Both the position numbers and the translations under genes were made by a program. Positions 1 through 64,000 of a stretch of DNA of 64,000 nucleotides are shown piece after piece (within the stretch, counting starts at the first letter, position 1; each line of letters opens with the position of its first letter). Source of the DNA: Promethearchaeati archaeon SRVP18_Atabeyarchaeia-1 (GTDB lineage Archaea; Asgardarchaeota; Atabeyarchaeia; Atabeyarchaeales; Atabeyarchaeaceae); the NCBI GenBank assembly GCA_037308085.1, contig CP147779.1:2400001-2464000 (forward strand), read 5' to 3'. The notes beneath the pieces are model-generated. The model worked only from the letters and a program-made list of their open reading frames with translations. It was not told the DNA's origin and made no database searches.

Positions 1-1029
1 GAAACAAGCGCGTTGGGAAACTGGGAGGAGAAGTTTTACAGGACAGTGTTGGAGACGGTGGGAAAGAAGGTCACGATGATTGTCGGCGTGACGCCGCTTC
101 TAATGTCAATGTTCCAGAGGATGGCGGATGACTATCCTGAGCATCTTCTTCGAGATGTCGGAGATGGTGAAACGAGGAGGCTAATCCAGCGCATCCTCAG
201 GAGGAATGATGGTAGGCTGCTGCCGATTGATGTCTGGAAAGACTTGAAGCTCTTTTGCCCATCAAGCGCCTCAATCAAACCCTACCTGTCAAGGTACAGG
301 CAGCTATTCGGAGACACGCCCTTGAGGGAATCGTATGGGGCCACTGAGGGGCAGTTCGGGCAGGAGGTCGAAGAAGGCGGCGGTTTGTTGCTGAATTGGG
401 ACAAGTACCTCTATGAATTCGTTCCCTTCCACGAGGAAAGCCGAGCCCGCGGGGTTGGAGACAGGTTACTCGCTTCCGAATTGAATGTTGGCAGCACGTA
501 CGAGCTTCTCGTGACAACGCCTTCCGGTCTCTACTCTTACCGAATCGGGGATGTCTTGAGACTTGAAAGGAGGAACCCCTACACCTTTGTCATAGTCGGC
601 CGAACAAAACTGACTCTGAATCTATTCGGGGAGAAGGTCTGCGAGGAACATGTTTCAGCGGCCGTTAGGGCTGCTGAAGAAACCACGAGCGCGACGATCG
701 CTGAATATAGTTGTATGGCGGTTGGCAGCGGAGGGGCGGGAAAAGAGCCGCGCTACATCCTCTGCGTCGAATTCATAAAGTCACCCAGGGACAAGAAGAA
801 GTTCATCAGTGCATGGGATAGAAAACTGCAGGAAATTGCGCCAGGCTATGCATGCTTCAGAGCTAATGATACCCTGCTAAAGCCACCAGAAATAGTGCCG
901 CTCATCAAGGGTACCTTCCAGGAATACGAGCAGAGGCGGATGAGGAGCCCTCTGGCAATGGGGCAAATCAAACCGCCACACATTGGCAATGGAGCTGAAC
1001 TGCTTTCAGAGCTTCAGGTTCGGTTATGA
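1..1029 (+). CDS. GH3 auxin-responsive family acyl-adenylate/amido synthetase (5' end outside window)
   Basis: Frame is open from base 1. GH3 motifs ESYGATEG, YELLVTTPSGLYSYRIGD, GEKV..E and C-terminal GQIKPP. Confidence 0.85.
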   Translation, partial: ETSALGNWEEKFYRTVLETVGKKVTMIVGVTPLLMSMFQRMADDYPEHLLRDVGDGETRRLIQRILRRNDGRLLPIDVWKDLKLFCPSSASIKPYLSRYRQLFGDTPLRESYGATEGQFGQEVEEGGGLLLNWDKYLYEFVPFHEESRARGVGDRLLASELNVGSTYELLVTTPSGLYSYRIGDVLRLERRNPYTFVIVGRTKLTLNLFGEKVCEEHVSAAVRAAEETTSATIAEYSCMAVGSGGAGKEPRYILCVEFIKSPRDKKKFISAWDRKLQEIAPGYACFRANDTLLKPPEIVPLIKGTFQEYEQRRMRSPLAMGQIKPPHIGNGAELLSELQVRL

Positions 1030-1052
1030 TTTCAATTACCTGCAAGGCGTGC

Positions 1053-2150
1053 CTAAGGTATTGTTTCAGTGCCATTGTTGTAAGGGGCATACTCAAATTC
1101 GTCTGGTGAGATCATCTTCCTCGAGATCAGTTCCACGACTTGCCCCTTCAGCTGTTTCAGTTCAGCTATCATTGCTCTGGTGGATCTGCATACACTTCGG
1201 AAGCCGCCTTCCCCCCACAGCTTTGTTTTGTTTGTGAATAGGCATCTGCCGCCACACAGATCAAGAATGTCACAGCTTGTACAGGGAGCGCCGACTTCGA
1301 CTCTGCGCGGTAGATCGCTTGGCTTGCTCTGGAATATTGATCCGACCCTAGCAAACTCCCATTCAGGCGCTATCGGACAGACTGTTATCTCACCGGAGGT
1401 AGTGACGGCGAACGAGTCTATACCTGCGCCGCATCTCAGGCCCGCGTTACCCCCATTGAGAAGGGTGCGCATTATCCCCGTGAAAGGCAGAATCGGTAAG
1501 ACTTTTCCATGCCTAACTAGCGAGTCTCCCCACATCCTCACAAGTCTCTCGATGCCAGGGTCGTAGGATTCACCGATCCATCTTTCGAAGTTGTTCCAGC
1601 GAAGGTCCGGCGGGCTGTCCCAGAGTGCGTCGATCTGCCAGTGAACGTGGTTGAATTCGGGGTTCTTCAGTTCTAAGAGGTGGCTCACGTCGAGGAATAT
1701 ATCCGTATGCTCTGAGGCTGTCATCCTAGCGATAAGGTCTCCTGCGAAACCGTTCTGCCTTATCCCCTGTAAGTTATGAAGGATCTTATCGTAAACACCT
1801 TCTCCCCTGTAGCGATCAGTCGTTTCCCTCCTGCCGTCAATCGAGACAAGAATTGCGCCGAGTTTTTTCAAGTACTCGCGTCCCAAGTTTCTTAACTCGG
1901 TTGCGTTCGTCTGGAGGAGAAAGCTCTCTGCGGGGATTGAGTCCATTATCTGCTCCAACAGATGTTGGCGCACAAGAGGCTCTCCGCCGTAGAATATTAT
2001 TGATGGCTTAGGGTCTTGCGCCAAGAAGTTCTTCAGGTCCTGGACATTGTACTCGATCTCCCGTGGCGCTGACTCGTTGCAGTCTTCCACGTATCCGCAG
2101 TATTTGCAGCTGAGGTTACACGCATGAGTTAAGACTGTGAAGTAGAGCAA
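1053..2150 (-). CDS. Radical SAM/SPASM protein (archaeal AF0577-like family)
   Basis: CNLSCKYC radical SAM motif, YGGEP, and SPASM cysteines (CGAG...CP...CxxCxxxxxCGGRC). Confidence 0.85.
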   Translation of the reverse strand: MLYFTVLTHACNLSCKYCGYVEDCNESAPREIEYNVQDLKNFLAQDPKPSIIFYGGEPLVRQHLLEQIMDSIPAESFLLQTNATELRNLGREYLKKLGAILVSIDGRRETTDRYRGEGVYDKILHNLQGIRQNGFAGDLIARMTASEHTDIFLDVSHLLELKNPEFNHVHWQIDALWDSPPDLRWNNFERWIGESYDPGIERLVRMWGDSLVRHGKVLPILPFTGIMRTLLNGGNAGLRCGAGIDSFAVTTSGEITVCPIAPEWEFARVGSIFQSKPSDLPRRVEVGAPCTSCDILDLCGGRCLFTNKTKLWGEGGFRSVCRSTRAMIAELKQLKGQVVELISRKMISPDEFEYAPYNNGTETIP

Positions 2151-2369
2151 GACTAAATGACCACGGCACTAGTATGTGACATAGAGATGTGTCTTCACCT
2201 GATGGTATTATTCTTTTCTCCACGTATGCTCCATCTACCTATCCGCGCTTTCACTTCCTCGCATAGACCTGTGAACTCAGAAACCTTCTTATGTTCGGTT
2301 GCATCAAGTCACACTCTGGGGGCGCGCTCACAGAAGTGCCTCGAACGTGAAAGACAGGTGCGTCGCAAC

Positions 2370-2624
2370 ATGGCGATCATCAGCGAGCGTTCCATCGAGA
2401 AGGTTAGGCTCGAACTAGAATCACTAAGGAGAAGCGGAGCAGATCCTATGGAGGTATTGGCTGACCTAAATGGAGCCATGTGGATGACAATACTTGACTT
2501 GATAATGATGGAACGTGGATCGGGAACCATTCCCGAGAAAGAGCTTCTGGAGGCATGCAGAGAAATAGCTCTTCTTGGCAGGAGGGACGCCCCAAATCGT
2601 GAGGAAATTCACAGAAACCGTTAA
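2370..2624 (+). CDS. Small helical protein upstream of a nucleotidyltransferase (possible antitoxin-like partner)
   Basis: ATG at 2370; overlaps the start of the NTase gene. Confidence 0.5.
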   Translation: MAIISERSIEKVRLELESLRRSGADPMEVLADLNGAMWMTILDLIMMERGSGTIPEKELLEACREIALLGRRDAPNREEIHRNR

Positions 2625-3159
2625 GGCGGCTCTGAGAGCTCTGAACGCTGCAAATGCGGAATACGTTGTTGTCGGTGGATTAGCAGCAATATTCTATGGT
2701 CGACCGAGAACAACATCCGATGTTGACATAATAATCGACTTCGCCAAGACAGACCACTTGCGGGTTGCCGATTCACTGAAGAGAGAAGGATTCGAAGTGA
2801 CTCTGAGGGAGATCCAGCAAGCTATCAGTGAGAGAAACCATTTCACTGTATTCGACAGGGAGTCACCATACCGCCTTGACATACAAGGAGTATACAAGGC
2901 TCTCGATGAAGCAAGCCTCAATGGAAGGAGAAAGCGAGACTTGTTTGGGGAGCAAGCTTGGATCGAGTCCCCAGAAGATCTGGTGGTAGCAAAACTAGTA
3001 TACGGAAGCCAACAAGACTTGGAGGATAGTCTCGCTGTACTGATAAGACAGAAATCATCCCTCAACATCGACTACCTCAAGAATCGGGCTGCCGAAAGCA
3101 GGGTCAAGGACAAACTCAGGAAGCTACTCGAATCGAGCGAAGGTACTCGCTCTAGATGA
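2575..3159 (+). CDS. Nucleotidyltransferase (DUF6036-like)
   Basis: VVVGGLAA...GRPRTTSDVD motif, plus EDLVVAKL and QQDLED. True start may be GTG at 2599. Confidence 0.75.
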   Translation: MAGGTPQIVRKFTETVKAALRALNAANAEYVVVGGLAAIFYGRPRTTSDVDIIIDFAKTDHLRVADSLKREGFEVTLREIQQAISERNHFTVFDRESPYRLDIQGVYKALDEASLNGRRKRDLFGEQAWIESPEDLVVAKLVYGSQQDLEDSLAVLIRQKSSLNIDYLKNRAAESRVKDKLRKLLESSEGTRSR

Positions 3160-3271
3160 GAGCAAGGGTTTGGGCTTTCTCGCAACGTTGATCGTGAATA
3201 GGCGGCTGATTGACTCCCACCAAAGGATGTAAGGGAGTATGGTATTTGAGGCTCCCAGCTGAAACCTCTCT

Positions 3272-3319
3272 GTGACTCCCCCGCCCTTAAAGGGATGTGG
3301 GCTTCCTGCAGCGAATATC
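3272..3319 (-). mobile_element. Solo IS200/IS605 terminal hairpin remnant
   Basis: gtgactcccccgcccttaaagggatgtgggcttcc closely resembles the hairpin ends at 14761-14790 and 23671-23704. Confidence 0.5.
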
Positions 3320-3376
3320 GCGAAACTGACTTTCCTGTGGAGGATTGTCTCGCCCGGAAACCCTTCATGCCCTGAC

Positions 3377-5332
3377 TTATTTCTTCCTTACTTTGACCAC
3401 TGTTGTGTTGAATGTTGAGCCTCCGCCAAGATTCTGAATTGTGTCGGGTATTATTGTGTTCTGAGGCTTTCCATTCAGGTCTCTGCATTCTCTGGGCGAC
3501 CAGAGAACACCTTTGGGAACTGAGTTTGATATCTCTGCTCTGAGTTCGATGCTCTCTTTCCCTTTGATGAGTTCGATTGCGCCCTCGTTAACCAGGGAAT
3601 AGGTCCTGGCATCTTCTGGGTTAATGAGCACTATCGGGGGCAGCGGGCCGTACACGTCCTGAAACTGGGTATGTGTGTACTTTGAGACTGCGCTGGTTAG
3701 GAGGACGAATCCGTCGCCCTCAGGAAGAGGATACTGTTTCGGAAGCGGGGTTATTCCCAATTCCTCGGCCTTTGTTGCATAGAACTCTATTTTGCCTGAG
3801 GGGGTCTGATACTCGGACTTTGGTTTCATTTTCAGCTTCAGCTTCTTTCCTTCTCTCAGGTCGGCTGGGCTTCCGTTTTCAAAGGCATTCTTCATGGCTT
3901 TTTCAATCGCTTCCCACTTATCCTCACGAAGCCAGCTCTCTGAGAGATTCAATCTGCCGGCTACTTGAGATGTGAGCCATAATTCGTCTCTGCTTTCTCC
4001 CAGAGGCTCCATGACCTTGTTCGATTTTCTGACATATCTGTGGCTGTATGAGGGCACGATATCCTCCTTCTCTAGGAAGGTAGGAGCTGGCAGAACCAGA
4101 TCGGCGTACTTCTTGGCGGTCTGGGTCCAATGAGTGTCATGAACGACTACGTATAGATCTCTTCTTCTCAGCCCATCAACTACCTCCTGCACATTTGGTA
4201 GGGTTTCCGCTGGGTTCATGTTGTGGATGTAGAGGAACTTGTATTCGCCCTGTTTCAGATGCTGGCCTGCCTTGACTTGGCTGATCACTTTGATCTTTCT
4301 GAGTGTGAGTGATTCGCCCGTGAGATATTTATTGTCTATATTCCAGCCTCTGCTGTTTGAATAGTAGAAGCCCCTATGCAGACCCACTAGCGCCGGTATT
4401 AGCGAAACTGCTCTAACCGATTCGGCGCCGAATAGTCCTTTCTGCATTCCTATCCCTATCATTGTGACACTGGGCTTGTTGTCGGCGTATAACTCGGCTA
4501 ACTTCGCTATTGCGTCCCAATTTAAGCCGGTGACTTTCTCGATCGATTCGAGGCTCCACCTTGATACCTCCTCCTTTAGCTTGCCAAAACCCTGTGTGTA
4601 TTTCTCGAGGAAGTCGATGTCGACGAGGTTCCTTCCGACCATGTGTTTCATCACGCCTAGAGCTAGTGCGACATCGCTTCCTGGTTTGGGTTGAATCCAA
4701 AGATCAGCCGTCCTGGTTGTCTCACACTGCCGCGGGTCCACGGCGACGACCAGTCCGCCCTTCGTCCTTGTCTTTGAAGACAAGGAGTGCAGGTGTGGAG
4801 CGCTTACCGCCGCGTTGAAGCCCCAGTAGACGGTCAGCTTCATCTTTGGGAGATCATCGGGGTCAGAACCGTAAGATGACCCGTAGTGAAGTGAGAGCGC
4901 TTCATGTCCAGACCTGCTGCACACAGCTTCGTCTGTTTGGCTAAAACCTAAGGCGTAGAACAACCTCTGAGGCAGGGAGGTAGTGAATAGGCCCATGTTT
5001 CCGCTGTAGTACAAATGCAGAAGAGAGTCTGGTCCATGCCTATTCATCGTATCCCTTATTTTGTCAGCTAGAACATTAAGTGCATCGTTCCACGATACCC
5101 TCTCAAAAGGTCCATCGGGCTTATCGCCAACCCGCCTATGAGGGTATAGCACGCGCTCCCGACTGTAGGCTCTCCTGATGTCAGCTACTCCTCGAGGGCA
5201 AAGAAAGCCCCGGGTGACAAGGCTGTCCTCATCTCCTACCACTCGGGTCGGATTCTTGTTGTTGCTCAATAGGACTTTCATGGAACACGTGTCATAGCAG
5301 TCACGGGGGCAAACAGTTTCCACGTAGACCAT
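3377..5332 (-). CDS. Molybdopterin-dependent oxidoreductase (DMSO reductase/FDH-alpha family)
   Basis: N-terminal CPRDCYDTC...GFLCPRG 4Fe-4S motif, ADLVLPA and TPSGKIEF. Confidence 0.9.
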   Translation of the reverse strand: MVYVETVCPRDCYDTCSMKVLLSNNKNPTRVVGDEDSLVTRGFLCPRGVADIRRAYSRERVLYPHRRVGDKPDGPFERVSWNDALNVLADKIRDTMNRHGPDSLLHLYYSGNMGLFTTSLPQRLFYALGFSQTDEAVCSRSGHEALSLHYGSSYGSDPDDLPKMKLTVYWGFNAAVSAPHLHSLSSKTRTKGGLVVAVDPRQCETTRTADLWIQPKPGSDVALALGVMKHMVGRNLVDIDFLEKYTQGFGKLKEEVSRWSLESIEKVTGLNWDAIAKLAELYADNKPSVTMIGIGMQKGLFGAESVRAVSLIPALVGLHRGFYYSNSRGWNIDNKYLTGESLTLRKIKVISQVKAGQHLKQGEYKFLYIHNMNPAETLPNVQEVVDGLRRRDLYVVVHDTHWTQTAKKYADLVLPAPTFLEKEDIVPSYSHRYVRKSNKVMEPLGESRDELWLTSQVAGRLNLSESWLREDKWEAIEKAMKNAFENGSPADLREGKKLKLKMKPKSEYQTPSGKIEFYATKAEELGITPLPKQYPLPEGDGFVLLTSAVSKYTHTQFQDVYGPLPPIVLINPEDARTYSLVNEGAIELIKGKESIELRAEISNSVPKGVLWSPRECRDLNGKPQNTIIPDTIQNLGGGSTFNTTVVKVRKK

Positions 5333-5574
5333 AGATCCATCAACTTCTGCGCAATTAAGAGGACCAGAAGTCGCTTTAAGACTTACTTGATTGAAGCATA
5401 ATTAGGTCAATGGGTACATGGTTCTCATGCGTCTTCTATTCTAGATTTAGATGAGCGACGAAGGAAGGGGTTGAGAAGTGATGAAGTAGGCAAAGAGTTA
5501 TGTGGAAGAAAACTGATAACACCTGAAGTTGAGCAGCGATCCTGTTACTCCGATCTACGATCTGGGGAGATGAT

Positions 5575-6912
5575 TTGCCAATGCAGGAAGAGGTTCGGCA
5601 AGATGCCATTGAGTGGAGAAGCAAAGGCGACACTTTTCTGAATAGCTGTAAATTCGAAGAAGCGCTCAAATGCTATGACAAAGCGGTAAAGCTGCAGCCC
5701 AACTATTCCCTGGCACTTAGCAAGAAAGGATATGCCTTGCTCTACCTCCATAGGCTAAAGGAATCAGTCGATTGCTGTGACGAAGCTACAAGAACGGACC
5801 CTGAAAGTGCCTTCGCTTGGATTATCAAAGGCTTCTCGCTATACTACCTTCACAGACCGGATGAATCCGTGAATTGCTTCACGGAGTCTCTGAAACTGGA
5901 TGACAAGAATGCCTCACTAACTCTAAAGTGGAGGGGATTTGCCCTCGCAAACATCGGCAGAATGGAAGAGTCACTGAAGCACTTTTACCAATCACTGGAA
6001 GCGAATGAAAGTAACGCTTTCGTAACATGGCAAGGCATAGGTCTTGCTCTCCAGAATCTTGGGCAACTGGGGGAAGCCATAGGGTTCCTCGACAGATCAC
6101 TAAGCGTAAACCCACGGTACCCATTTGCCTGGCACAGCAAAGGTTCGGCGTTGTACCGTCTCGGCAAATACGAAGAAGCTGAGAGATGCTTCGACGAAGC
6201 AATAAAAATAGACAAGAGAGATTCGACAGCGTTACGCGGCAAAGGCGATTCGCTCTTCAGTCTCGGGAAGTTCAGGGATGCGGAAAAGAGCTATGGCGAG
6301 GCAATCAAGCTCGATCCTACTGACGCGTTCAGTTGGCATGGTATCGGCTGGGCGCTGCTCAATCTCGGAAAGGACAAAGAGGCGATAGAGGACTTCAACA
6401 AGGTATTGGAGCTAGATTCAAAGCGTTCAACCGCATGGCTCGGGAGGGGACTAGCCTTTCGCCGGCTTGATAGATTAGAAGAATCATCTAAATGTTTGGA
6501 AGAATCGCTGAGGCTAAGCAAGGAGGGCAGTCTGCTGAATCCGTACGAGCGAGGTCTTGCCTTTCTCAACCTCGGAAACTATGAGGAAGCAATAGGATGC
6601 TATGATGAGGCCATCAGAATAGACCCAAGGAACGCTTGGGCATGGTACGGCAAGGGCCTAGCTCTTCACGCCGCCTCAAGATTTGAGGAAGCAATTCCAT
6701 CCTATGATATGGCTCTGGAACTGAAAACCGATCTAGACCCCGCGAGACAAGCCAAGAATGAAGCTATGGGGAAGAAGAAGCCAAATCTGAAGAGTTTAGG
6801 CGGCTGGATATTGTCCGGAGTCAAGCATGTCGCAGGCTCACCCCTCTCAGATTATATTAGCATGGGGCAGAGCGTTCTTGACCTAGTAAGGAAACTTAAG
6901 GAGCTCAGATGA
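5575..6912 (+). CDS. Tetratricopeptide repeat protein
   Basis: About 11 tandem 34-aa repeats of the type AW..KG..L..LG...EA...FD.AI. Confidence 0.9.
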   Translation: MPMQEEVRQDAIEWRSKGDTFLNSCKFEEALKCYDKAVKLQPNYSLALSKKGYALLYLHRLKESVDCCDEATRTDPESAFAWIIKGFSLYYLHRPDESVNCFTESLKLDDKNASLTLKWRGFALANIGRMEESLKHFYQSLEANESNAFVTWQGIGLALQNLGQLGEAIGFLDRSLSVNPRYPFAWHSKGSALYRLGKYEEAERCFDEAIKIDKRDSTALRGKGDSLFSLGKFRDAEKSYGEAIKLDPTDAFSWHGIGWALLNLGKDKEAIEDFNKVLELDSKRSTAWLGRGLAFRRLDRLEESSKCLEESLRLSKEGSLLNPYERGLAFLNLGNYEEAIGCYDEAIRIDPRNAWAWYGKGLALHAASRFEEAIPSYDMALELKTDLDPARQAKNEAMGKKKPNLKSLGGWILSGVKHVAGSPLSDYISMGQSVLDLVRKLKELR

Positions 6913-6947
6913 ACTTCGGGCCAAGCTTGTTTGACTATGAACCTCTT

Positions 6948-7985
6948 TCAAACGATTATTACGGCAAAGTACAACAACAGGATGCCAACGCCAAGCGGGA
7001 CTCCTAGCCTCGCCCATTCTCTGCTTCTAATCTTCAATTTGCCGGAAGAGATTATGTTGGGGATATTTCCGGGAATCAGCATTCCACCCGCTATCGAAAG
7101 GCCGAGCATCGCACAGTTTATCTGGACAAGCGTCATTGCGGGCCATATTTCAGCCGCCGCCAAGGTAGCATTGTCGAGCACTGACGACGCGGAGTTTATC
7201 CAGTAGAGGAAATAAGGCTGGATAGTCGGCACGTATGCCTCCATGAGAGGCTTGAAGGCAGCGCCTATGAAGACTAGGCTCATTATGAAGACATAGATTT
7301 TCGCGGCTCTAGTCAATACCTCCTTCAAGTTCCCCTGCCTGTCCTCCTTTAGATCCCCGCTCCTATCCTCATTCTTGCTGATCATCATGGTGGACAGAAC
7401 GCCCAGAAGCACGATGCCTGGCAAAATATAGGGCCACAGGTTTTCGAAAAGAAACCAGAAACCAGCGTAATGCGGCGCCCCTCCTAGCTTCGCTACTGTG
7501 ATAGCTGCAAGCGGTCCTCCAAGTGGAGTCAATACTGATCCCAACCCTATTGAGTAACATGCGAACACGACAAGCGTTATTTCGTTCCTCCTGCCAAGGT
7601 CTATTGCACTTACTATTTCTACTAGCAACAGAGCCGCGACTATCGCCGTGATGGTGCTTGAAACGATCCCGAACCCTACAACAACAACGAAGAAGAACGA
7701 CTTTTCCCCAACTCTCTTGACTGCTTCGCCAAATTTCCGCGCAAGACGTTTCTTCAACAACATGAAGACTAGCCCCGAGACAAGCACGGCTAAGGTAATA
7801 GTTACAGGTTCGATAATCGCATCAATCATCAGACCGAGGCTCCACTGCCACGTGATCGTTACTGCGATTACCCCCATGAGGAAGAGGAACACTTCAAGTT
7901 CTTCCTCTATTCTCCTTACGGAAAGGGGGAGTATGAAGATCGCAACCAGGATTAATAGCAGCTCCACAATCAACGAATTCGCCAC
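6948..7985 (-). CDS. DUF1646 family membrane protein (putative ion transporter)
   Basis: Many TM helices; motifs LTPLGGPL, LDNATLAAAEI and GGMLIPGNIPNII. Confidence 0.8.
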   Translation of the reverse strand: MANSLIVELLLILVAIFILPLSVRRIEEELEVFLFLMGVIAVTITWQWSLGLMIDAIIEPVTITLAVLVSGLVFMLLKKRLARKFGEAVKRVGEKSFFFVVVVGFGIVSSTITAIVAALLLVEIVSAIDLGRRNEITLVVFACYSIGLGSVLTPLGGPLAAITVAKLGGAPHYAGFWFLFENLWPYILPGIVLLGVLSTMMISKNEDRSGDLKEDRQGNLKEVLTRAAKIYVFIMSLVFIGAAFKPLMEAYVPTIQPYFLYWINSASSVLDNATLAAAEIWPAMTLVQINCAMLGLSIAGGMLIPGNIPNIISSGKLKIRSREWARLGVPLGVGILLLYFAVIIV

Positions 7986-8124
7986 CTTTTGAGCTATCCT
8001 TGAACTTTTAAGAGGCTCATAGATCTCATCCTGCTAGCCCGCGATCTGATGTTCCCAGCTTTGCTGATATCTTAAGCTATACTTATCTCTGGTTCTTCCG
8101 ATTCCTACCCCTAGATGTCCAAGG

Positions 8125-8604
8125 TTATTCATCCACTTGATGGATTTCAACGAAGCCGAGCTTCTCGTAGAGATGTCTGGCAGGGATGTTAGTCTCAGTC
8201 ACGATCAAGCGGAGTTCTTTGTATCCCGCGTCGATTAGTGCGTTCACTGCTTCCCTCAGCAGAAAGGTTGCAATTCCTCGATTCTTGTAGCCCGGAAGAG
8301 TCATAGAGAAGGCTAGCAGAGGCGAATCCATTGGAGCCCACCACGTCACCATGCATGCTGCGGTAGCTCTGCCGTCCTCTTCCACAAGGAAGGAGCATTC
8401 CTGCAGAAATGGACCATATTTTCCGTTAATCGTTCCCTGGACTTCTGAAATCGCGTCGTCGAGTGTCTCGCCTTCATCGTCGACAGTTCCCCTATATGCT
8501 CCCAGCATTAGCTCTCCTAGTGCACGCAAATCACTCGGGGTGATGTTTCTGCATTTCCATTTGTTTCTGATTCTCTGCCTTCCTAGCAGCAGCTTCATTC
8601 TCAT
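8125..8604 (-). CDS. GNAT N-acetyltransferase
   Basis: KNRGIA and N.PA..LYEKLGF motifs. Confidence 0.85.
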   Translation of the reverse strand: MRMKLLLGRQRIRNKWKCRNITPSDLRALGELMLGAYRGTVDDEGETLDDAISEVQGTINGKYGPFLQECSFLVEEDGRATAACMVTWWAPMDSPLLAFSMTLPGYKNRGIATFLLREAVNALIDAGYKELRLIVTETNIPARHLYEKLGFVEIHQVDE

Positions 8605-8740
8605 ACGACGTTTGTTGAATTCTATCTCCTCCCAATGGAATTAGACGAAATCCCTGTCCTGTGCGTACCTCAATAGAGATAAGCCCGATAATATTAGAAA
8701 CTAGCTGTTTGCACAAATAACGGACCGCTGAGGTGAATCG

Positions 8741-9085
8741 ATGCTCTTTGACAAGCGATTTACGAAAGGCGTGGCTGTGATCAACGAGAGAAGACTCACG
8801 GATCCCAGAATACAGGAGGCTCTTAGGCGCTATAACGGGAGAAGCCTAGTCTTCAAGGTGCGTAAGGACGCCTCTTATGTTTTCCATTTCTCAAGTGGCG
8901 AGGGCGTGAAGTACGAGTTGAATCCTCCAAAGGAGCCGAAGTCCATGTACGTGGAAATGGACATCGACAAGGCAAAAAAACTTGTCTACCGCCATACGCT
9001 GGGCATCATGGATGTGTTGTCAATAGTGCATCGCAACATAAAGATGGCTGATATCAATTTCGTTAAGAGTTTGTTTGGAGCATAA
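8741..9085 (+). CDS. Hypothetical protein, possibly SCP2-like lipid-binding fold
   Basis: Clean ORF with a GAGGTGA RBS; the SCP2 resemblance is only in overall sequence pattern. Confidence 0.45.
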   Translation: MLFDKRFTKGVAVINERRLTDPRIQEALRRYNGRSLVFKVRKDASYVFHFSSGEGVKYELNPPKEPKSMYVEMDIDKAKKLVYRHTLGIMDVLSIVHRNIKMADINFVKSLFGA

Positions 9086-9141
9086 AGTCGAGTCACCGGC
9101 GAGTGTTCAAATGAAGTTGCAGGCTCCCTAGAATAGAGGGG

Positions 9142-9615
9142 TTGTTCAAGGAGGCAAGTTTAGTGGCTACAGCTGAGAGAAAGATTGAGTTCAAAGCTGA
9201 TTTGTCCTGGGATGGGAAGAGTGGCGCTGAGGTAAGCCTTGGCAAGAGTTCCAATCTGCACGTCGATATCCCTAGAGAGTTTGGGGGAGAAGGTAAGTAC
9301 CTTTGCCCCGATGATCTCTTCTTCTCGGCAATCGGCGGATGTCTATTGACCACCTTCCTCTACATGCGCAGGAAACTGGAGTTTAACATGAAGAGCCTGA
9401 GAGTAGTAGTGAACGGCGATGTTCAGTCGAAAGGTCCTGAAGGCTTTAGAGTAACAGGCGTACGGGTCAACCTTAGCGTTGAGACAGACAGTGAAGGAGA
9501 GGTGGAGGCGCGCAAATGCATTGAAATGACGGAGAAATTCTGCCATATAACTAGGAGCATAGAAAAGGCTATACCAATCAGAATCTTATCAAACGTTGTT
9601 GTCAAGAAGCAGTAG
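9142..9615 (+). CDS. OsmC family protein
   Basis: FGGEG...PDDLF.SAIGGC and a second Cys (KFCHI). Confidence 0.85.
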   Translation: MFKEASLVATAERKIEFKADLSWDGKSGAEVSLGKSSNLHVDIPREFGGEGKYLCPDDLFFSAIGGCLLTTFLYMRRKLEFNMKSLRVVVNGDVQSKGPEGFRVTGVRVNLSVETDSEGEVEARKCIEMTEKFCHITRSIEKAIPIRILSNVVVKKQ

Positions 9616-9864
9616 AAGAGGAGCCTACATCCCATGGAAGGCAGCTTCATTCCTCGATGCTTATCTGCCTTACTGCTAAGAAGTTCTTTTCCCGTCAATG
9701 CGCAGACCTTGGCTACCGTTGCCTGTCATTGGAGTATATCTGCCGGCGCGGAGAGTTGTTGCCTGATTAGTAAAAAGTGAGACCGCAGGCAGGGCATTTG
9801 ACGGGATCGGCATTCAGTCAGGTGGGAACCTGTATTGTTAGCGCTCGTTCGCTTTGACCGGGAG

Positions 9865-10494
9865 TCACCTTCTTCGGTGCGCATAGAGGGCTGACCTCTC
9901 GACATCCCTGATTTCGTCAGAGGCTTTTAGGAAAGCCGTTGTGGATTTGAATCTCATCCACCTGGAAAGTCTCGCCAAGAAGACCCCTAGGATCACTATG
10001 AAGATGAAAAGGCATGCTAGTCTGAAAACCCATATTTCTGCCGTTGCGGGTCCAGTATGGAAGACGTACCTGATGGCTTCCTCCGCTGTGAATACAGATA
10101 AGACGACGGAGAAATAGATATTCGTCTTTGTTAGTCCTCTGGCTAAGCTGCACCCTTCTTCGTCTTCTATTGAGTACCGCCTGATTTTTCTGCTGTACAC
10201 GCTAGCTTTGTGTACCTCGCCGAACGTGATCAGATTCACGAAAGCTATTACGACGAAGTAAGCCAGAATCACAGCGCCTGCAATAACGAGAATCAATAGT
10301 AGTATAGTGAAGCCCGCGTCTGACGCTGACGCGCCAGTAGATAAGCCACTCAGATCCAGCGATCCACCACCGGTGCTTCCCTGATGGCCGCTTCTGCGTT
10401 CCTTTTCCGCCCCTAGCGTCATGACAAGCCCCTCTATGTAGTAACTGGCTGGTTTCTGGCTTTTTAGTTTTGCCATATGTGACTCGATGCCCAC
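9865..10494 (-). CDS. Hypothetical membrane protein
   Basis: ORF with about 3 hydrophobic segments. Confidence 0.55.
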   Translation of the reverse strand: MGIESHMAKLKSQKPASYYIEGLVMTLGAEKERRSGHQGSTGGGSLDLSGLSTGASASDAGFTILLLILVIAGAVILAYFVVIAFVNLITFGEVHKASVYSRKIRRYSIEDEEGCSLARGLTKTNIYFSVVLSVFTAEEAIRYVFHTGPATAEIWVFRLACLFIFIVILGVFLARLSRWMRFKSTTAFLKASDEIRDVERSALYAHRRR

Positions 10495-10517
10495 AACAAT
10501 TACTCGGTAACGACTAG

Positions 10518-10880
10518 ATGGCCGACAATGATCCTTTTATTATTGAAAGCATATTTCCATATTTGGTGAGGACGTTGGTGTTACTTGTGGAGATTTTTGG
10601 AGACTCTGCGCAGGTGAAGGTACTGGAGTTTCTACTGCGGAATGTGGGGGGCACTATGATGATTTCTGATGTGGCCAAGGGCGCGGGGGTTGCCAACTCG
10701 ACGACGGCGCGAGTCGTGGAGCCGCTGATCAATTCAGGGATAGCCAAAGAAACAAAGATAGGAAAGCAGATCAGGATCATCAAGCTGGACAGGAATGATG
10801 AGAAGTCAAAGCTATTGCTTAGATTGGTCGAAGGCCTTGATGCCCTAGAGGATGGGAACCCAACCAGAGAGACTGACTAG
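10518..10880 (+). CDS. Winged helix-turn-helix protein
   Basis: IFGDSAQVKVLEFL...ISDVAKGAGVANSTT HTH. Start may lie further downstream. Confidence 0.75.
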   Translation: MADNDPFIIESIFPYLVRTLVLLVEIFGDSAQVKVLEFLLRNVGGTMMISDVAKGAGVANSTTARVVEPLINSGIAKETKIGKQIRIIKLDRNDEKSKLLLRLVEGLDALEDGNPTRETD

Positions 10881-10955
10881 CCGGTGCGAGCACCTATCTG
10901 CATTCGGTGTTCAGACGCGGGCCACCGGAACTGAAACGCCGACGTTACAGGAAAC

Positions 10956-11411
10956 TCAGCTTATGAGCCCCGTTGGGATTACTTCGATTTTTCCTTTTCC
11001 ACACATTGGGCATGTCTCGCCAATTAGCTCGTAGACTGAACGAATATTCTTTGACTTGCAGCTGGGGCATTCCCTCTCATCTTTGTCTTTCGGAGGCCAC
11101 CCAGATCTCCATGGATTGGCTTTGTCGTCTTTCAAGTCAGCTGCGAATTTGTAGTGGCAATCCAGACATATGCAGAAGGAATTGTACCCAGTTCTCTCCC
11201 TGATCAACTCCGGAATCGCATTTTGCCCGAGAACTTGAGAGACCGTGGATCCCTCAATCGGGTGAGGGCAGAAGACCCTTTCACCCTTGTCGTTCTCCAC
11301 ATACATGTATCCTCCCCAGCCTGTCGGAAAGGCAAAGCCGCATTTGTTACATTCGTATCTACTTATTGGTGGCGTGTTACTACCTCCTCGCATGCTTAAC
11401 GGGACGTGCAA
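10956..11411 (-). CDS. Cys-rich zinc-binding hypothetical protein
   Basis: Four CxxC motifs plus CPHP. Confidence 0.6.
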   Translation of the reverse strand: MHVPLSMRGGSNTPPISRYECNKCGFAFPTGWGGYMYVENDKGERVFCPHPIEGSTVSQVLGQNAIPELIRERTGYNSFCICLDCHYKFAADLKDDKANPWRSGWPPKDKDERECPSCKSKNIRSVYELIGETCPMCGKGKIEVIPTGLIS

Positions 11412-11497
11412 TTCGATTAACGTCTGGAGTAACTGTTGCCGTCTCTTCCTTTAGTGGGAACTCTCTGCGTTTACGGCCCGATTTCCTGAGGCACTTG

Positions 11498-12001
11498 TCA
11501 TTTCTCTCGCTGGTTCAAGAGAACTCTTCCGAAACTTCTAATTTTCTCGAGAAATGGTTTGCTAGTTTTACTATTTGGACAGTCGTCGCATTCGGGTCTC
11601 TCACCACAATTCTTCTCAACAATACTCCTTTTCAGAAGCACGTTCCGGAATGATCTGAATTGATTCGATTGACCTCCCTGAAAAGATACCGCTAGATCTC
11701 CGTAACGTTCATTGAAGAGCTCCGTGACCCTCTCGATCTTCATTTTTGCTGTTTTGAGGTCGTCCTTCTTATCGCATATGAATACGGTTACCAAGTCATC
11801 ATTGTTTCTTCTTATCAGAATAGTGTAATTCTCAAGTCCCACCTGTTCCACAGAAGAGCCGAAAACCTGTTGCGAAAAAGATGATATCGCGTCCAGAAAG
11901 CCGCTCATCAAGAGATCATCTTTCATAATTGTGTGGCACTTGCCAAAGTACTCGTTGAATAGAGGCACCCCGTGCTTCATCAACAATATGTTTCTGATCA
12001 T
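11498..12001 (-). CDS. Longin-like domain protein with C-terminal Cys cluster
   Basis: Asgard longin signature LMSGFLDAISSFSQQ and F...Y; tail CGERPECDDC. ATG at 12001. Confidence 0.7.
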   Translation of the reverse strand: MIRNILLMKHGVPLFNEYFGKCHTIMKDDLLMSGFLDAISSFSQQVFGSSVEQVGLENYTILIRRNNDDLVTVFICDKKDDLKTAKMKIERVTELFNERYGDLAVSFQGGQSNQFRSFRNVLLKRSIVEKNCGERPECDDCPNSKTSKPFLEKIRSFGRVLLNQREK

Positions 12002-12178
12002 GCTAATCACAGATCTCTCTATCTGAAACACCCAGCTTCGTGGATTCCCCAAAGACCAGTCCGAGAACCTTGCTGTCAACTGCGAATATCGCCCATTAGG
12101 ATATTTAACTTTTCACTCCATAGAGTCATAGCGTCTCGCTTGTCTTGATGTTTCTCCCAGTGCCGTCTTTGACAGGTT

Positions 12179-12865
12179 TTAAGGCTGCGAGTGACCTTCG
12201 TTACTTTTCATTTCCGTTGCCGCTTTCTGGAGATAGTTCTTTCCGTATGAGCTGTAGAGAATCGCCAGAGGGTTATGTCCCGTCACCCGATCCTTGGCCG
12301 CCAAGATTGTTATGGGTGCCTTGGAGCATTTAATGAAGTGAGTATCATGCCCTACGCAGAGTCCGAGAAGTATGTTGAGTTCCGTGCCAGCTTTCTCAAG
12401 GACAAGCGCCTGTCCCACAGGATTGCATGCGCAGTATCCTATTGCGTATCCAGTTTTGGATATCCCCTGATACTCTGTAGGTACACCGACATCGCTCTTT
12501 GAGATGGCGCCAAACTTACAGTTGACTGAGCAAACCTCAAACCCCAATCCCTCGAGGAACTGGGCGACAAGCGCCGCCTCATCCTTCAGACCGACGCAAA
12601 AAGCGAGACCCAGCTTCCCATACCCCATGAGCTTGGCAAACTCGGCGATCTCGCGCAGCCTCGGCCATTCCGCGTATCCAGCTGCCTCCACGATTCCAGC
12701 ATTTACCGCCAACCTCCTCTCATCATGCTTATCATAGGCCAGTAGTGATTCCTTAACTGAGTTGCTCTGCCCAACCATAGGGCAACCCTCTGGACCCTTC
12801 CTGCTGCCTGATACGCAAGACATGGTCCTACAATACGCGCACCTCGCCGCCAACTTCGTCACCAC
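12179..12865 (-). CDS. DUF1847 family metal-binding protein
   Basis: GLAFCVGL, CNPVGQA, GLCVGHD and KDRVTGHNPLA. Confidence 0.85.
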   Translation of the reverse strand: MVTKLAARCAYCRTMSCVSGSRKGPEGCPMVGQSNSVKESLLAYDKHDERRLAVNAGIVEAAGYAEWPRLREIAEFAKLMGYGKLGLAFCVGLKDEAALVAQFLEGLGFEVCSVNCKFGAISKSDVGVPTEYQGISKTGYAIGYCACNPVGQALVLEKAGTELNILLGLCVGHDTHFIKCSKAPITILAAKDRVTGHNPLAILYSSYGKNYLQKAATEMKSNEGHSQP

Positions 12866-12924
12866 GCTTGGATCCTTCTAGTCTGAACCTCATTTTGGAC
12901 GCTTCCATATATCCGGAGTGCTTT

Positions 12925-13248
12925 GTGACGTCCTCCAACGACTGAGGTCGTTGGCTTCCACCACTTTTTTGTTCTCGCCTCGTCGCCGAGGTCGCAGGTT
13001 CGCACGTAGCTTTCAGAAGGTGTTGCAAGGTTCACGGCTCTCGAGCCCTTCACACGTTGCGGCACGGCCGTGTTGGGCAGAGGCTTGTTCATCCCGTGTT
13101 CTGGCTGCGTCAACTTTCGGCTCGTTGATTCGAGTCCAGCCCGCCCCCTCAGGGAACTTCGCCCCTTCGGGGTGCACCCAGTCTGCTGGGCTACCAGCGT
13201 TGGTTGGTGCCCCCATTGGAGACTTACGCTCCAACACCCAGGCACCCA
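12925..13248 (-). ncRNA. Unassigned structured ncRNA, copy 1
   Basis: Consecutive hairpins, GNRA loops and an A-rich linker; colinear motifs shared with 14435-14714; TATA-like box about 23 nt upstream. Confidence 0.65.
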
Positions 13249-13270
13249 TTTAAATATGCCCGCAGATAGC

Positions 13271-13278
13271 ATATAAAC
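13271..13278 (-). promoter_or_regulatory. TATA-like box inside element 1
   Basis: GTTTATAT on the minus strand, positioned like the TTTAAGTA box of element 2. Confidence 0.55.
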
Positions 13279-13671
13279 TTACAAGACAAGGGGGTTGTCC
13301 AGCCTGAAGGCTGGCACGCAATTCAACCAACCGCTGAAGCATGTTGGGTTTCTTGCTCAACCTATTTCTAAAATACCTAGCTAGAGATTATGCCAGTATG
13401 ATCCCAAGGCATCAAGTGCGTGACGCTTCGCTATTGCTCGCCGGTTGCGATGGGCTTTTCGAACTGGGTTGGATGGTAGAAGGGCACAACTAGAGGAAGG
13501 CAATCGAGGTAGCAAATGAAGGTTTGTCGTGCTCCTCTGGTTACAGTTGTTTTGAGGGATCAGTTTTGGAAGGCAAAGGCACAGGACGTTCAACGGGACA
13601 TGGGGAGTATTTCCCAGTGCGGCAACCATTAAGTAAGGGTCGGAGCTCATAATCTGAGCCGCCCCTTGATG

Positions 13672-13700
13672 TGTTACAATGTAACATAACCCTTAAATAT
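13672..13700 (+). promoter_or_regulatory. Palindromic operator plus TATA box of the tusA-dsrEFH operon
   Basis: Perfect palindrome TGTTACA-A-TGTAACA (13672-13686) just upstream of CTTAAATA. Confidence 0.6.
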
Positions 13701-13777
13701 CAGCATTAAAGCATAACTTTGATAATAGTGATGAGTTAGCGCCTAACATGATGATTGAGAGTTATGGAGAATTATCG

Positions 13778-14035
13778 ATGGCAAGCAAAACTAGCCAAAG
13801 TTCGGCCAAGGCGGATTTGGTTATCAACGCCCTTGGTCAGAAATGTCCCATGCCGATCCTGACCCTCAAAGACAACCTAGAGAGCATCAGGGTGGGTCAG
13901 ACGGCAGAACTGATCGGGGACGACATCGGCTCCAAGACAGATGTCCCCGCCTTCTGCAAGCGGACCGGCCAGGAACTTCTTAAGACTTGGGAAGACAACG
14001 GGACCCTCCATTTCCTGATCAAGAAATTGAAGTGA
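13778..14035 (+). CDS. tusA: Sulfurtransferase TusA family
   Basis: GQKCPMP motif and DD.GS..DVPAFC. Confidence 0.9.
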   Translation: MASKTSQSSAKADLVINALGQKCPMPILTLKDNLESIRVGQTAELIGDDIGSKTDVPAFCKRTGQELLKTWEDNGTLHFLIKKLK

Positions 14036-14056
14036 ACTACTCATGGCAAGTGGGCG

Positions 14057-14428
14057 GTGAACATAGCATTGGTGTCCTTTGCTTTCCTGGTCTGCACAGG
14101 TCCGTACACCTTCCAGAACTCAGATACGCTATACGCGATGATCGACGCCCTGAAGAAGCTCGGGCATAGAGTCTCGGGAGTCTTCTTCTATATCGACGGC
14201 GTCATAAACGTCTCCAAGAAAATCAAGGTAGAAAAAGGAGTCAGGGATCTGCCTGCGAAGCTTCAGCTCCTAGTCGAGAGCGGCATTCCAATTGTAGCAT
14301 GTAGCGCATGCTCGGACTACCGAGGTATAGACAATGACAATATTGCCAACGGAGCCCAACTCGGAGGACTCATGACCCTATCAGACTACATAGAGGAGTC
14401 CGACAAGATTGTGGTGTTTAGTCTATGA
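14057..14428 (+). CDS. dsrE: DsrE/TusD family sulfur relay protein
   Basis: GPY, VFFYIDGV and CSACSDYRGI with the conserved Cys. Confidence 0.8.
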   Translation: MNIALVSFAFLVCTGPYTFQNSDTLYAMIDALKKLGHRVSGVFFYIDGVINVSKKIKVEKGVRDLPAKLQLLVESGIPIVACSACSDYRGIDNDNIANGAQLGGLMTLSDYIEESDKIVVFSL

Positions 14429-14434
14429 GATCAG

Positions 14435-14714
14435 GTAACCTCTTCCCATGGCTGAAGCTTGTGGGCTTGTTTCCGTTTCGTTTGTTGGTCGCCGCCCGTC
14501 GCCGGGTCGGTGTTTCGGAAGCCACGCCGGTGGGGGGAAGTGGCGACTCCCGGGCTTTCGCGCGCCGCGCTTTTCCAGCCCGCTCACCTCGCCAGACGGG
14601 GTGGGTTACGCTTCGCGTCTCCGTGCTCGGAGACCACCCTCTGCGCCGGGAAACAGAGACTCAGGCTTTGCATTGGGGGCGCCACCCCGCGCGGTCTCGC
14701 CCCGGCGCCAATGC
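14435..14714 (-). ncRNA. Unassigned structured ncRNA, copy 2
   Basis: GC-rich and multi-hairpin; shares ordered motifs with copy 1; TTTAAGTA box upstream (about 14731-14738). Confidence 0.65.
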
Positions 14715-14803
14715 TAGGTACGCGGGAGACTACTTAAACCCGCCATTTGGCGACGGCAGTTCCTCCCACGCCTAAAAGGCGTGGGCTTCCCTGAGACAGA
14801 ATG
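14435..14803 (-). mobile_element. Non-autonomous IS200/IS605-family element inserted between dsrE and dsrF
   Basis: Left end: target TCAC, GAAG guide, hairpin cccacgccttttaggcgtggg. Right end: hairpin followed by GTTAC. Removing the element restores a short spacer TGA-gatcAGGTGAatccgt-ATG. Confidence 0.85.
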
Positions 14804-14813
14804 GTGAATCCGT

Positions 14814-15179
14814 ATGGCAGGGCACAAGGTGGTCATCGTTTTCAATAAGGCTCCTTATGAGCGAATCTCAGTCGTTGAGGGGTCTAGGGCGATTGGCGGA
14901 GTAGTGACAATGGGGACTGAAGGGATTGCGGTCTTTGTCGACGATGGTGTGTGCGCATTGCTGAAGAACCAAGATCCTGCTGGTTCTGGTCTTGAGTCAA
15001 TCCTAAGCTGGTTGAAGCTTCTTGAGAAGAGCAGAGTTCCGATGAAAGTTGTGCGTGAGTCTTTGTCTGAGAGAGGTGTCGACGAGTCCGATTTGCTGGA
15101 ACTGGGTGGCCTTGAGGTGATTTCGAGGGATGAGCTTGGGAAGCTAGTGCTTGGCTATAATTCAGTCTTCGTGATCTGA
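14814..15179 (+). CDS. dsrF: DsrF/TusC family protein
   Basis: KAPY, FVDDGV..LLKNQ.P and ESL.ERGV. Confidence 0.75.
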   Translation: MAGHKVVIVFNKAPYERISVVEGSRAIGGVVTMGTEGIAVFVDDGVCALLKNQDPAGSGLESILSWLKLLEKSRVPMKVVRESLSERGVDESDLLELGGLEVISRDELGKLVLGYNSVFVI

Positions 15180-15181
15180 AT

Positions 15182-15532
15182 TTGGTGGATTTGGAGGGAG
15201 AGAACGTGATCGTATATCTCTTGGGCAAGAGTCCTTTTGAGTTCAGGTCGATTGAGACCTACCTCGACATGGGAGAACGACAGAGTGAGGCGGGAGTAGA
15301 CGTCAGGATTGTCCTACTGCATGGAGCCGTGCTTGCGGCAAGGAAGAACAACCGGTTCGAAGATCGGCTTAGAAGACTTGCTGATGCTGGCGTGAGAATA
15401 TACCTTCGCAAGGAGGACCTGGAAGCTAGGGCCATTAACAATGAGTCATTGAGCAGCATAGGTTCGCCAGTTGACACGGTGGAGATCATGAAATTGGCGG
15501 CCGAGTCCAACACACTTGTCTCAGTCATTTGA
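15182..15532 (+). CDS. dsrH: DsrH/TusB family protein
   Basis: KSPF, LLHGAV and EDLEARAI; position in the operon. Confidence 0.7.
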   Translation: MVDLEGENVIVYLLGKSPFEFRSIETYLDMGERQSEAGVDVRIVLLHGAVLAARKNNRFEDRLRRLADAGVRIYLRKEDLEARAINNESLSSIGSPVDTVEIMKLAAESNTLVSVI

Positions 15533-15673
15533 TAGCTGAAACGAGAATCGATCAGGGAGAAAAGCGCGTGACAGTTAAGGCGAATGATCTAGATGCTGTT
15601 AACGATTGAAGAGGACATGCGAGAGTTTCCCGTTACTATCGTAGCCAATGGATATAGTGAGGAGGCTGACAAG

Positions 15674-16144
15674 ATGACAGAGACAGGTCGTGAGCTGGAT
15701 GAAAAGGACATCCTGATCCTGAAACTCCTGCAAGAAGACGGTAGAACGCCCTACAGGAAGATCGCCGAGAGACTTGGAACGACAGTGATGACAATTACCC
15801 GCCGAGTCAGCCAGATGAGAAAGGCAGGCGTCATAAGGAAATTCACCGTGATACTTGACCCCGAATCGCTTGGCAAGCGGTACAGCATATGCCTTTTCGT
15901 AAGGGTAGATGATCCGTCGGCCATTAATGCTGTCTCATCCGCTCTATCTAGTAACAAGGATCTCTGCTATGTTCACCATGTCACTGGCGAATTCGAGATT
16001 GCGGCAATGGCAAGATGCCGAGACAAAGAAGAGGCGTCAAGACTAATAGAGCGAGTCGGAACGATAAAGGGCGTCGTGAAAGTTGTCCCCCATAGTGTGC
16101 TAAAAACGATCAAGGAGGACCTTGACATCGAACTCGCCCAGTAA
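15674..16144 (+). CDS. Lrp/AsnC family transcriptional regulator
   Basis: LDEKD..IL.LLQEDGR.PY..IA HTH and VTGEFE; GAGGAGG RBS before ATG 15674. Confidence 0.9.
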   Translation: MTETGRELDEKDILILKLLQEDGRTPYRKIAERLGTTVMTITRRVSQMRKAGVIRKFTVILDPESLGKRYSICLFVRVDDPSAINAVSSALSSNKDLCYVHHVTGEFEIAAMARCRDKEEASRLIERVGTIKGVVKVVPHSVLKTIKEDLDIELAQ

Positions 16145-16190
16145 CCCAGATCGGATGCTTGAACGCCAAGAACCACGCCTGCAAATGCAA

Positions 16191-16242
16191 GGCAGAGAGC
16201 CCTTGCCCTAAATGGCGTGAGTTGAATGGCGGGTTTAAGTAG
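16191..16242 (+). mobile_element. Degenerate IS200/IS605 left-end plus promoter remnant
   Basis: Aligns with the TnpB-IS left end. 16225-16242 is an exact 18-nt reverse-complement match to element 2's promoter (14730-14747). Confidence 0.55.
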
Positions 16243-16380
16243 AGGAACAAACACCCTTTTGTGCAGTAGACACGGACCGTGTTGAATCTATGCCCATGGA
16301 GGCCGAAGGCGCCACCTTTCCTCGACGCATCTTCTGCCACATCTTCTAAACTTCACTAATCGCCTTGAGGTTAGCTGCTC

Positions 16381-16830
16381 TTGTCAGTCGGCTTATTATC
16401 GATTATCGCTGTCTTCGCGCTATCTGCATCCCCGATAGGCGAGATACTAATTGCTATTGCATTCGGCGTAGTGGTACTGGGAATGGATCCAGCGTTGGCT
16501 TTCCTGGCCGCTTACCCCGGAAACCTGATTCCAATAATAGTCATCCTTCCGCTTCTTGGGTATCTTGGCAAGAGGTTTCCAAGGTTCTTCAACTATATGA
16601 CTAGAAGAAGCGGCAGATTCGGGAAGCGACTCGGAGGCAAGTATGGTTGGGCATTCCTATTTCTGATCGTACTCTTCGCGGGAGCGTATGGCGCTTCAAC
16701 TGTTTCGGGACTCCTGGGGGTTGACAAGAAGCGTTCCTTTCTCGTCCAATCCGTGGCGCTGGCGTTCTACGGTGCCGTCGAGGTTATCGCGCTCTACTTT
16801 GGAATTGGGGTTATCTCAAGTCTGCCGTAG
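16381..16830 (+). CDS. Small membrane protein (COG2426 / small multidrug export-like)
   Basis: SPIGE...AI, GNLIP and GAYGA motifs; 4 TM segments. Confidence 0.65.
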   Translation: MSVGLLSIIAVFALSASPIGEILIAIAFGVVVLGMDPALAFLAAYPGNLIPIIVILPLLGYLGKRFPRFFNYMTRRSGRFGKRLGGKYGWAFLFLIVLFAGAYGASTVSGLLGVDKKRSFLVQSVALAFYGAVEVIALYFGIGVISSLP

Positions 16831-16907
16831 GCGGCGATCAGAGTGACTGCCAAGAAAAAGGGAGTTGAACTGGTCTTTCCGCCCAGTTCATGAACGCCTT
16901 GAAGTCC

Positions 16908-17717
16908 TCACTTGCTTTTTGACTTGGCGCTTTTGTTACCGGATCTCCAGTATCTGAACCAAACCACGACTATTACGATTAGAATCGCCGCGATGCCTAT
17001 TGCCGCTGTCGCTGCCACGTCTACGTAGTCGGACATGCGCTTGATTAAGATGCCGAGCAATGCCCAGATGAACACCAGACTGTACGCGATGTCTTTGCGG
17101 GTAAATAGTACTACGAGGCACAGTATTACTGCTATGGCGATGATGATTATTGCCCAAAGGTCCTGGGCAATGCCAAACGCGCTCACCGCAGGGTTCCTCA
17201 AAGACAGATCAAGGTACACTAGCAGCGTTGTCACGTTTCCAATGGTGGCTACCGTGATCCAGCCGAGGTATACGCTGAAGGGGACCCTCATGATCAAGTT
17301 TTCCTTTGTGAATCCAGTGTAGGCTCCCAGACGCACGTAGATGAATAGCAGGCACAATAATAATGCGATCATGACGATGAGTGTCAAAGGAATCTGGAAG
17401 TACTGCCAGAGGAATAGCCACACCACGTTGGCAATGCAAGACAGTAGGAACCAGTAGCTGATCTTTGCTGTGAGCTCTGGCTTGTAACCCCTCGCTTGGT
17501 ATATGGTGAAGACGCCTAGTAGAACATATATGACGCCCCAGATTGAGAATGTTAGGCCTGCAGGCGCGAACAGGTTTGCATAGTAATCAGAAACCTGGGC
17601 CGTTGTTACTCCACCGTACATCACAATGTTTGCCAGCAGATTCAGGACTACAAACGCAACGTATCCAATAACGTTCAGATACCCTAGAGTGTGACTCCGC
17701 TCTCCACTTCGACTCAT
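16908..17717 (-). CDS. Tryptophan-rich sensory (TspO-like) membrane protein
   Basis: FAPAGLTFSIWGVIY, PFSVYLGWITVA and WALLGI. Confidence 0.75.
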   Translation of the reverse strand: MSRSGERSHTLGYLNVIGYVAFVVLNLLANIVMYGGVTTAQVSDYYANLFAPAGLTFSIWGVIYVLLGVFTIYQARGYKPELTAKISYWFLLSCIANVVWLFLWQYFQIPLTLIVMIALLLCLLFIYVRLGAYTGFTKENLIMRVPFSVYLGWITVATIGNVTTLLVYLDLSLRNPAVSAFGIAQDLWAIIIIAIAVILCLVVLFTRKDIAYSLVFIWALLGILIKRMSDYVDVAATAAIGIAAILIVIVVVWFRYWRSGNKSAKSKSK

Positions 17718-17955
17718 AACGCCTAGACACCTTCTCCCTCTCTGATTCGAGATTGGTACGACAGTCAGCGGAAATAGAGCTATAAACCTTTCGTGGTTGG
17801 CCAACTGTTATCTTGGTCGCTATGGCGCTAAAATAGAAAATTGTTGCCATGATCATGAAGGAGTAAGGCAAGTTCTAGGCACAACGGCTTTAGTGCATCC
17901 ATTGATTATCTGTAGCCAGACTCCCGTACAGCCGTGTCTAATCATCCCGTTCGCT

Positions 17956-18465
17956 CTATCTGAGAGCGGCGAGGATGATTGCCCTGATTATCAGTGATCC
18001 GCCGAGAAGCATTACTATCGCTGCCCAGAACAGGAACCACGTGGTCAATGTTGCAGTCGCAGTGAGGAGTACACCGACTAGGTACCATGCTCCGAACCAC
18101 CAGACCATGCTAGAGAATTCCTCTGCGGTCTTCCAAGGAGGTGAACGGGCGATGACCCTCACCACCAACATGAGTATCGCAAAGAAGCCCCAGCCCAGGC
18201 AGAATAATCCGCCCGCTGCATAGATGTTTGTGTACAGTCCAGGGTTGGACGGCGCAGGGAGCTTCATATCAGTATTAGGAACGATTGCGAGCGTGAAGTT
18301 CAGGAAGAAGGTCTGCAGATCGCTGGAGAGGGTCGGTAAGGTCGAAAAGATCGTGCTGGCTAGGGTGAAGAAGAAAAACAAGCCAACTACGGCGAAGATC
18401 CATTCTGGAAATCTTGGTCGAGGTGTTTGGTCGGTTTGACTCAACGTGTCCGCCTCAAACGCCAT
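17956..18465 (-). CDS. Hypothetical membrane protein
   Basis: 4 TM segments; divergent from 18561. Confidence 0.6.
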   Translation of the reverse strand: MAFEADTLSQTDQTPRPRFPEWIFAVVGLFFFFTLASTIFSTLPTLSSDLQTFFLNFTLAIVPNTDMKLPAPSNPGLYTNIYAAGGLFCLGWGFFAILMLVVRVIARSPPWKTAEEFSSMVWWFGAWYLVGVLLTATATLTTWFLFWAAIVMLLGGSLIIRAIILAALR

Positions 18466-18560
18466 ATTTGATAAATAGGGGATATAACCTTTGTCAGTCT
18501 AGCTTTCTTGGCGTAGGGCTTAAATATCTGCTGGCAGATTACCTAAAAGAGTAGGTCAGG

Positions 18561-19028
18561 GTGAATTCTATGCCTTATTGTCCGCAGTGTGGTCGCAGGG
18601 TAGACGAAACCGTTACTTTCTGCCCAAATTGTGGTGCATCAATCAAGCCTGAGCAGCCTGCAAAGGAGCAACAACCCGGTAAGCAGGTTCAAGCTCCGAA
18701 GACTAGGGCTGAAATGAGGGCTGCAAGACACCAGCGCAGGGCAGAGATGAGTGAGATTCGGCGGGAAGAGAAAGAAGATGAGAAGGCCGAGAAGAAGGAG
18801 AAAGGTGAAAAGGGAGAGAAGCATGAGAAGCGAGAACCCACAGTGGCAGGATTGCTGGCGGGCGGATTCATCATATTCTTCTTGGGCTTCGTATTCTATC
18901 TTGAGATCATGGGCTACATTCCCTCAGAAGTGGCTTGGCCGTTATGGTGGCTGGCTGTTATCGTGGTGCTCATAGGGTTGTCTTTGTATGGAAGGAGACT
19001 CGTGAGGAAAAGGCTCCCGAAGACCTAG
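18561..19028 (+). CDS. Zinc-ribbon domain membrane protein
   Basis: YCPQCG...FCPNCG, an E/K-rich linker and 2 TM segments. Confidence 0.75.
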   Translation: MNSMPYCPQCGRRVDETVTFCPNCGASIKPEQPAKEQQPGKQVQAPKTRAEMRAARHQRRAEMSEIRREEKEDEKAEKKEKGEKGEKHEKREPTVAGLLAGGFIIFFLGFVFYLEIMGYIPSEVAWPLWWLAVIVVLIGLSLYGRRLVRKRLPKT

Positions 19029-20167
19029 ACAAGACTTCTGAAAAGCAGCCTGTAGAGTCTGTGCTCCAGTAGCGTGAACTTGTTCCGCCTTCCAAACACA
19101 CGGAAGTAGTTGTTGCCAGCAGATTCTATCATGTCTCCGATGTCGTAGCGCGGATACATGCATGAGGATACTATCAGGCTACCCCATTCACCACGCTTGA
19201 GTTCATGCAACATTCTGGTACCCTTTCCGGTTCTGACCTCGAACAAATACTTATCATAGTTCGGTGTGACGTACGGGAGGTCATCCAGCTGCTGCGCGAA
19301 AACGCCCTCCGTTGCAGTGTACATCTCCACCGCGGGAACTTGCCCGAAATATCTTCTCAGTTTTGGCGCATACTTGAATTGTATCTTTCTGACGCTCGTA
19401 CAGAACAACGCATGGACATTCCATAGCTGTTTGGGCATTTTCCCGTGTCTTTCTCTAACGTACCTGGCGAAGGATAGGATGACGGGAGTCACACCCATCG
19501 TGGCTGTGATGTTTTCGCCGAGCGCTTGCTTGTATGCTAACTCGAATCTTCTTTCCCAGTCTTTCTTGCCGATTCCCGGGCCAAGTGCATCGATATCTTC
19601 TTGCCGCGGAATTAGGCTGACCTCTCCGAGGACCGGATTGATCCTCGCGTACGTGCCCGAACTGTAGCCATATGTTTGGCTCCCGCCTTCCCCGTCGAGG
19701 GTGTGGACTGCTGAGGGGAAGTTTAGGTTCAGAATCCGCCCGTCCATTATTGCGGTGTCGCTCTTCTTTAGCATATAGTTGACGAGCGCTCTCGCGCCGC
19801 AATCAAGAATCTGCTCGAGGTGTTTTCGAGTCACCGGTAATACTTTCGCAGCTCCGGTTGAGCCCCTTGTCATAACCCAGCTGGCTGGTGGCTCAGGGAG
19901 TATTGCCTTGTAGTTTCCTTTTCTTACTTCGGCGATGTATGGGCTGAGTGCTCTGTAATTGATGACTGGAAAGTTCCTTCTGAAGTCCTCGAAGGTTCTG
20001 ACCTTGGTGGCGTGGTGGCTCTTCCCGTAGTAAGTCTGTTCATATTCTTTAGTTAGCTCAAGAAGGGTTCCCATCTGCGATTTGGCGGGATCTCTCAAAG
20101 ACTCGTACCATGAGCCCACCAAAGACTCGAAGATGCTTTTGTTACCATCTCTTTGCATGCTTAACAC
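19025..20167 (-). CDS. GH3 family protein (short form)
   Basis: TRGSTG..K..P, EMYTATEG and YDIGD; lacks the C-terminal domain. Confidence 0.8.
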   Translation of the reverse strand: MLSMQRDGNKSIFESLVGSWYESLRDPAKSQMGTLLELTKEYEQTYYGKSHHATKVRTFEDFRRNFPVINYRALSPYIAEVRKGNYKAILPEPPASWVMTRGSTGAAKVLPVTRKHLEQILDCGARALVNYMLKKSDTAIMDGRILNLNFPSAVHTLDGEGGSQTYGYSSGTYARINPVLGEVSLIPRQEDIDALGPGIGKKDWERRFELAYKQALGENITATMGVTPVILSFARYVRERHGKMPKQLWNVHALFCTSVRKIQFKYAPKLRRYFGQVPAVEMYTATEGVFAQQLDDLPYVTPNYDKYLFEVRTGKGTRMLHELKRGEWGSLIVSSCMYPRYDIGDMIESAGNNYFRVFGRRNKFTLLEHRLYRLLFRSLV

Positions 20168-20263
20168 GCAGATGGGCTGCTCTAGTTGTCTTATCCGCGT
20201 CGTATATCTTTTCGATCGTCGATCGTGCAGGGGTGAGAGGTATTGTAGCCACGCTGTCTTTGT

Positions 20264-21712
20264 TCAGATTGGGAAGTCCTTTCTTATGCCTGACAAATAC
20301 TTTGCGATTTCCTTTCTCTGCTTTATGTCGTATTGCTTTAGTATCGCGATTTCTTCCATTACTGGGCTGCCTCCGCCGTGTACGCCGGCTATTTGCATCA
20401 CTCCGGCTAGTCCAGAGCATATGGCGTCGCCTATCGCTCTGTAGCAGCGGTGTATGTTTTCAGCAGGCACATCAGGTTTCCTCATGATGTACTTGTTAAG
20501 TAGCGGTCCCACCTTTGGGTGGTAGAAGTCTTCCTCGTATGGCAGAGTCGCGGCAAGCCCTCCGGCAATATCTGCAAGAATTTCAGCCTCATGGTACGTG
20601 TTCATCCCCGCGTGGCGCCTCCCTACGTTGCAGTAGATGGTGTTGGGAATATACGTTCCTGAAGCATCCTTGGTTGACGTATGTGCAGCGGCAATGCCAC
20701 TAGCGAAGACAAGCTCGGTCGTGCTTATGAGATCAGCTAGCTTTGCCTGAACATGTTTTGCATCTTCAACGCCATTATACTCAGCTACTAGCGCGGTGTA
20801 TCCCATAGTTATATCGCCGATCGCCGGCTTACAACCCGTGTAGCTATGCCTGTGGAACAACGCGAAGAGCAGAGCCAAGATTCCAGCTGCCTCAGTCTCA
20901 CCATTAAGGAATACCCTGTCGTTTGGTATGAAGGCGTCATCGAATATTGTCAATGACTCCACGTCGCCCAAGTGTGCTATGGGAGCGTCCAGCTTCTTTC
21001 TCTCTCTTGGGTTGGTTACCCGGCACACAAGGTGGACATTGTCCCAGTCGGCTGGAATGGCGAAAGCCACTGCCCAGTCTTTTTCTTCTGGCGTCAGAAA
21101 CCTCGTGGGGGTGACGATTATTTCCTCGGCATATCCTGCAATGGTATTATGAGCCTTAGCACCCCTGACTACTATTCCGTCTCTTCGCCTCTCAACGACT
21201 CGCAGGTATAGATCTGGGTCTTTCTGTTCGTGTGGTCTCTTGCTTCTGTCACCCTTAACGTCCGTTTGAGCGCAATTTGCGGCTATATCGTTCTTCTGGA
21301 AGTAATCCAGGTACTTCAGGTAGCGCTTGTTGTAGTCCGTACCGAACTTCTTGTCAACGCCATACGTGACTACTGAGAGGGCATTCATAGCATCAATGCC
21401 CATGCATCTCTGAATACATCCTCCAACCATCCGGCAGAGAGTTCTCGTCATCTCTTGTTTCTTCAGAAGATCATCAACGCTGTGATGTATGTTGCAGAAC
21501 CGGTTGATCTTCTCGCCCGTCAGGTGGGAGGTGGCGGTTAACAGTTTCTCGTATTTCGGATTTGTTGCCAAGTCATACGTGTGCGATATGACGTTTATCC
21601 CAGGCAGAAGCCTCGGATCGTCGCGCCCTATCTCTTCCCCGCCGACATACACGTTCGGCTTCATCGACTTGAGTGTCTGGTAATACTCTTTTGAAGTCTT
21701 CATAAGCTTCAC
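20264..21712 (-). CDS. 4-hydroxybutyryl-CoA dehydratase (HpaB/AbfD family)
   Basis: CIQRC and HRHSYTGCK 4Fe-4S ligands; TDVKGDRS, GAKAH and HGGGS. Confidence 0.8.
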   Translation of the reverse strand: MKLMKTSKEYYQTLKSMKPNVYVGGEEIGRDDPRLLPGINVISHTYDLATNPKYEKLLTATSHLTGEKINRFCNIHHSVDDLLKKQEMTRTLCRMVGGCIQRCMGIDAMNALSVVTYGVDKKFGTDYNKRYLKYLDYFQKNDIAANCAQTDVKGDRSKRPHEQKDPDLYLRVVERRRDGIVVRGAKAHNTIAGYAEEIIVTPTRFLTPEEKDWAVAFAIPADWDNVHLVCRVTNPRERKKLDAPIAHLGDVESLTIFDDAFIPNDRVFLNGETEAAGILALLFALFHRHSYTGCKPAIGDITMGYTALVAEYNGVEDAKHVQAKLADLISTTELVFASGIAAAHTSTKDASGTYIPNTIYCNVGRRHAGMNTYHEAEILADIAGGLAATLPYEEDFYHPKVGPLLNKYIMRKPDVPAENIHRCYRAIGDAICSGLAGVMQIAGVHGGGSPVMEEIAILKQYDIKQRKEIAKYLSGIRKDFPI

Positions 21713-22575
21713 TCCTAAGAATCGAGTTCAGTATCATTGAGATAGTTGTTGCTGCATAAATATAAGGAGTATTATGAATGCAAGGTATCAAACCCAAGCC
21801 CGGTTTAGATCTAGTCTTCCAGAAATCGAATCATGTGGAAGGAGTTTCGACGATATATCGATAAATACATCTTCAATCCATACCTCTAGCGCCAGAGGAT
21901 CGGTGTGTTCTATGAAGGTGGAGAATGTCAAGAAGATTGCCGTACTTGGCTCGGGGATCATGGGATCCGGGATAGCTGAAGTAGCTGCTAAGGCGGGATA
22001 CGGTGTCGCAATAACCGACACCTCAGACGAGCTAGTCAAGCACGGAATTGACGGCATCAAGGCGAGCCTCAACAGGATTGTCAATAAAGGAAAGATAACC
22101 AAAGCCGATGCTGATGCTGCACTTTCCAGGATAAAGGGCACGACCGACATGCGTAAAGCAACAGAAGATGCGCAAGTTGTGATTGAGGCGGTCACCGAGG
22201 ACATCGACTTGAAGAAAAGGCTTTTCAAGGAGCTTGACGAAACCTGCCCGAAGGAGACCGTCCTGACCTCGAATACCTCCGCTTTGATGATCACTGACCT
22301 TGCATCCGCTACCACAAGGCAGGACAGATTTATCGGGATGCACTTCTTCAGCCCAGCACAGATTATGAAGCTTGTCGAGATAATTAGGGGTGCGGAGACA
22401 TCCGATGAGACTTTTCAGCTCATAAGGGATCTCTCACTCAAATTCAATAAGGTGCCAATCGCCGTGAGCGATTCGCCGGGGTTCTTCACAACGAGATACA
22501 TTACGGCCTGCGCTGCTGAGGCAATCAGGCTATTCGAAACCAGAATCGCCGGCATAAAAGATATTGACACAATGT

Positions 22576-23717
22576 CTGACATACTCCCACAGCTAAAGCT
22601 TGTGGGGTTCTGAGGCCGTTGTCGTCCGCAACGTTGCCTCTTGGGGCGTGCCAGTGCTGCCCTCCAGCGCATCCCTGTCTACGCTGGATCGAGAGACGCA
22701 CTCATGGCGCAACGCTATGTTGAACGACGCGTTGACGTCGGCGTTCTCAACGTGTCCACACGACGGACACTTGAAGTGCTTGCCGCTCCTGGTGCCCATG
22801 TGACCGCACCTTGAACATGCCCTGGATGTGTAGGCTGGTTCAACATAGGCGACGGGTACTCCTTGCAGCCTGGCCTTGTACCCCACAAACCCCTGCAGTT
22901 GGTGGAATGACCAGCTGTTCAAAGAATACCTGAACGACTTTGCCTGCCTTCGGCTTCCGCGGATGCCTTCCAGACGTTCGAGCTTAATGCCTCTGCCAAG
23001 CGATGCAGCAAGACCAACTATCTTCCTGCTAACCTTGTGGTCGAGGTCCCTGATGATCCGGCTCTCTCTATTCTTGATCCGCTTGAGCGTCCTGTACCGT
23101 CCCTGTTTCTGAAGCTTGCGGCGGATGCACTTGTACTTCTTGTGGACGTGTTCTGCCTGCTTTCCGAGCTTCCACACTTTGCCAGTCTCTGGGTCAGATG
23201 CCACAGCAATGTGACCGGTGGTGTTGAGGTCGACGCCAACATACCCCCTCGGCTCGAAGCGCTCCTTCTCTCGGACGGAGACGCATATGTAGGCGTACTC
23301 GTTGCCTATCTCTATCTGGTTGACCGTCTCAAAGTCCGGGAAATGCTCGCACGCCAAGGCGAGTCTCAGGCATGGAATGGTTATGGTGCGCTTCTCCTTG
23401 TCCGTCTTGATGCCTTGCCCTGGCACAGTGAGCTTAATGTTCCGGACCTTCCTGATCTTCTCGTTTCTGCCGTATTTCCTTAGTATCTGGTTTGCTATGC
23501 TGGTCTTGAGGCCTATGTGCTTGACGTCTTTTGAGGAGAAGGTTCGGTGTCTGACCCCGAAGTCTGCTACCTGCCTCGCTTTCCTCAGTTCCTCGCAGAA
23601 GTCTCTGCCATGCTTGACCTTGAGGGTTAAAAGCATGTTACTATCTAAGGCTTGGCCATATTTATATTCGCCATTCATCCCACCCCTAAAGGGCGTGGGC
23701 TTTCTGGCTGATCTTTT
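22576..23717 (-). mobile_element. IS200/IS605-family (IS1341-type, tnpB-only) insertion sequence
   Basis: Target TTAC with left-end guide AAAG plus hairpin; right-end guide GAAC plus hairpin ending TCAG. No target duplication. Confidence 0.92.
22593..23636 (-). CDS. tnpB: RNA-guided endonuclease TnpB (347 aa)
   Basis: RuvC-I GVDLN, RuvC-II LERL, zinc finger CSRCG/CPSCG and RuvC-III NADVNASFNI. Confidence 0.92.
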   Translation of the reverse strand: MLLTLKVKHGRDFCEELRKARQVADFGVRHRTFSSKDVKHIGLKTSIANQILRKYGRNEKIRKVRNIKLTVPGQGIKTDKEKRTITIPCLRLALACEHFPDFETVNQIEIGNEYAYICVSVREKERFEPRGYVGVDLNTTGHIAVASDPETGKVWKLGKQAEHVHKKYKCIRRKLQKQGRYRTLKRIKNRESRIIRDLDHKVSRKIVGLAASLGRGIKLERLEGIRGSRRQAKSFRYSLNSWSFHQLQGFVGYKARLQGVPVAYVEPAYTSRACSRCGHMGTRSGKHFKCPSCGHVENADVNASFNIALRHECVSRSSVDRDALEGSTGTPQEATLRTTTASEPHKL

Positions 23718-23992
23718 GTAAGCTTGCCTTCAACTTTCCAGCTGGACCTATAGAGCTGGCAGATTTCGTGGGGTTGGACACCTTGCTTCATGTTCTTGAA
23801 TACCTGCACAAAGAGACTGGAGACCCTCACTATGCGCCCCCGCTGATAGTTAAGAAGCTCGTGAAGTCTGGCTTCAAGGGATTCAAACCTGGATCAAGAG
23901 GAGGATTTTACGAATACTTCAAGATCAAGAGGGAGCCGATGCTAAAGTGACGGAAAGCTATTCCAGTTACCTTTTCCTCTTGGCGCCTGGGC

Positions 23993-25150
23993 TTACTTCC
24001 CTTTGATATAACTGAGAACGCTTTTGAGTACCTCTAGCGACTCCTTGTTCTTAGCCGGTTCCACCATGCCAGTCATGTTCCAGAAGACGATATGCTGCAG
24101 ACCTACCTTGGCCAGCTTCTCAACTTTTCCGATCAGTTCATCTCTGTTCCCATGAACTAGGCAACACTCAACAACATTATCAGTTACTTTGTTCATCGCA
24201 TCTAGAACCTGGGCTCTTGTATACCTAGTTGGAATGAATTGCGTCAACACATTGAATTTCTCGCCTGGCTTCGAGAATGGGTGCTTGACCTTTGCAGCTT
24301 CGAATGCCCCTTCTTCAGATGTCGCAAGTGTCCAAGCCTTAGCCAGGGGTTTCTTGAATAGTTGGTGACACTCATCATGAGTCTTGGCTGCGAGCGTCAT
24401 GACGTACAGACCTGGAGTTACGGAATCTGGGTTTCGACCCGCCTTCTTCGCCGACTCGCGAATAACATTCAGGTTCTGCCTGTACACTTCGTCAGCGTTG
24501 GGCACGTTGACTCCAACTGGAAGCCAACCGTCAGCCAGCTCGCCAGTTATTCTCAGCATTCTTGGACCCATGGCCCCGAGCCAAATTGGCGGGTATTTAC
24601 CTTTCCTGTACGGCTCGAGTGTTAGAACCGCGTCTTTAAGGGAAGTGAATCTTCCTTTGAAATCCTTCTTCTTGACTTGGTTAGACCATAGTAACCGTAT
24701 TATCTTGAGGTTCTCCTCAAGCTTTGTGACAGGGCAGCTGAAGTCAAGCCCGTATGGTTCGATGTTTTCGATTTCCCCTGCGCCGAGTCCGAGGATCAGC
24801 CTTCCTCCACTGATGTGATCGAGTGTCAGAGCCGTTTGAGCCATGACGGGAGCTGGTCTCCTTATAGTCTCCGTGACGCTTGTTCCAAGCATTATCCTCT
24901 TTGTGGCAGTGGCATGGGCAGCGATAAGAACTAGGGGGTCAGGAAAAGTGTGGGGCGAGCTTTGGAACATTGACAAGGGAGTTATGTCAGGAGTCCAAAT
25001 CGTTTCAGAGAGCCAGCCCATCAGATGGTCAGGGTACCACATGGAGTCATAGCCTGTTTCCTCAATCCTCCTGGCGGTTTCCATAGACTTATCGAATGGA
25101 AAGATAAACGGACCAAGTGTCCCCACCTTGACTTCATGGATGTCAACCAT
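23993..25150 (-). CDS. LLM-class (likely F420-dependent) oxidoreductase
   Basis: WYPDH, TLDHISGGRLILGLGAGE and PPIWLGAMGPRML...ADGW. Confidence 0.85.
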   Translation of the reverse strand: MVDIHEVKVGTLGPFIFPFDKSMETARRIEETGYDSMWYPDHLMGWLSETIWTPDITPLSMFQSSPHTFPDPLVLIAAHATATKRIMLGTSVTETIRRPAPVMAQTALTLDHISGGRLILGLGAGEIENIEPYGLDFSCPVTKLEENLKIIRLLWSNQVKKKDFKGRFTSLKDAVLTLEPYRKGKYPPIWLGAMGPRMLRITGELADGWLPVGVNVPNADEVYRQNLNVIRESAKKAGRNPDSVTPGLYVMTLAAKTHDECHQLFKKPLAKAWTLATSEEGAFEAAKVKHPFSKPGEKFNVLTQFIPTRYTRAQVLDAMNKVTDNVVECCLVHGNRDELIGKVEKLAKVGLQHIVFWNMTGMVEPAKNKESLEVLKSVLSYIKGK

Positions 25151-25316
25151 GCTCTTCTTCACCACTTGCACAACAATCCAGCTGATATGCCGGGGCAATA
25201 GATATGAGTTCTTCCTCTGATAGGTTCTCCTACTTAAGACTACTTGCAATTGTGAAAAGTTGGGAGAAAGATGGTGGTATAGGGACAGACATAGAAATAT
25301 GGGGAGGAGGGCTCCT

Positions 25317-26249
25317 TCAAGGATTCTCCTCTGTGGGAGCAGCGGTCGGGGAAACTGTGAGTTCCACCAACTTCTCTCCTCTGAGAACGACGAACTTCGA
25401 CTTCTTGCCGATCATGTCTTCGGATAGTAGCTGCGTTAGATCGGGGATATCTCTGATTGGCTTGTCGGTCGCGCGCACAATGATGTCGCCGAAGGCTATG
25501 CCTGCTTTCTTGGCTGGACTGCCGGGCTCGATCTGTAAGACCATTAATCCTCTATCTTGGTCGATCTTCGTTTCTTTTGTTACCTCACTTGGGATTGGAA
25601 TTGGGTTCATCAAGATGCCTAAGAATGCTCGCTTGACCTCTCCGCCTTTCATTAGTCTCTCGACAACGTTCTTTATGGTGTTGATTGGAATAGCTATGCC
25701 TCGACCCCAAGCGAAAGCGGTGTTCATCCCAACCATTCTTCCTGAGGCGTCTATCAGAGGACCGCCTGAGTAACCGGGGTTCAGTCTAGCGTCTGTGACG
25801 ATTGCGTTCTCCATGCTCATTCCGCGCATTCCTCTGAGCGGGCTCCTGACGCTGGTGACAATTCCCGAAGTTGCGGCGGGTTGTCTGTTGAAAGCATTCG
25901 CTAGAGCGAGCACGAATTCCCCTACCTTGATCTCATCGGAGTCTCCAAGCTCAACTGAGGTAAACTCGTTGCCGTCAATCTTCAGAAGCGCCACGTCAGT
26001 GTAGGGGTCACGACCGACGACTTTGGCGTCAATTTGGCCGCCGTCTCCAAGACCTACCTTGACGCTGTGAGCTCTGTGCATAACGTGGTTGGCCGTCACA
26101 ATGTAGCCATCGGAGCTCCACACTACGCCTGTTCCTCCGCCCATGCCAGACTGGACGCTAACCACAGATGGTGATACCTTACTAATCACATCTACGGTTG
26201 CATCGGACAGGGATCTTAGTATCTCTATTGATGAAATTGCATTACTCAT
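25317..26249 (-). CDS. HtrA-like trypsin serine protease with PDZ domain
   Basis: TANHV, DVALLK, NPGYSGGPL and PDZ SPAKKAGI..GD. Confidence 0.9.
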   Translation of the reverse strand: MSNAISSIEILRSLSDATVDVISKVSPSVVSVQSGMGGGTGVVWSSDGYIVTANHVMHRAHSVKVGLGDGGQIDAKVVGRDPYTDVALLKIDGNEFTSVELGDSDEIKVGEFVLALANAFNRQPAATSGIVTSVRSPLRGMRGMSMENAIVTDARLNPGYSGGPLIDASGRMVGMNTAFAWGRGIAIPINTIKNVVERLMKGGEVKRAFLGILMNPIPIPSEVTKETKIDQDRGLMVLQIEPGSPAKKAGIAFGDIIVRATDKPIRDIPDLTQLLSEDMIGKKSKFVVLRGEKLVELTVSPTAAPTEENP

Positions 26250-26317
26250 TTACTATTCACCTCGATAATAATAGATCTACACAGATCTATTTGTTGACTG
26301 GGAAAAGCGGAAGTCAG

Positions 26318-27049
26318 TCACATCCAGAGTACTCGTGGACTCAGGCTAGAGTAGTAAAAGTAGCCGACATGTTGGATCCGATCGGGCCTCGAGTAGATCT
26401 TGGTTATATGCTCAATAAGCTGATAAGAGGCTCTCAGCGCGATGTTCAAGTTCTTCTCAGACAGCATCTTCGCTTCGACGTTCAGTGCGCCTTCCGAAAA
26501 GCTCGCGTCAACTTGGATTCCGCCATCTTCAGTGACCCACTTCAGGGTTATGCTCCCTGCCAGCCTAGCATACCCAAGCCAACGGAGCGTACCAAACCAC
26601 TTTCCAGCAAGATCCGAAACAACATCCTTCACCGGCACATCAGGCGGAAGAAGCGTCTGAAGAACTAGCACACCCGGCTCACCTGTTTTCAGTTGTTGTG
26701 TTCCGAGCATTTGCCTCCCTTTTCGCGTAACCTTGTAGCCATTCGGCGTTTTTTCGATCATGCCCTGATCTTCAAATCGATAGAGAACCCGAGATAATGT
26801 CTCTGGATGCATGCCTAGCCTCCGCTTCAAACCATCGAAAGAGAACCTGATCAGAGCTTCATCTACAATCAAGCTCAGCACGTTGTTATCCCACTCACTC
26901 AGCGAAGGATCAGGGGCAGTTGAAATCTCTGGAACCGTTGCTATCACCTCTTGGCAGAGACTAGATCTCCCAGTTCTCGATTGTCTAATAAAACATGCAA
27001 GACCCACAGTTAATATGATGCGTGTCTCTGTTTGCTGTATCAGAGGCAC
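26318..27049 (-). CDS. Winged-helix domain hypothetical protein
   Basis: FSFDGLKRRLGMHPETLSRVL HTH; start uncertain. Confidence 0.6.
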   Translation of the reverse strand: MPLIQQTETRIILTVGLACFIRQSRTGRSSLCQEVIATVPEISTAPDPSLSEWDNNVLSLIVDEALIRFSFDGLKRRLGMHPETLSRVLYRFEDQGMIEKTPNGYKVTRKGRQMLGTQQLKTGEPGVLVLQTLLPPDVPVKDVVSDLAGKWFGTLRWLGYARLAGSITLKWVTEDGGIQVDASFSEGALNVEAKMLSEKNLNIALRASYQLIEHITKIYSRPDRIQHVGYFYYSSLSPRVLWM

Positions 27050-27241
27050 GATGGTTAACCCAAAGCTTACAGAACTGCTGACACCTTGACGTCAACCAGG
27101 CTTCCCAGCAGAGGCAGCATTTTCCTCGACATCAAGAAACTGCTAATCGAATAGTAAGTCTTGTGAACACACTACTCCAGATCGTAGCGCTCGTGAGAAA
27201 AACGCTTCCTTGCTCCAATGATTTAAGAACCGGTTGGTGGT

Positions 27242-28306
27242 ATGTATGAAGAGTCTTCATGCCAGAGTGGATGGGTGATCACCGTGAAGTTTCAGTTAAT
27301 CGGCATTGGGGTGCTATTTGAAGACTTGCTTTTTGACACTAAGCTCAAGCACCGCCTCACCCAGGAGTTCGAGCACGACCGGCTTAACTTCATATGCATA
27401 GAAGCGGGGGTCAAATCCGGCGTCATGCGGTTCACGCGGGCCACCGGCGGTTCATCAGCAAACCTCGTTTGCGGCGTATCCAGGCTTGGTAATTACGGGC
27501 TGGGATACTTTACAAAGCTGGGTGTCGACGCGATTTCCAGGTGGCTGATTGAAGATTTCCAGAGTTTTGGGGTAGACATTGGCGGAATAGTAATCTCAAA
27601 AGACGAGTTCGCTGGACCCGGCGCAAGCGCCATAATAACTGATTCCTCTACGAGGGATAGGAGCATCTTAATGTACAGAGGGATAAGCGACGAAATCTAT
27701 GTCAGCGACGTAAAGGCAAAAGAGGATTACCTCAGCAACGCTGAATGGCATACGATAAGCAGCTTCTCCAACTCAGATGCGGTTGGAGCGCTGAAAGAGA
27801 TAGTAAGGATCGAGAAGGAGAACGGGATCAAGATGTTCTTCACCCCGAGCATGTCAATGATAAATCCTCTCATCGACGAAACAATTGAGATCGCAAGAAG
27901 GGCCAATATAATATCACTGAATGACACCGAAGCGAAAGTATTGGTCGCGACCAAGGACCTTCGCAGAGCCGCAGAGAAGCTGCAGGCCCTAGGTCCAGAG
28001 TTTGTGCTCATCACCCGAGGCAAGGAGGGATTGTTGGGGGCGGACAAGAATAAGTTCTACATTGCGAACCGAACATACAACACCGAAGTCCGAAACACCG
28101 TCGGGGCAGGCGATGTGTCCGGAGCTGCCCTGTGGCACTATCTCAAAAAGGGACTTGACAAAGAGACTGTTATGCAACGGATTCTTGCCGCCGGCGCAAT
28201 GAAGGTGCGCTTCGCTGGGGCGAAAATCGGTCAACCTACTGAGAAAGAAATAGACGAATTCACAAACGAGAACGAGGAAATCCCAGTTCAAGTGCAAGAA
28301 AGGTGA
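27242..28306 (+). CDS. PfkB family carbohydrate kinase
   Basis: GGSSAN, N..EA, ITRGKEG and NTVGAGD. Confidence 0.9.
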   Translation: MYEESSCQSGWVITVKFQLIGIGVLFEDLLFDTKLKHRLTQEFEHDRLNFICIEAGVKSGVMRFTRATGGSSANLVCGVSRLGNYGLGYFTKLGVDAISRWLIEDFQSFGVDIGGIVISKDEFAGPGASAIITDSSTRDRSILMYRGISDEIYVSDVKAKEDYLSNAEWHTISSFSNSDAVGALKEIVRIEKENGIKMFFTPSMSMINPLIDETIEIARRANIISLNDTEAKVLVATKDLRRAAEKLQALGPEFVLITRGKEGLLGADKNKFYIANRTYNTEVRNTVGAGDVSGAALWHYLKKGLDKETVMQRILAAGAMKVRFAGAKIGQPTEKEIDEFTNENEEIPVQVQER

Positions 28307-28357
28307 GCGCCTCAGCTAATGAGGATCAGTATTGTTCCGGCAAGATGGCGCTGCCCT

Positions 28358-29137
28358 TTAGTCGGTCACGACGAGGGCGTCCTCCAATTCACTGTTGTCG
28401 ATTACAATGGATTTAAGCATCTTAGCCATGCGCAATGGATCCTGGTCTTGCCACACGTTTCTTCCAACCGCGACGCCTGTTGCACCTGCATCCATGACTT
28501 CGCGAACCTGCTTCAGAAATTCCTTTTGCGTATCTGCTTTTGGTCCACCTGACATGAAAACCTTGACTTTGCCCGCACACTTGACTGCCCATCTGAAGGA
28601 GTCGACATCGCCTGAGTACTTGATTTTCGCGGCATCAGCGCCGATCTCAAGCCCGGCTCTAGCCGCATAGGCGACAATCTCCTTAGCGGTATCAATCTTG
28701 ACTCTTCCTCCGCGTGGATACATCCAGACCATCACTGGCAGATCCATGAGATGCGCTTCCTCAACGATCTCTCCGAGTTCTTGTAGCATGATGCTCTCAT
28801 GGGCGCTACCAAGGTAGACCGTGTATCCTACTGCCTTGGCCCCAAGGGAGACGGCTTCATCGACAGAGCAGATCTGGCGTGATACGGGTTCTCCCTCGAC
28901 GAGCTCGCTCTTTCCATTCAGCTTGACTATGAGGGGAACTCTTCCGTCGTAGTAAGCTTCAGCTATCCCTTTCTGAAAGACTATTCCATTGAAGCTGCCC
29001 TTGGAGGCGATATCCATGATAAACGCCGGGTCCACAGATCTCTCGTCGAAGTCCCGCGGACCGTGTTCAATGCCATGGTCGTATGCGAGTATCATGCTTC
29101 GCCCTTTTGTCAAGAAACTTGTGATTTCTACCTTCAA
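28358..29137 (-). CDS. Class I (DhnA-type) fructose-bisphosphate aldolase
   Basis: AYDHGIEHGP, GAD..KIKY Schiff-base Lys and GRNVWQ. Confidence 0.9.
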   Translation of the reverse strand: MKVEITSFLTKGRSMILAYDHGIEHGPRDFDERSVDPAFIMDIASKGSFNGIVFQKGIAEAYYDGRVPLIVKLNGKSELVEGEPVSRQICSVDEAVSLGAKAVGYTVYLGSAHESIMLQELGEIVEEAHLMDLPVMVWMYPRGGRVKIDTAKEIVAYAARAGLEIGADAAKIKYSGDVDSFRWAVKCAGKVKVFMSGGPKADTQKEFLKQVREVMDAGATGVAVGRNVWQDQDPLRMAKMLKSIVIDNSELEDALVVTD

Positions 29138-29202
29138 GAGTCAATGTCCTCCATGCCATGAATCACCGAAACCTGCATTTGATCTTAAATGCGATTTTCT
29201 AG

Positions 29203-30120
29203 TTAATGTTTCTTTAGCTTGTAGCTCGGAAACTGGTGCAGAAAGACTTCAATAACTAGCAATGCGCCTGCTATTGGAATCATAGCTGGAATCTGGATGT
29301 ACATGCCAGTTATCAATAGTGCTGCAAGGAAGACAACGTGGAAAGTGATCTGGGTGAGAGATGTTCCGAGTTCCACTCTTCTTTGTATTCTATACCCGCG
29401 TCTGACCATTGAAGCTAAGACGATCATGGCAAATATGGCAAGTTCGATGGCGAAAATTGAGAAGCGTTGGATCTCTGTCGCGAATATGGAGTAGGATACG
29501 TCAACGTAGACCAAAAGAAAAGAATAGAGAATGCCGTAACATATCGGCGGGGAGACCACTTGTAGAAGCAGGTATCTCTTGTCTCTTTTGGTCTGGACGA
29601 GGTTTCTCGTGAGCCTCGTAATTCCCGAGTAGATTGCTACGACCAGCATCCAGCCGAAGAAGTTGCCCGCCGGCACACCAAACCATCCGTCGGTGAGTGG
29701 TATGGGCCAGCGCCAGAAACCGAGACGTATCGCAACGGCATCCATGGAGAGATCGATCAGTATGGCCTGAATAGCGTCGAAGAAAGGTTTGACCTTCTCA
29801 TCTAGACCATACGCGTCTGAGATGTACATGGCGGAGTAGATTATGACAGCCCATCCCAAGCCAATAGCCAGGGGAGCTTGGTCGAATATTATCAGAAAGT
29901 CTCTTCCGTAGACATAGAAGCCGCCACTTATGAGGACGTTGAGTTCCTCGAGGAGAACGCCAAAGACTGCTGCCATTACCAACTCAAGGAATCTCTGCCT
30001 ACTGCGAAGCACCCTCAATGCATGCCACGAACATATGGCGAAAAGGACTAGGGACATCAATTCCATACCAAGGAAGCTAAGTTGCATGGACAGACCTCGG
30101 AGTTCGGCGTTGAACGACAT
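29203..30120 (-). CDS. CruF/DUF422-like carotenoid biosynthesis membrane protein
   Basis: PLAIGLGW, DLSMDAVA...FW.W and FGVPAGNFFGW. Confidence 0.7.
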   Translation of the reverse strand: MSFNAELRGLSMQLSFLGMELMSLVLFAICSWHALRVLRSRQRFLELVMAAVFGVLLEELNVLISGGFYVYGRDFLIIFDQAPLAIGLGWAVIIYSAMYISDAYGLDEKVKPFFDAIQAILIDLSMDAVAIRLGFWRWPIPLTDGWFGVPAGNFFGWMLVVAIYSGITRLTRNLVQTKRDKRYLLLQVVSPPICYGILYSFLLVYVDVSYSIFATEIQRFSIFAIELAIFAMIVLASMVRRGYRIQRRVELGTSLTQITFHVVFLAALLITGMYIQIPAMIPIAGALLVIEVFLHQFPSYKLKKH

Positions 30121-30145
30121 CTTCGCCGATCCAAACCCTATTCCC

Positions 30146-31648
30146 CTAATGGGTTTTTCGGTTATCTCTCACTACTATCCTCTTCTTTCTGCTTGCGTAC
30201 AGCGAGACCACAACTATAACAAGCACGATGTTGATGGCAACAGCCATGGATAGGACTGCGACGGCGGCATTCGGTACGTAGCCAAGTTTCGCTATCCAGA
30301 TATCATAGCCATTAGGATCCTCATTGAGCATCCTGCCAATCAAGATGTAACCCAGATCAGGAGTTTGTTGAATGTGCACCAAGTAGCTGTAAGGCTTCCC
30401 GTATTCCTTGGTCCACTGAACAGTTCCGTTTGAAGAGGTCTTCACAAGCAGCGCGTAGCCATATCCTCCCTGAGGGTTATGCGATTGCCCAGCCATGATG
30501 TAGCCGCCGTCAGACGTCTCGGACATGGTTTGAAGATAGTCGTAGTCTGTGGTTTGGTAGACCCTACTCCACAGCACACTTCCGTTCTCATCTGTTCTGA
30601 TGAAGATACAGTCGCTCAGATACCCGCCTGGATAAATATTCTGCCCTGCTAAGGCGTACCCGCCGCCAGCGGTTTGTAGGATGTCATATGCCCTTTCATC
30701 CCTGGGCCCTTCTATAGTTCTGTTTAGTACCAGTACTCCATTCTGATCGAACTTTAGCATTGAGACGTCCAATGTTGACAATGCCGCACCAGCAAACACG
30801 CATCCGTTGTCAGATGTTTCTCGAATGCAGTAGAATTCGTCGATTCTGGAGTCTTCCAGCCTCGTCGTCCACTGGGTGTTTCCCAGTGAATCCGTCTTGA
30901 TAAGCCATATGGTGCTGGTCAAAAAGTGAACCGTTGATCCTCCTATCACAAACCCGCCATCGAGTGTCTGGCAAAGGAAACATGGAGGCTGAACATTTCC
31001 CCATGTGTAGAATGTCCTATTCCATTCTATTACTCCGTCCGGGCTAGTCTTTACCAGAAAAACCCATTGCGCGTAGATGAAATATGTAAACCAAGCTAGC
31101 ACATAGCCGCCGTCAAAGGTCTGCTGAGCGGAGGCAATATACGCATCTGTGCCGCCAACCAAGGTCGCGTCCCACGTCCTATTCCACTCCATATTGCCGG
31201 ATGAATCAGTCTTAAAGAGACAAATTTGTCCGTTAGAGGAGCCATTATAACCTATCAATCCAGCCACAATGTACCCGCCATCAGTTGTCTGCTGGGCAGA
31301 ATTTGCCCAGTCGTCTCCAGCCGCTCCATATGCTTTGCTCCAGTCTACCGTCGGTGGTCCGCTTTGGCCAGATACTGCGCTCTGGATTGCAGGCAGCTGG
31401 CTCACTGCTATAGCACTAAGTGCTATTATGGACAGTATGAGTCCTCCCAATAGCTTATGGCTACCTCTGAGATCTCCCCGACTACTGAATTTGCGCTCCA
31501 ACTCCTGGAGGCTGTACCGAGCCTTGGCAGCTCTAATCAGTACCTGCCTTTTCGGTGCGCCCCTGGACAAGTCAATTGAGGATGACCCCACAAGTTCCAA
31601 AAGCTCTTTTTCGTCCAGAACGCCCAGAATCCTGTCTTTCCTCCCCAC
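30146..31648 (-). CDS. Membrane-anchored beta-propeller protein (QT.DGGY repeats)
   Basis: About 8 repeats of QT.DGGY.(I/L)AG...L.K.D..G...W.(K/R).Y; N- and C-terminal TM segments. Confidence 0.8.
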   Translation of the reverse strand: MGRKDRILGVLDEKELLELVGSSSIDLSRGAPKRQVLIRAAKARYSLQELERKFSSRGDLRGSHKLLGGLILSIIALSAIAVSQLPAIQSAVSGQSGPPTVDWSKAYGAAGDDWANSAQQTTDGGYIVAGLIGYNGSSNGQICLFKTDSSGNMEWNRTWDATLVGGTDAYIASAQQTFDGGYVLAWFTYFIYAQWVFLVKTSPDGVIEWNRTFYTWGNVQPPCFLCQTLDGGFVIGGSTVHFLTSTIWLIKTDSLGNTQWTTRLEDSRIDEFYCIRETSDNGCVFAGAALSTLDVSMLKFDQNGVLVLNRTIEGPRDERAYDILQTAGGGYALAGQNIYPGGYLSDCIFIRTDENGSVLWSRVYQTTDYDYLQTMSETSDGGYIMAGQSHNPQGGYGYALLVKTSSNGTVQWTKEYGKPYSYLVHIQQTPDLGYILIGRMLNEDPNGYDIWIAKLGYVPNAAVAVLSMAVAINIVLVIVVVSLYASRKKRIVVRDNRKTH

Positions 31649-31863
31649 GGAACAACCCCCTCTCTGCGCTTCCGGTTCCGAGACTGATCGTACTGTCTGA
31701 GAATAGCTGTTTATTTAGCTTTCCACTAGTTCATACGACAGGCCGATCCGAACGGGTTCAAGGCAAAGTTCTGTCCGCCACTGATCTGTGACATAATGGA
31801 ACCACACGCGGTTGATTTCATCTATGAGACCGAAGCAGCGGAGACAAGTGAGGGATCCTATGA

Positions 31864-34215
31864 TCAGGGGACGGTCTGCATGCCTGGCTGCGCTTTCCAC
31901 ATCTTGGTCGCCACAAGAAAGTGTGCCCAATTAGTTTCTTCTTGGGTGTTGGCTGCTTCCTTGCGTCGCCACGCCATTACTACCGAAAAGGATGCGGGCG
32001 TGTCGCCTTCCTCAGGAGTTGTGAATTCAATCGTCTTTATGTGATTGACTGACTCAGCGGGTGCGCTGAATTCTCCTTTATCTTCGATAAGCTTGGTTCT
32101 CGGCGGTGTTTCTGGCAATGCTATCATGTGACCCAGAGGTGATGGAAGCATTGTGGAGCCTAGTCTCGATGCTTCACGATCACCTGCAATGACGACACTT
32201 TTCTCGGTTCGGCATAACTTGATTTCCCATGAGACTGAAAGATCCTCGAGGCTATCATTTACAATATATACTGGTATCTGAAGCTTAGCGTTAGGCGGGA
32301 AGACCGTGTTTTCAAGGTCGGCCACCATTAGGAGTGGCCGCTGAGCCATCGTCAACCAGTAGTACGGAGTCTTGGGGATCCGGTTGACGTCGAGGAGCCC
32401 TGCGCCGGCGTAGCCCCACCAGTCTACGAAGAAGTGCCACCGTATGGCGTTGAAGGGTTGCCCACGTCTAACGCGGAAGGTTTCTGTCTGGTACTTTGCG
32501 AGGAAGGCGGCGTATAGTTGTGTCGCGTTGATCCATGAATCCCTGTCGGGATAGCGGCTTGGAGCGCCGACATAAGTTGATGTGGAGCCAAGGAAGCTCA
32601 GCCTGCCAGACCACTGAATCAGTTCCTCTTTGTCGGGTGGCCATCCAATGTCACCCCATTCATCGGCTGTAGATGCAATGGACCAGAAGCCGTACTCGGA
32701 GACGAACCCTGCCTCTTTGTGGTTACGGCAGTTGTAGATGGAGCCCCCGCCTATGGAGCCATCATATATATGGGTGTCCGCTCCCATGCCTGAAGACCTG
32801 TGAATTGGGCGGCTCTGGTCGACATTTCGGAGACTGGTTTCCAGTAATCCGTCTAGAACCGAATTGGTACTATCTTTGACTGGGTCAGTTTCCTTCTTCT
32901 GTAAGAACATGGCAGGCGGCTCATTGTGGCACGCCCAGTACACCACTGATGGATGGTTGTATAGTTGATAGGCCATCTCAGCGATCTGCATACACGCTTT
33001 CTCGCGGAAGCCAGGATTAGTCTCATCGCAAGAATCGTAAGACCATTGTAGAGTAAAGTCCTGGAACACCAGAACTCCTGCATCATCAGCAGCATCGTAG
33101 CAGGAAGGACACTGTACGTGTCCATGGATTCCGACGCTGTTAAGGTTGGCTGCCTTCAACAGCCTCATATCCCGATCATAGAAGCTCCTGTCGACGCCCG
33201 CGAAATGCTGACGAGGAATGTAGTTTGATGCCTTGACGAAGATTGGTTTATTATTCAGGCTAAAGACCCATGGCTGAGGGCTGAGGTCAACTGTTCTAAC
33301 TCCGAATTGCTCAACCTTTACATCAGACAACGCAGCATTGCAGATCGACTCAACTCTCAGGGTGTAGAGTGCAGGCTTGCCTAGTTTCCCATGTGAACAA
33401 GGCCACCAAAGGACTGGTTCTGGAACACTAACGTCGAAGTCCACCCTATTGGGCCCCGGAAGGAGTTCAGCCGTTAAGGCTGCAGTCAGCGTTTTTGCTT
33501 CGCTTCGGGGCTCCGGTTCCTCAACCTTGGGAGAGCTAAGTCGTAAGTCGAAGGTTGATCTGAGGTGGGATGTTTCTCTGTTGGTTGCTACCATAGCGAC
33601 GTGGATCGTTCCCGTAGTATTCATCGGAGTAATGAAGAGGGCATCGATCCTTATCGGTCCCGTGAATCTAAGTAGAACGGGTTGTGTGATTCCGCCTGTG
33701 GTTAGACTCTGACCCCATTCAGGCGTCCATTTTGGTGAGGTTATTCCAGGCAAGCCGCCAGGTCTGGAATCATGGTAGTTCATCGTCCCCTTGATGTACT
33801 TCTTGTAATGCAGGAAAACTGGGACGTTTGAATCTAGCTTTTCAAGTGGATCTTGCACCTTGACTGCGATAGTGTTACTCTCCTTGATGATTTTGGAGAC
33901 ATCAAACGAGAATGGTGCAAAGTAGCCCTCATGGTGTCCCAGGTGTTCACCGTTCAACCATACGTCAGCTAGGTAGTCTACAGCTTGGAAAATAAGGTCT
34001 GCGTGCTTGCCTTGCCCCGGCCGGAAGCTTCTGCGGTACCAAACCGGGCCGTAGTGGCGCTGCAGCTCGCCATCGAGACCAAAGTTGTCAGGGACCTTCA
34101 CTTGCGGCCAGCTTGAGTCGTCCAATGATGGATTAAAGGATTTATCCATCGATTCTCCTCTCTCGGCCAGGCGCCGCCATAGTCCGCTCAGATCGACTTC
34201 CCTTAGGGCGCTCAT
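31864..34215 (-). CDS. Glycoside hydrolase family 2 (beta-mannosidase-like)
   Basis: AVDY.ADVWLNG...HEGYF, NHPSVVYWACHNE (acid/base) and FVSEYG (nucleophile). Confidence 0.85.
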   Translation of the reverse strand: MSALREVDLSGLWRRLAERGESMDKSFNPSLDDSSWPQVKVPDNFGLDGELQRHYGPVWYRRSFRPGQGKHADLIFQAVDYLADVWLNGEHLGHHEGYFAPFSFDVSKIIKESNTIAVKVQDPLEKLDSNVPVFLHYKKYIKGTMNYHDSRPGGLPGITSPKWTPEWGQSLTTGGITQPVLLRFTGPIRIDALFITPMNTTGTIHVAMVATNRETSHLRSTFDLRLSSPKVEEPEPRSEAKTLTAALTAELLPGPNRVDFDVSVPEPVLWWPCSHGKLGKPALYTLRVESICNAALSDVKVEQFGVRTVDLSPQPWVFSLNNKPIFVKASNYIPRQHFAGVDRSFYDRDMRLLKAANLNSVGIHGHVQCPSCYDAADDAGVLVFQDFTLQWSYDSCDETNPGFREKACMQIAEMAYQLYNHPSVVYWACHNEPPAMFLQKKETDPVKDSTNSVLDGLLETSLRNVDQSRPIHRSSGMGADTHIYDGSIGGGSIYNCRNHKEAGFVSEYGFWSIASTADEWGDIGWPPDKEELIQWSGRLSFLGSTSTYVGAPSRYPDRDSWINATQLYAAFLAKYQTETFRVRRGQPFNAIRWHFFVDWWGYAGAGLLDVNRIPKTPYYWLTMAQRPLLMVADLENTVFPPNAKLQIPVYIVNDSLEDLSVSWEIKLCRTEKSVVIAGDREASRLGSTMLPSPLGHMIALPETPPRTKLIEDKGEFSAPAESVNHIKTIEFTTPEEGDTPASFSVVMAWRRKEAANTQEETNWAHFLVATKMWKAQPGMQTVP

Positions 34216-34555
34216 CTTGTAGAATGACTGCTTCTCGGTAATTGAAGCCGATCGAGTGTTTCCAGCTGACGAAACGGCGCGGAAGACTGAATTCTCCGAG
34301 ACTGGGGCAGCGCCCGGCGGGCCTGAATGAGTAACTGCAATCTTCAAGGAGTCTCGCTCTCCACCTAGTTAAACACCTTGCCCAGTCAGGGGACGCCTCC
34401 CATTTGGCGAGTCCCCAAAACGTCGGGGCTTGGACTGAGCATCAATAGACATTGTTGGCTCTATCCTAATATACCTAGGAGAACAAACGATCGCGTGGAT
34501 ATGCATCACAGGAGAACCTGAGTGATCCTAATCCAACATATCGAGGTGACGGAAG

Positions 34556-35323
34556 GTGGGGATCAGGACTGAGAAGAAAGGTGTCGTGAGTACGATTATC
34601 ATTGATAACCCTGAGGTAAAGAACGCTGTCGACGGTCCCACAGCCAAAGCGCTGGCAGATGCATTCAGGGAATTCGATCGCGACAAGGAGACCCGCGCTG
34701 CCGTTCTTTGGGGAGCTGGCGGCTCATTCTGCGCCGGAGCAAACCTGAAGGCGATGGCTGAAGGATACGCTAATAGAGTGAGCAAAATGGGCGACGGACC
34801 TATGGGGCCGTCTAGGATGCTCCTATCCAAACCGGTCATTGCGGCAGTGGCCGGGCATGCTGTTGCGGGAGGACTGGAACTTGCGCTGTGGTGCGATCTT
34901 CGGGTCGTTGAGCGTGATGCCGTATTTGGAGTGTTTTGCCGCAGATTCGGAGTTCCTCTCATCGATGGTGGCACAATTAGGCTGCCAAGGCTCATTGGGC
35001 TTAGTAGAGCACTCGACATGATACTGACTGGCAGACCCGTCGGCGCTGACGAGGCTCTGCAATTTGGTCTGGCTAATAGGGTTGTGGACGTTGGGCAGTC
35101 GCGTCCCCAAGCCGAGAAGCTCGCCCAGGAAATAGCGGCTTTCCCGCAAACATGCCTCCGTGAAGATAGATTGTCGGCCTATGAGCAGTTCGGACTCGAC
35201 ATGAAAAAGGCGCTGGAAAATGAACTCGATCACGGTCTGAGGACACTCTCAAGCGGCGAGGCATTTGAAGGAGCTAACCGCTTCACGAAGGGTGGTGGCA
35301 AGCATGGCAAGCCCCTGCCGTAA
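34556..35323 (+). CDS. Enoyl-CoA hydratase/isomerase family
   Basis: FCAGANL, KPVIAAVAGHAVAGGLELAL and DGGT.RLPRLIG. Confidence 0.9.
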   Translation: MGIRTEKKGVVSTIIIDNPEVKNAVDGPTAKALADAFREFDRDKETRAAVLWGAGGSFCAGANLKAMAEGYANRVSKMGDGPMGPSRMLLSKPVIAAVAGHAVAGGLELALWCDLRVVERDAVFGVFCRRFGVPLIDGGTIRLPRLIGLSRALDMILTGRPVGADEALQFGLANRVVDVGQSRPQAEKLAQEIAAFPQTCLREDRLSAYEQFGLDMKKALENELDHGLRTLSSGEAFEGANRFTKGGGKHGKPLP

Positions 35324-35493
35324 CGGCGCCTATCAGATAATAGCACTAACGAAGACCGGTGAGCTGAACATTTCCATATACGTACAACAATCGAGGCACC
35401 GACATGTTTTAAAAGAACTCCGGCATATGGTGAATTCAAACCAACTTCCATTTGCATGTAGGTCAACTAAACCACAATTGGAGGGTTCTAGCC

Positions 35494-35958
35494 TTGGTTA
35501 AGCTGCAAGAGACGGTAAAGAAGTACATGAACTCTGAACTCGTCGTGGTCGCGCCGACGACAACGATAGCGCAAGTGGCCAAGAGCCTAGCTGAGAAGGG
35601 TACCGATATCGCCATAGTGAAATCAGGCAAGGACATCGTCGGGATAATAACCGATTCAGATATCTTCCACTCAATGAAAAGCTATGTCTTCCAAGATGTA
35701 CTCGAAGATCTACCCAAAGATGTGAGCAAAGTGAAGATAGAAGAGATAATGCGTGGTACACTCTCTGATAACTTCATGAGCGTCTGCCAACTCACTGGCT
35801 TGAGACCTTGCCTCATGATTGGCGAGGAAGAGACCATTGAAAATGCTATTAAAACTATGGGGGCAAGCGAAGCTCACCACCTGCTAGTCATAGGTTCCGA
35901 TGGCTCTTTGAGTGGAACACTCTCGGCGCATGACCTTCTGAGAAGCTTCGCCGACTAG
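35494..35958 (+). CDS. CBS domain protein
   Basis: VKKYM, VGIITDSDI and GTLSAHDLL. Confidence 0.8.
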   Translation: MVKLQETVKKYMNSELVVVAPTTTIAQVAKSLAEKGTDIAIVKSGKDIVGIITDSDIFHSMKSYVFQDVLEDLPKDVSKVKIEEIMRGTLSDNFMSVCQLTGLRPCLMIGEEETIENAIKTMGASEAHHLLVIGSDGSLSGTLSAHDLLRSFAD

Positions 35959-36292
35959 GAACAAGCGAATCTGCTTCTTGAAGACGCTCGCCGGACCAGA
36001 AATTGGGCATCACCCCATTCCTCCACTTTTTCCCTGCTACACGCATGTCCCCCTGCTACTAGACTCCTTTTTTGCTGAATCTCCGCTGGGCGCAGTCCCC
36101 CATCTCTATAGGTAGGTGGGGAGGGGGTGGGTGTAGTTCTGCGGGATTCGTAATTCATATGGCGGAATGCCACAAAAAGTCGCAAGTAGATAAATACTCT
36201 ACCAAGAAGAAAGTCATCAGGGGTAACTGCTACATAGCGCGGGCACTTTCCTTGCAGATTCCCCCCGCAGCTTACCCTCATCATCAGCGGCA

Positions 36293-36607
36293 ATGGGGTT
36301 TGACAGGATGCAGAACTACAGAAGTGCTTCAAACGGGAATCCGCAGCTGATCCTCAGCGAAATCAGAGACTACCAGAAGGAACTCGATAGGTTGAGAGAA
36401 GGACTGGTCTCGAACTACTTCTCTCCAGATGAGATCAGAGGAATCATAGATAATATTCGGGATGCATCAAGGAAAATAGGGGAAAGGGCGTCGTCAGTCA
36501 ACATGCCACTAGTTCTCGATTTGGCTAGGAAGCTTGAAGAATTGACCCAGGTCATGCTGGCCAAATCTACTTGGGACAGGCGGTTTGGGACGAACGGGAT
36601 GAAGTAG
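36293..36607 (+). CDS. Hypothetical helical protein
   Basis: Amphipathic helical ORF in the expected orientation. Confidence 0.5.
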   Translation: MGFDRMQNYRSASNGNPQLILSEIRDYQKELDRLREGLVSNYFSPDEIRGIIDNIRDASRKIGERASSVNMPLVLDLARKLEELTQVMLAKSTWDRRFGTNGMK

Positions 36608-36623
36608 AAAGTTGCTTGAAGGA

Positions 36624-37172
36624 TCATAGCTCAAGCGCCATTCTGGCCTCGTCGATGTATTTCCCGTTTCTGAAGATGCCTTTTGGCACTCTTCCGACTT
36701 CTGTGAAACCGATCTTCTCGTAGACGTGTCTCGCTCTCTTGTTAGTCTCGAACACATCGAGCAGTATCAGTCTTAGCCCGGCTTTCCTAGCTTCTTCAAT
36801 GAGAACCTCTATCATTTCAGTTCCGATTCCAAGGTCCCTGTAACCTGATCTGACGGCGATCCCTAGCATTCCTTTGTGTGCTTCACTTCGAGCGGTGAAT
36901 CTTTCGATACTCGAATTCGCTATGATCTTGCCATCTACTTCTGCGGCCACGAAGATCTCCTTGCCCTCTTCTTGCGACACTAGCTTTTTCGCTAGCCATT
37001 CGGCTTCCTCCCCTCTAGCCTGTTTCTCTTCCATTATGATGTCAGCACCTTCCTCTACCAGTGAGTTTATGCACTCGAGAAGGTCGTCCAAGTCTTCAAA
37101 CCTGAGTGCTCTAAGGACAGCTCTTCGTCCATCCCTTGTCTTGAAGGTCTTGTACACATGCCCTGACATCAT
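36624..37172 (-). CDS. GNAT N-acetyltransferase
   Basis: YRDLGIGT and N.RA..VYEKIGF. Confidence 0.85.
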   Translation of the reverse strand: MMSGHVYKTFKTRDGRRAVLRALRFEDLDDLLECINSLVEEGADIIMEEKQARGEEAEWLAKKLVSQEEGKEIFVAAEVDGKIIANSSIERFTARSEAHKGMLGIAVRSGYRDLGIGTEMIEVLIEEARKAGLRLILLDVFETNKRARHVYEKIGFTEVGRVPKGIFRNGKYIDEARMALEL

Positions 37173-37278
37173 TGCTCTGAAACTCCTCCGCCTGTGGGTT
37201 GAATACACCTGGGCGTCTTGCTTCAGACTGCTGATAATTCATTATGGAGTTTCTCTTTGCATCTAAAGGTCTCTGTCT

Positions 37279-38280
37279 TCATTGCTTGTCGAGTTGAGCC
37301 ATCTTTCTGACAAGCACCGCGATGATGTCCTTGACCTCCTTTATCTCGCGCCTATTCGCGTCTAGCTCGAGCCTCAGTCTCAGTAGTTCATCAGCGATGG
37401 CCGATTGAGTGTCGCCCTTCTTTTTGCCGCTTCTTGATATCATCAGGCTTTGCCTAACTATGTTGACTAGGTCGTCTCTGGCGTTTGCGCTCATGGCTGA
37501 AAAGCCGTAGGTTGGGACGCTTAGCACACGTTCCATGATACCCGGGTTTGCTGCGCCGTTGCGATCCTGCTTATTTGCTATTACGAATACGGCTATTCCT
37601 TTTGCAATTTCCGTTATTCTCGAGATTAGAATCTTGGCCCTAACAGCGCCATCTATTGTCGAGTCTATCACAACGAAGACTATCCCTGCACCGCGTATCA
37701 GATGTTCCCACGCTCTCCCTTCTATGTTTTGACCTGGAATATCCCAGATCAGGGTTTCGAATTTGTCTATTGTCACCTTCTTGATGGTCGGAACGGTTGA
37801 TGCCTCGTACTCTGCGGGAACCGGTTCTTTGGCGAAGGTCCTTGCGATTGATGTCTTCCCTACTTTGGGGTCGCCTACAAGCGCTATCTTGATCTTTGTC
37901 TCCTCTTGAATTATCTTGTCGAGCTCAGTTCCAAACTGCTTGAACCTATCGGTCTCAACAACCTTCATACCTTTCAGTTCTTTTCCATAAAGCCAGAGGA
38001 ATTGATTTGCTACTTTTCTGATATCCTCCCTTACGAACTGGTCGTCGTCTTCCCTATCTACGTAAACGATTATCATTACGTCCTCGAACGCACCGTAGAC
38101 AAACTTCAGGTTCTTCATAACGATAGAATCCATCTCTCCACTTCCCAGTTCGGAGGAGAACCTTGAAACCGCAACGAGAAAACCAGAGACGAGAACCTCG
38201 TCAAGCTTCTCATCTGTGTAGGCTTTATGGAAGAGAATGGTTCCATCGTTTCGACGCAGAATGTAAGCTCCGCGAATCAT
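37279..38280 (-). CDS. Longin domain-small GTPase (Ras/Arf-like) fusion with C-terminal coiled coil
   Basis: N-terminal LVSGFLVAVSRFSSE; G1 GDPKVGKTS, G3 WDIPGQ, G4 NKQD and G5 FSA. Confidence 0.85.
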   Translation of the reverse strand: MIRGAYILRRNDGTILFHKAYTDEKLDEVLVSGFLVAVSRFSSELGSGEMDSIVMKNLKFVYGAFEDVMIIVYVDREDDDQFVREDIRKVANQFLWLYGKELKGMKVVETDRFKQFGTELDKIIQEETKIKIALVGDPKVGKTSIARTFAKEPVPAEYEASTVPTIKKVTIDKFETLIWDIPGQNIEGRAWEHLIRGAGIVFVVIDSTIDGAVRAKILISRITEIAKGIAVFVIANKQDRNGAANPGIMERVLSVPTYGFSAMSANARDDLVNIVRQSLMISRSGKKKGDTQSAIADELLRLRLELDANRREIKEVKDIIAVLVRKMAQLDKQ

Positions 38281-38384
38281 GGGGCAGACCCCTGTGCTCT
38301 TCTTTGGGCTGTTGTCATGCAGAGGGAGAACACTAGAAGTGAGTCAACTCTTAAGGTTTCCTTTCAATTCTCTTCATATGAGAT

Positions 38385-39851
38385 CTAGTTTGCTGGGATC
38401 TTGTTGACGCCAAACTTCTTGAGTTCCGATAGCATGCTCTTACCGAGGTCCTTCTCGAGTGCCTCGGAGACTGCCTTTTTGGCTTTTGATTTCTCCAGGA
38501 TTGCTTGTGCCTGCTCCTTTGCCCTTTTGATTATGTCTTTGCTGCCTTTTTCCTCCCATTGGCTTCTGTTTGCCCTGTCAACTACTTCGCTTGGGATGTA
38601 GTGCTCCTTTCTGAACAACCTCAAGGTGCTTGGCAGTGAAATGAAGCTCCCATTCTTGCCCCTACTCCTTAGGTCTTCCAGCGCCATCGTCTCGCTGTTC
38701 ACTTCGAAGCCCCTGGCCACACGGAGAGCCATTCCGCATATCTCGTTGTCCACAACTAGTTTTTCAATGGATTGGCAGTTCTCGAACTCGAGCATGCCTG
38801 GACCTGATATGATGTTTATTCCAGCCAGTGCCCCCAGGACGGCGCTTGCCCCAGACTCGAACCCTGCTTGGGCGTCCACGACCTTGGAATCCGACATCCC
38901 GAGGTAGGTGTGTGTTGGCAACCCAAGCCATTTTCCGATCTCGGCGTAGGCTAAGTCGATGAGTATCGTTTCCGATGCGCCCATGGGCGTCGTCCCATAG
39001 TGCATGTCAAAGGCGCTGGGTGAGCCTCCATAAACTACTGGGCAACCTTTCTTGACCGATTGTGCAAGAACGATCCCGCTCAAGGTCTCCGCAGTATGCT
39101 GTACTAGGGAGCCAGCGATCGTGATTGGACCTGTGGCGCCCATCAGTGGCATCGAGATGAGCTCGACTGGTATGGAGTACTTGGCGCAATCGATGAGGCT
39201 CTCGCTAGTTATCTCACTGAATAGAAGTGGCGGCGATGGGCAGCAGTCGAATATCGCTGTTGGACGACTTGCTAGGTTCTTGTCACCGCCGACAGCAAGC
39301 GAAAGCATGTTCTTCATGGCGAGCGTTCCATCTAACGTGAAGGTTCCAGTGATTATCGGTTTCACTGAGTGCTTCAAGACAAGGTAGAGCCGGTATCTGT
39401 CTGCAATTTCCTGCGGAATGTCGCTACAAACCAGGGCGGTGCTCTGTGCATGTATGTTGGGCAGCTCCTCTGCAACTTTGATGAACTCCACAAAATCCTT
39501 AGTAACGGGTTTCCTGGAAGCATTTGTCCTGGCATCAAGGAGGTTCAGCGCGGCTGAACCTGGATTGAAGTAGACATTGTCTCCTCCTACAAGTAGCTCT
39601 CTGCTTCCATCCCGATAGTGAAGCTTGAATGACTCTGGGCAACTCTCCACGCTGTTCTTAACTAGATCTCTTGGAAACTTGACCACTCCAGTTGGGACAT
39701 CGGCATCAGCTCCAGCACGCCCCAACGTCTCAACCGCGCGCTTACTCTTGAATATGACGCCAGTTGCGGACAGCACGTAGAGAGCGTTCTCGTAGATCTC
39801 TTCAATTGCCTCCCTTGGGAGTATCTTTATTGAGGGCTTAGAACTAGTCAA
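38385..39851 (-). CDS. Trimethylamine methyltransferase (MttB) superfamily, non-pyrrolysine
   Basis: GATGPITIAGSLVQH.AE.L.G, DSKVVDAQAG.E and EKLVVDNE; no in-frame TAG. Confidence 0.85.
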   Translation of the reverse strand: MTSSKPSIKILPREAIEEIYENALYVLSATGVIFKSKRAVETLGRAGADADVPTGVVKFPRDLVKNSVESCPESFKLHYRDGSRELLVGGDNVYFNPGSAALNLLDARTNASRKPVTKDFVEFIKVAEELPNIHAQSTALVCSDIPQEIADRYRLYLVLKHSVKPIITGTFTLDGTLAMKNMLSLAVGGDKNLASRPTAIFDCCPSPPLLFSEITSESLIDCAKYSIPVELISMPLMGATGPITIAGSLVQHTAETLSGIVLAQSVKKGCPVVYGGSPSAFDMHYGTTPMGASETILIDLAYAEIGKWLGLPTHTYLGMSDSKVVDAQAGFESGASAVLGALAGINIISGPGMLEFENCQSIEKLVVDNEICGMALRVARGFEVNSETMALEDLRSRGKNGSFISLPSTLRLFRKEHYIPSEVVDRANRSQWEEKGSKDIIKRAKEQAQAILEKSKAKKAVSEALEKDLGKSMLSELKKFGVNKIPAN

Positions 39852-40106
39852 TATACATCCCTCTCAGAAAAACAATCCATGATTCTTTGCCTGCTGATCT
39901 GATCCGAAAGGATTTCGCTGAATATTCATTAGAGGATTTGAAGATAACTCTATCATAATAAGGTTGCTGATTATGGTTGATCAAGTTTGATCCAACGGTT
40001 TGCGTTTGATCTCCTCTTGATCTCACTGTAGAGCGAGCCGCAGAAGAAGATCGCTCAAGAGCAAATTCGAATGTCGGATCGATGGTGTATAAGGTGAGGA
40101 AGTCAG

Positions 40107-41003
40107 TTGGTGGGAGTTCGGGATATTCTGGCGAATCTGATTCCGCCTCAAAAAGCTCGCCTTATCTACGGAGCTTACGACATAGTAGGAGACCTCGTTG
40201 TGACCAAAGTCCCCGCTGAGCTGGATGAGTATGAACGAGAAGTTGGAGAGGCCATCCATTTGGCTCATCCTGGCGTAAGGAGAGTCTTTAGAGTGATCGG
40301 GGAGACAAAGGAGATTGAGCGGAACAGGCTACTAAGAGCGATCTGGCCCGAATCGCCGCAGAATGGAAGGGATGGAGGCACACACACTAGTGGATGGAGC
40401 CGGACGATTTACCGCGAACAGGGCTGCAGGTTCGTCGTGGACGTCGAGAAAGTCTTCTTCACGCCAAGACTCTCCTACGAAAGAATGAGGGTGGCGAGAC
40501 AAGTGAAGTCAAGGGAAGTTGCCGCAAACCTCTTTGGCGGCGTAGGCACGTACGCGATCATCATTGCCAAGGTCTGCCCTGAGGTAGAAAGAACTTATTC
40601 TATTGATGTCAACCCAAATGCAGATGAACTATCGAGGGAGAACGTCGTCATAAACAAATGCTGGAACAAAGTCATGCCTATTCTGGGTGACGCAAAGATT
40701 GTCTGCAGAGATGAGCTGAAAGGGGTATGCGATCGAGTCATAATGCCACTACCAGAGAACGCCAAATATTTTCTTGATAGTGCTGTTACTGCATTGAAGG
40801 AAGGATGCGAGTGCACCATAAACTTCTACGCCGAAATCTCGGGAAAGGAGGTTGAAAACGAGGTACACAAAGTGGTTGACGAAACGAAAAAAAGGATAGT
40901 GAGTTCCGGGGCGAAGTCGTGCGAGGCGATTTGTTGGCGAATCGTTCGTGAAGTCGGAGCCAGAAGATACCATGTGGCGATAGACCTGAGAGTAGTGAAG
41001 TGA
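40107..41003 (+). CDS. Trm5/Taw2-type tRNA methyltransferase
   Basis: YDIVGD, VFFTPRLSYER, LFGGVG.Y, DVNP and DRVIMPLP. Confidence 0.85.
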   Translation: MVGVRDILANLIPPQKARLIYGAYDIVGDLVVTKVPAELDEYEREVGEAIHLAHPGVRRVFRVIGETKEIERNRLLRAIWPESPQNGRDGGTHTSGWSRTIYREQGCRFVVDVEKVFFTPRLSYERMRVARQVKSREVAANLFGGVGTYAIIIAKVCPEVERTYSIDVNPNADELSRENVVINKCWNKVMPILGDAKIVCRDELKGVCDRVIMPLPENAKYFLDSAVTALKEGCECTINFYAEISGKEVENEVHKVVDETKKRIVSSGAKSCEAICWRIVREVGARRYHVAIDLRVVK

Positions 41004-41124
41004 GCCGGCGATGATGAAGAGTTGAGCGACTTTTCAAACTGAATAGCAGAACCAGGACTGGAGCGCTGGACAGCAAAAACGCAGAGCAACAGTTTCAATC
41101 GTATGCCTTCCTCAGCTCGGCGTG

Positions 41125-42048
41125 CTATAGTCTCTTCATCCAGACTATCTCTGTGGACTCATCTAATTCTCCGGCAAAACCAATTTCCCTGAGTGATCTG
41201 ATGATTCCCATATCCGTGTATGTCCATAGCTTCACGGTTTCAAGGCCCTTGCTAGATGCAAGGTTTACGAGGAAACTCGCTAATGCTTTCGAGGCATTGC
41301 TGCTGTCGGCATCGAAGTAGCATGTCTGAATGCTCTTCTCAGCCTTTGCTTCTATCGTGGTGTCGTCCACTATCATGACTCCGCGTATGCTCCTGCCTGG
41401 GTTGTAAACAAATGCTTTGCCCTCTGATGCGAGGCGTGCAAGATCTTCCTCATCTAGGCTGTACCATATGAACCGTAAGGTGCGGAGGCCACCAGATTCT
41501 CTGAAGATACTAGAGTTCCCCATATATCGCCAAATGTCAGGAGTCGACTTCTCGTCAGCCGGTTTTACATCCTTCATGAGCAGGTCATCCTCTATTCTCT
41601 GCGCCTTCTTCTCAAGTTGGGTGAATTCGCAGAGCTTCTTGAAGCCAAGTCTTGAAAGCATCTCTTGCGGAGGCAAGTTCGTCTTATCCGTTATGACTCT
41701 TGCGATACGTGCATCCATTTCCTCTCTAGCTATTCTCAGGCATTCGTTTACCATGGCGAGCCCAATTCCCTCTCTTCGGTGACTCTTTTCAACCCTTCCT
41801 CCCTGCAGCCAAACTTCCCCGACCTTCGTCAACTTCACGAAGTTCATGCCGACGACGACGCCATCAAGTTCCGCAACCAAGAGCCGACCTGACTCATCTA
41901 ACAACCAACTATCGAAGACCCGGTGGATGTAGTCTCCACGCGGGAACGTATCTCGAGTAAATTCAAGGACTCGGTCACGATCGCTTGCCCTGGCCCGACG
42001 GACTTCGAGGTTTGCCACGCTTCTTTTTCTCCCATACTCTAATCGCAC
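41125..42048 (-). CDS. GNAT family protein
   Basis: DYI..VF..W and WLQGGRV...RREGIG. Confidence 0.75.
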   Translation of the reverse strand: MRLEYGRKRSVANLEVRRARASDRDRVLEFTRDTFPRGDYIHRVFDSWLLDESGRLLVAELDGVVVGMNFVKLTKVGEVWLQGGRVEKSHRREGIGLAMVNECLRIAREEMDARIARVITDKTNLPPQEMLSRLGFKKLCEFTQLEKKAQRIEDDLLMKDVKPADEKSTPDIWRYMGNSSIFRESGGLRTLRFIWYSLDEEDLARLASEGKAFVYNPGRSIRGVMIVDDTTIEAKAEKSIQTCYFDADSSNASKALASFLVNLASSKGLETVKLWTYTDMGIIRSLREIGFAGELDESTEIVWMKRL

Positions 42049-42338
42049 TAAAGCCAGATTAGCCGAGTACTGACTTAAGAGTTTACACTGTCCAAAACAG
42101 GAGACCGATTAGGACTTGACCCCAGAACAAGAACCAGTAATCCTACTAATCCGACACGAAACATCAGCCCGGTGATTAGAACAAAAAAGAGAAAAGGTTG
42201 GACTCTCGATGTGGATCTCCATCTGCACGATCCACTACCACTCTACAGCTGACTCCGCCCCATGCAGTGATTGGAAGCCAGCTCGGCGCTCACTGTACTT
42301 ACTCCACGCGCAGGGAAGGCGTCTTTAGGCTTGTTTTG

Positions 42339-42473
42339 CTACATCTCTCTAAGGATTTGGATTGCTATCATTATCGCCCCGGCGAGGAGCAAGCCAACGG
42401 TATAGCTGTCATAAGCTGATGCGAAGTTGGACAAACTCTTCTTCAATTTGTTCCTAAACTGTATTCCTATCAT
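42339..42473 (-). CDS. Possible 44-aa single-TM small protein (not in ORF track)
   Basis: MIGIQFRNKLKKSLSNFASAYDSYTVGLLLAGAIMIAIQILREM*; AT-rich TATA-like sequence about 45 nt upstream. Confidence 0.35.
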   Translation of the reverse strand: MIGIQFRNKLKKSLSNFASAYDSYTVGLLLAGAIMIAIQILREM

Positions 42474-42698
42474 ATAGATACCATCGCTGCGATTCTGTGG
42501 AGGAATATCCTCCTAATATTATATGATCGTAAAACGCTACTTAAAGATAATGTGCAATAACCAGAACACTGTGTTTTGCTTATAGGACACTTACGGACCA
42601 GTTTCAATGTAGGACTAAGTGAGACGTCCGAGCCATCACTTGCGCATGTGTCTATCCGGCGCGTCACCGCATTTCTAGTCTGGCAGAAGGTGGTTCCA

Positions 42699-43319
42699 AT
42701 GAAAGCCTGTGGAATGATCGGAAGTCCAAAGAAGGATGGAAACGTGGATCAGCTTGCATCTCAGGTGCTCCGAGGAATGAACAGTGTCGGAATAGAGTCA
42801 GATAAGATCTACCTGAACGATCTGCGAATTAGGGCGTGCCAGAGCTGCGGAGTCGATCCAAGCCCCAAGTTCTGCATCTTCGACGATGACATGAAGAAGA
42901 TCTACGACGCACTGGACTCCTGTGATGCCATCGTGCTGGGCTCACCTGTGTATTTTGACACAGTCAGCGCTCAAGTCAAGCTTATGATTGACCGTTGCAA
43001 CTGCTTAATGCCCTACCTCGAGAAGCCAGACGGCTCTTGGGGATTCGTGAGAAGAATAGCGAAACGGAAGAAGGGAGTCTTCATTGCAGCTGCAGGAGTA
43101 GATCAGGAGTATGAATCAATTCTAACTACGGTCAAAGGATTCTTTCAGTGGGCAAACATTGAGCTAATCGAAACAGTGCTTTACTCCCACGATGATACCG
43201 ACATGGGAGGGGTGAAGACCAACAAGGAGAAGATGGGTCAAGCCTACGAGGTCGGGTTTAGGTTAGGAAATTCGCTTTCGACCAGAAGTGATCTACCCGT
43301 CTGCCATCGCAAGACCTAA
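42699..43319 (+). CDS. Iron-sulfur flavoprotein / flavodoxin family
   Basis: GSPKKDGN, CQSC....C..DDDM, GSPVYF and K.MIDR. Confidence 0.85.
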   Translation: MKACGMIGSPKKDGNVDQLASQVLRGMNSVGIESDKIYLNDLRIRACQSCGVDPSPKFCIFDDDMKKIYDALDSCDAIVLGSPVYFDTVSAQVKLMIDRCNCLMPYLEKPDGSWGFVRRIAKRKKGVFIAAAGVDQEYESILTTVKGFFQWANIELIETVLYSHDDTDMGGVKTNKEKMGQAYEVGFRLGNSLSTRSDLPVCHRKT

Positions 43320-43411
43320 GCTTGATACCATTCAGGCGTCCATGAAGGTCAGCGATAATTCAAATCGACGAAGCAAAGCATGTCCCCAGCGTTTGCCACT
43401 GCACTGATTTT

Positions 43412-44179
43412 CTACTTGGCTTTTCTGGCTATGACCATTAGCTCAAACTCGTCTAGCTTTATCTTTCTTCTTCCCCAATCCCCGGCGGTCCCACCCCAAA
43501 TGTGCTCTACTTGGAAACCTGCCTGCCCGAAGATCAAGTATAACTCAGTGGGAACATATCCCCGTTCTCTCACCAGTACGCTCTTTTTGCCCTCTGTGGC
43601 ATCCCATTTGCGTTTTGTGACATCCCATTCCAAGTTGTGGACTTCGGTCATCATAATTGGATCGAATTTTCCTTTTTCGACGTCTGCCTGGCTGTACTCT
43701 CGTATCATCTTGAACCCATTGAGTAGGGTCACCATCAAGCGGGCTCCCCTCTTGAGGGCGAGGCATATGTTATTCAATATGTCAATCTCGTGTTCGATGG
43801 GGTGATCTCCAGATCCGAGCAAACCAAAGGCCCCTTCGCATAGGCAGATCGCCGCGTCGAATTGTTTTGTCGATTTGAATCTTGTGGCATCGGCATGAAT
43901 GAGTTCTACCCTGACTCCTTCCTTCTTGGCTGCCTTTGCGGCTTCCGTTAGCATCCCGATGGAGATATCAACGCCGGTGATCCCATAACCGCGTCTGGCA
44001 AGCTCAATGGCGTGCCGTCCTGTTCCACAGCCTATATCCAGAATTCTGCTCCCAATGGGGAGCTTCAATTCCTCGAGAACGAAATCAACTTCCTTGATAG
44101 TGTTTCTAGTGAATGTGTTGCTCATGTACGCTGGAGCATGACCATCGAAAAACTGCTCCCACTCATTTTCCGGTCCCAA
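43412..44179 (-). CDS. Class I SAM-dependent methyltransferase
   Basis: ILDIGCGTGRH and GVDIS..ML. Confidence 0.9.
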   Translation of the reverse strand: MGPENEWEQFFDGHAPAYMSNTFTRNTIKEVDFVLEELKLPIGSRILDIGCGTGRHAIELARRGYGITGVDISIGMLTEAAKAAKKEGVRVELIHADATRFKSTKQFDAAICLCEGAFGLLGSGDHPIEHEIDILNNICLALKRGARLMVTLLNGFKMIREYSQADVEKGKFDPIMMTEVHNLEWDVTKRKWDATEGKKSVLVRERGYVPTELYLIFGQAGFQVEHIWGGTAGDWGRRKIKLDEFELMVIARKAK

Positions 44180-44248
44180 CTTCCGTGTTCCCTCAGTTAG
44201 ACATCAATCGCTGATTCGGATCTAGTTCTGAATCGTGCCACTTTCACT

Positions 44249-44611
44249 TTACTTCTCTGCTACCTGGGATCCTATCATAGTTAGAATCATTTTGAATCTT
44301 TTCTGAGCTTTGAGGGCGTGTGGCTTGTTGGCTGGCATTATGATTGCCTCACCTTCTTTCAGACTGATCGCCTTCCCGGCAATCTTTACTTCGGCCTCCC
44401 CGTCGACCATATGGATCATGGCATCGAAAGGGGCTGTGTGCTCGCTCAGACCTTGCCCTTCGTCAAAAGCAAATAGAGTTACTGTCCCTGTCTTTCTACT
44501 TATTATTTCTCGGCTCACGACTGAGCCGTCCTGATAATCTATAAAGTCCACGATTCTCACAGGTTGAGCGCCAAGTTTCCCGGCGCTTTTGCCTTTTGTT
44601 TTATTCGCCAT
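44249..44611 (-). CDS. Cupin domain protein
   Basis: FAFDEGQGLSEHTAPFDA and MPANKPHAL. Confidence 0.9.
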   Translation of the reverse strand: MANKTKGKSAGKLGAQPVRIVDFIDYQDGSVVSREIISRKTGTVTLFAFDEGQGLSEHTAPFDAMIHMVDGEAEVKIAGKAISLKEGEAIIMPANKPHALKAQKRFKMILTMIGSQVAEK

Positions 44612-44702
44612 GTTTCAGACGCCTCGTCTTATGCAATCCGCGTGACTGGCAAAACTGAATGTCCTGAAGGACAGGTGGATACTATGCGATCTGCAATCAT
44701 CA

Positions 44703-45668
44703 CTAAACTCTTATCTTGTCTAGGGCTTCTTTGGCGACCTTGCGCACCGCCGTGTTCTTGTCGTTCTGAGCTTGGACGAGTGCTTCAAAAGCCTTTGAAT
44801 CTCCAATGTTGCCGAGAGCCCACGCTGCGGCCCACCTAACATCTCTATTCTCATCGCTCAGTGCTTGCACGAGTCTGCCAACGGCGCTCGGGATCCTCAT
44901 CTCTCCGAGAGACCAAGCAACCGCTGCCCGCACACTCCAGTCCTCGTCGTTCAAAGCTTGAACCAGGGGCTCCACAGCTCCCGCCACCTTCTTCTCGCCC
45001 AGTGACCAGGCGGCCACTGATCTTACGCTCCAGTCCCGGTCTTTCAATGCTTTGATTAGGGGCTCTATCACTCGGTCGTCCCTAGTCTTTCCGAGAGCCC
45101 TCGTAGCCTCCCATCTAACGCGAGTGTTCTGGTCATTCTGGGCCTGAATGAGGGCAGCCACTGCCCCAGGATCACCTATCCTGCCGAGAGCGCGGGCTGC
45201 TTCCCTTCGAACATTCTCATCCTTGTCCTCCAGAGCACTGACGAGGGGAACGACCGACTGGGAAGCGCCTATTCTTCCCAGAGCGTTCGCCGCCCGCCAC
45301 CGTGAGCGGCTATCTTCCTCCTTCAGCGCCTCAACTAGTGGGTCAACTCCCCTCGGATCCCTCATTTTTCCGAGAGCGTGCATTGCTCCCCAACGGACAT
45401 TCTTGTCCTCGTCTTTCAGCATCTGAATGAGAAGATCGACCGCTGCTGTGACTCTCATTTCTCCAAGTGCCCAAGCGGCTCCCCATCGTAGATTCTTGTC
45501 TTCGTCCCTCAGAGCCTGAATCAGGTGTGTGACTGCTCTGGAGTCACCTATCTTGCCTAAAGCCTCCGCTGCGCGCCGCCTAACCTCGCTGTCGCCGTGG
45601 GAAAGCGCCTTGATTAAGCCATCAACATCCCTGTTAGAAACCATCTTGTCGATCTTAGGCTTGAACAA
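44703..45668 (-). CDS. HEAT/PBS-lyase repeat protein
   Basis: About 10 tandem 31-aa repeats VR..AA.ALG.IGD..AV..L..AL.D. Confidence 0.9.
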   Translation of the reverse strand: MFKPKIDKMVSNRDVDGLIKALSHGDSEVRRRAAEALGKIGDSRAVTHLIQALRDEDKNLRWGAAWALGEMRVTAAVDLLIQMLKDEDKNVRWGAMHALGKMRDPRGVDPLVEALKEEDSRSRWRAANALGRIGASQSVVPLVSALEDKDENVRREAARALGRIGDPGAVAALIQAQNDQNTRVRWEATRALGKTRDDRVIEPLIKALKDRDWSVRSVAAWSLGEKKVAGAVEPLVQALNDEDWSVRAAVAWSLGEMRIPSAVGRLVQALSDENRDVRWAAAWALGNIGDSKAFEALVQAQNDKNTAVRKVAKEALDKIRV

Positions 45669-45709
45669 GTTTTCTTCCCCTCCATAAGGTGAGTGAAGCC
45701 CACTGTGGA

Positions 45710-46600
45710 CTACCCGAATTCGCCTTTCGCAACGTACATCACTCTGCCTCCCACGAACACGTCTATCGTCCCACCTTTCTCTTCAGATTTGAGCAGAAGC
45801 AGTGAGGGTCTACCAATCTCGTAACCCTGCTCCGCCCGAAGGTCAATCTTGTTCTCTCCAAAATAGCGGTACTTGACCAAGTACCCTGCCAGACAACCAT
45901 TACCGCTTCCAGTAGCTGGATCCTCTGGAACTCCATAGTAGTCGACGAAGACCCTGATACTAAGGTCATTTCCAGGTCTGTGTGCCTCGGGGCAAAAAAC
46001 CAGTATCCCCTTTGCATCCAGGTTCCCTACAAGGTCAAAGTATTTCTCCCTCCATATCTTGGCCTTCTTCAGCGCATCCAAGTTCTTGAGCGGAACTATT
46101 ATGAAGTGTATGCCAGTCGAGACGTCTTGTATGGGAAACCTATCATCAATCTGATTCTCTTGAAGGCTGAGCACGTCGCAGGTTATGTGCTTGTCAAAGG
46201 TCCTGCCAAAGATAGGGGGTATCTGATGCATCCATAGCATGTCAGCCTCCTTTTCTCTATAGGTGAAAGCCACCGGGATCTGACCTATCTTCAGGTTCAG
46301 CGTTACCTCTTCAACTGGCTTCCCGATGATCTCCCGCTGGATTACGTAAGCAGTTCCGAGTGTAGGATGACCGGCGAACGGTAATTCTTCAACGGGTGTG
46401 AAAATGCGAACATTGTATCCACCATTTCTCTGTTTCTCATCTGAAAGAATGAAAGTGGTCTCCGAGAAGTTCATCTCTCTGGCAACTCGCTGCTTCTCGT
46501 CGTCGGGCATCGCTTTGCAGTCCCTGACTACTGCGAGTGGGTTGCCAGCATACTTCTCCTCAGCAAACACATCTACAATATAGTAAGTGAATTTCTTCAT
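45710..46600 (-). CDS. PhzF family isomerase
   Basis: GNPLAV, NFSETTF, ELPFAGHPT and EDPATGS. Confidence 0.9.
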   Translation of the reverse strand: MKKFTYYIVDVFAEEKYAGNPLAVVRDCKAMPDDEKQRVAREMNFSETTFILSDEKQRNGGYNVRIFTPVEELPFAGHPTLGTAYVIQREIIGKPVEEVTLNLKIGQIPVAFTYREKEADMLWMHQIPPIFGRTFDKHITCDVLSLQENQIDDRFPIQDVSTGIHFIIVPLKNLDALKKAKIWREKYFDLVGNLDAKGILVFCPEAHRPGNDLSIRVFVDYYGVPEDPATGSGNGCLAGYLVKYRYFGENKIDLRAEQGYEIGRPSLLLLKSEEKGGTIDVFVGGRVMYVAKGEFG

Positions 46601-47050
46601 ACCTGAGATCACCATTCAAGGGTCTCGCACATTAGTCCTTGATTCATCATGGTTATTAGCTTTCATGTGACTAAATTCATGGTCGAGGATCGAATATAGG
46701 AATTGGTCGCGCCATTAACACTTCAACCAACCCGATCCACATCTCTGCAAACTCATCATGCGATGCGTGGACTTATTAATTCTTTCCGCTATTCTTAGGT
46801 GCTGGATTATGTAGAGTACCGATGGTTCATTGGTTTTCGTCGCAGCGCGGTAGGGCGCTTCAATCATTTTCCTATTTTCTTCCCGATGAGCGCACTCAAC
46901 TGGAATTGATTTTCCACTCTATTGTTTCCGCGTATGTCGCTCACTTTGCGCTAGGTGTCTAGTTCCTCAACTACTGGTTTGCTTCTTTTCCTATCTGTGG
47001 AGTTTAAATACCTCCTCTGGAAATGGGTGGGCAAGTGGAGGCTATCGGAG

Positions 47051-47833
47051 TTGCAGCTTAGCGCATCGAGTCCTCGGACTCTGGTCAGCAGTGGCATCGG
47101 TGACGTAGATGACATGCTTGGCGGAGGTTTTGAGCAGGGTTTATTCAACTTGATCTATGGGGAGACGAATTCCGCTATAACTTCGCTACTACTCTCCGTC
47201 TCTGTAAACTCGCAGCTTCCTAGCCTTAACAGAGGCGCGGGAAGTAAAGTTGTTTTCATTGATGCACAGAATTGCTTTAACCCATATACCGTGAGTTGCA
47301 AGGCAGCCGGTTTAGGTCTAAGCCCAGAGGCTGTGCTTGAAGGAATCTATGTTTCAAGAGCCTTCACAAGTGGACAAGTTGAGGAACTCATCTTGAGGAA
47401 GGCTGAGGATGAGGTTAATAGACTCGACGCCCGCGTCTTGATAGTCTCAGGTCTCACCACCCTGCAACTCGTCGATGACCGTGGGAAGTTGAAGCAGGAG
47501 ACACTTAGTAGGCTTGTTGAGGTTTATGGCCATCTCCGTAACCTTGGCTTCCAGAGAAATCTAGTTGTGTTAGCCTCCACTGGGATAGCTGAGAACTCCG
47601 AGTATAGACCAGCTGGAGGCAGAGCGCTGGCGCATTATGCGCAGGCTCATTTGTTGGTGAGGGAGAGACCCAGGGTTACAGAGTATGTTCTCATGAAGCA
47701 CCCGTCTATCGCTGAACGTAAGACTTTGGTTTGGAAGGGGCGCAGAGCACACTTCATGCCAACCCTCGACGCATACTTCCTAAACAATCGCAGAGGAGGC
47801 GCCAAGCTCAATACTTTTCTGGCTGGAACCTGA
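47051..47833 (+). CDS. Inactivated RadA/RecA-like protein of the PolB2 cassette
   Basis: SGI..VDDMLGGGF, FIDAQN.F and SRAFT..Q; Walker A is degenerate (GETNSAITS). Confidence 0.75.
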   Translation: MQLSASSPRTLVSSGIGDVDDMLGGGFEQGLFNLIYGETNSAITSLLLSVSVNSQLPSLNRGAGSKVVFIDAQNCFNPYTVSCKAAGLGLSPEAVLEGIYVSRAFTSGQVEELILRKAEDEVNRLDARVLIVSGLTTLQLVDDRGKLKQETLSRLVEVYGHLRNLGFQRNLVVLASTGIAENSEYRPAGGRALAHYAQAHLLVRERPRVTEYVLMKHPSIAERKTLVWKGRRAHFMPTLDAYFLNNRRGGAKLNTFLAGT

Positions 47834-47849
47834 GAGGAAAACCGGAGGC

Positions 47850-48125
47850 ATGACAGATTTGGGTAGAACAGTTCCCAGTTTCAGGATGGCTCTTGAGCAG
47901 GAACTTAAGAAGTGGAGTCAGTTTCGTAGAGGGTTGAGGGTTGAGGAGCAGAGGATACTAGATGGGTTACTGAATGATGTGAGGAGACACGCTGACGCTG
48001 GTTCTCTTGTCTGCTCGCCCACCATCTCTGAGATAGTGTTGATGTCTATTCTAATCGAGTTGAAGAAGCAACTTGAGAAGCATGAGGCTGGAACTGCTTC
48101 CTCGAAGAATGGTGGTGAGGCTTGA
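47850..48125 (+). CDS. Small PolB2-associated helical protein
   Basis: GRTVPSFR..LE.E...W..FRR.L, typical of the small gene next to polB2. Confidence 0.75.
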   Translation: MTDLGRTVPSFRMALEQELKKWSQFRRGLRVEEQRILDGLLNDVRRHADAGSLVCSPTISEIVLMSILIELKKQLEKHEAGTASSKNGGEA

Positions 48126-50392
48126 GCGCCCTTGAAGGTTGGATCTTAGACGCCAACGTTGATGGTAGTGAGAATGCGCTCTCGATCTGGGTTAAGAGGA
48201 AGCCTGATGGTAGAGTTGTACGGGTGTTAAGTGACTGGAAACCTTGGTTCTACGTTTGCCCAAGAAATGGTTCTTGGGATGTGGAGAGGTTGATTCATGC
48301 TATTTCTCAGCATCCCCATGTGAGTGAAGCTGTAGTTGCTGAGAAGTATGTGAGCTTGGAGGATCGTGAGAAGAGCTGTGTCGTTCAAGTCACAGTTGAT
48401 GGGGTAAACTCTTTTAAGAAGACTATAAGGGATGTTGAGAAGCTGGGCGGCATCGAGTTCTTCAACACTGATATTCCCTTGGAGCAGATGTTCTTCTTCT
48501 CGACTCAACTTTTCCCGTTTGCTCATGTCTCGCTAAGTGTGAGTACTGGTCAACGGCTTGAGGACTTCAAGCTACTGGATTCAAGGATGACTGTGGAGTA
48601 TGAGACACCTGCACTAAGAAAGCTTGAGATTGTGTTAGATGGAGCAGGTAGCCTTGTGCTTTCTCCCATTGAACCAATCAGACGGATCACCCTGAAGATA
48701 GGAGATCAAGGTAGGATAGATCAGTGTGTTCTAGAAGGGAAATGCGAAGCTGAACTGCTCAGAGAGTTATCGCAGAGCGTAAACAACTTGGATCCCGATG
48801 TGATAATGAGCCGCGAAGGAGACGCCAAAGTATTCCCTTACCTACAAGCTAGAGTGATAGCAAATCAGCTTGAGAATGAATTCACCTTATCGAGGGATGG
48901 TGCGCCACTTTATCCAAGCAGGTATAGACCGAGTAAGGGTGGGACTTCGTATTTCAGTTACGGTAAGATGTACTACAAACCAACTTCAAAGCTGATACTT
49001 CATGGTAGGCTACACATAGATGAGGCCACGACCTTCCTGTTTGAAGAAGGCGGCCTTGAGGGGTTAATTGAGGAAGCTAGACTTTCATTGATGCCCGTGC
49101 AGCAGATCTCAAGGGCGACGGTTGGCTACATGGTTACTTCCATGCAGAATTACCAGGCTTGGCTGGATGATGTGCTAATTCCGGCAGTCAAGAGGAACAC
49201 TGAGGGGTTCAAGACTGGAACCGAGTTGATTAGGCAGGATAGGGGTGGATTCGTCTTTGAGCCGAAGATGGGAGTCCACGAAGATGTAGGCGAATGCGAC
49301 TACTTCATGATGTATCCGAGCATCATGCACCACTTCAACATCTCGCCTGAGACTGTGAACTGTAAGTGCTGCGAGGGTGTTGGCGCCAAGGTTCCTGGAG
49401 TTGATCTGCATATCTGCAGGGAGCGAGTGGGTTTAGTTCCGAGAGTAGTCTCGATACTTCTTGAGAAGAGGAGAGAGTGTAAGAGACTCCTGAAGGAGGC
49501 TGAGGGTGGGAGAAAGGAGAGGCTTATGAGTCTGCAGACGACGGTGAAGTGGGGTGGAGTGGTGTCCTTCGGCTATCTGGGATTCAAGGGTTACCGTTTC
49601 GGCAGAATTGACGCTCATATAGCTGTAACAGCCTTCGCTCGAGAATTGCTCCTGAGAAGCGCTGCAATAGCGCAGAGGAAAGGCTTCGATCTGATTCATG
49701 GGATCGTTGACTCGCTATGGGTCAAAAAGAATTCTGGTGCAGCGGATGCAGGTGAATACAAGGAGCTGTGTAAGGAGATCTCAGAGGCTACAGAACTGCA
49801 GCTTGACTTCAAGGGAATCTACAAGTGGATCGTGTTTCTCAACTCAACTACCGACCCAGACCTGCCTGTCCTTAATCGTTACTATGGATTGCTGAACGAT
49901 GGGGAGATGCGGGTTCGTGGCTTGGAAGTTCGGAAGCATGATACTCCCCCATTAATCCACAATGCGCAGATGGATATGGTCAAAGCCGTCTCAGGTGCTT
50001 CAAATAGTGAAGAGTTCATTATGGCGATTCCTAAGGCGCGGAGAGTGCTTAATGATTATGTTGAGAAGGTTCTTCGAGGAGACGCGGATCCTCTTGATCT
50101 AGTCATAACTAGAAACTTGTCTCGGTCTCCTTCAGAGTACTCAGTTGTAACGAGGCAGGCTGCTGCCGCGGAGCAGCTTAGGTCCTTTGGAGTTAACCTT
50201 CAGGCAGGACAGCGAGCCAAGTTCATAGTTGTGAGTTCAGCCGCGCGTAATCCTGTTAGGAGAGTTCTTGCTGCTGAGTTATTAAAGCCTGGCTCAAGGA
50301 TCTCCTATGACAAGAGTGAATATGTTAAACTGTTACAAAGAGCTTTTGATAGCCTATTCCCGCCCAGCATATTCTGCAGTTCCCGCTTGTAG
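48122..50392 (+). CDS. polB2: Family B DNA polymerase, PolB2 (Dpo2) group
   Basis: DRGG, CDYFMMYPSIM..FNISPET, SFGYLG, HGIVDSLWV (variant motif C) and RGLEVRKHDTP. Confidence 0.85.
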   Translation: MSALEGWILDANVDGSENALSIWVKRKPDGRVVRVLSDWKPWFYVCPRNGSWDVERLIHAISQHPHVSEAVVAEKYVSLEDREKSCVVQVTVDGVNSFKKTIRDVEKLGGIEFFNTDIPLEQMFFFSTQLFPFAHVSLSVSTGQRLEDFKLLDSRMTVEYETPALRKLEIVLDGAGSLVLSPIEPIRRITLKIGDQGRIDQCVLEGKCEAELLRELSQSVNNLDPDVIMSREGDAKVFPYLQARVIANQLENEFTLSRDGAPLYPSRYRPSKGGTSYFSYGKMYYKPTSKLILHGRLHIDEATTFLFEEGGLEGLIEEARLSLMPVQQISRATVGYMVTSMQNYQAWLDDVLIPAVKRNTEGFKTGTELIRQDRGGFVFEPKMGVHEDVGECDYFMMYPSIMHHFNISPETVNCKCCEGVGAKVPGVDLHICRERVGLVPRVVSILLEKRRECKRLLKEAEGGRKERLMSLQTTVKWGGVVSFGYLGFKGYRFGRIDAHIAVTAFARELLLRSAAIAQRKGFDLIHGIVDSLWVKKNSGAADAGEYKELCKEISEATELQLDFKGIYKWIVFLNSTTDPDLPVLNRYYGLLNDGEMRVRGLEVRKHDTPPLIHNAQMDMVKAVSGASNSEEFIMAIPKARRVLNDYVEKVLRGDADPLDLVITRNLSRSPSEYSVVTRQAAAAEQLRSFGVNLQAGQRAKFIVVSSAARNPVRRVLAAELLKPGSRISYDKSEYVKLLQRAFDSLFPPSIFCSSRL

Positions 50393-50663
50393 AGCATACC
50401 ATCTTCTATGCGCTCTTTAGGGTGATTACCAGTTAACGTCTTTGATGACGACTATCTCCAAATGGTAGCAGTTTGCAAGCACGCGAGGATGGGGCTGCCG
50501 CCAGCAACGTGTCACACTGCGCCAAACTCGATCGTGCGTTTGGATATAGACCTCCCACAATTCTATGCCGCATCAACAGAGGTGATTATCGCCGCCCAGA
50601 AGAATCGATCATTGTAGCCTTGCGGTCACACACAAAACAAGATGCTAATTGATCCAAAAGCCA

Positions 50664-52175
50664 TCATCTGGCCCCGCTGTTACTGGGATGATACTCTTTC
50701 AACAACTTCTTTCTGAAAAGTATCCCGGCGCAGACCACAGCTAGCAGACAACCGGACAGAATGGTCACGGCAAACAAGAGCGGTCTGCTTGAAGGCATGA
50801 TGGATGTCGACCCGTAGACGCTCTCGAGCCACAGGCGCGAGGTGCCATCGGATTTCGTAATACCAGCGAAAAGGAACCTGCCTTCCGGTGTCTGAAGGAC
50901 GTATTGTGCTTGGTCATCCTCTGCGCCGCCATATGTCTTGTTCCATAGCGATTTCCCATCTTCGTCTATTCTCATGAGCCATGCATCGTCTCGCCCGTTA
51001 TAAGTGTAGGAAGTCCGCCCCGCAAGGACATAGCCATTATCAGAGGTCTGTTGGATGGATCCGATATCATAGGCATAATCCCCGTAGGTCTTACTCCACT
51101 GGATGACTCCCATAGCGTCTATCTTGACTATGAACAGATGCCGGCCAATCACGGAATACTCGCTTGTGTAGCCTGCTACAATGTACCCGCCATCAAACGT
51201 CGGTGCGACCGAACGTGTAAAATAGTAGGCATTGAAAGGAGAATAATCCATTATGGAAGTGATCTCGCCCGAAGAATTCAGTTTCACTAGATGAATCAAG
51301 TAGCCCCACTTCGTGGAGGCTATTATGGATCCATTGTCAGATGTTCTCTGGCTGCAGTAGCATTTGTATTCGTATTGGTAATCGAGACTGTACAGCTCCT
51401 CGTGTTCTTCCCTTTGCTTCAAGCTGCCATTCTCATCGGTTCTAAGAAGCCAGCCGCGGTACATATCCATGTCCATTCTTACTCCCGCTACGACATATCC
51501 CCCATCTAATGTCTGTTGGGCGAAAGTTGCGAATTCATAATAGTCTTCTCGGTATGTCCTACCCCATTGTATCGTGCCTCTTGAATCAGTTTTGATAAGC
51601 CAAGGATAGCTTCCGTAGGCATTGTCATATGTATTGCCTGCAATAATGTAGCCCTGATCAGATGTCGGTTGGATCGAACAAGGGTTATTGGGAAAGACTT
51701 GGCTGATGGAGAGTTTCCACTCGGGGTTGCCCGCTTCATCCACCTTCTCGATCCAGGTTGTGACTAGTGCGCCTTCGGCATACACGCCTGCGGCCAAGAC
51801 ATACCCGGAGTCGCTTGCACGCTGAAGTATTAGCGTCTGATCGAAGTTGGTATTCTCGTAGGTCTTGCTCCACTCGACGCTTGAAAGGAGATTGGTCTTG
51901 TTATCCGGGAAGCTGAGAGTCAACGCCAAACCTGTCGTTAGGCTGCTGAAAACGACAATCGAGATCACGAGGACGGGAAGGATCCTTTGCTTTCTGCTTG
52001 CTTGATATTGTCTTAGTTTCCTCTTGATCTCCTCAAGGCTCATACTACTCTTGATGATTCTGGTCAACTGAGTCCTAGTACTGATATCACCAACCATTTC
52101 ATTGGAGACGGGGCTGGCAAGTCTGAAGAGAACCTCCTTCCTCACCTTTCGGAGTATCTCCTCCTTTTGGCCCAT
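50664..52175 (-). CDS. Membrane-anchored beta-propeller protein (paralog of 30146-31648)
   Basis: Same QT.DGGY repeats and two-TM topology; similar N-terminal helical domain. Confidence 0.8.
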   Translation of the reverse strand: MGQKEEILRKVRKEVLFRLASPVSNEMVGDISTRTQLTRIIKSSMSLEEIKRKLRQYQASRKQRILPVLVISIVVFSSLTTGLALTLSFPDNKTNLLSSVEWSKTYENTNFDQTLILQRASDSGYVLAAGVYAEGALVTTWIEKVDEAGNPEWKLSISQVFPNNPCSIQPTSDQGYIIAGNTYDNAYGSYPWLIKTDSRGTIQWGRTYREDYYEFATFAQQTLDGGYVVAGVRMDMDMYRGWLLRTDENGSLKQREEHEELYSLDYQYEYKCYCSQRTSDNGSIIASTKWGYLIHLVKLNSSGEITSIMDYSPFNAYYFTRSVAPTFDGGYIVAGYTSEYSVIGRHLFIVKIDAMGVIQWSKTYGDYAYDIGSIQQTSDNGYVLAGRTSYTYNGRDDAWLMRIDEDGKSLWNKTYGGAEDDQAQYVLQTPEGRFLFAGITKSDGTSRLWLESVYGSTSIMPSSRPLLFAVTILSGCLLAVVCAGILFRKKLLKEYHPSNSGAR

Positions 52176-52388
52176 ATGGGTTACGAACCCCCTTTGCCTC
52201 CTCGTGGATGCTATATTGACATTATCGACGATTCTATTTAAGCCCGCATATTAGTTGGCGGCCATTGCTAGGAATGGTCCGGTCGGCTTCTTTCCGTATC
52301 CAATATCGAGAATTCTTCTGCAAGAGGCACAGGATCGAATACCAGCAGGCAAGATCTTCATCTCAGTTTCGATACTTCTCCGCCAGTG

Positions 52389-53477
52389 TCAAAGCATCTT
52401 CTGCATGAAGATCTCTTTGGCGTACCTGCTTGACAGCCAGCCAGGGACTTCTCCTCGGCGCTCGTACCCCATCTTCTCGTAAAGCTTCCTTCCAGCTTCG
52501 TTGTTGTCAAAGTAGCTTAGCACGAGGCTCCCTAGATGAAGTCTCTTAGCCAGTAGATCGATTTCCTTGAGAAGCCCCGTCCCAACGCCTAGACCGTGGT
52601 ATTGGGGGTTGACGTGGATGCCGACGTGGCCGACATGACTCGAGACGTGGCCAAGCATGATTCCCACATCTGACATTCCTATGACCTTGTTTCTGTCCGT
52701 GTCAACGCAGACGATAGCGTGTTCTAGACCACTTTTCTTCCCCTGCTCTATGAATGAGGCGGACTCGCTCTTGGTCACGAAGCCGGTGTACGTTCCCATG
52801 CCGAGGGTCCTGAAGGTATTCTGATGTGAGATTGATTCGGCGAGATCTCCGCCGTCATCGGGGGTGGCCATACGGAAGCTCAGCTTGAGAGGCGGCTTCT
52901 GTCTCTCCACCGGGAGTAGTGGGTAGAGGTCGCCCTGCTCGGCGTATTCTTTTCTCGGCGAGGCTTGATAGTCTTTCTCCAAACTATGGTACAAGTAGTG
53001 CGTGTCGTAGAATCGACCGTCCAGGCAGGCTGTGTTCAACGTGGCCGCGCCCTTGACGAAACCGAGGTCAAGAAGGGTCTCTATTTTCTCTTTCTCATAT
53101 CCAAACACGTTGTAGGCTTCTACTATGAGTTTCAGCTCAGACTTGGCCAGCTCTCGGACGAACGGATAGACGTCTCGAACAAGTCTCGGGTCATCCGAGG
53201 CGAACCTGACGTTTATTTTCGGACCTGGTTTTCCCGGTCGACTCATGATTCTTACCAGACCGTGAATGCTACCACTCTTCGCTGTGGCGTCCACAGCTTT
53301 GTAAGTCCCAGCTAAAGGAAAGATTGACTTCAGATCATCTACGGACGGGGGTAGGACGAATCCTATTTGTCTCTGAGCGTCTTCTGACTCCTCAAAATAG
53401 CGACACAATACCGTTCCGTAGTCGTCTTCCCGCAGTGCTGAAAGCTTGATCCTTGTCGGCATATTCTCTCCTCCCAC
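52389..53477 (-). CDS. Tandem GNAT domain acetyltransferase
   Basis: C-terminal YHGLGVGT and NEAG..LYEKMGY; degenerate N-terminal GNAT. Confidence 0.75.
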   Translation of the reverse strand: MGGENMPTRIKLSALREDDYGTVLCRYFEESEDAQRQIGFVLPPSVDDLKSIFPLAGTYKAVDATAKSGSIHGLVRIMSRPGKPGPKINVRFASDDPRLVRDVYPFVRELAKSELKLIVEAYNVFGYEKEKIETLLDLGFVKGAATLNTACLDGRFYDTHYLYHSLEKDYQASPRKEYAEQGDLYPLLPVERQKPPLKLSFRMATPDDGGDLAESISHQNTFRTLGMGTYTGFVTKSESASFIEQGKKSGLEHAIVCVDTDRNKVIGMSDVGIMLGHVSSHVGHVGIHVNPQYHGLGVGTGLLKEIDLLAKRLHLGSLVLSYFDNNEAGRKLYEKMGYERRGEVPGWLSSRYAKEIFMQKML

Positions 53478-53797
53478 GAAGACAATAGTTTTCGGGATTA
53501 AAAGCCTCAGTACAAGAAATGGGACTGATCAATTGAAAAGGATTTAGCTAACCTCCATTAGCCGAGCGCCAACCGCCGCAAGCGTCGCTAAGTGCTCTAT
53601 TGTTCTCCCAGCTTGACACCCGACGGGCCGGAATGTTCTCTGCATGAAGATCTCCTTGATGCAACATTGAGAAGGCATCAGAAGTCATGCGATCTTTGCA
53701 GAAAATGCATAATGCCCAGCGCCTGCAAAGGAATTTGCCTACACAGGAACTTCGCCTGCGGAGTCCTTCGAACGGCTGGTACCAGACTGGCGGTGCT

Positions 53798-54475
53798 CTA
53801 TTTTCTAAGGTGTACGACCATTGCTCGGACTTGATCTATTGTGAATTCGCATCTGTCCGCAACATTTTCGACTGCTTCCAAGAACTGGCTTAATATTATT
53901 AGTTGACCAGCTTTGTATTCTGGCCCGCCCATTTCCGAAAGGACCTCCCTTGCTCCAAGATACTTCTCATCAACTTCTTCTTCAAGCTTCTCGACGTCGT
54001 TCGACAGGCTAAGCGCTTCATCCAGCTTCTTGTCAGCTACAAGTCCTATGCACTCAACAGTATCCTTCGCCCCATCGCGAACCATTCTGCTCATCTCGAG
54101 GACAGTTTCCTGGATCTTCTTCGGCAAGGTGTTTAGGTTTACGAGCAGCAGCATGCCTTCAGCTTCATGAGCGTAGTCAAGGATCCAGTTCGCCTCCCTC
54201 GCCAGGGTAATCAGGTCAGCTCTATCCTCCGGAGCGAGATGCCCCTTGTTCAGCTCCATGATTATCTCTTTCCGAAGAGCGTCTGCCTCCTTGTCCAGTC
54301 GGGTTTGAGACTGATAGCTTATCTCAAGCTCATTCTTTCTCCCTTTCGTCGCAGCCTCAGTACCTTTAAGCAGCTCCTCCGTCGAAGCGGCTGCAAGCTT
54401 TGCGTGCCTGCGTATAAGCCCTATTACTCTAACCTCGCGCCTTGTTTCGAACCATCTTGACATACTGCTGGACAT
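53798..54475 (-). CDS. DUF47 / PhoU-like phosphate transport regulator
   Basis: EADALRKEI, LEEEVD and ENVADRCE. Confidence 0.85.
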   Translation of the reverse strand: MSSSMSRWFETRREVRVIGLIRRHAKLAAASTEELLKGTEAATKGRKNELEISYQSQTRLDKEADALRKEIIMELNKGHLAPEDRADLITLAREANWILDYAHEAEGMLLLVNLNTLPKKIQETVLEMSRMVRDGAKDTVECIGLVADKKLDEALSLSNDVEKLEEEVDEKYLGAREVLSEMGGPEYKAGQLIILSQFLEAVENVADRCEFTIDQVRAMVVHLRK

Positions 54476-54602
54476 AGGTCTCGTTCTCCTCCATCCCTGA
54501 TCAGCCTAGCAGGCCGTTGCTTGTCAAACTCCCTGCTGCCTTGTTTTTTCCTCACTAGCATAATGACAACATCAGAGTCCTGTATAGACTTCTTATATGC
54601 AA

Positions 54603-54628
54603 CCTAATAATACTTACTTAGCTTCTCA
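54603..54628. repeat. Partial copy of dispersed junction repeat
   Basis: cctaataatacttacttagcttctca versus cctattaatacttacttagcctctca at 55178-55203. Confidence 0.7.
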
Positions 54629-54658
54629 TGAGTAAAAGACAATGCCGGTGGACTTCTT

Positions 54659-54841
54659 ATGGCGAAAAAACGTGCGAAAAAGATACCTGCAAAGAACGAA
54701 AGCGCTGCGGAAGAGATCGCTAGGGCAATGACCGCTAATATGGCGGCAAATCAAGAGAATCCCAATTGGGACGTGGAGCACGACCGGATGATGGATGAAG
54801 CGGCTGCAAGAGCACTGAAAACACGGCCTGATCCCCAGTAA
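54659..54841 (+). CDS. Small hypothetical protein (60 aa)
   Basis: ATG with GGTGGA upstream; plausible composition. Confidence 0.45.
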   Translation: MAKKRAKKIPAKNESAAEEIARAMTANMAANQENPNWDVEHDRMMDEAAARALKTRPDPQ

Positions 54842-54860
54842 CGATGAAAAAGGCGAATAA

Positions 54861-55124
54861 ACTCTATGTTGGTTTGACCACAATTACCTAAACAATGGCC
54901 CTGAGAACCTCATAATCCTGTGCGCCCCCTGCCACCAGAAGCTACTCATGAAGGAAACCAAACCCAGCGGCGGCAGCGCGCGCTATAGGTATCTGGCCAA
55001 AACCAATAGACAAACAAGCATCGACAAGACGGAAAGGTGGAAACGGAAAACCTTGACCTGCCCCGTACTCGGACATAAAAGCTACCGATGGGCAAAACCC
55101 CACAATACACCTGGCGCCCGCTAG
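54861..55124 (+). pseudogene. HNH endonuclease C-terminal remnant
   Basis: Start-less frame reading FDHNYLNNGPENLIILCAPCHQK. Confidence 0.6.
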
Positions 55125-55134
55125 TAGAACCAAG

Positions 55135-55203
55135 AAAAAGAGGGGCGATGGCTTTTTAGATGTTCACATTCCATGTTCCTATTAATACTTACTTAGCCTC
55201 TCA
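55135..55203. repeat. Dispersed junction repeat, copy A
   Basis: aaaaagaggggcgatggctttttagatgttcacattccatgttcctattaatactta, near-identical to 57199-57254. Confidence 0.8.
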
Positions 55204-55323
55204 AAAATGCGGGCTTAGACTGATTCCTGTATGAGGTAGCTAACTCGCTAAGTTGCTTAACCCAAGAACTCTCCAATATTCGCACTTGGAAGCCCTGATA
55301 AGCGGATGTCTCAGTCAACCCGC

Positions 55324-55590
55324 TCAGCACATCTTTCTTGCGCCTTCCTTGTTCTTCAGTTGCTCCTGCGTCAGCTGGTGCCCTTCCCCTAGCTCCCAGT
55401 CTTCGAAAACGAATATGTCTTCTATCCTAGATTTCAGAACTTTCGCGATGCTATAGGCTAACTTGAGAGACGGGTTGTACTTCCCCTTCTCCAAGAAGAG
55501 TATCGTCTCCCTTCTCACGCCCACCCTGTTCGCCAGCTGCTCCTGAGTCAGGTGCAACTCTTCTCTTAGCTTCTTCATTCTAGTCTTCAT
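55324..55590 (-). CDS. XRE-family HTH regulator
   Basis: [27 protein letters not shown]. Confidence 0.9.
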
Positions 55591-55599
55591 AAGATGTGT

Positions 55600-55935
55600 T
55601 CAATCTCCGCCTCGATCATAGTAAACATAGGAAAAGACAAACAATGCCATGCCTCCGACAAAGAGAACAGTGAACGCTAGTGGATATAGATCGATAGTGT
55701 TGAAGGTCACTATGTACGCGATTGAGGCAGCTAGCGTTAACGTGATGAAAAGGAAGGCATTTCTGCAGGCCCGATCGATGTTCTTCTCTATTCTTTCGTC
55801 GTTTCCCTTGCCACCGAAAGCACCAAAGAAACAGAAGAATCCAACGAAACCGAAGAAGACCTTGTTCCCTGTGATTAAGCCAAGCACACTAATTAATCCC
55901 AAAAGACCGAGGTATGCAATAATTCTGCTTTTCAT
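55600..55935 (-). CDS. Small membrane protein (DUF3796/DUF2178-like)
   Basis: YLGLLG and DER...N...A..NAF; typical partner of an XRE gene. Confidence 0.7.
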   Translation of the reverse strand: MKSRIIAYLGLLGLISVLGLITGNKVFFGFVGFFCFFGAFGGKGNDERIEKNIDRACRNAFLFITLTLAASIAYIVTFNTIDLYPLAFTVLFVGGMALFVFSYVYYDRGGD

Positions 55936-55949
55936 GTCTCAAACCTCTT

Positions 55950-55997
55950 GTTAACTATTTCTAACGTTATATATTTCTAACGTTGCTCGTATTTAAA
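55950..55997 (-). promoter_or_regulatory. Two abutting 16-bp palindromic operators plus TATA box
   Basis: GTTA-N8-TAAC twice (55950-55965 and 55966-55981); TTTAAATA on the minus strand at 55990-55997. Confidence 0.7.
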
Positions 55998-56643
55998 TCT
56001 ATCTCTTGATACGCATCGATGGTTCGGTTTACCATGAACAGGCATTCCACCGGTCATGGATCCCAATTGATGAGAATTCGAATCTCCGTCTTGCCTCTAT
56101 GGCAATCGAATAGTTCGTTCGTTTTGTCAGTCGGCCTTGAGAGAAATAGTTCCCATTACTGGAACTGAAAAAGCGCGCGCTGCCTTGTCCCGATATTAGG
56201 CAATAATTGTACAAAGAAGAGAAGCTCGCGGGTGATATCACCCCTTGAGGCAGGACTCAAATCCCAGCAGCTTCAAACTTGGGTCCAGATTTCAATCCGA
56301 ATTTGTCGCAAAGGAACGGGTTTGGGGAAAGGTTACGGCGTGAACCTCGTCTTCTCCTATAAGGTCAAACAAACCAAAGGTCTCCATGAGACATGCAAGA
56401 AGAAATGCGATTAAATTGGCCGCTATGATTAAGGATGCCCGAAACGACAAGTACCCTGTGGCTTTGCTGATTCAAATGACAAACCAAGGTGACGATGAGC
56501 AAAGGATAAAAAAAAAGGAAGCCGCCTATGCTCGTTGGTAAAACTAGTAAGAAAGCGAGAAAAGCTGAGAAAAACGGGCAAATGGTCCAGAATACACGGT
56601 AGGCTTAAGTTTGCGTAAAGCTCAAACTGCTTTGGGTGAAAAA

Positions 56644-57087
56644 ATGGATAGCAAAACACATTTTGAGAAATCTAGGAACGATGTTAGTAAGGCCCATAAG
56701 GACATTGCAGTGAAATTCCTCAGTCTAGTTGGTTCGGGAAGACCAAAGGACGGACTACGTTTCTTTGCCCCTGAATGTAAGACTCACAATCCCTACATCC
56801 CCGGTAGCATGAAGACAATAATCGATGCAATGATTGCCGTGCAAAAACAAGGAGCGGAAGGAATTTCAAAAGGGTCGAAAGCTGACTTTAAGCTCATCAT
56901 CAGGCAGGTCCTTGCTGACGGAGACATGGTTGCAGTGCATACTCAACTCTCCAGCTCCAAACCAAGCGAAGGAGGACTAAGGCAAGTCCATCTTTTCCGT
57001 TTCAGTGGAGACAAGATTGTCGAGTATTGGGATATCACCCAACAAGTGCCGGAGAACGCGCCTAACGCAGCTGGAGCATTCTCTTAA
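56644..57087 (+). CDS. SnoaL-like / NTF2 family protein
   Basis: THNP, LADGDMVAVH and LFRF.GDKIVEYWD. Confidence 0.85.
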   Translation: MDSKTHFEKSRNDVSKAHKDIAVKFLSLVGSGRPKDGLRFFAPECKTHNPYIPGSMKTIIDAMIAVQKQGAEGISKGSKADFKLIIRQVLADGDMVAVHTQLSSSKPSEGGLRQVHLFRFSGDKIVEYWDITQQVPENAPNAAGAFS

Positions 57088-57198
57088 AGGAGGCCCCTTT
57101 CTCAAAATAAGCTTTTCAATTTAGAGACAAGCCGACCAGCATGACTGTAGACTAAGATGCGCTCTAAAGACCTGACTTGTAGAGCCGGCAGAAACTAC

Positions 57199-57254
57199 AA
57201 AAAGAGGGCGGTAGCTTTTTAGTTGTTCACATTCTATGTTCCTGATAATACTTA
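57199..57254. repeat. Dispersed junction repeat, copy B
   Basis: aaaaagagggcggtagctttttagttgttcacattctatgttcctgataatactta. Confidence 0.8.
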
Positions 57255-57376
57255 TCGCAGAAGGGCGAGAATGGGTTAACCAGTCTAGGGATATAGCAGA
57301 GAAACCCGATCAAGCCACTATCACGCAGCCTCTAGCATAGGGGCAAGAATGGATGGGTTGAAGGCAGAGTGGTAAG

Positions 57377-58534
57377 ATGCCTCCTAAGGAACGTAAACTG
57401 GTGTATGATGGCAAGAAAAGCGAACTTAGTATTCTAGCTGATACTCCTGAAACCAAGTTGAAGGAAGCCGGCGAGCACGGGAAGACTGGTTTTCCCGATA
57501 GCGATTGGTTCAATATGATTATTCTCGGGGATAACTTGCCGGTTTTGAAGACTCTGATGGCCGATTCTTCGGTCGCAAGAAGAGTCAGACTGGTCTACAT
57601 TGATCCTCCATTTTCTACGGGTCAGGAATTCCGCGTTGGGGATTCCCGCTCATCAACCATAAGCCCAAGTAGGCTCGACGCGGTTGCCTACCGAGACAGC
57701 TTGGTTGGTGTCGCCTACCTTGAGTCTCTGAGGAAGCGCCTGATATTCCTGAGAGAAATCATGGCCACGGATGGTTCAATATATGTTCACATTGATTCCA
57801 GAGTTGGTCACTACGTGAAAATCCTTCTGGATGAAGTCTTCGGAGAGAAGCACTTCATAAATGATATAGCTAGAATCAAGTGCAACCCAAAGAACTTCAA
57901 ACGCAGAGCCTATGGAAATGTCAAAGACATGATCCTATTTTACACGAAGAGTGGAGATTATCTGTGGAATGATCCGAGGCAATCCTTCACTGATGGGGAT
58001 ATACTGAAGCTGTTCCCCAGGCAAGACAAAGACGGAAGGCGGTATGCAACAAACCCTCTTCACGCTCCCGGCGAAACTGAGAATGGTTCCACCGGGCAGA
58101 CGTGGCGAGGCATGCCTCCACCTAGGGGCAGGCATTGGCGATATCCTCCGGATGAGCTTGAAGAACTGGATAAGCAGGGTTTGGTTGAGTGGTCGAGTAA
58201 GGGCGTCCCTCGAAAGAGAATATACGCCGACGAGTTCTTGAAGAAGGGAAAGAAGATGCAAGATGTCTGGAACTTCAAGGATCCGCAGTTTCCTTCATAT
58301 CCTACTGAAAAGAACTTGGATATGCTGAAGTTGATCATCGGGACTTCTTCGAACCCAGGGGACATAGTTCTAGACGCTTACTGCGGCTCTGGATCCTCAA
58401 TTCTCGCAGCGGAGGAGCTTGGGAGAAGGTGGATCGGCATAGACAACTCCAGCCCATCCATTGTCACTGCAACAAGGAGACTTCTGAATAGGGTAGACTG
58501 CAAATTCTTCAAGCTGCTCCATGCTACCCGCTGA
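57377..58534 (+). CDS. Site-specific DNA methyltransferase (N6-A/N4-C, beta class)
   Basis: GDNL, YIDPPF, YPTEK and LDAYCGSGS. Confidence 0.9.
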   Translation: MPPKERKLVYDGKKSELSILADTPETKLKEAGEHGKTGFPDSDWFNMIILGDNLPVLKTLMADSSVARRVRLVYIDPPFSTGQEFRVGDSRSSTISPSRLDAVAYRDSLVGVAYLESLRKRLIFLREIMATDGSIYVHIDSRVGHYVKILLDEVFGEKHFINDIARIKCNPKNFKRRAYGNVKDMILFYTKSGDYLWNDPRQSFTDGDILKLFPRQDKDGRRYATNPLHAPGETENGSTGQTWRGMPPPRGRHWRYPPDELEELDKQGLVEWSSKGVPRKRIYADEFLKKGKKMQDVWNFKDPQFPSYPTEKNLDMLKLIIGTSSNPGDIVLDAYCGSGSSILAAEELGRRWIGIDNSSPSIVTATRRLLNRVDCKFFKLLHATR

Positions 58535-58589
58535 GGCTTTGCAAATCATCCACGGCGATGGTATCTGCGGCCAGGGATCTGCAGCCCGC

Positions 58590-59783
58590 TTACTCCAGAC
58601 TGATTTCCCTTTCAAGGCCTATGCGCGGATAGGGATACACAAGAATCGAATTGGCATCAAGCGTCACGGAAACGTCTTCCCCGATCCTAAGTTCCTCCCA
58701 AGATTTGTCGATCGGGATCCTGCTCATTATGTGGTCTCCACCGTCCAAGGTGAGTTCGCATCTAATTGACGCACCCGAAAAGATTGTTTTTGTGATTCTA
58801 GCCGGTAGCGTGTTGGCTTTCTCTCGCGTGTGAGCGCCCCCGGCCTCGGATAGCAGAACGAATTCTGGCCTTACAGCGGCAACTACAAGCATGTTTGCAG
58901 CGAAGCTGTTCTTCGGCCTCTTTTCTCTCTTCTTGGCTGATCCTGCTTCCAGGTCAGTCTCTACTTCGCCTCGATCTTGCTCCTTTAAGTGCGCTTTGAT
59001 CAGCTGTCCGCTCCTGAGCCTTAGAGTCACTGTGTTGTCTTCCGTTTCCGCGATCTTGCACTCTATGAAGTTTGCTTCTCCGAGAAAATTCGCCGTGAAA
59101 AGTGTATTTGGTTCGAAGTAGAGCTGGTCTGGCGCTCCGACTTCAACCACTTGCCCTTTCTTCATTATTATAATCCTATCTGCGACTGACATTACTTCCT
59201 CTTGGTCATGTGTGATGTGAATGGCAGTCAACTTTAATTCTTTGACGATTTTCTTCAGCTCGTATCGCAGTTCGACTCTTACGAGAGCATCGAGGGCTGA
59301 CAATGGTTCGTCGAGAAGAAGCAGTTCGGTCCGTGATGCGAGCGCCCTAGCCACGGCAACCTTCTGCTGCATCCCGCCACTCAGTTCTCTGGGAAATGAA
59401 TGTGAGTCGGCACTGAACCTGATAAGAGCGATCATCTCGCTGACTAGCCTGCGAGACTCTTCAGCGTCAACTTGCCTGACTCTCAGCCCATAGCCTATGT
59501 TCTCTCTGACATTCATATGAGGAAATAGCGCTATGTTCTGAAACACATAGCCAATCCCCCTATCCTCCGGAGGCATGCCATCAACCAGTTTCTCACCAAT
59601 GTACACGTGACCTTTGTCCTGCTTTAGTATTCCGGCGATGCATTTTATGAGAGTTGTCTTGCCGCACCCACTAGGACCGAGAATGCCAATGTATTCTCCA
59701 TTCTTAACGTGGAAGTCTACCTTGTCTAGAGCAACGAATTTTCCGAATCTCTTAGTTAGGTTGGCGACCCTGATGCTCGGCAT
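58590..59783 (-). CDS. ABC transporter ATP-binding protein (PotA/FbpC type)
   Basis: GPSGCGKT, LSGGMQQ, LLLDEP and HITHDQEE; TOBE domain. Confidence 0.9.
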   Translation of the reverse strand: MPSIRVANLTKRFGKFVALDKVDFHVKNGEYIGILGPSGCGKTTLIKCIAGILKQDKGHVYIGEKLVDGMPPEDRGIGYVFQNIALFPHMNVRENIGYGLRVRQVDAEESRRLVSEMIALIRFSADSHSFPRELSGGMQQKVAVARALASRTELLLLDEPLSALDALVRVELRYELKKIVKELKLTAIHITHDQEEVMSVADRIIIMKKGQVVEVGAPDQLYFEPNTLFTANFLGEANFIECKIAETEDNTVTLRLRSGQLIKAHLKEQDRGEVETDLEAGSAKKREKRPKNSFAANMLVVAAVRPEFVLLSEAGGAHTREKANTLPARITKTIFSGASIRCELTLDGGDHIMSRIPIDKSWEELRIGEDVSVTLDANSILVYPYPRIGLEREISLE

Positions 59784-59996
59784 AACTCTCAGATCACTTC
59801 GATCTTCATGCTCTATTATTCTTTGAAGCTTTTTAGCTTAAGCATTCCCCTCCCTAACCATGAGGAGCAACTTCTGTGACGCGACCCACAAACCACATCG
59901 ATGCAGACGGTCTGGCCTTCAGCAAAAATAGAGACGCCTAGGCGATAGAAATAAGAAAGGAAGGCACGGGTTTTCCGGTTTGCGACCCTTAGTAGC

Positions 59997-60287
59997 CTAT
60001 TCCTTTGTTAGGGATATTTCAATCGTGCTGACGCTGAACTTGTTTCCTTGCTCCCCAGTCAATTGCTCTGTCCCGGTGATTATTTCCTTGACCTTCACAT
60101 CCGACATGAATCTGTTGCGCACTATCTCGGCGACGTCCACTGCGCGACTTATTGCTTGTCCTCGTGCCTTAATGCTTACCAACTTTGCGTTGTCGTGAAA
60201 CAGCGTTATCACGGCGAGGACATAATTCATTGGGGGCTTAGTTCCCACAAGTACGGCATTTTCTTCAGATCTGGATCTTTCTGGCAT
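59997..60287 (-). CDS. albA: DNA/RNA-binding protein Alba
   Basis: [27 protein letters not shown] and STIEI.L. Confidence 0.95.
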
Positions 60288-60464
60288 TTTTCGATTTTCA
60301 CCTTTTCTCCTTCTTCAAATATACTAAAGTTGTCGTAGCAACAAAGCACAGATGTGCTGTAGTATCCGTGACCTTGACTAGTGATTGCCCTCTTTATAAA
60401 CTTGGCGAAGGTTTAAGGTGACCTCCGGGAACCAGCGAATGATCCGAGCTGAGTTTTCAGGCTC

Positions 60465-61568
60465 TCAGATTACTTCGATCTCCTTGTATAATCCGTGCCT
60501 TGGCGACGGGAACAGAACACAATCGTTAGGGTCAAAATGCACATACACGTTGTCGCCGGCACTGAATCGCTCCAGAGCGCTTGAGGAAATCTTGCAGAAG
60601 ACAGTCGTGTCGATTGCCTGCAGCTTAACCTCATATCTCCTTAAGCTGCCGAGGAATGTGACCCCCTCGACTGTGCCTTCTAGACTGTTTTCCTTGACAG
60701 GTTCGGAGAATAGGCGTGTTTTTTCGAGTCTGATTCCCACGACGACAAGTTTACCTGTTCCGAATTCTCCACATGAAACTCGAATCTCAGTTTCCTCGCC
60801 CAAGTCGATTATTGAACCCTTTGAGCTGGTTTTCTTGATGACACCTTCTAGGAGGTTTGCGCCACCAAGGAAGTGTGCGGAAAAGATTGTCGCTGGGTGA
60901 TTGTACAGATCAAGGGGGGTGCCGACCTGTTCGATCTTGCCTTCCTTCAGTAATGCGATTCTATCGGCTATCGTGACGGCTTCCTCTTGGTCATGTGTTA
61001 CGTGGATCGCGGTCAGATGAAGATCCTTAGCGAGGTTCTTAATGTCGTCTCTAATTTCAGTTCTCAGCCTGGCGTCTAGAGCACCTAAAGGTTCATCGAG
61101 TAGCAGGATCTTCGCACCTGACGCGAGTGACCTTGCCAAGCCTACTCTCTGCTGCATTCCGCCGCTCAATTCGTTAGGATATGATCTTGATCTTCGGCCG
61201 AGCCTAACCAAGTCAAGAGTATCCATGGCAACCTTGAAGGCATCTTCGTACTTCATCCCCTTTGACAGTGGGCCGAATAAGACATTGTCCAAGACGGTCA
61301 TGTGGGGAAACAATGCAAAGCTCTGAAAAACCAGAGCCGTGTTTCTCTCTTCCGCTGGGACATCGTTCATCAATAACCGATCAAAGTAGATTTCGCCTTC
61401 GCTGGGTTTCAAAATACCAGCTAGGATTTTAAGTAGCGTTGTTTTTCCGGCACCCGTCGGCCCCAGGATGCAGACATATTCGCCGTCGTTTACGACTAAG
61501 GAGAGGTCATTGATGGCTGTCACTCTTCCGAATTTCTTAGTTATGTTCCTGAGTCTGATCATTGGCAT
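60465..61568 (-). CDS. ABC transporter ATP-binding protein
   Basis: GPTGAGKT, LSGGMQQ, LLLDEP and HVTHDQEE. Confidence 0.9.
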   Translation of the reverse strand: MPMIRLRNITKKFGRVTAINDLSLVVNDGEYVCILGPTGAGKTTLLKILAGILKPSEGEIYFDRLLMNDVPAEERNTALVFQSFALFPHMTVLDNVLFGPLSKGMKYEDAFKVAMDTLDLVRLGRRSRSYPNELSGGMQQRVGLARSLASGAKILLLDEPLGALDARLRTEIRDDIKNLAKDLHLTAIHVTHDQEEAVTIADRIALLKEGKIEQVGTPLDLYNHPATIFSAHFLGGANLLEGVIKKTSSKGSIIDLGEETEIRVSCGEFGTGKLVVVGIRLEKTRLFSEPVKENSLEGTVEGVTFLGSLRRYEVKLQAIDTTVFCKISSSALERFSAGDNVYVHFDPNDCVLFPSPRHGLYKEIEVI

Positions 61569-61569
61569 C

Positions 61570-63234
61570 CTAGGTTCGTCTCCTTGTCTTAACGCCCTTT
61601 GCGAGTACAATGAGAATTAGTATTGAGAAGAATATGAGCATCCCGCATCCCAGTGCAGTCTCGGTCTGAGTCGCTATCGGTGCACCTATGAGGAGGGCCT
61701 TCACCCATTTTACGATCAGTATTGGGGCAGTTGTCACCGTCGTGCTCAGCGCCTGAGTCGCGCCTGTCTCTGCCACACTTCTCGTGAAAACTAAGATGGA
61801 GCCTGCAAGTACCGAGTACTTCATCAACGGGAGAGTCACTCTTCTGAATGACGTAAACGGGTGACCTCCCAGAGTTCTTGCTGCATTCTCAAGTTCGGGA
61901 TTGATGTTCTCCATTGCGGCAATTACGGAGCGCACAAAATACGGGTAGGTTATGCAGAGGTGCGCCAAGACTATTATGCCGAAATCTCCGCCAGGTCTTA
62001 CCCCGAGCGCTTGCCAGAAAAATGGAAGAGTTACGCCCAAGGCAACGGACGGAACAATTATTGGAACGTTTATTAGGGAGTCGAGGATCGATGAGCCGAG
62101 CGAACCCGCTCTCCTTCTCGCGACTAGTACGCCCATGGGCAGACCGACCAATATGATTATGAATGTGACTATCAATGCGACCAAGTAGGATGTTACCAAG
62201 CTACTCCAATAGTCGCTCCATATTCCCTGAGACTGAATCGCGGCGGATAGTGAACCATTCGCAATGCCGGCAAAAGAAGGAATCGCAACGAACAGCGAAG
62301 GAAGAAGGATGATGAGAAGGAAAACCAGTATGGAGGACGTATCTCTTGACTTTCTTGCTTCCTCGCCACTTAGTTTTCTCTCTGGTCTTGCCCAGACGCT
62401 CTTCACTGGCAGTTTTATGTGTGGCGCAAGGGCTCGTATCAAAACGAAGACTAACAGAGAGACAATGATGAGAACCGCGCTGACATACACCAATGGACCT
62501 ACACTGGCTGACTTGCCATACGTATTGATCATGTTCTGGATGAAAACAGGCCCGTTTTCGAATGTGCCAGCTACCAGAAAAGTCGCGCCCGTCTCAGACA
62601 ATGAGCGGGAAAACGCTAAGAGGAATGATGCTACTTCACCGGACTTCAGTATGGGTAGCGTCACTGTCCTCGCGACTGTGAATGTGGGAGCGCCAAGAGT
62701 TCTTGCTGCAGTGTCATAGGTTACGTCATACTCCATTATTTCGCCTACCATGACTCTAACTATGACCGGATAAGAAAAGGCGAAATGAAGCAATCCCACG
62801 AGAGCCCAACCAGGTGAAATAATTGATTGACCAAAAAGCGAGGACAGCCCTCCGGGTTGGCTCCAGAAGAGCAGAAGAGAATAGCCCAATGCGGAGGTCG
62901 GAACGATGAAGGGGATGTTCGCCATTGAGTCCAAGATTCCCAGCCATCTTGAGTTACCCCTAACTATGAGCCAAGCCATGGGCACTCCGAGCAGCAGGTC
63001 AATAGTGGAGACAATGAATGCCAGTGCAAATGAGTTGACCATGGCTGAATTTGCTCTGCCGAGCATTACTGGGTCTGATAATATGCTTCCTATAGATCCT
63101 GCCTGCGACAGGATTCCGAGTATTGGAGGAAGAAGTATTAGGAAGAAGAAGAAGATGACTGAAGTTGAATAGACTATTATCCTTACATAGCGTTTTGACG
63201 AAAGCCTATCGAGGAACCGCATAATCGAGGGCAA
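61570..63234 (-). CDS. ABC transporter permease (fused duplicate, FbpB/ThiP type)
   Basis: Two EAA loops (AARTLGA and AARTLGG). Confidence 0.9.
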   Translation of the reverse strand: MPSIMRFLDRLSSKRYVRIIVYSTSVIFFFFLILLPPILGILSQAGSIGSILSDPVMLGRANSAMVNSFALAFIVSTIDLLLGVPMAWLIVRGNSRWLGILDSMANIPFIVPTSALGYSLLLFWSQPGGLSSLFGQSIISPGWALVGLLHFAFSYPVIVRVMVGEIMEYDVTYDTAARTLGAPTFTVARTVTLPILKSGEVASFLLAFSRSLSETGATFLVAGTFENGPVFIQNMINTYGKSASVGPLVYVSAVLIIVSLLVFVLIRALAPHIKLPVKSVWARPERKLSGEEARKSRDTSSILVFLLIILLPSLFVAIPSFAGIANGSLSAAIQSQGIWSDYWSSLVTSYLVALIVTFIIILVGLPMGVLVARRRAGSLGSSILDSLINVPIIVPSVALGVTLPFFWQALGVRPGGDFGIIVLAHLCITYPYFVRSVIAAMENINPELENAARTLGGHPFTSFRRVTLPLMKYSVLAGSILVFTRSVAETGATQALSTTVTTAPILIVKWVKALLIGAPIATQTETALGCGMLIFFSILILIVLAKGVKTRRRT

Positions 63235-63452
63235 AACTCTTTCTTCTCCAACTACTCATTAAACGAGTTCATTCGCCTGACTCCATTCAGAACCTGTTTT
63301 TCCGCATCTTCTTTGTTTCATCTGCTTCTCGGCACCCATTAATCAAGGTATGATTCCAAAGGCTTGGTTGAGTGTACGGAAATAAATCATTTGTGATCCG
63401 CGGTTAAGGCGACGAGCCAAAACAGAATCTCAACCTATCATCTGGCGTGTTT

Positions 63453-64000
63453 CTATCTCCTTGAGACGAATACGCTGCCCCTGACATAGAACCGCCAGTG
63501 TCTTTCTTCGCCAGCGCTTATTCCTATCCTCTTCGTTGCGACAACTTCTAATTCTGGTATATATTCATGGTCTTCTCTAATATACAGGATAGACGTAGGA
63601 TTGGTTAGGTCCATCCCGTTCAGCTTCCCGGTGACCAGCATTGCTTTGGCCAGTTTTCCTGGACCGTTTGCCAGCTGCGTCAGTGGCATGCTTTCTCGCT
63701 CTACCCTGTTTGTTGACTTGTCCTTGCTGAATAGCCTATTCCGCGTCATTTTCTCTATTCCGGTAATCGGTTCTAATGCCCTCAAAAGGACGGCGCCCGC
63801 CTTCTCAGATTCGCTTCTAGCAGTTGCGTTTAGGCAAAAATGATTCCCGTAGATGAAGTATACGTAGGCCAATCCGACTTGTTGAAACATGACGCTGTTT
63901 CTTTTTGTGGGCCCTCGGTAAGCGTGGCTTGCGGGGTCATTTTCGCCGCTGTATGCTTCTACTTCTACAATTCGACCCTCCATCAGGACGCCTCTTGGGA
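63453..64000 (-). CDS. mpg: 3-methyladenine DNA glycosylase (AAG/MPG), 5' end likely outside window
   Basis: GRIVEVEAY, DPASHAY, YVYFIYG, AVLLRALEP, NGPGKL and RIGIS. Confidence 0.9.
   Translation of the reverse strand, partial: PRGVLMEGRIVEVEAYSGENDPASHAYRGPTKRNSVMFQQVGLAYVYFIYGNHFCLNATARSESEKAGAVLLRALEPITGIEKMTRNRLFSKDKSTNRVERESMPLTQLANGPGKLAKAMLVTGKLNGMDLTNPTSILYIREDHEYIPELEVVATKRIGISAGEERHWRFYVRGSVFVSRR

Follow-up and report, generated by a model that had tools for sequence, protein, structure and literature searches.

Protein-free IS200/IS605-type elements in an Asgard archaeon carry a conserved structured RNA and may be trans-acting guide-RNA cassettes

The 64,000-nucleotide stretch of archaeal DNA analysed here (the window, whose coordinates are used throughout unless a position is marked "genome") contains two short elements, A and B, both on the minus strand, that have the terminal hairpins of IS200/IS605 transposons and lack their genes. 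A sequence-only reading had described them as stand-alone mobile RNA cassettes belonging to a candidate new system. The coordinates, strand and terminal hairpins given there were all confirmed, as were the sequences it quoted as flanking guides, and the features on which our analysis rests are the following.

12925..13367, minus strand: element A, a complete protein-free IS200/IS605-type element of 443 bp; ends and hairpins read from the sequence
13368..13372, minus strand: target motif of A, TTTAG on the minus strand, adjoining the left end
13327..13348, minus strand: left-end subterminal hairpin of A, matched by the R1 model as an end hairpin
13270..13277, minus strand: TATA box of A, TTTATATG, read from the sequence and kept as TTTATATG in both copies of sister genome G001
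12925..13247, minus strand: structured RNA of A, about 323 nt, reaching the right-end cleavage site
12925..13020, minus strand: 3' module of A (clamp, GNRA hairpin, A-rich linker, right-end hairpin), with the GNRA hairpin at 12978-12991, the right-end hairpin at 12935-12954 and the end GTCAC at 12925-12929
12905..12924, minus strand: would-be guide of A, the flank directly 3' of the right end
14435..14803, minus strand: element B, a complete protein-free IS200/IS605-type element of 369 bp
14804..14808, minus strand: target motif of B, TTCAC on the minus strand, adjoining the left end
14765..14785, minus strand: left-end hairpin of B
14731..14738, minus strand: TATA box of B, TTTAAGTA
14435..14712, minus strand: structured RNA of B, about 278 nt
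14435..14530, minus strand: 3' module of B (clamp CUUCC/GGAA, GNRA hairpin, A-rich linker, right-end hairpin), with the GNRA hairpin at 14495-14506, the right-end hairpin at 14445-14465 and the end GGTTAC at 14435-14440
14414..14434, minus strand: would-be guide of B, the flank directly 3' of the right end, different in every B copy
22560..23720, minus strand: IS1341-type tnpB element whose end hairpins resemble those of B, its 3' RNA region being unrelated

A and B are non-autonomous IS200/IS605 elements of the PATE or MITE type whose ends are common to autonomous elements of the same genome. The four subterminal hairpins at the ends of the two elements are related and in direct orientation, and the cleavage geometry is IS608-like: the left cut falls 17 nt 5' of its hairpin, the right cut 9-10 nt 3' of its own. 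The left end of A (first 77 nt) is 86% identical to that of an IS605 carrying tnpA and tnpB at genome 1573219, and the right-end hairpins of the two are of the same type. The target of A, T(T/C)TAG, is also that of this IS605, which is preceded by TCTAG; relatives in genome G011 are preceded by CATAG, TACAG or GCTAG. Over 29-31 nt, the left-end hairpin of B is 87-90% identical to the left ends of tnpB elements of the IS1341 type, among them that of the window, and the right end of B is the same as that of a tnpA element ending at genome 1955202. T(T/C)AC or N-TCAC stands in front of all nine B copies that retain a left end (seven full copies and two minis), and the tnpB families at genome 1948250 and 1960031 follow (A/T)TCAC. 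For both A and B, then, the genome, which has three tnpA genes and about 42 tnpB loci, encodes a resident TnpB with a matching target-adjacent motif. A divergent tnpA/tnpB pair at genome 1955200-1957000 was considered as a possible parent with an opposite-strand nuclease, but it yielded no defined element boundaries.

Further copies were found in this and in other genomes. B has eight full copies in its own genome (73-85% identity) together with two minis of about 150 bp, which persist without the core RNA. Genome G002 has one B copy and also a locus orthologous to the site of B that lacks the insert, an empty site within a diverged spacer; DNA sequencing runs over the region gave no clean empty-site joint. 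Two A copies (85-86% identity) are present in G001. No signal of tnpA, tnpB or iscB was detected inside A or B by ORF, Pfam and tblastn checks, in agreement with the earlier reading, and copies differ by frame-breaking indels of 1-2 nt, which marks them as non-coding.

Every copy of A and B has a TATA-like box inside its left end, as had been noted, although for A it is TTTATATG, and not the TTTAAAT abutting the first stem, that agrees with the start of the RNA. The distance from this box to GGGUGCC is about 30 nt, placing the putative start of the A RNA near 13247. The box of B reads TTTAA(G/A)T(A/G) in most aligned copies, with the variants TTTGAATG and TTTAGATA in two, and stands where elements with the same left end have their tnpB promoter. 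Because A contains no T-run, transcripts would be expected to read through its right end; promoter position and the strand-specific G-U pairs and GNRA loops described below agree with transcription in that direction. Run X6, a wetland RNA library, yielded one 179-nt contig matching 13029..13207 (minus strand) with zero differences; it lies inside the A RNA, stops short of its 3' end and is the only RNA contig found over 12700-15000. It is weak evidence of transcription, since contigs from an RNA library can contain DNA. Read-through from A would enter the minus-strand ORF 12179-12865, and that from B would be antisense to ORF 14057-14428.

The stems had been said to vary compensatorily in the manner of a functional RNA, and covariation among copies and relatives is indeed strong. 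The three A-type copies differ by compensatory changes (e.g. UUGGAG/CUCCAA versus UCGGAG/CUCCGA), and the G-U pairs and GNRA loops of the A RNA fit the minus strand only. A 10-helix structure of the B RNA has 93% of cells paired, compared to 37-47% when the structure is slid along the alignment, and seven pairs with double changes, a number equalled by 0 of 500 shuffles. In an alignment of 35 sequences, 89% of cells are paired (at most 51% when slid) and 39 of 54 pairs have changed on both sides, again with 0 of 500 shuffles as high; the G-U pairs and GNRA loops are compatible with the top strand of the transposon only. As TnpA acts on this same strand, covariation cannot separate folding as RNA from folding as ssDNA. 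The GC content of the RNAs is 57-62% (A) and 62-70% (B), compared to 49.5% for the genome. Single-sequence folding z-scores were not significant (A -1.1, B +0.2) and are uninformative for GC-rich RNA. The idea that a G-rich RNA strand forms an R-loop was unsupported, the GC skew being about 0.

How far A and B are related to each other proved more limited than the sequence-only reading had proposed. The ordered features shared by the two interiors had been taken as evidence of homology, yet alignment of the A and B cores and collinear k-mer chains performed no better than dinucleotide shuffles (z 0.04-1.09). The supposedly conserved junction motifs GCGAAG and CGAAAG are not kept even between A-type copies. 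The shared 10-mer GCGGGCTGGA does occur at both 13135-13144 (A) and 14574-14583 (B), but MAFFT alignment with intermediates from another genome placed the two occurrences in different registers. The last 80-95 nt or so are the only part shared by A and B with statistical support (z 5.4). Consistent with this, the B model scored 6.7 bits on A, mainly over the 3' end, and the R2 covariance model, built from another genome's copies, scored 25-28 bits on B copies over the 3' module and 11-14 bits on A-type copies (model positions 215-293). The 5' region of about 200 nt differs between lineages, each of which retains its own helices. By eye, the 3'-terminal hexamer and an internal complement could form a pseudoknot (GUAACC/GGUUAC in B, GUGAC/GUCAC in A and its relatives), the position of which varies among lineages.

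The family is widespread in Asgard archaea. Of 151 Asgard genomes sampled, 13, spread over six families, contain relatives according to a covariance model that matches mainly the 3' module. A degenerate motif pattern run against genome contigs gave only chance matches in high-GC bacteria, a stricter 3'-module pattern run against 400 Asgard genomes found just G011 and G069 and was too strict to recover even the B copies, and an nhmmer profile from the G011 copies reached neither A nor B. B and the G011 copies did not fall into structural register when aligned together by MAFFT, and these alignments were therefore not used for a joint model. None of the 24 related loci inspected, from 10 other genomes, contained tnpA or tnpB, and thus no ancestral nuclease-bearing parent was found. 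In G040, tnpB is carried by elements with the same left end as the RNA-only elements, and a tnpA gene begins about 50 nt downstream of one of these left ends. The tnpB elements of G011 have different left ends, and left-end-only matches in G011, like a fragment at genome 428635, had no nuclease gene.

We compared the cargo RNA to the 3'/omegaRNA regions of all 42 tnpB loci in the genome, including the families that share ends with A and B, by blastn, nhmmer and covariance models as well as by local alignments scored against shuffles (z -1.0 to 1.1). No relation was detectable: only the end hairpins were in common, scores taken family by family were no better than reverse-complement controls, and the 3' module with its clamp and GNRA hairpin was found next to no tnpB gene. 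The same lack of relation was seen in G040 and G011. The earlier statement that the interiors do not resemble the 3' region of the window's TnpB element therefore stands and extends to every other tnpB locus in the genome. A tempting match between A and the 3' region of the IS605 (GGGCUG...CAGCC...GGGAUGAAC) was not above shuffles. The RNA also belongs to no known Rfam family. At E up to 10, the HEARO model (RF02033) matched neither strand of either element, while finding the genome's iscB-linked RNAs at 37-71 bits and those of G040 at 121-135 bits, and no other Rfam family, ribozymes included, matched.

The kind of element is already known, and the claim of a new system was not sustained: palindrome-associated transposable elements (PATEs) of this type and stand-alone omegaRNAs have both been published (PMC10055086, PMC10691335). 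What the earlier description gets right is that A and B are protein-free IS200/IS605 derivatives with a promoter-preceded, structured and conserved RNA. No guide RNA linked to a nuclease in this genome matches it. PATEs of Geobacillus stearothermophilus (Meers et al. 2023, PMC10055086) are, like A and B, protein-free with LE/RE hairpins shared with resident tnpA/tnpB; they are mobilised in trans and often carry an omegaRNA that needs, and is used by, TnpB made elsewhere. The RNA of A and B differs in being longer (280-320 nt), in having its own promoter, in lacking detectable likeness to any resident tnpB omegaRNA region and in its conservation as an RNA-only family across several Asgard families. 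Stand-alone omegaRNAs (OMEGA; Altae-Tran et al. 2021), as summarised in PMC10691335, are mobilised guide-RNA loci without effector or transposase, in genomes that also carry effector-containing loci, and worked in trans with compatible effectors whose omegaRNA they resemble. Scaffold similarity names no such effector for A and B.

Whereas a canonical omegaRNA overlaps the tnpB 3' end, the RNA of A and B overlaps no coding sequence and differs in its body, but as with the TnpB omegaRNA/reRNA of IS605 and IS1341 it lies on the top strand, ends at the right end including its hairpin, and is followed by a flank as presumed guide; the target motif is that of the tnpB families sharing ends. We regard, with about even confidence, A and B as stand-alone, trans-acting guide-RNA cassettes of the PATE type. 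From left to right, each element has a hairpin at its left end, then an archaeal promoter lying 70-95 nt in from that end, and a 280-320-nt structured top-strand RNA that closes with the conserved clamp helix, GNRA-capped hairpin, A-rich linker and right-end hairpin and has no internal terminator, a layout that would correspond to a TnpB omegaRNA/reRNA gene minus the nuclease gene. With no terminator, transcripts should cross the right-end cleavage site and gain about 20 nt of flank. Y1 TnpA enzymes encoded elsewhere (three genes) would mobilise the elements, and a nuclease encoded elsewhere, most probably a TnpB from one of the families sharing the element's ends and target motif, would load the RNA in trans and re-cut the empty donor site, so that the element is preserved or spread. 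This predicted function and partner must be set against the fact that known trans-acting omegaRNAs resemble the scaffold of a resident effector. No such homology to an effector-locus omegaRNA of the same genome was found for A and B, which counts against a guide role.

That mismatch gives some room to a doubtful alternative, in which the RNA is non-coding cargo with no guide function (regulatory, a component of an RNP, or an undescribed ribozyme) riding on TnpA-mobilised ends. The lack of likeness to any resident omegaRNA region would be expected, the family is consistently protein-free in six Asgard families, and the lineage-specific 5' region of about 200 nt keeps its helices in each lineage. 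However, the best-conserved part is the module abutting the right end, as a guide scaffold requires; with no terminator the insertion site sets the 3' end of the RNA, which is odd for a free-standing RNA gene; and no Rfam family matches. It is about equally conceivable, and equally short of likely, that the RNA represents an old, self-standing, RNA-only transposon lineage of Asgard archaea with its own scaffold class in place of a trimmed TnpB omegaRNA, either using an unlinked effector, for which the co-occurrence described below makes IscB-like proteins one candidate, or self-acting, and using TnpA for spread only. A self-acting RNA could be, for example, a ribozyme or a regulator.

It is rather improbable that the hairpins act chiefly in ssDNA during TnpA transposition, with an outward mobile promoter and an RNA functionless beyond effects on neighbouring genes. 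Covariation is blind to this distinction, read-through would run into one ORF and antisense to another as described, and the minis do without the core RNA. On the other hand, end hairpins with short guide tetramers suffice for TnpA recognition as it is known, which requires no GC-rich multi-helix body of 200 nt. The GNRA loops, the numerous G-U pairs, the conserved TATA box and a GC content exceeding that of the genome by 10-20 points are marks of structured RNA, and a contig from an RNA library falls within the body of A.

Slightly less probable still, the RNA may serve IscB/IsrB-like (RRXRR) nucleases, and not TnpB, as an accessory or alternative scaffold. RRXRR proteins occur in 9 of 13 RNA-positive and 5 of 138 RNA-negative genomes of the 151 sampled (6 of 7 versus 2 of 18 among TnpA-positive genomes only), and the same end hairpin is in use in the IscB-type elements of G040. 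These genomes are, however, phylogenetically clustered (about four independent lineages), and the association can be explained by a TnpA subtype that they share. HEARO, the IscB/IsrB omegaRNA, is likewise a large multi-helix RNA of IS200/IS605 elements, occurring in the same genomes with the same end-hairpin type, but it lies on the opposite strand, begins at the right end and carries its guide on the 5' side. Its model misses A and B, and R2 misses HEARO regions beyond the end hairpin. In G040 the left ends of RNA-only elements match those of tnpB and tnpA elements, and none of these matches lies at a listed iscB position.

Decay of a tnpB coding sequence with its embedded omegaRNA, already rejected in the sequence-only reading, is effectively refuted as judged from sequence comparison: the B promoter does sit at the tnpB-promoter position of left-end-sharing elements and isolated short identities exist (e.g. 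CGAGACCGCG, shared with one tnpB family), but tblastn with 35 TnpB proteins gave inconsistent hits (best E 0.029 in a tiny database), Pfam found no TnpB signal inside, nucleotide similarity was not above shuffles, and the helices are under purifying selection across genomes.

If the RNA is a trans-acting guide, as in the PATE-type reading that we prefer, guide-RNA genes live as independent mobile units in Asgard archaea, with scaffolds that have drifted too far from those within tnpB to be recognised, which would bear on how guide and effector separated into different genes en route to CRISPR-like systems. If no TnpB uses it, the covariance model of the conserved 3' module provides a handle for finding the partner of what would instead be a widespread, undescribed family of structured RNA carried by a transposon.

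Elements A and B, two gene-less IS200/IS605-type elements, are real, and each carries a real conserved structured RNA. Both are read best on the minus strand of the source genome, a single contig of 2.81 Mb and about 49.6% GC of which the window is positions 2,400,001-2,464,000. No tnpA, tnpB or RRXRR (IscB/IsrB-like nuclease) signal was detected inside either element, tblastn with 35 TnpB proteins of the genome gave no consistent match to them, and their copies are separated by 1-2-nt indels. The proposed Rfam scan, run on both strands with E-values up to 10, matched no family.

Features of elements A and B and of related loci (window positions, or positions on the source-genome contig G000:C1 where named)
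14435-14803, minus strand: element B, TTCAC directly before its start
minus strand: B left-end hairpin, 8 bp, perfect
14731-14738, minus strand: B TATA box TTTAAGTA
minus strand: B body, 62-70% GC
minus strand: B hairpin CCCG-GCGA-CGGG, then A-rich linker
minus strand: B right-end hairpin, then terminal GGTTAC
12925-13367, minus strand: element A, TTTAG before its start
minus strand: A left-end hairpin and second hairpin
13270-13277, minus strand: A TATA box TTTATATG, GGGUGCC about 30 nt downstream
minus strand: A body, 323 nt
minus strand: A hairpin CCUCG-GCGA-CGAGG, A-rich linker, right-end hairpin, terminal GTCAC
G000:C1 1319875-1320034 and 1306474-1306621: mini versions of B, left end and right-end module kept, RNA body absent
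G000:C1 774.6-775.7 kb, 793.3-794.8 kb and 817.2-818.3 kb: RRXRR ORFs L190, L191 and L192, IscB/IsrB-like

Read-through from A would enter in sense a downstream ORF of 228 aa (12179-12865, minus strand), while an ORF of 123 aa (14057-14428, plus strand) ends 6 nt from the right end of B, where read-through would be antisense; an effect on these neighbors is possible. The public runs covering the stretch include one RNA library, a wetland metatranscriptome, whose only contig on 12700-15000 is 179 nt long (13029-13207) and lies within the RNA of A with zero differences, a weak hint of A transcription that is silent on transcript ends. Elsewhere in the window, positions 38798-38897 (minus strand) match PYLIS_3, the mttB pyrrolysine insertion element, with a score of 44.9 bits that exceeds the gathering threshold; the organism probably encodes a pyrrolysine-containing methyltransferase.

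Further genomic copies, whose absence the sequence-only reading had counted against itself, were found for both elements. B has eight full copies in the source genome at 73-85% identity and one in the sister genome G002, which also has the orthologous locus without B, its spacer diverged; two minis of about 150 bp in the source genome retain the ends only, showing that ends alone persist or are mobilized. A is single in the source genome and has two copies at 85-86% in another sister genome, G001. Each of the nine B copies whose left end is intact follows T(T/C)AC, and cleavage sites 17 nt 5' of the left hairpin and 9-10 nt 3' of the right one reproduce the asymmetry of IS608. A tnpA element that ends at genome position 1955202 has a right end equal to the last ~60 nt of B, and IS1341-type tnpB elements, among them the one at window ~22560-23720, have hairpins similar to those of B. 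For A, the counterpart is a tnpA+tnpB IS605 at genome position 1573219 with target TCTAG, a left end 86% identical to A's first 77 nt and a right-end hairpin of A's type. The genome holds three tnpA and about 42 tnpB loci in at least seven families. A and B are IS200/IS605 derivatives whose RNA strand is the transposon top strand, and their description as IS200/IS605-borne and protein-free was correct. At L230 (G000:C1 1955100-1957010), tnpA (minus) and tnpB (plus) overlap 5' ends at a palindromic TATA-rich stretch, with a right-end-type hairpin after each gene on that gene's strand; the layout fits two interlocked elements or, alternatively, a single divergent unit like IS605.

The same ordered features had been claimed for the two interiors. 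The motifs exist, but the A and B cores align at the level of dinucleotide shuffles (z 0.04-1.09, global alignment and collinear k-mer chains), as chance allows in GC-rich sequence, and GCGAAG and CGAAAG are not constant even within three A-type copies. The proposed alignment and covariance modeling found support only at the 3' end, where the last 95 nt are clearly alike (z 5.4); R1, the model from B copies, scored 6.7 bits on A, chiefly there. R2, built from at least ten copies (73-82% identity) in G011, of another Asgard family, gave 25-28 bits on copies of B and 11-14 bits on those of A type; the match was confined in each case to model positions 215-293, which comprise the clamp helix CUUUCC/GGAAAG, GNRA-type hairpin, A-rich linker and right-end hairpin. 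In G011 one core is joined to an A-like or to a B-like 3' module. These limits narrow the homology claim: a shared conserved 3' module and similar overall layout are supported, with a lineage-specific 5' ~200 nt.

Strong covariation, on which the functional RNA had been staked, was found. In an alignment of 35 related sequences that had been fitted to the structure, 89% of cells were paired versus at most 51% with partners slid, both sides had changed in 39 of 54 pairs, and none of 500 shuffles reached the observed values. The covarying parts are the clamp, the GNRA hairpin (one pair CG in 16, UA in 16) and the end hairpin. B copies alone gave 93% versus 37-47%, with seven doubly changed pairs, and A-type copies show a U-A to C-G switch in the inner 5' stem. 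Frequent G-U pairs and GNRA loops occur on the minus strand only. Neither covariation nor strand bias tells RNA apart from ssDNA of the top strand; RNA is favored by the conserved promoter and high GC.

Although presented as a candidate new system, this kind of element is already in the literature: stand-alone omegaRNAs are mobilized, lack effector and transposase, and work in trans (PMC10691335). A and B share the layout of a TnpB omegaRNA gene, with a top-strand RNA running through the right end without terminator, and each has a resident tnpB family whose ends and target motif agree with its own. At the tnpB loci of the source genome, however, only the end hairpins match A or B (blastn, nhmmer, R1 and R2). 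In three genomes, local alignment of the RNA bodies to the 3' regions of tnpB elements that share their ends gave scores equal to those of shuffles (z -1.0 to 1.1), in agreement with the claim that the interiors do not resemble the 3' region of the TnpB IS in the window, and neither element matched its own end-matched family better than other families or reverse-complement controls. Scaffold likeness to a resident effector's omegaRNA, which defines a stand-alone omegaRNA, was not found. In G040, another Asgard genome, RNA-only and tnpB elements have their first 60 nt in common, one such left end lying directly upstream of a tnpA gene, and R2 gives no match to the short, canonical omegaRNA region with which the tnpB elements terminate.

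Of 151 genomes sampled from the phylum, 13, belonging to six families, gave R2 matches. Longer members retaining an ORF had been envisaged; at 24 loci in 10 other genomes, tblastn with the source genome's TnpB and TnpA placed no such gene between the ends, and an unrelated tnpB lay within 1.5 kb at only two.

A minority alternative links the family to RRXRR proteins. Of the 151 genomes, 14 encode them, including 9/13 RNA-positive versus 5/138 RNA-negative ones, kinship and TnpA subtype ignored, as do 6/7 versus 2/18 of the 25 TnpA-positive genomes, so that on raw counts the two coincide far more often than expected in this sample. The positives, however, represent about four independent lineages, and a shared TnpA subtype may account for the co-occurrence, since in G040 one end hairpin serves the IscB, TnpB and RNA-only elements alike. 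HEARO, the IscB omegaRNA, moreover lies on the opposite strand to the A/B RNA and gives no model match to it. At L190-L192 a HEARO-like RNA (37-71 bits, under the Rfam cut-off of 83) shares the strand of the ORF and lies on its 3' side, and G040 shows the canonical order, HEARO 5' of the ORF, at 121-135 bits.

What is new here, and differs from known stand-alone omegaRNAs, is an RNA body that by sequence comparison appears unrelated to any resident omegaRNA; new too are a 3' module that is conserved and covaries strongly, and a broad, always gene-less distribution across the loci checked. The likeliest mechanism, to which we give an even chance, is that the RNA of A and B would be a mobile, trans-acting guide-RNA cassette maintained by homing with a putative partner.
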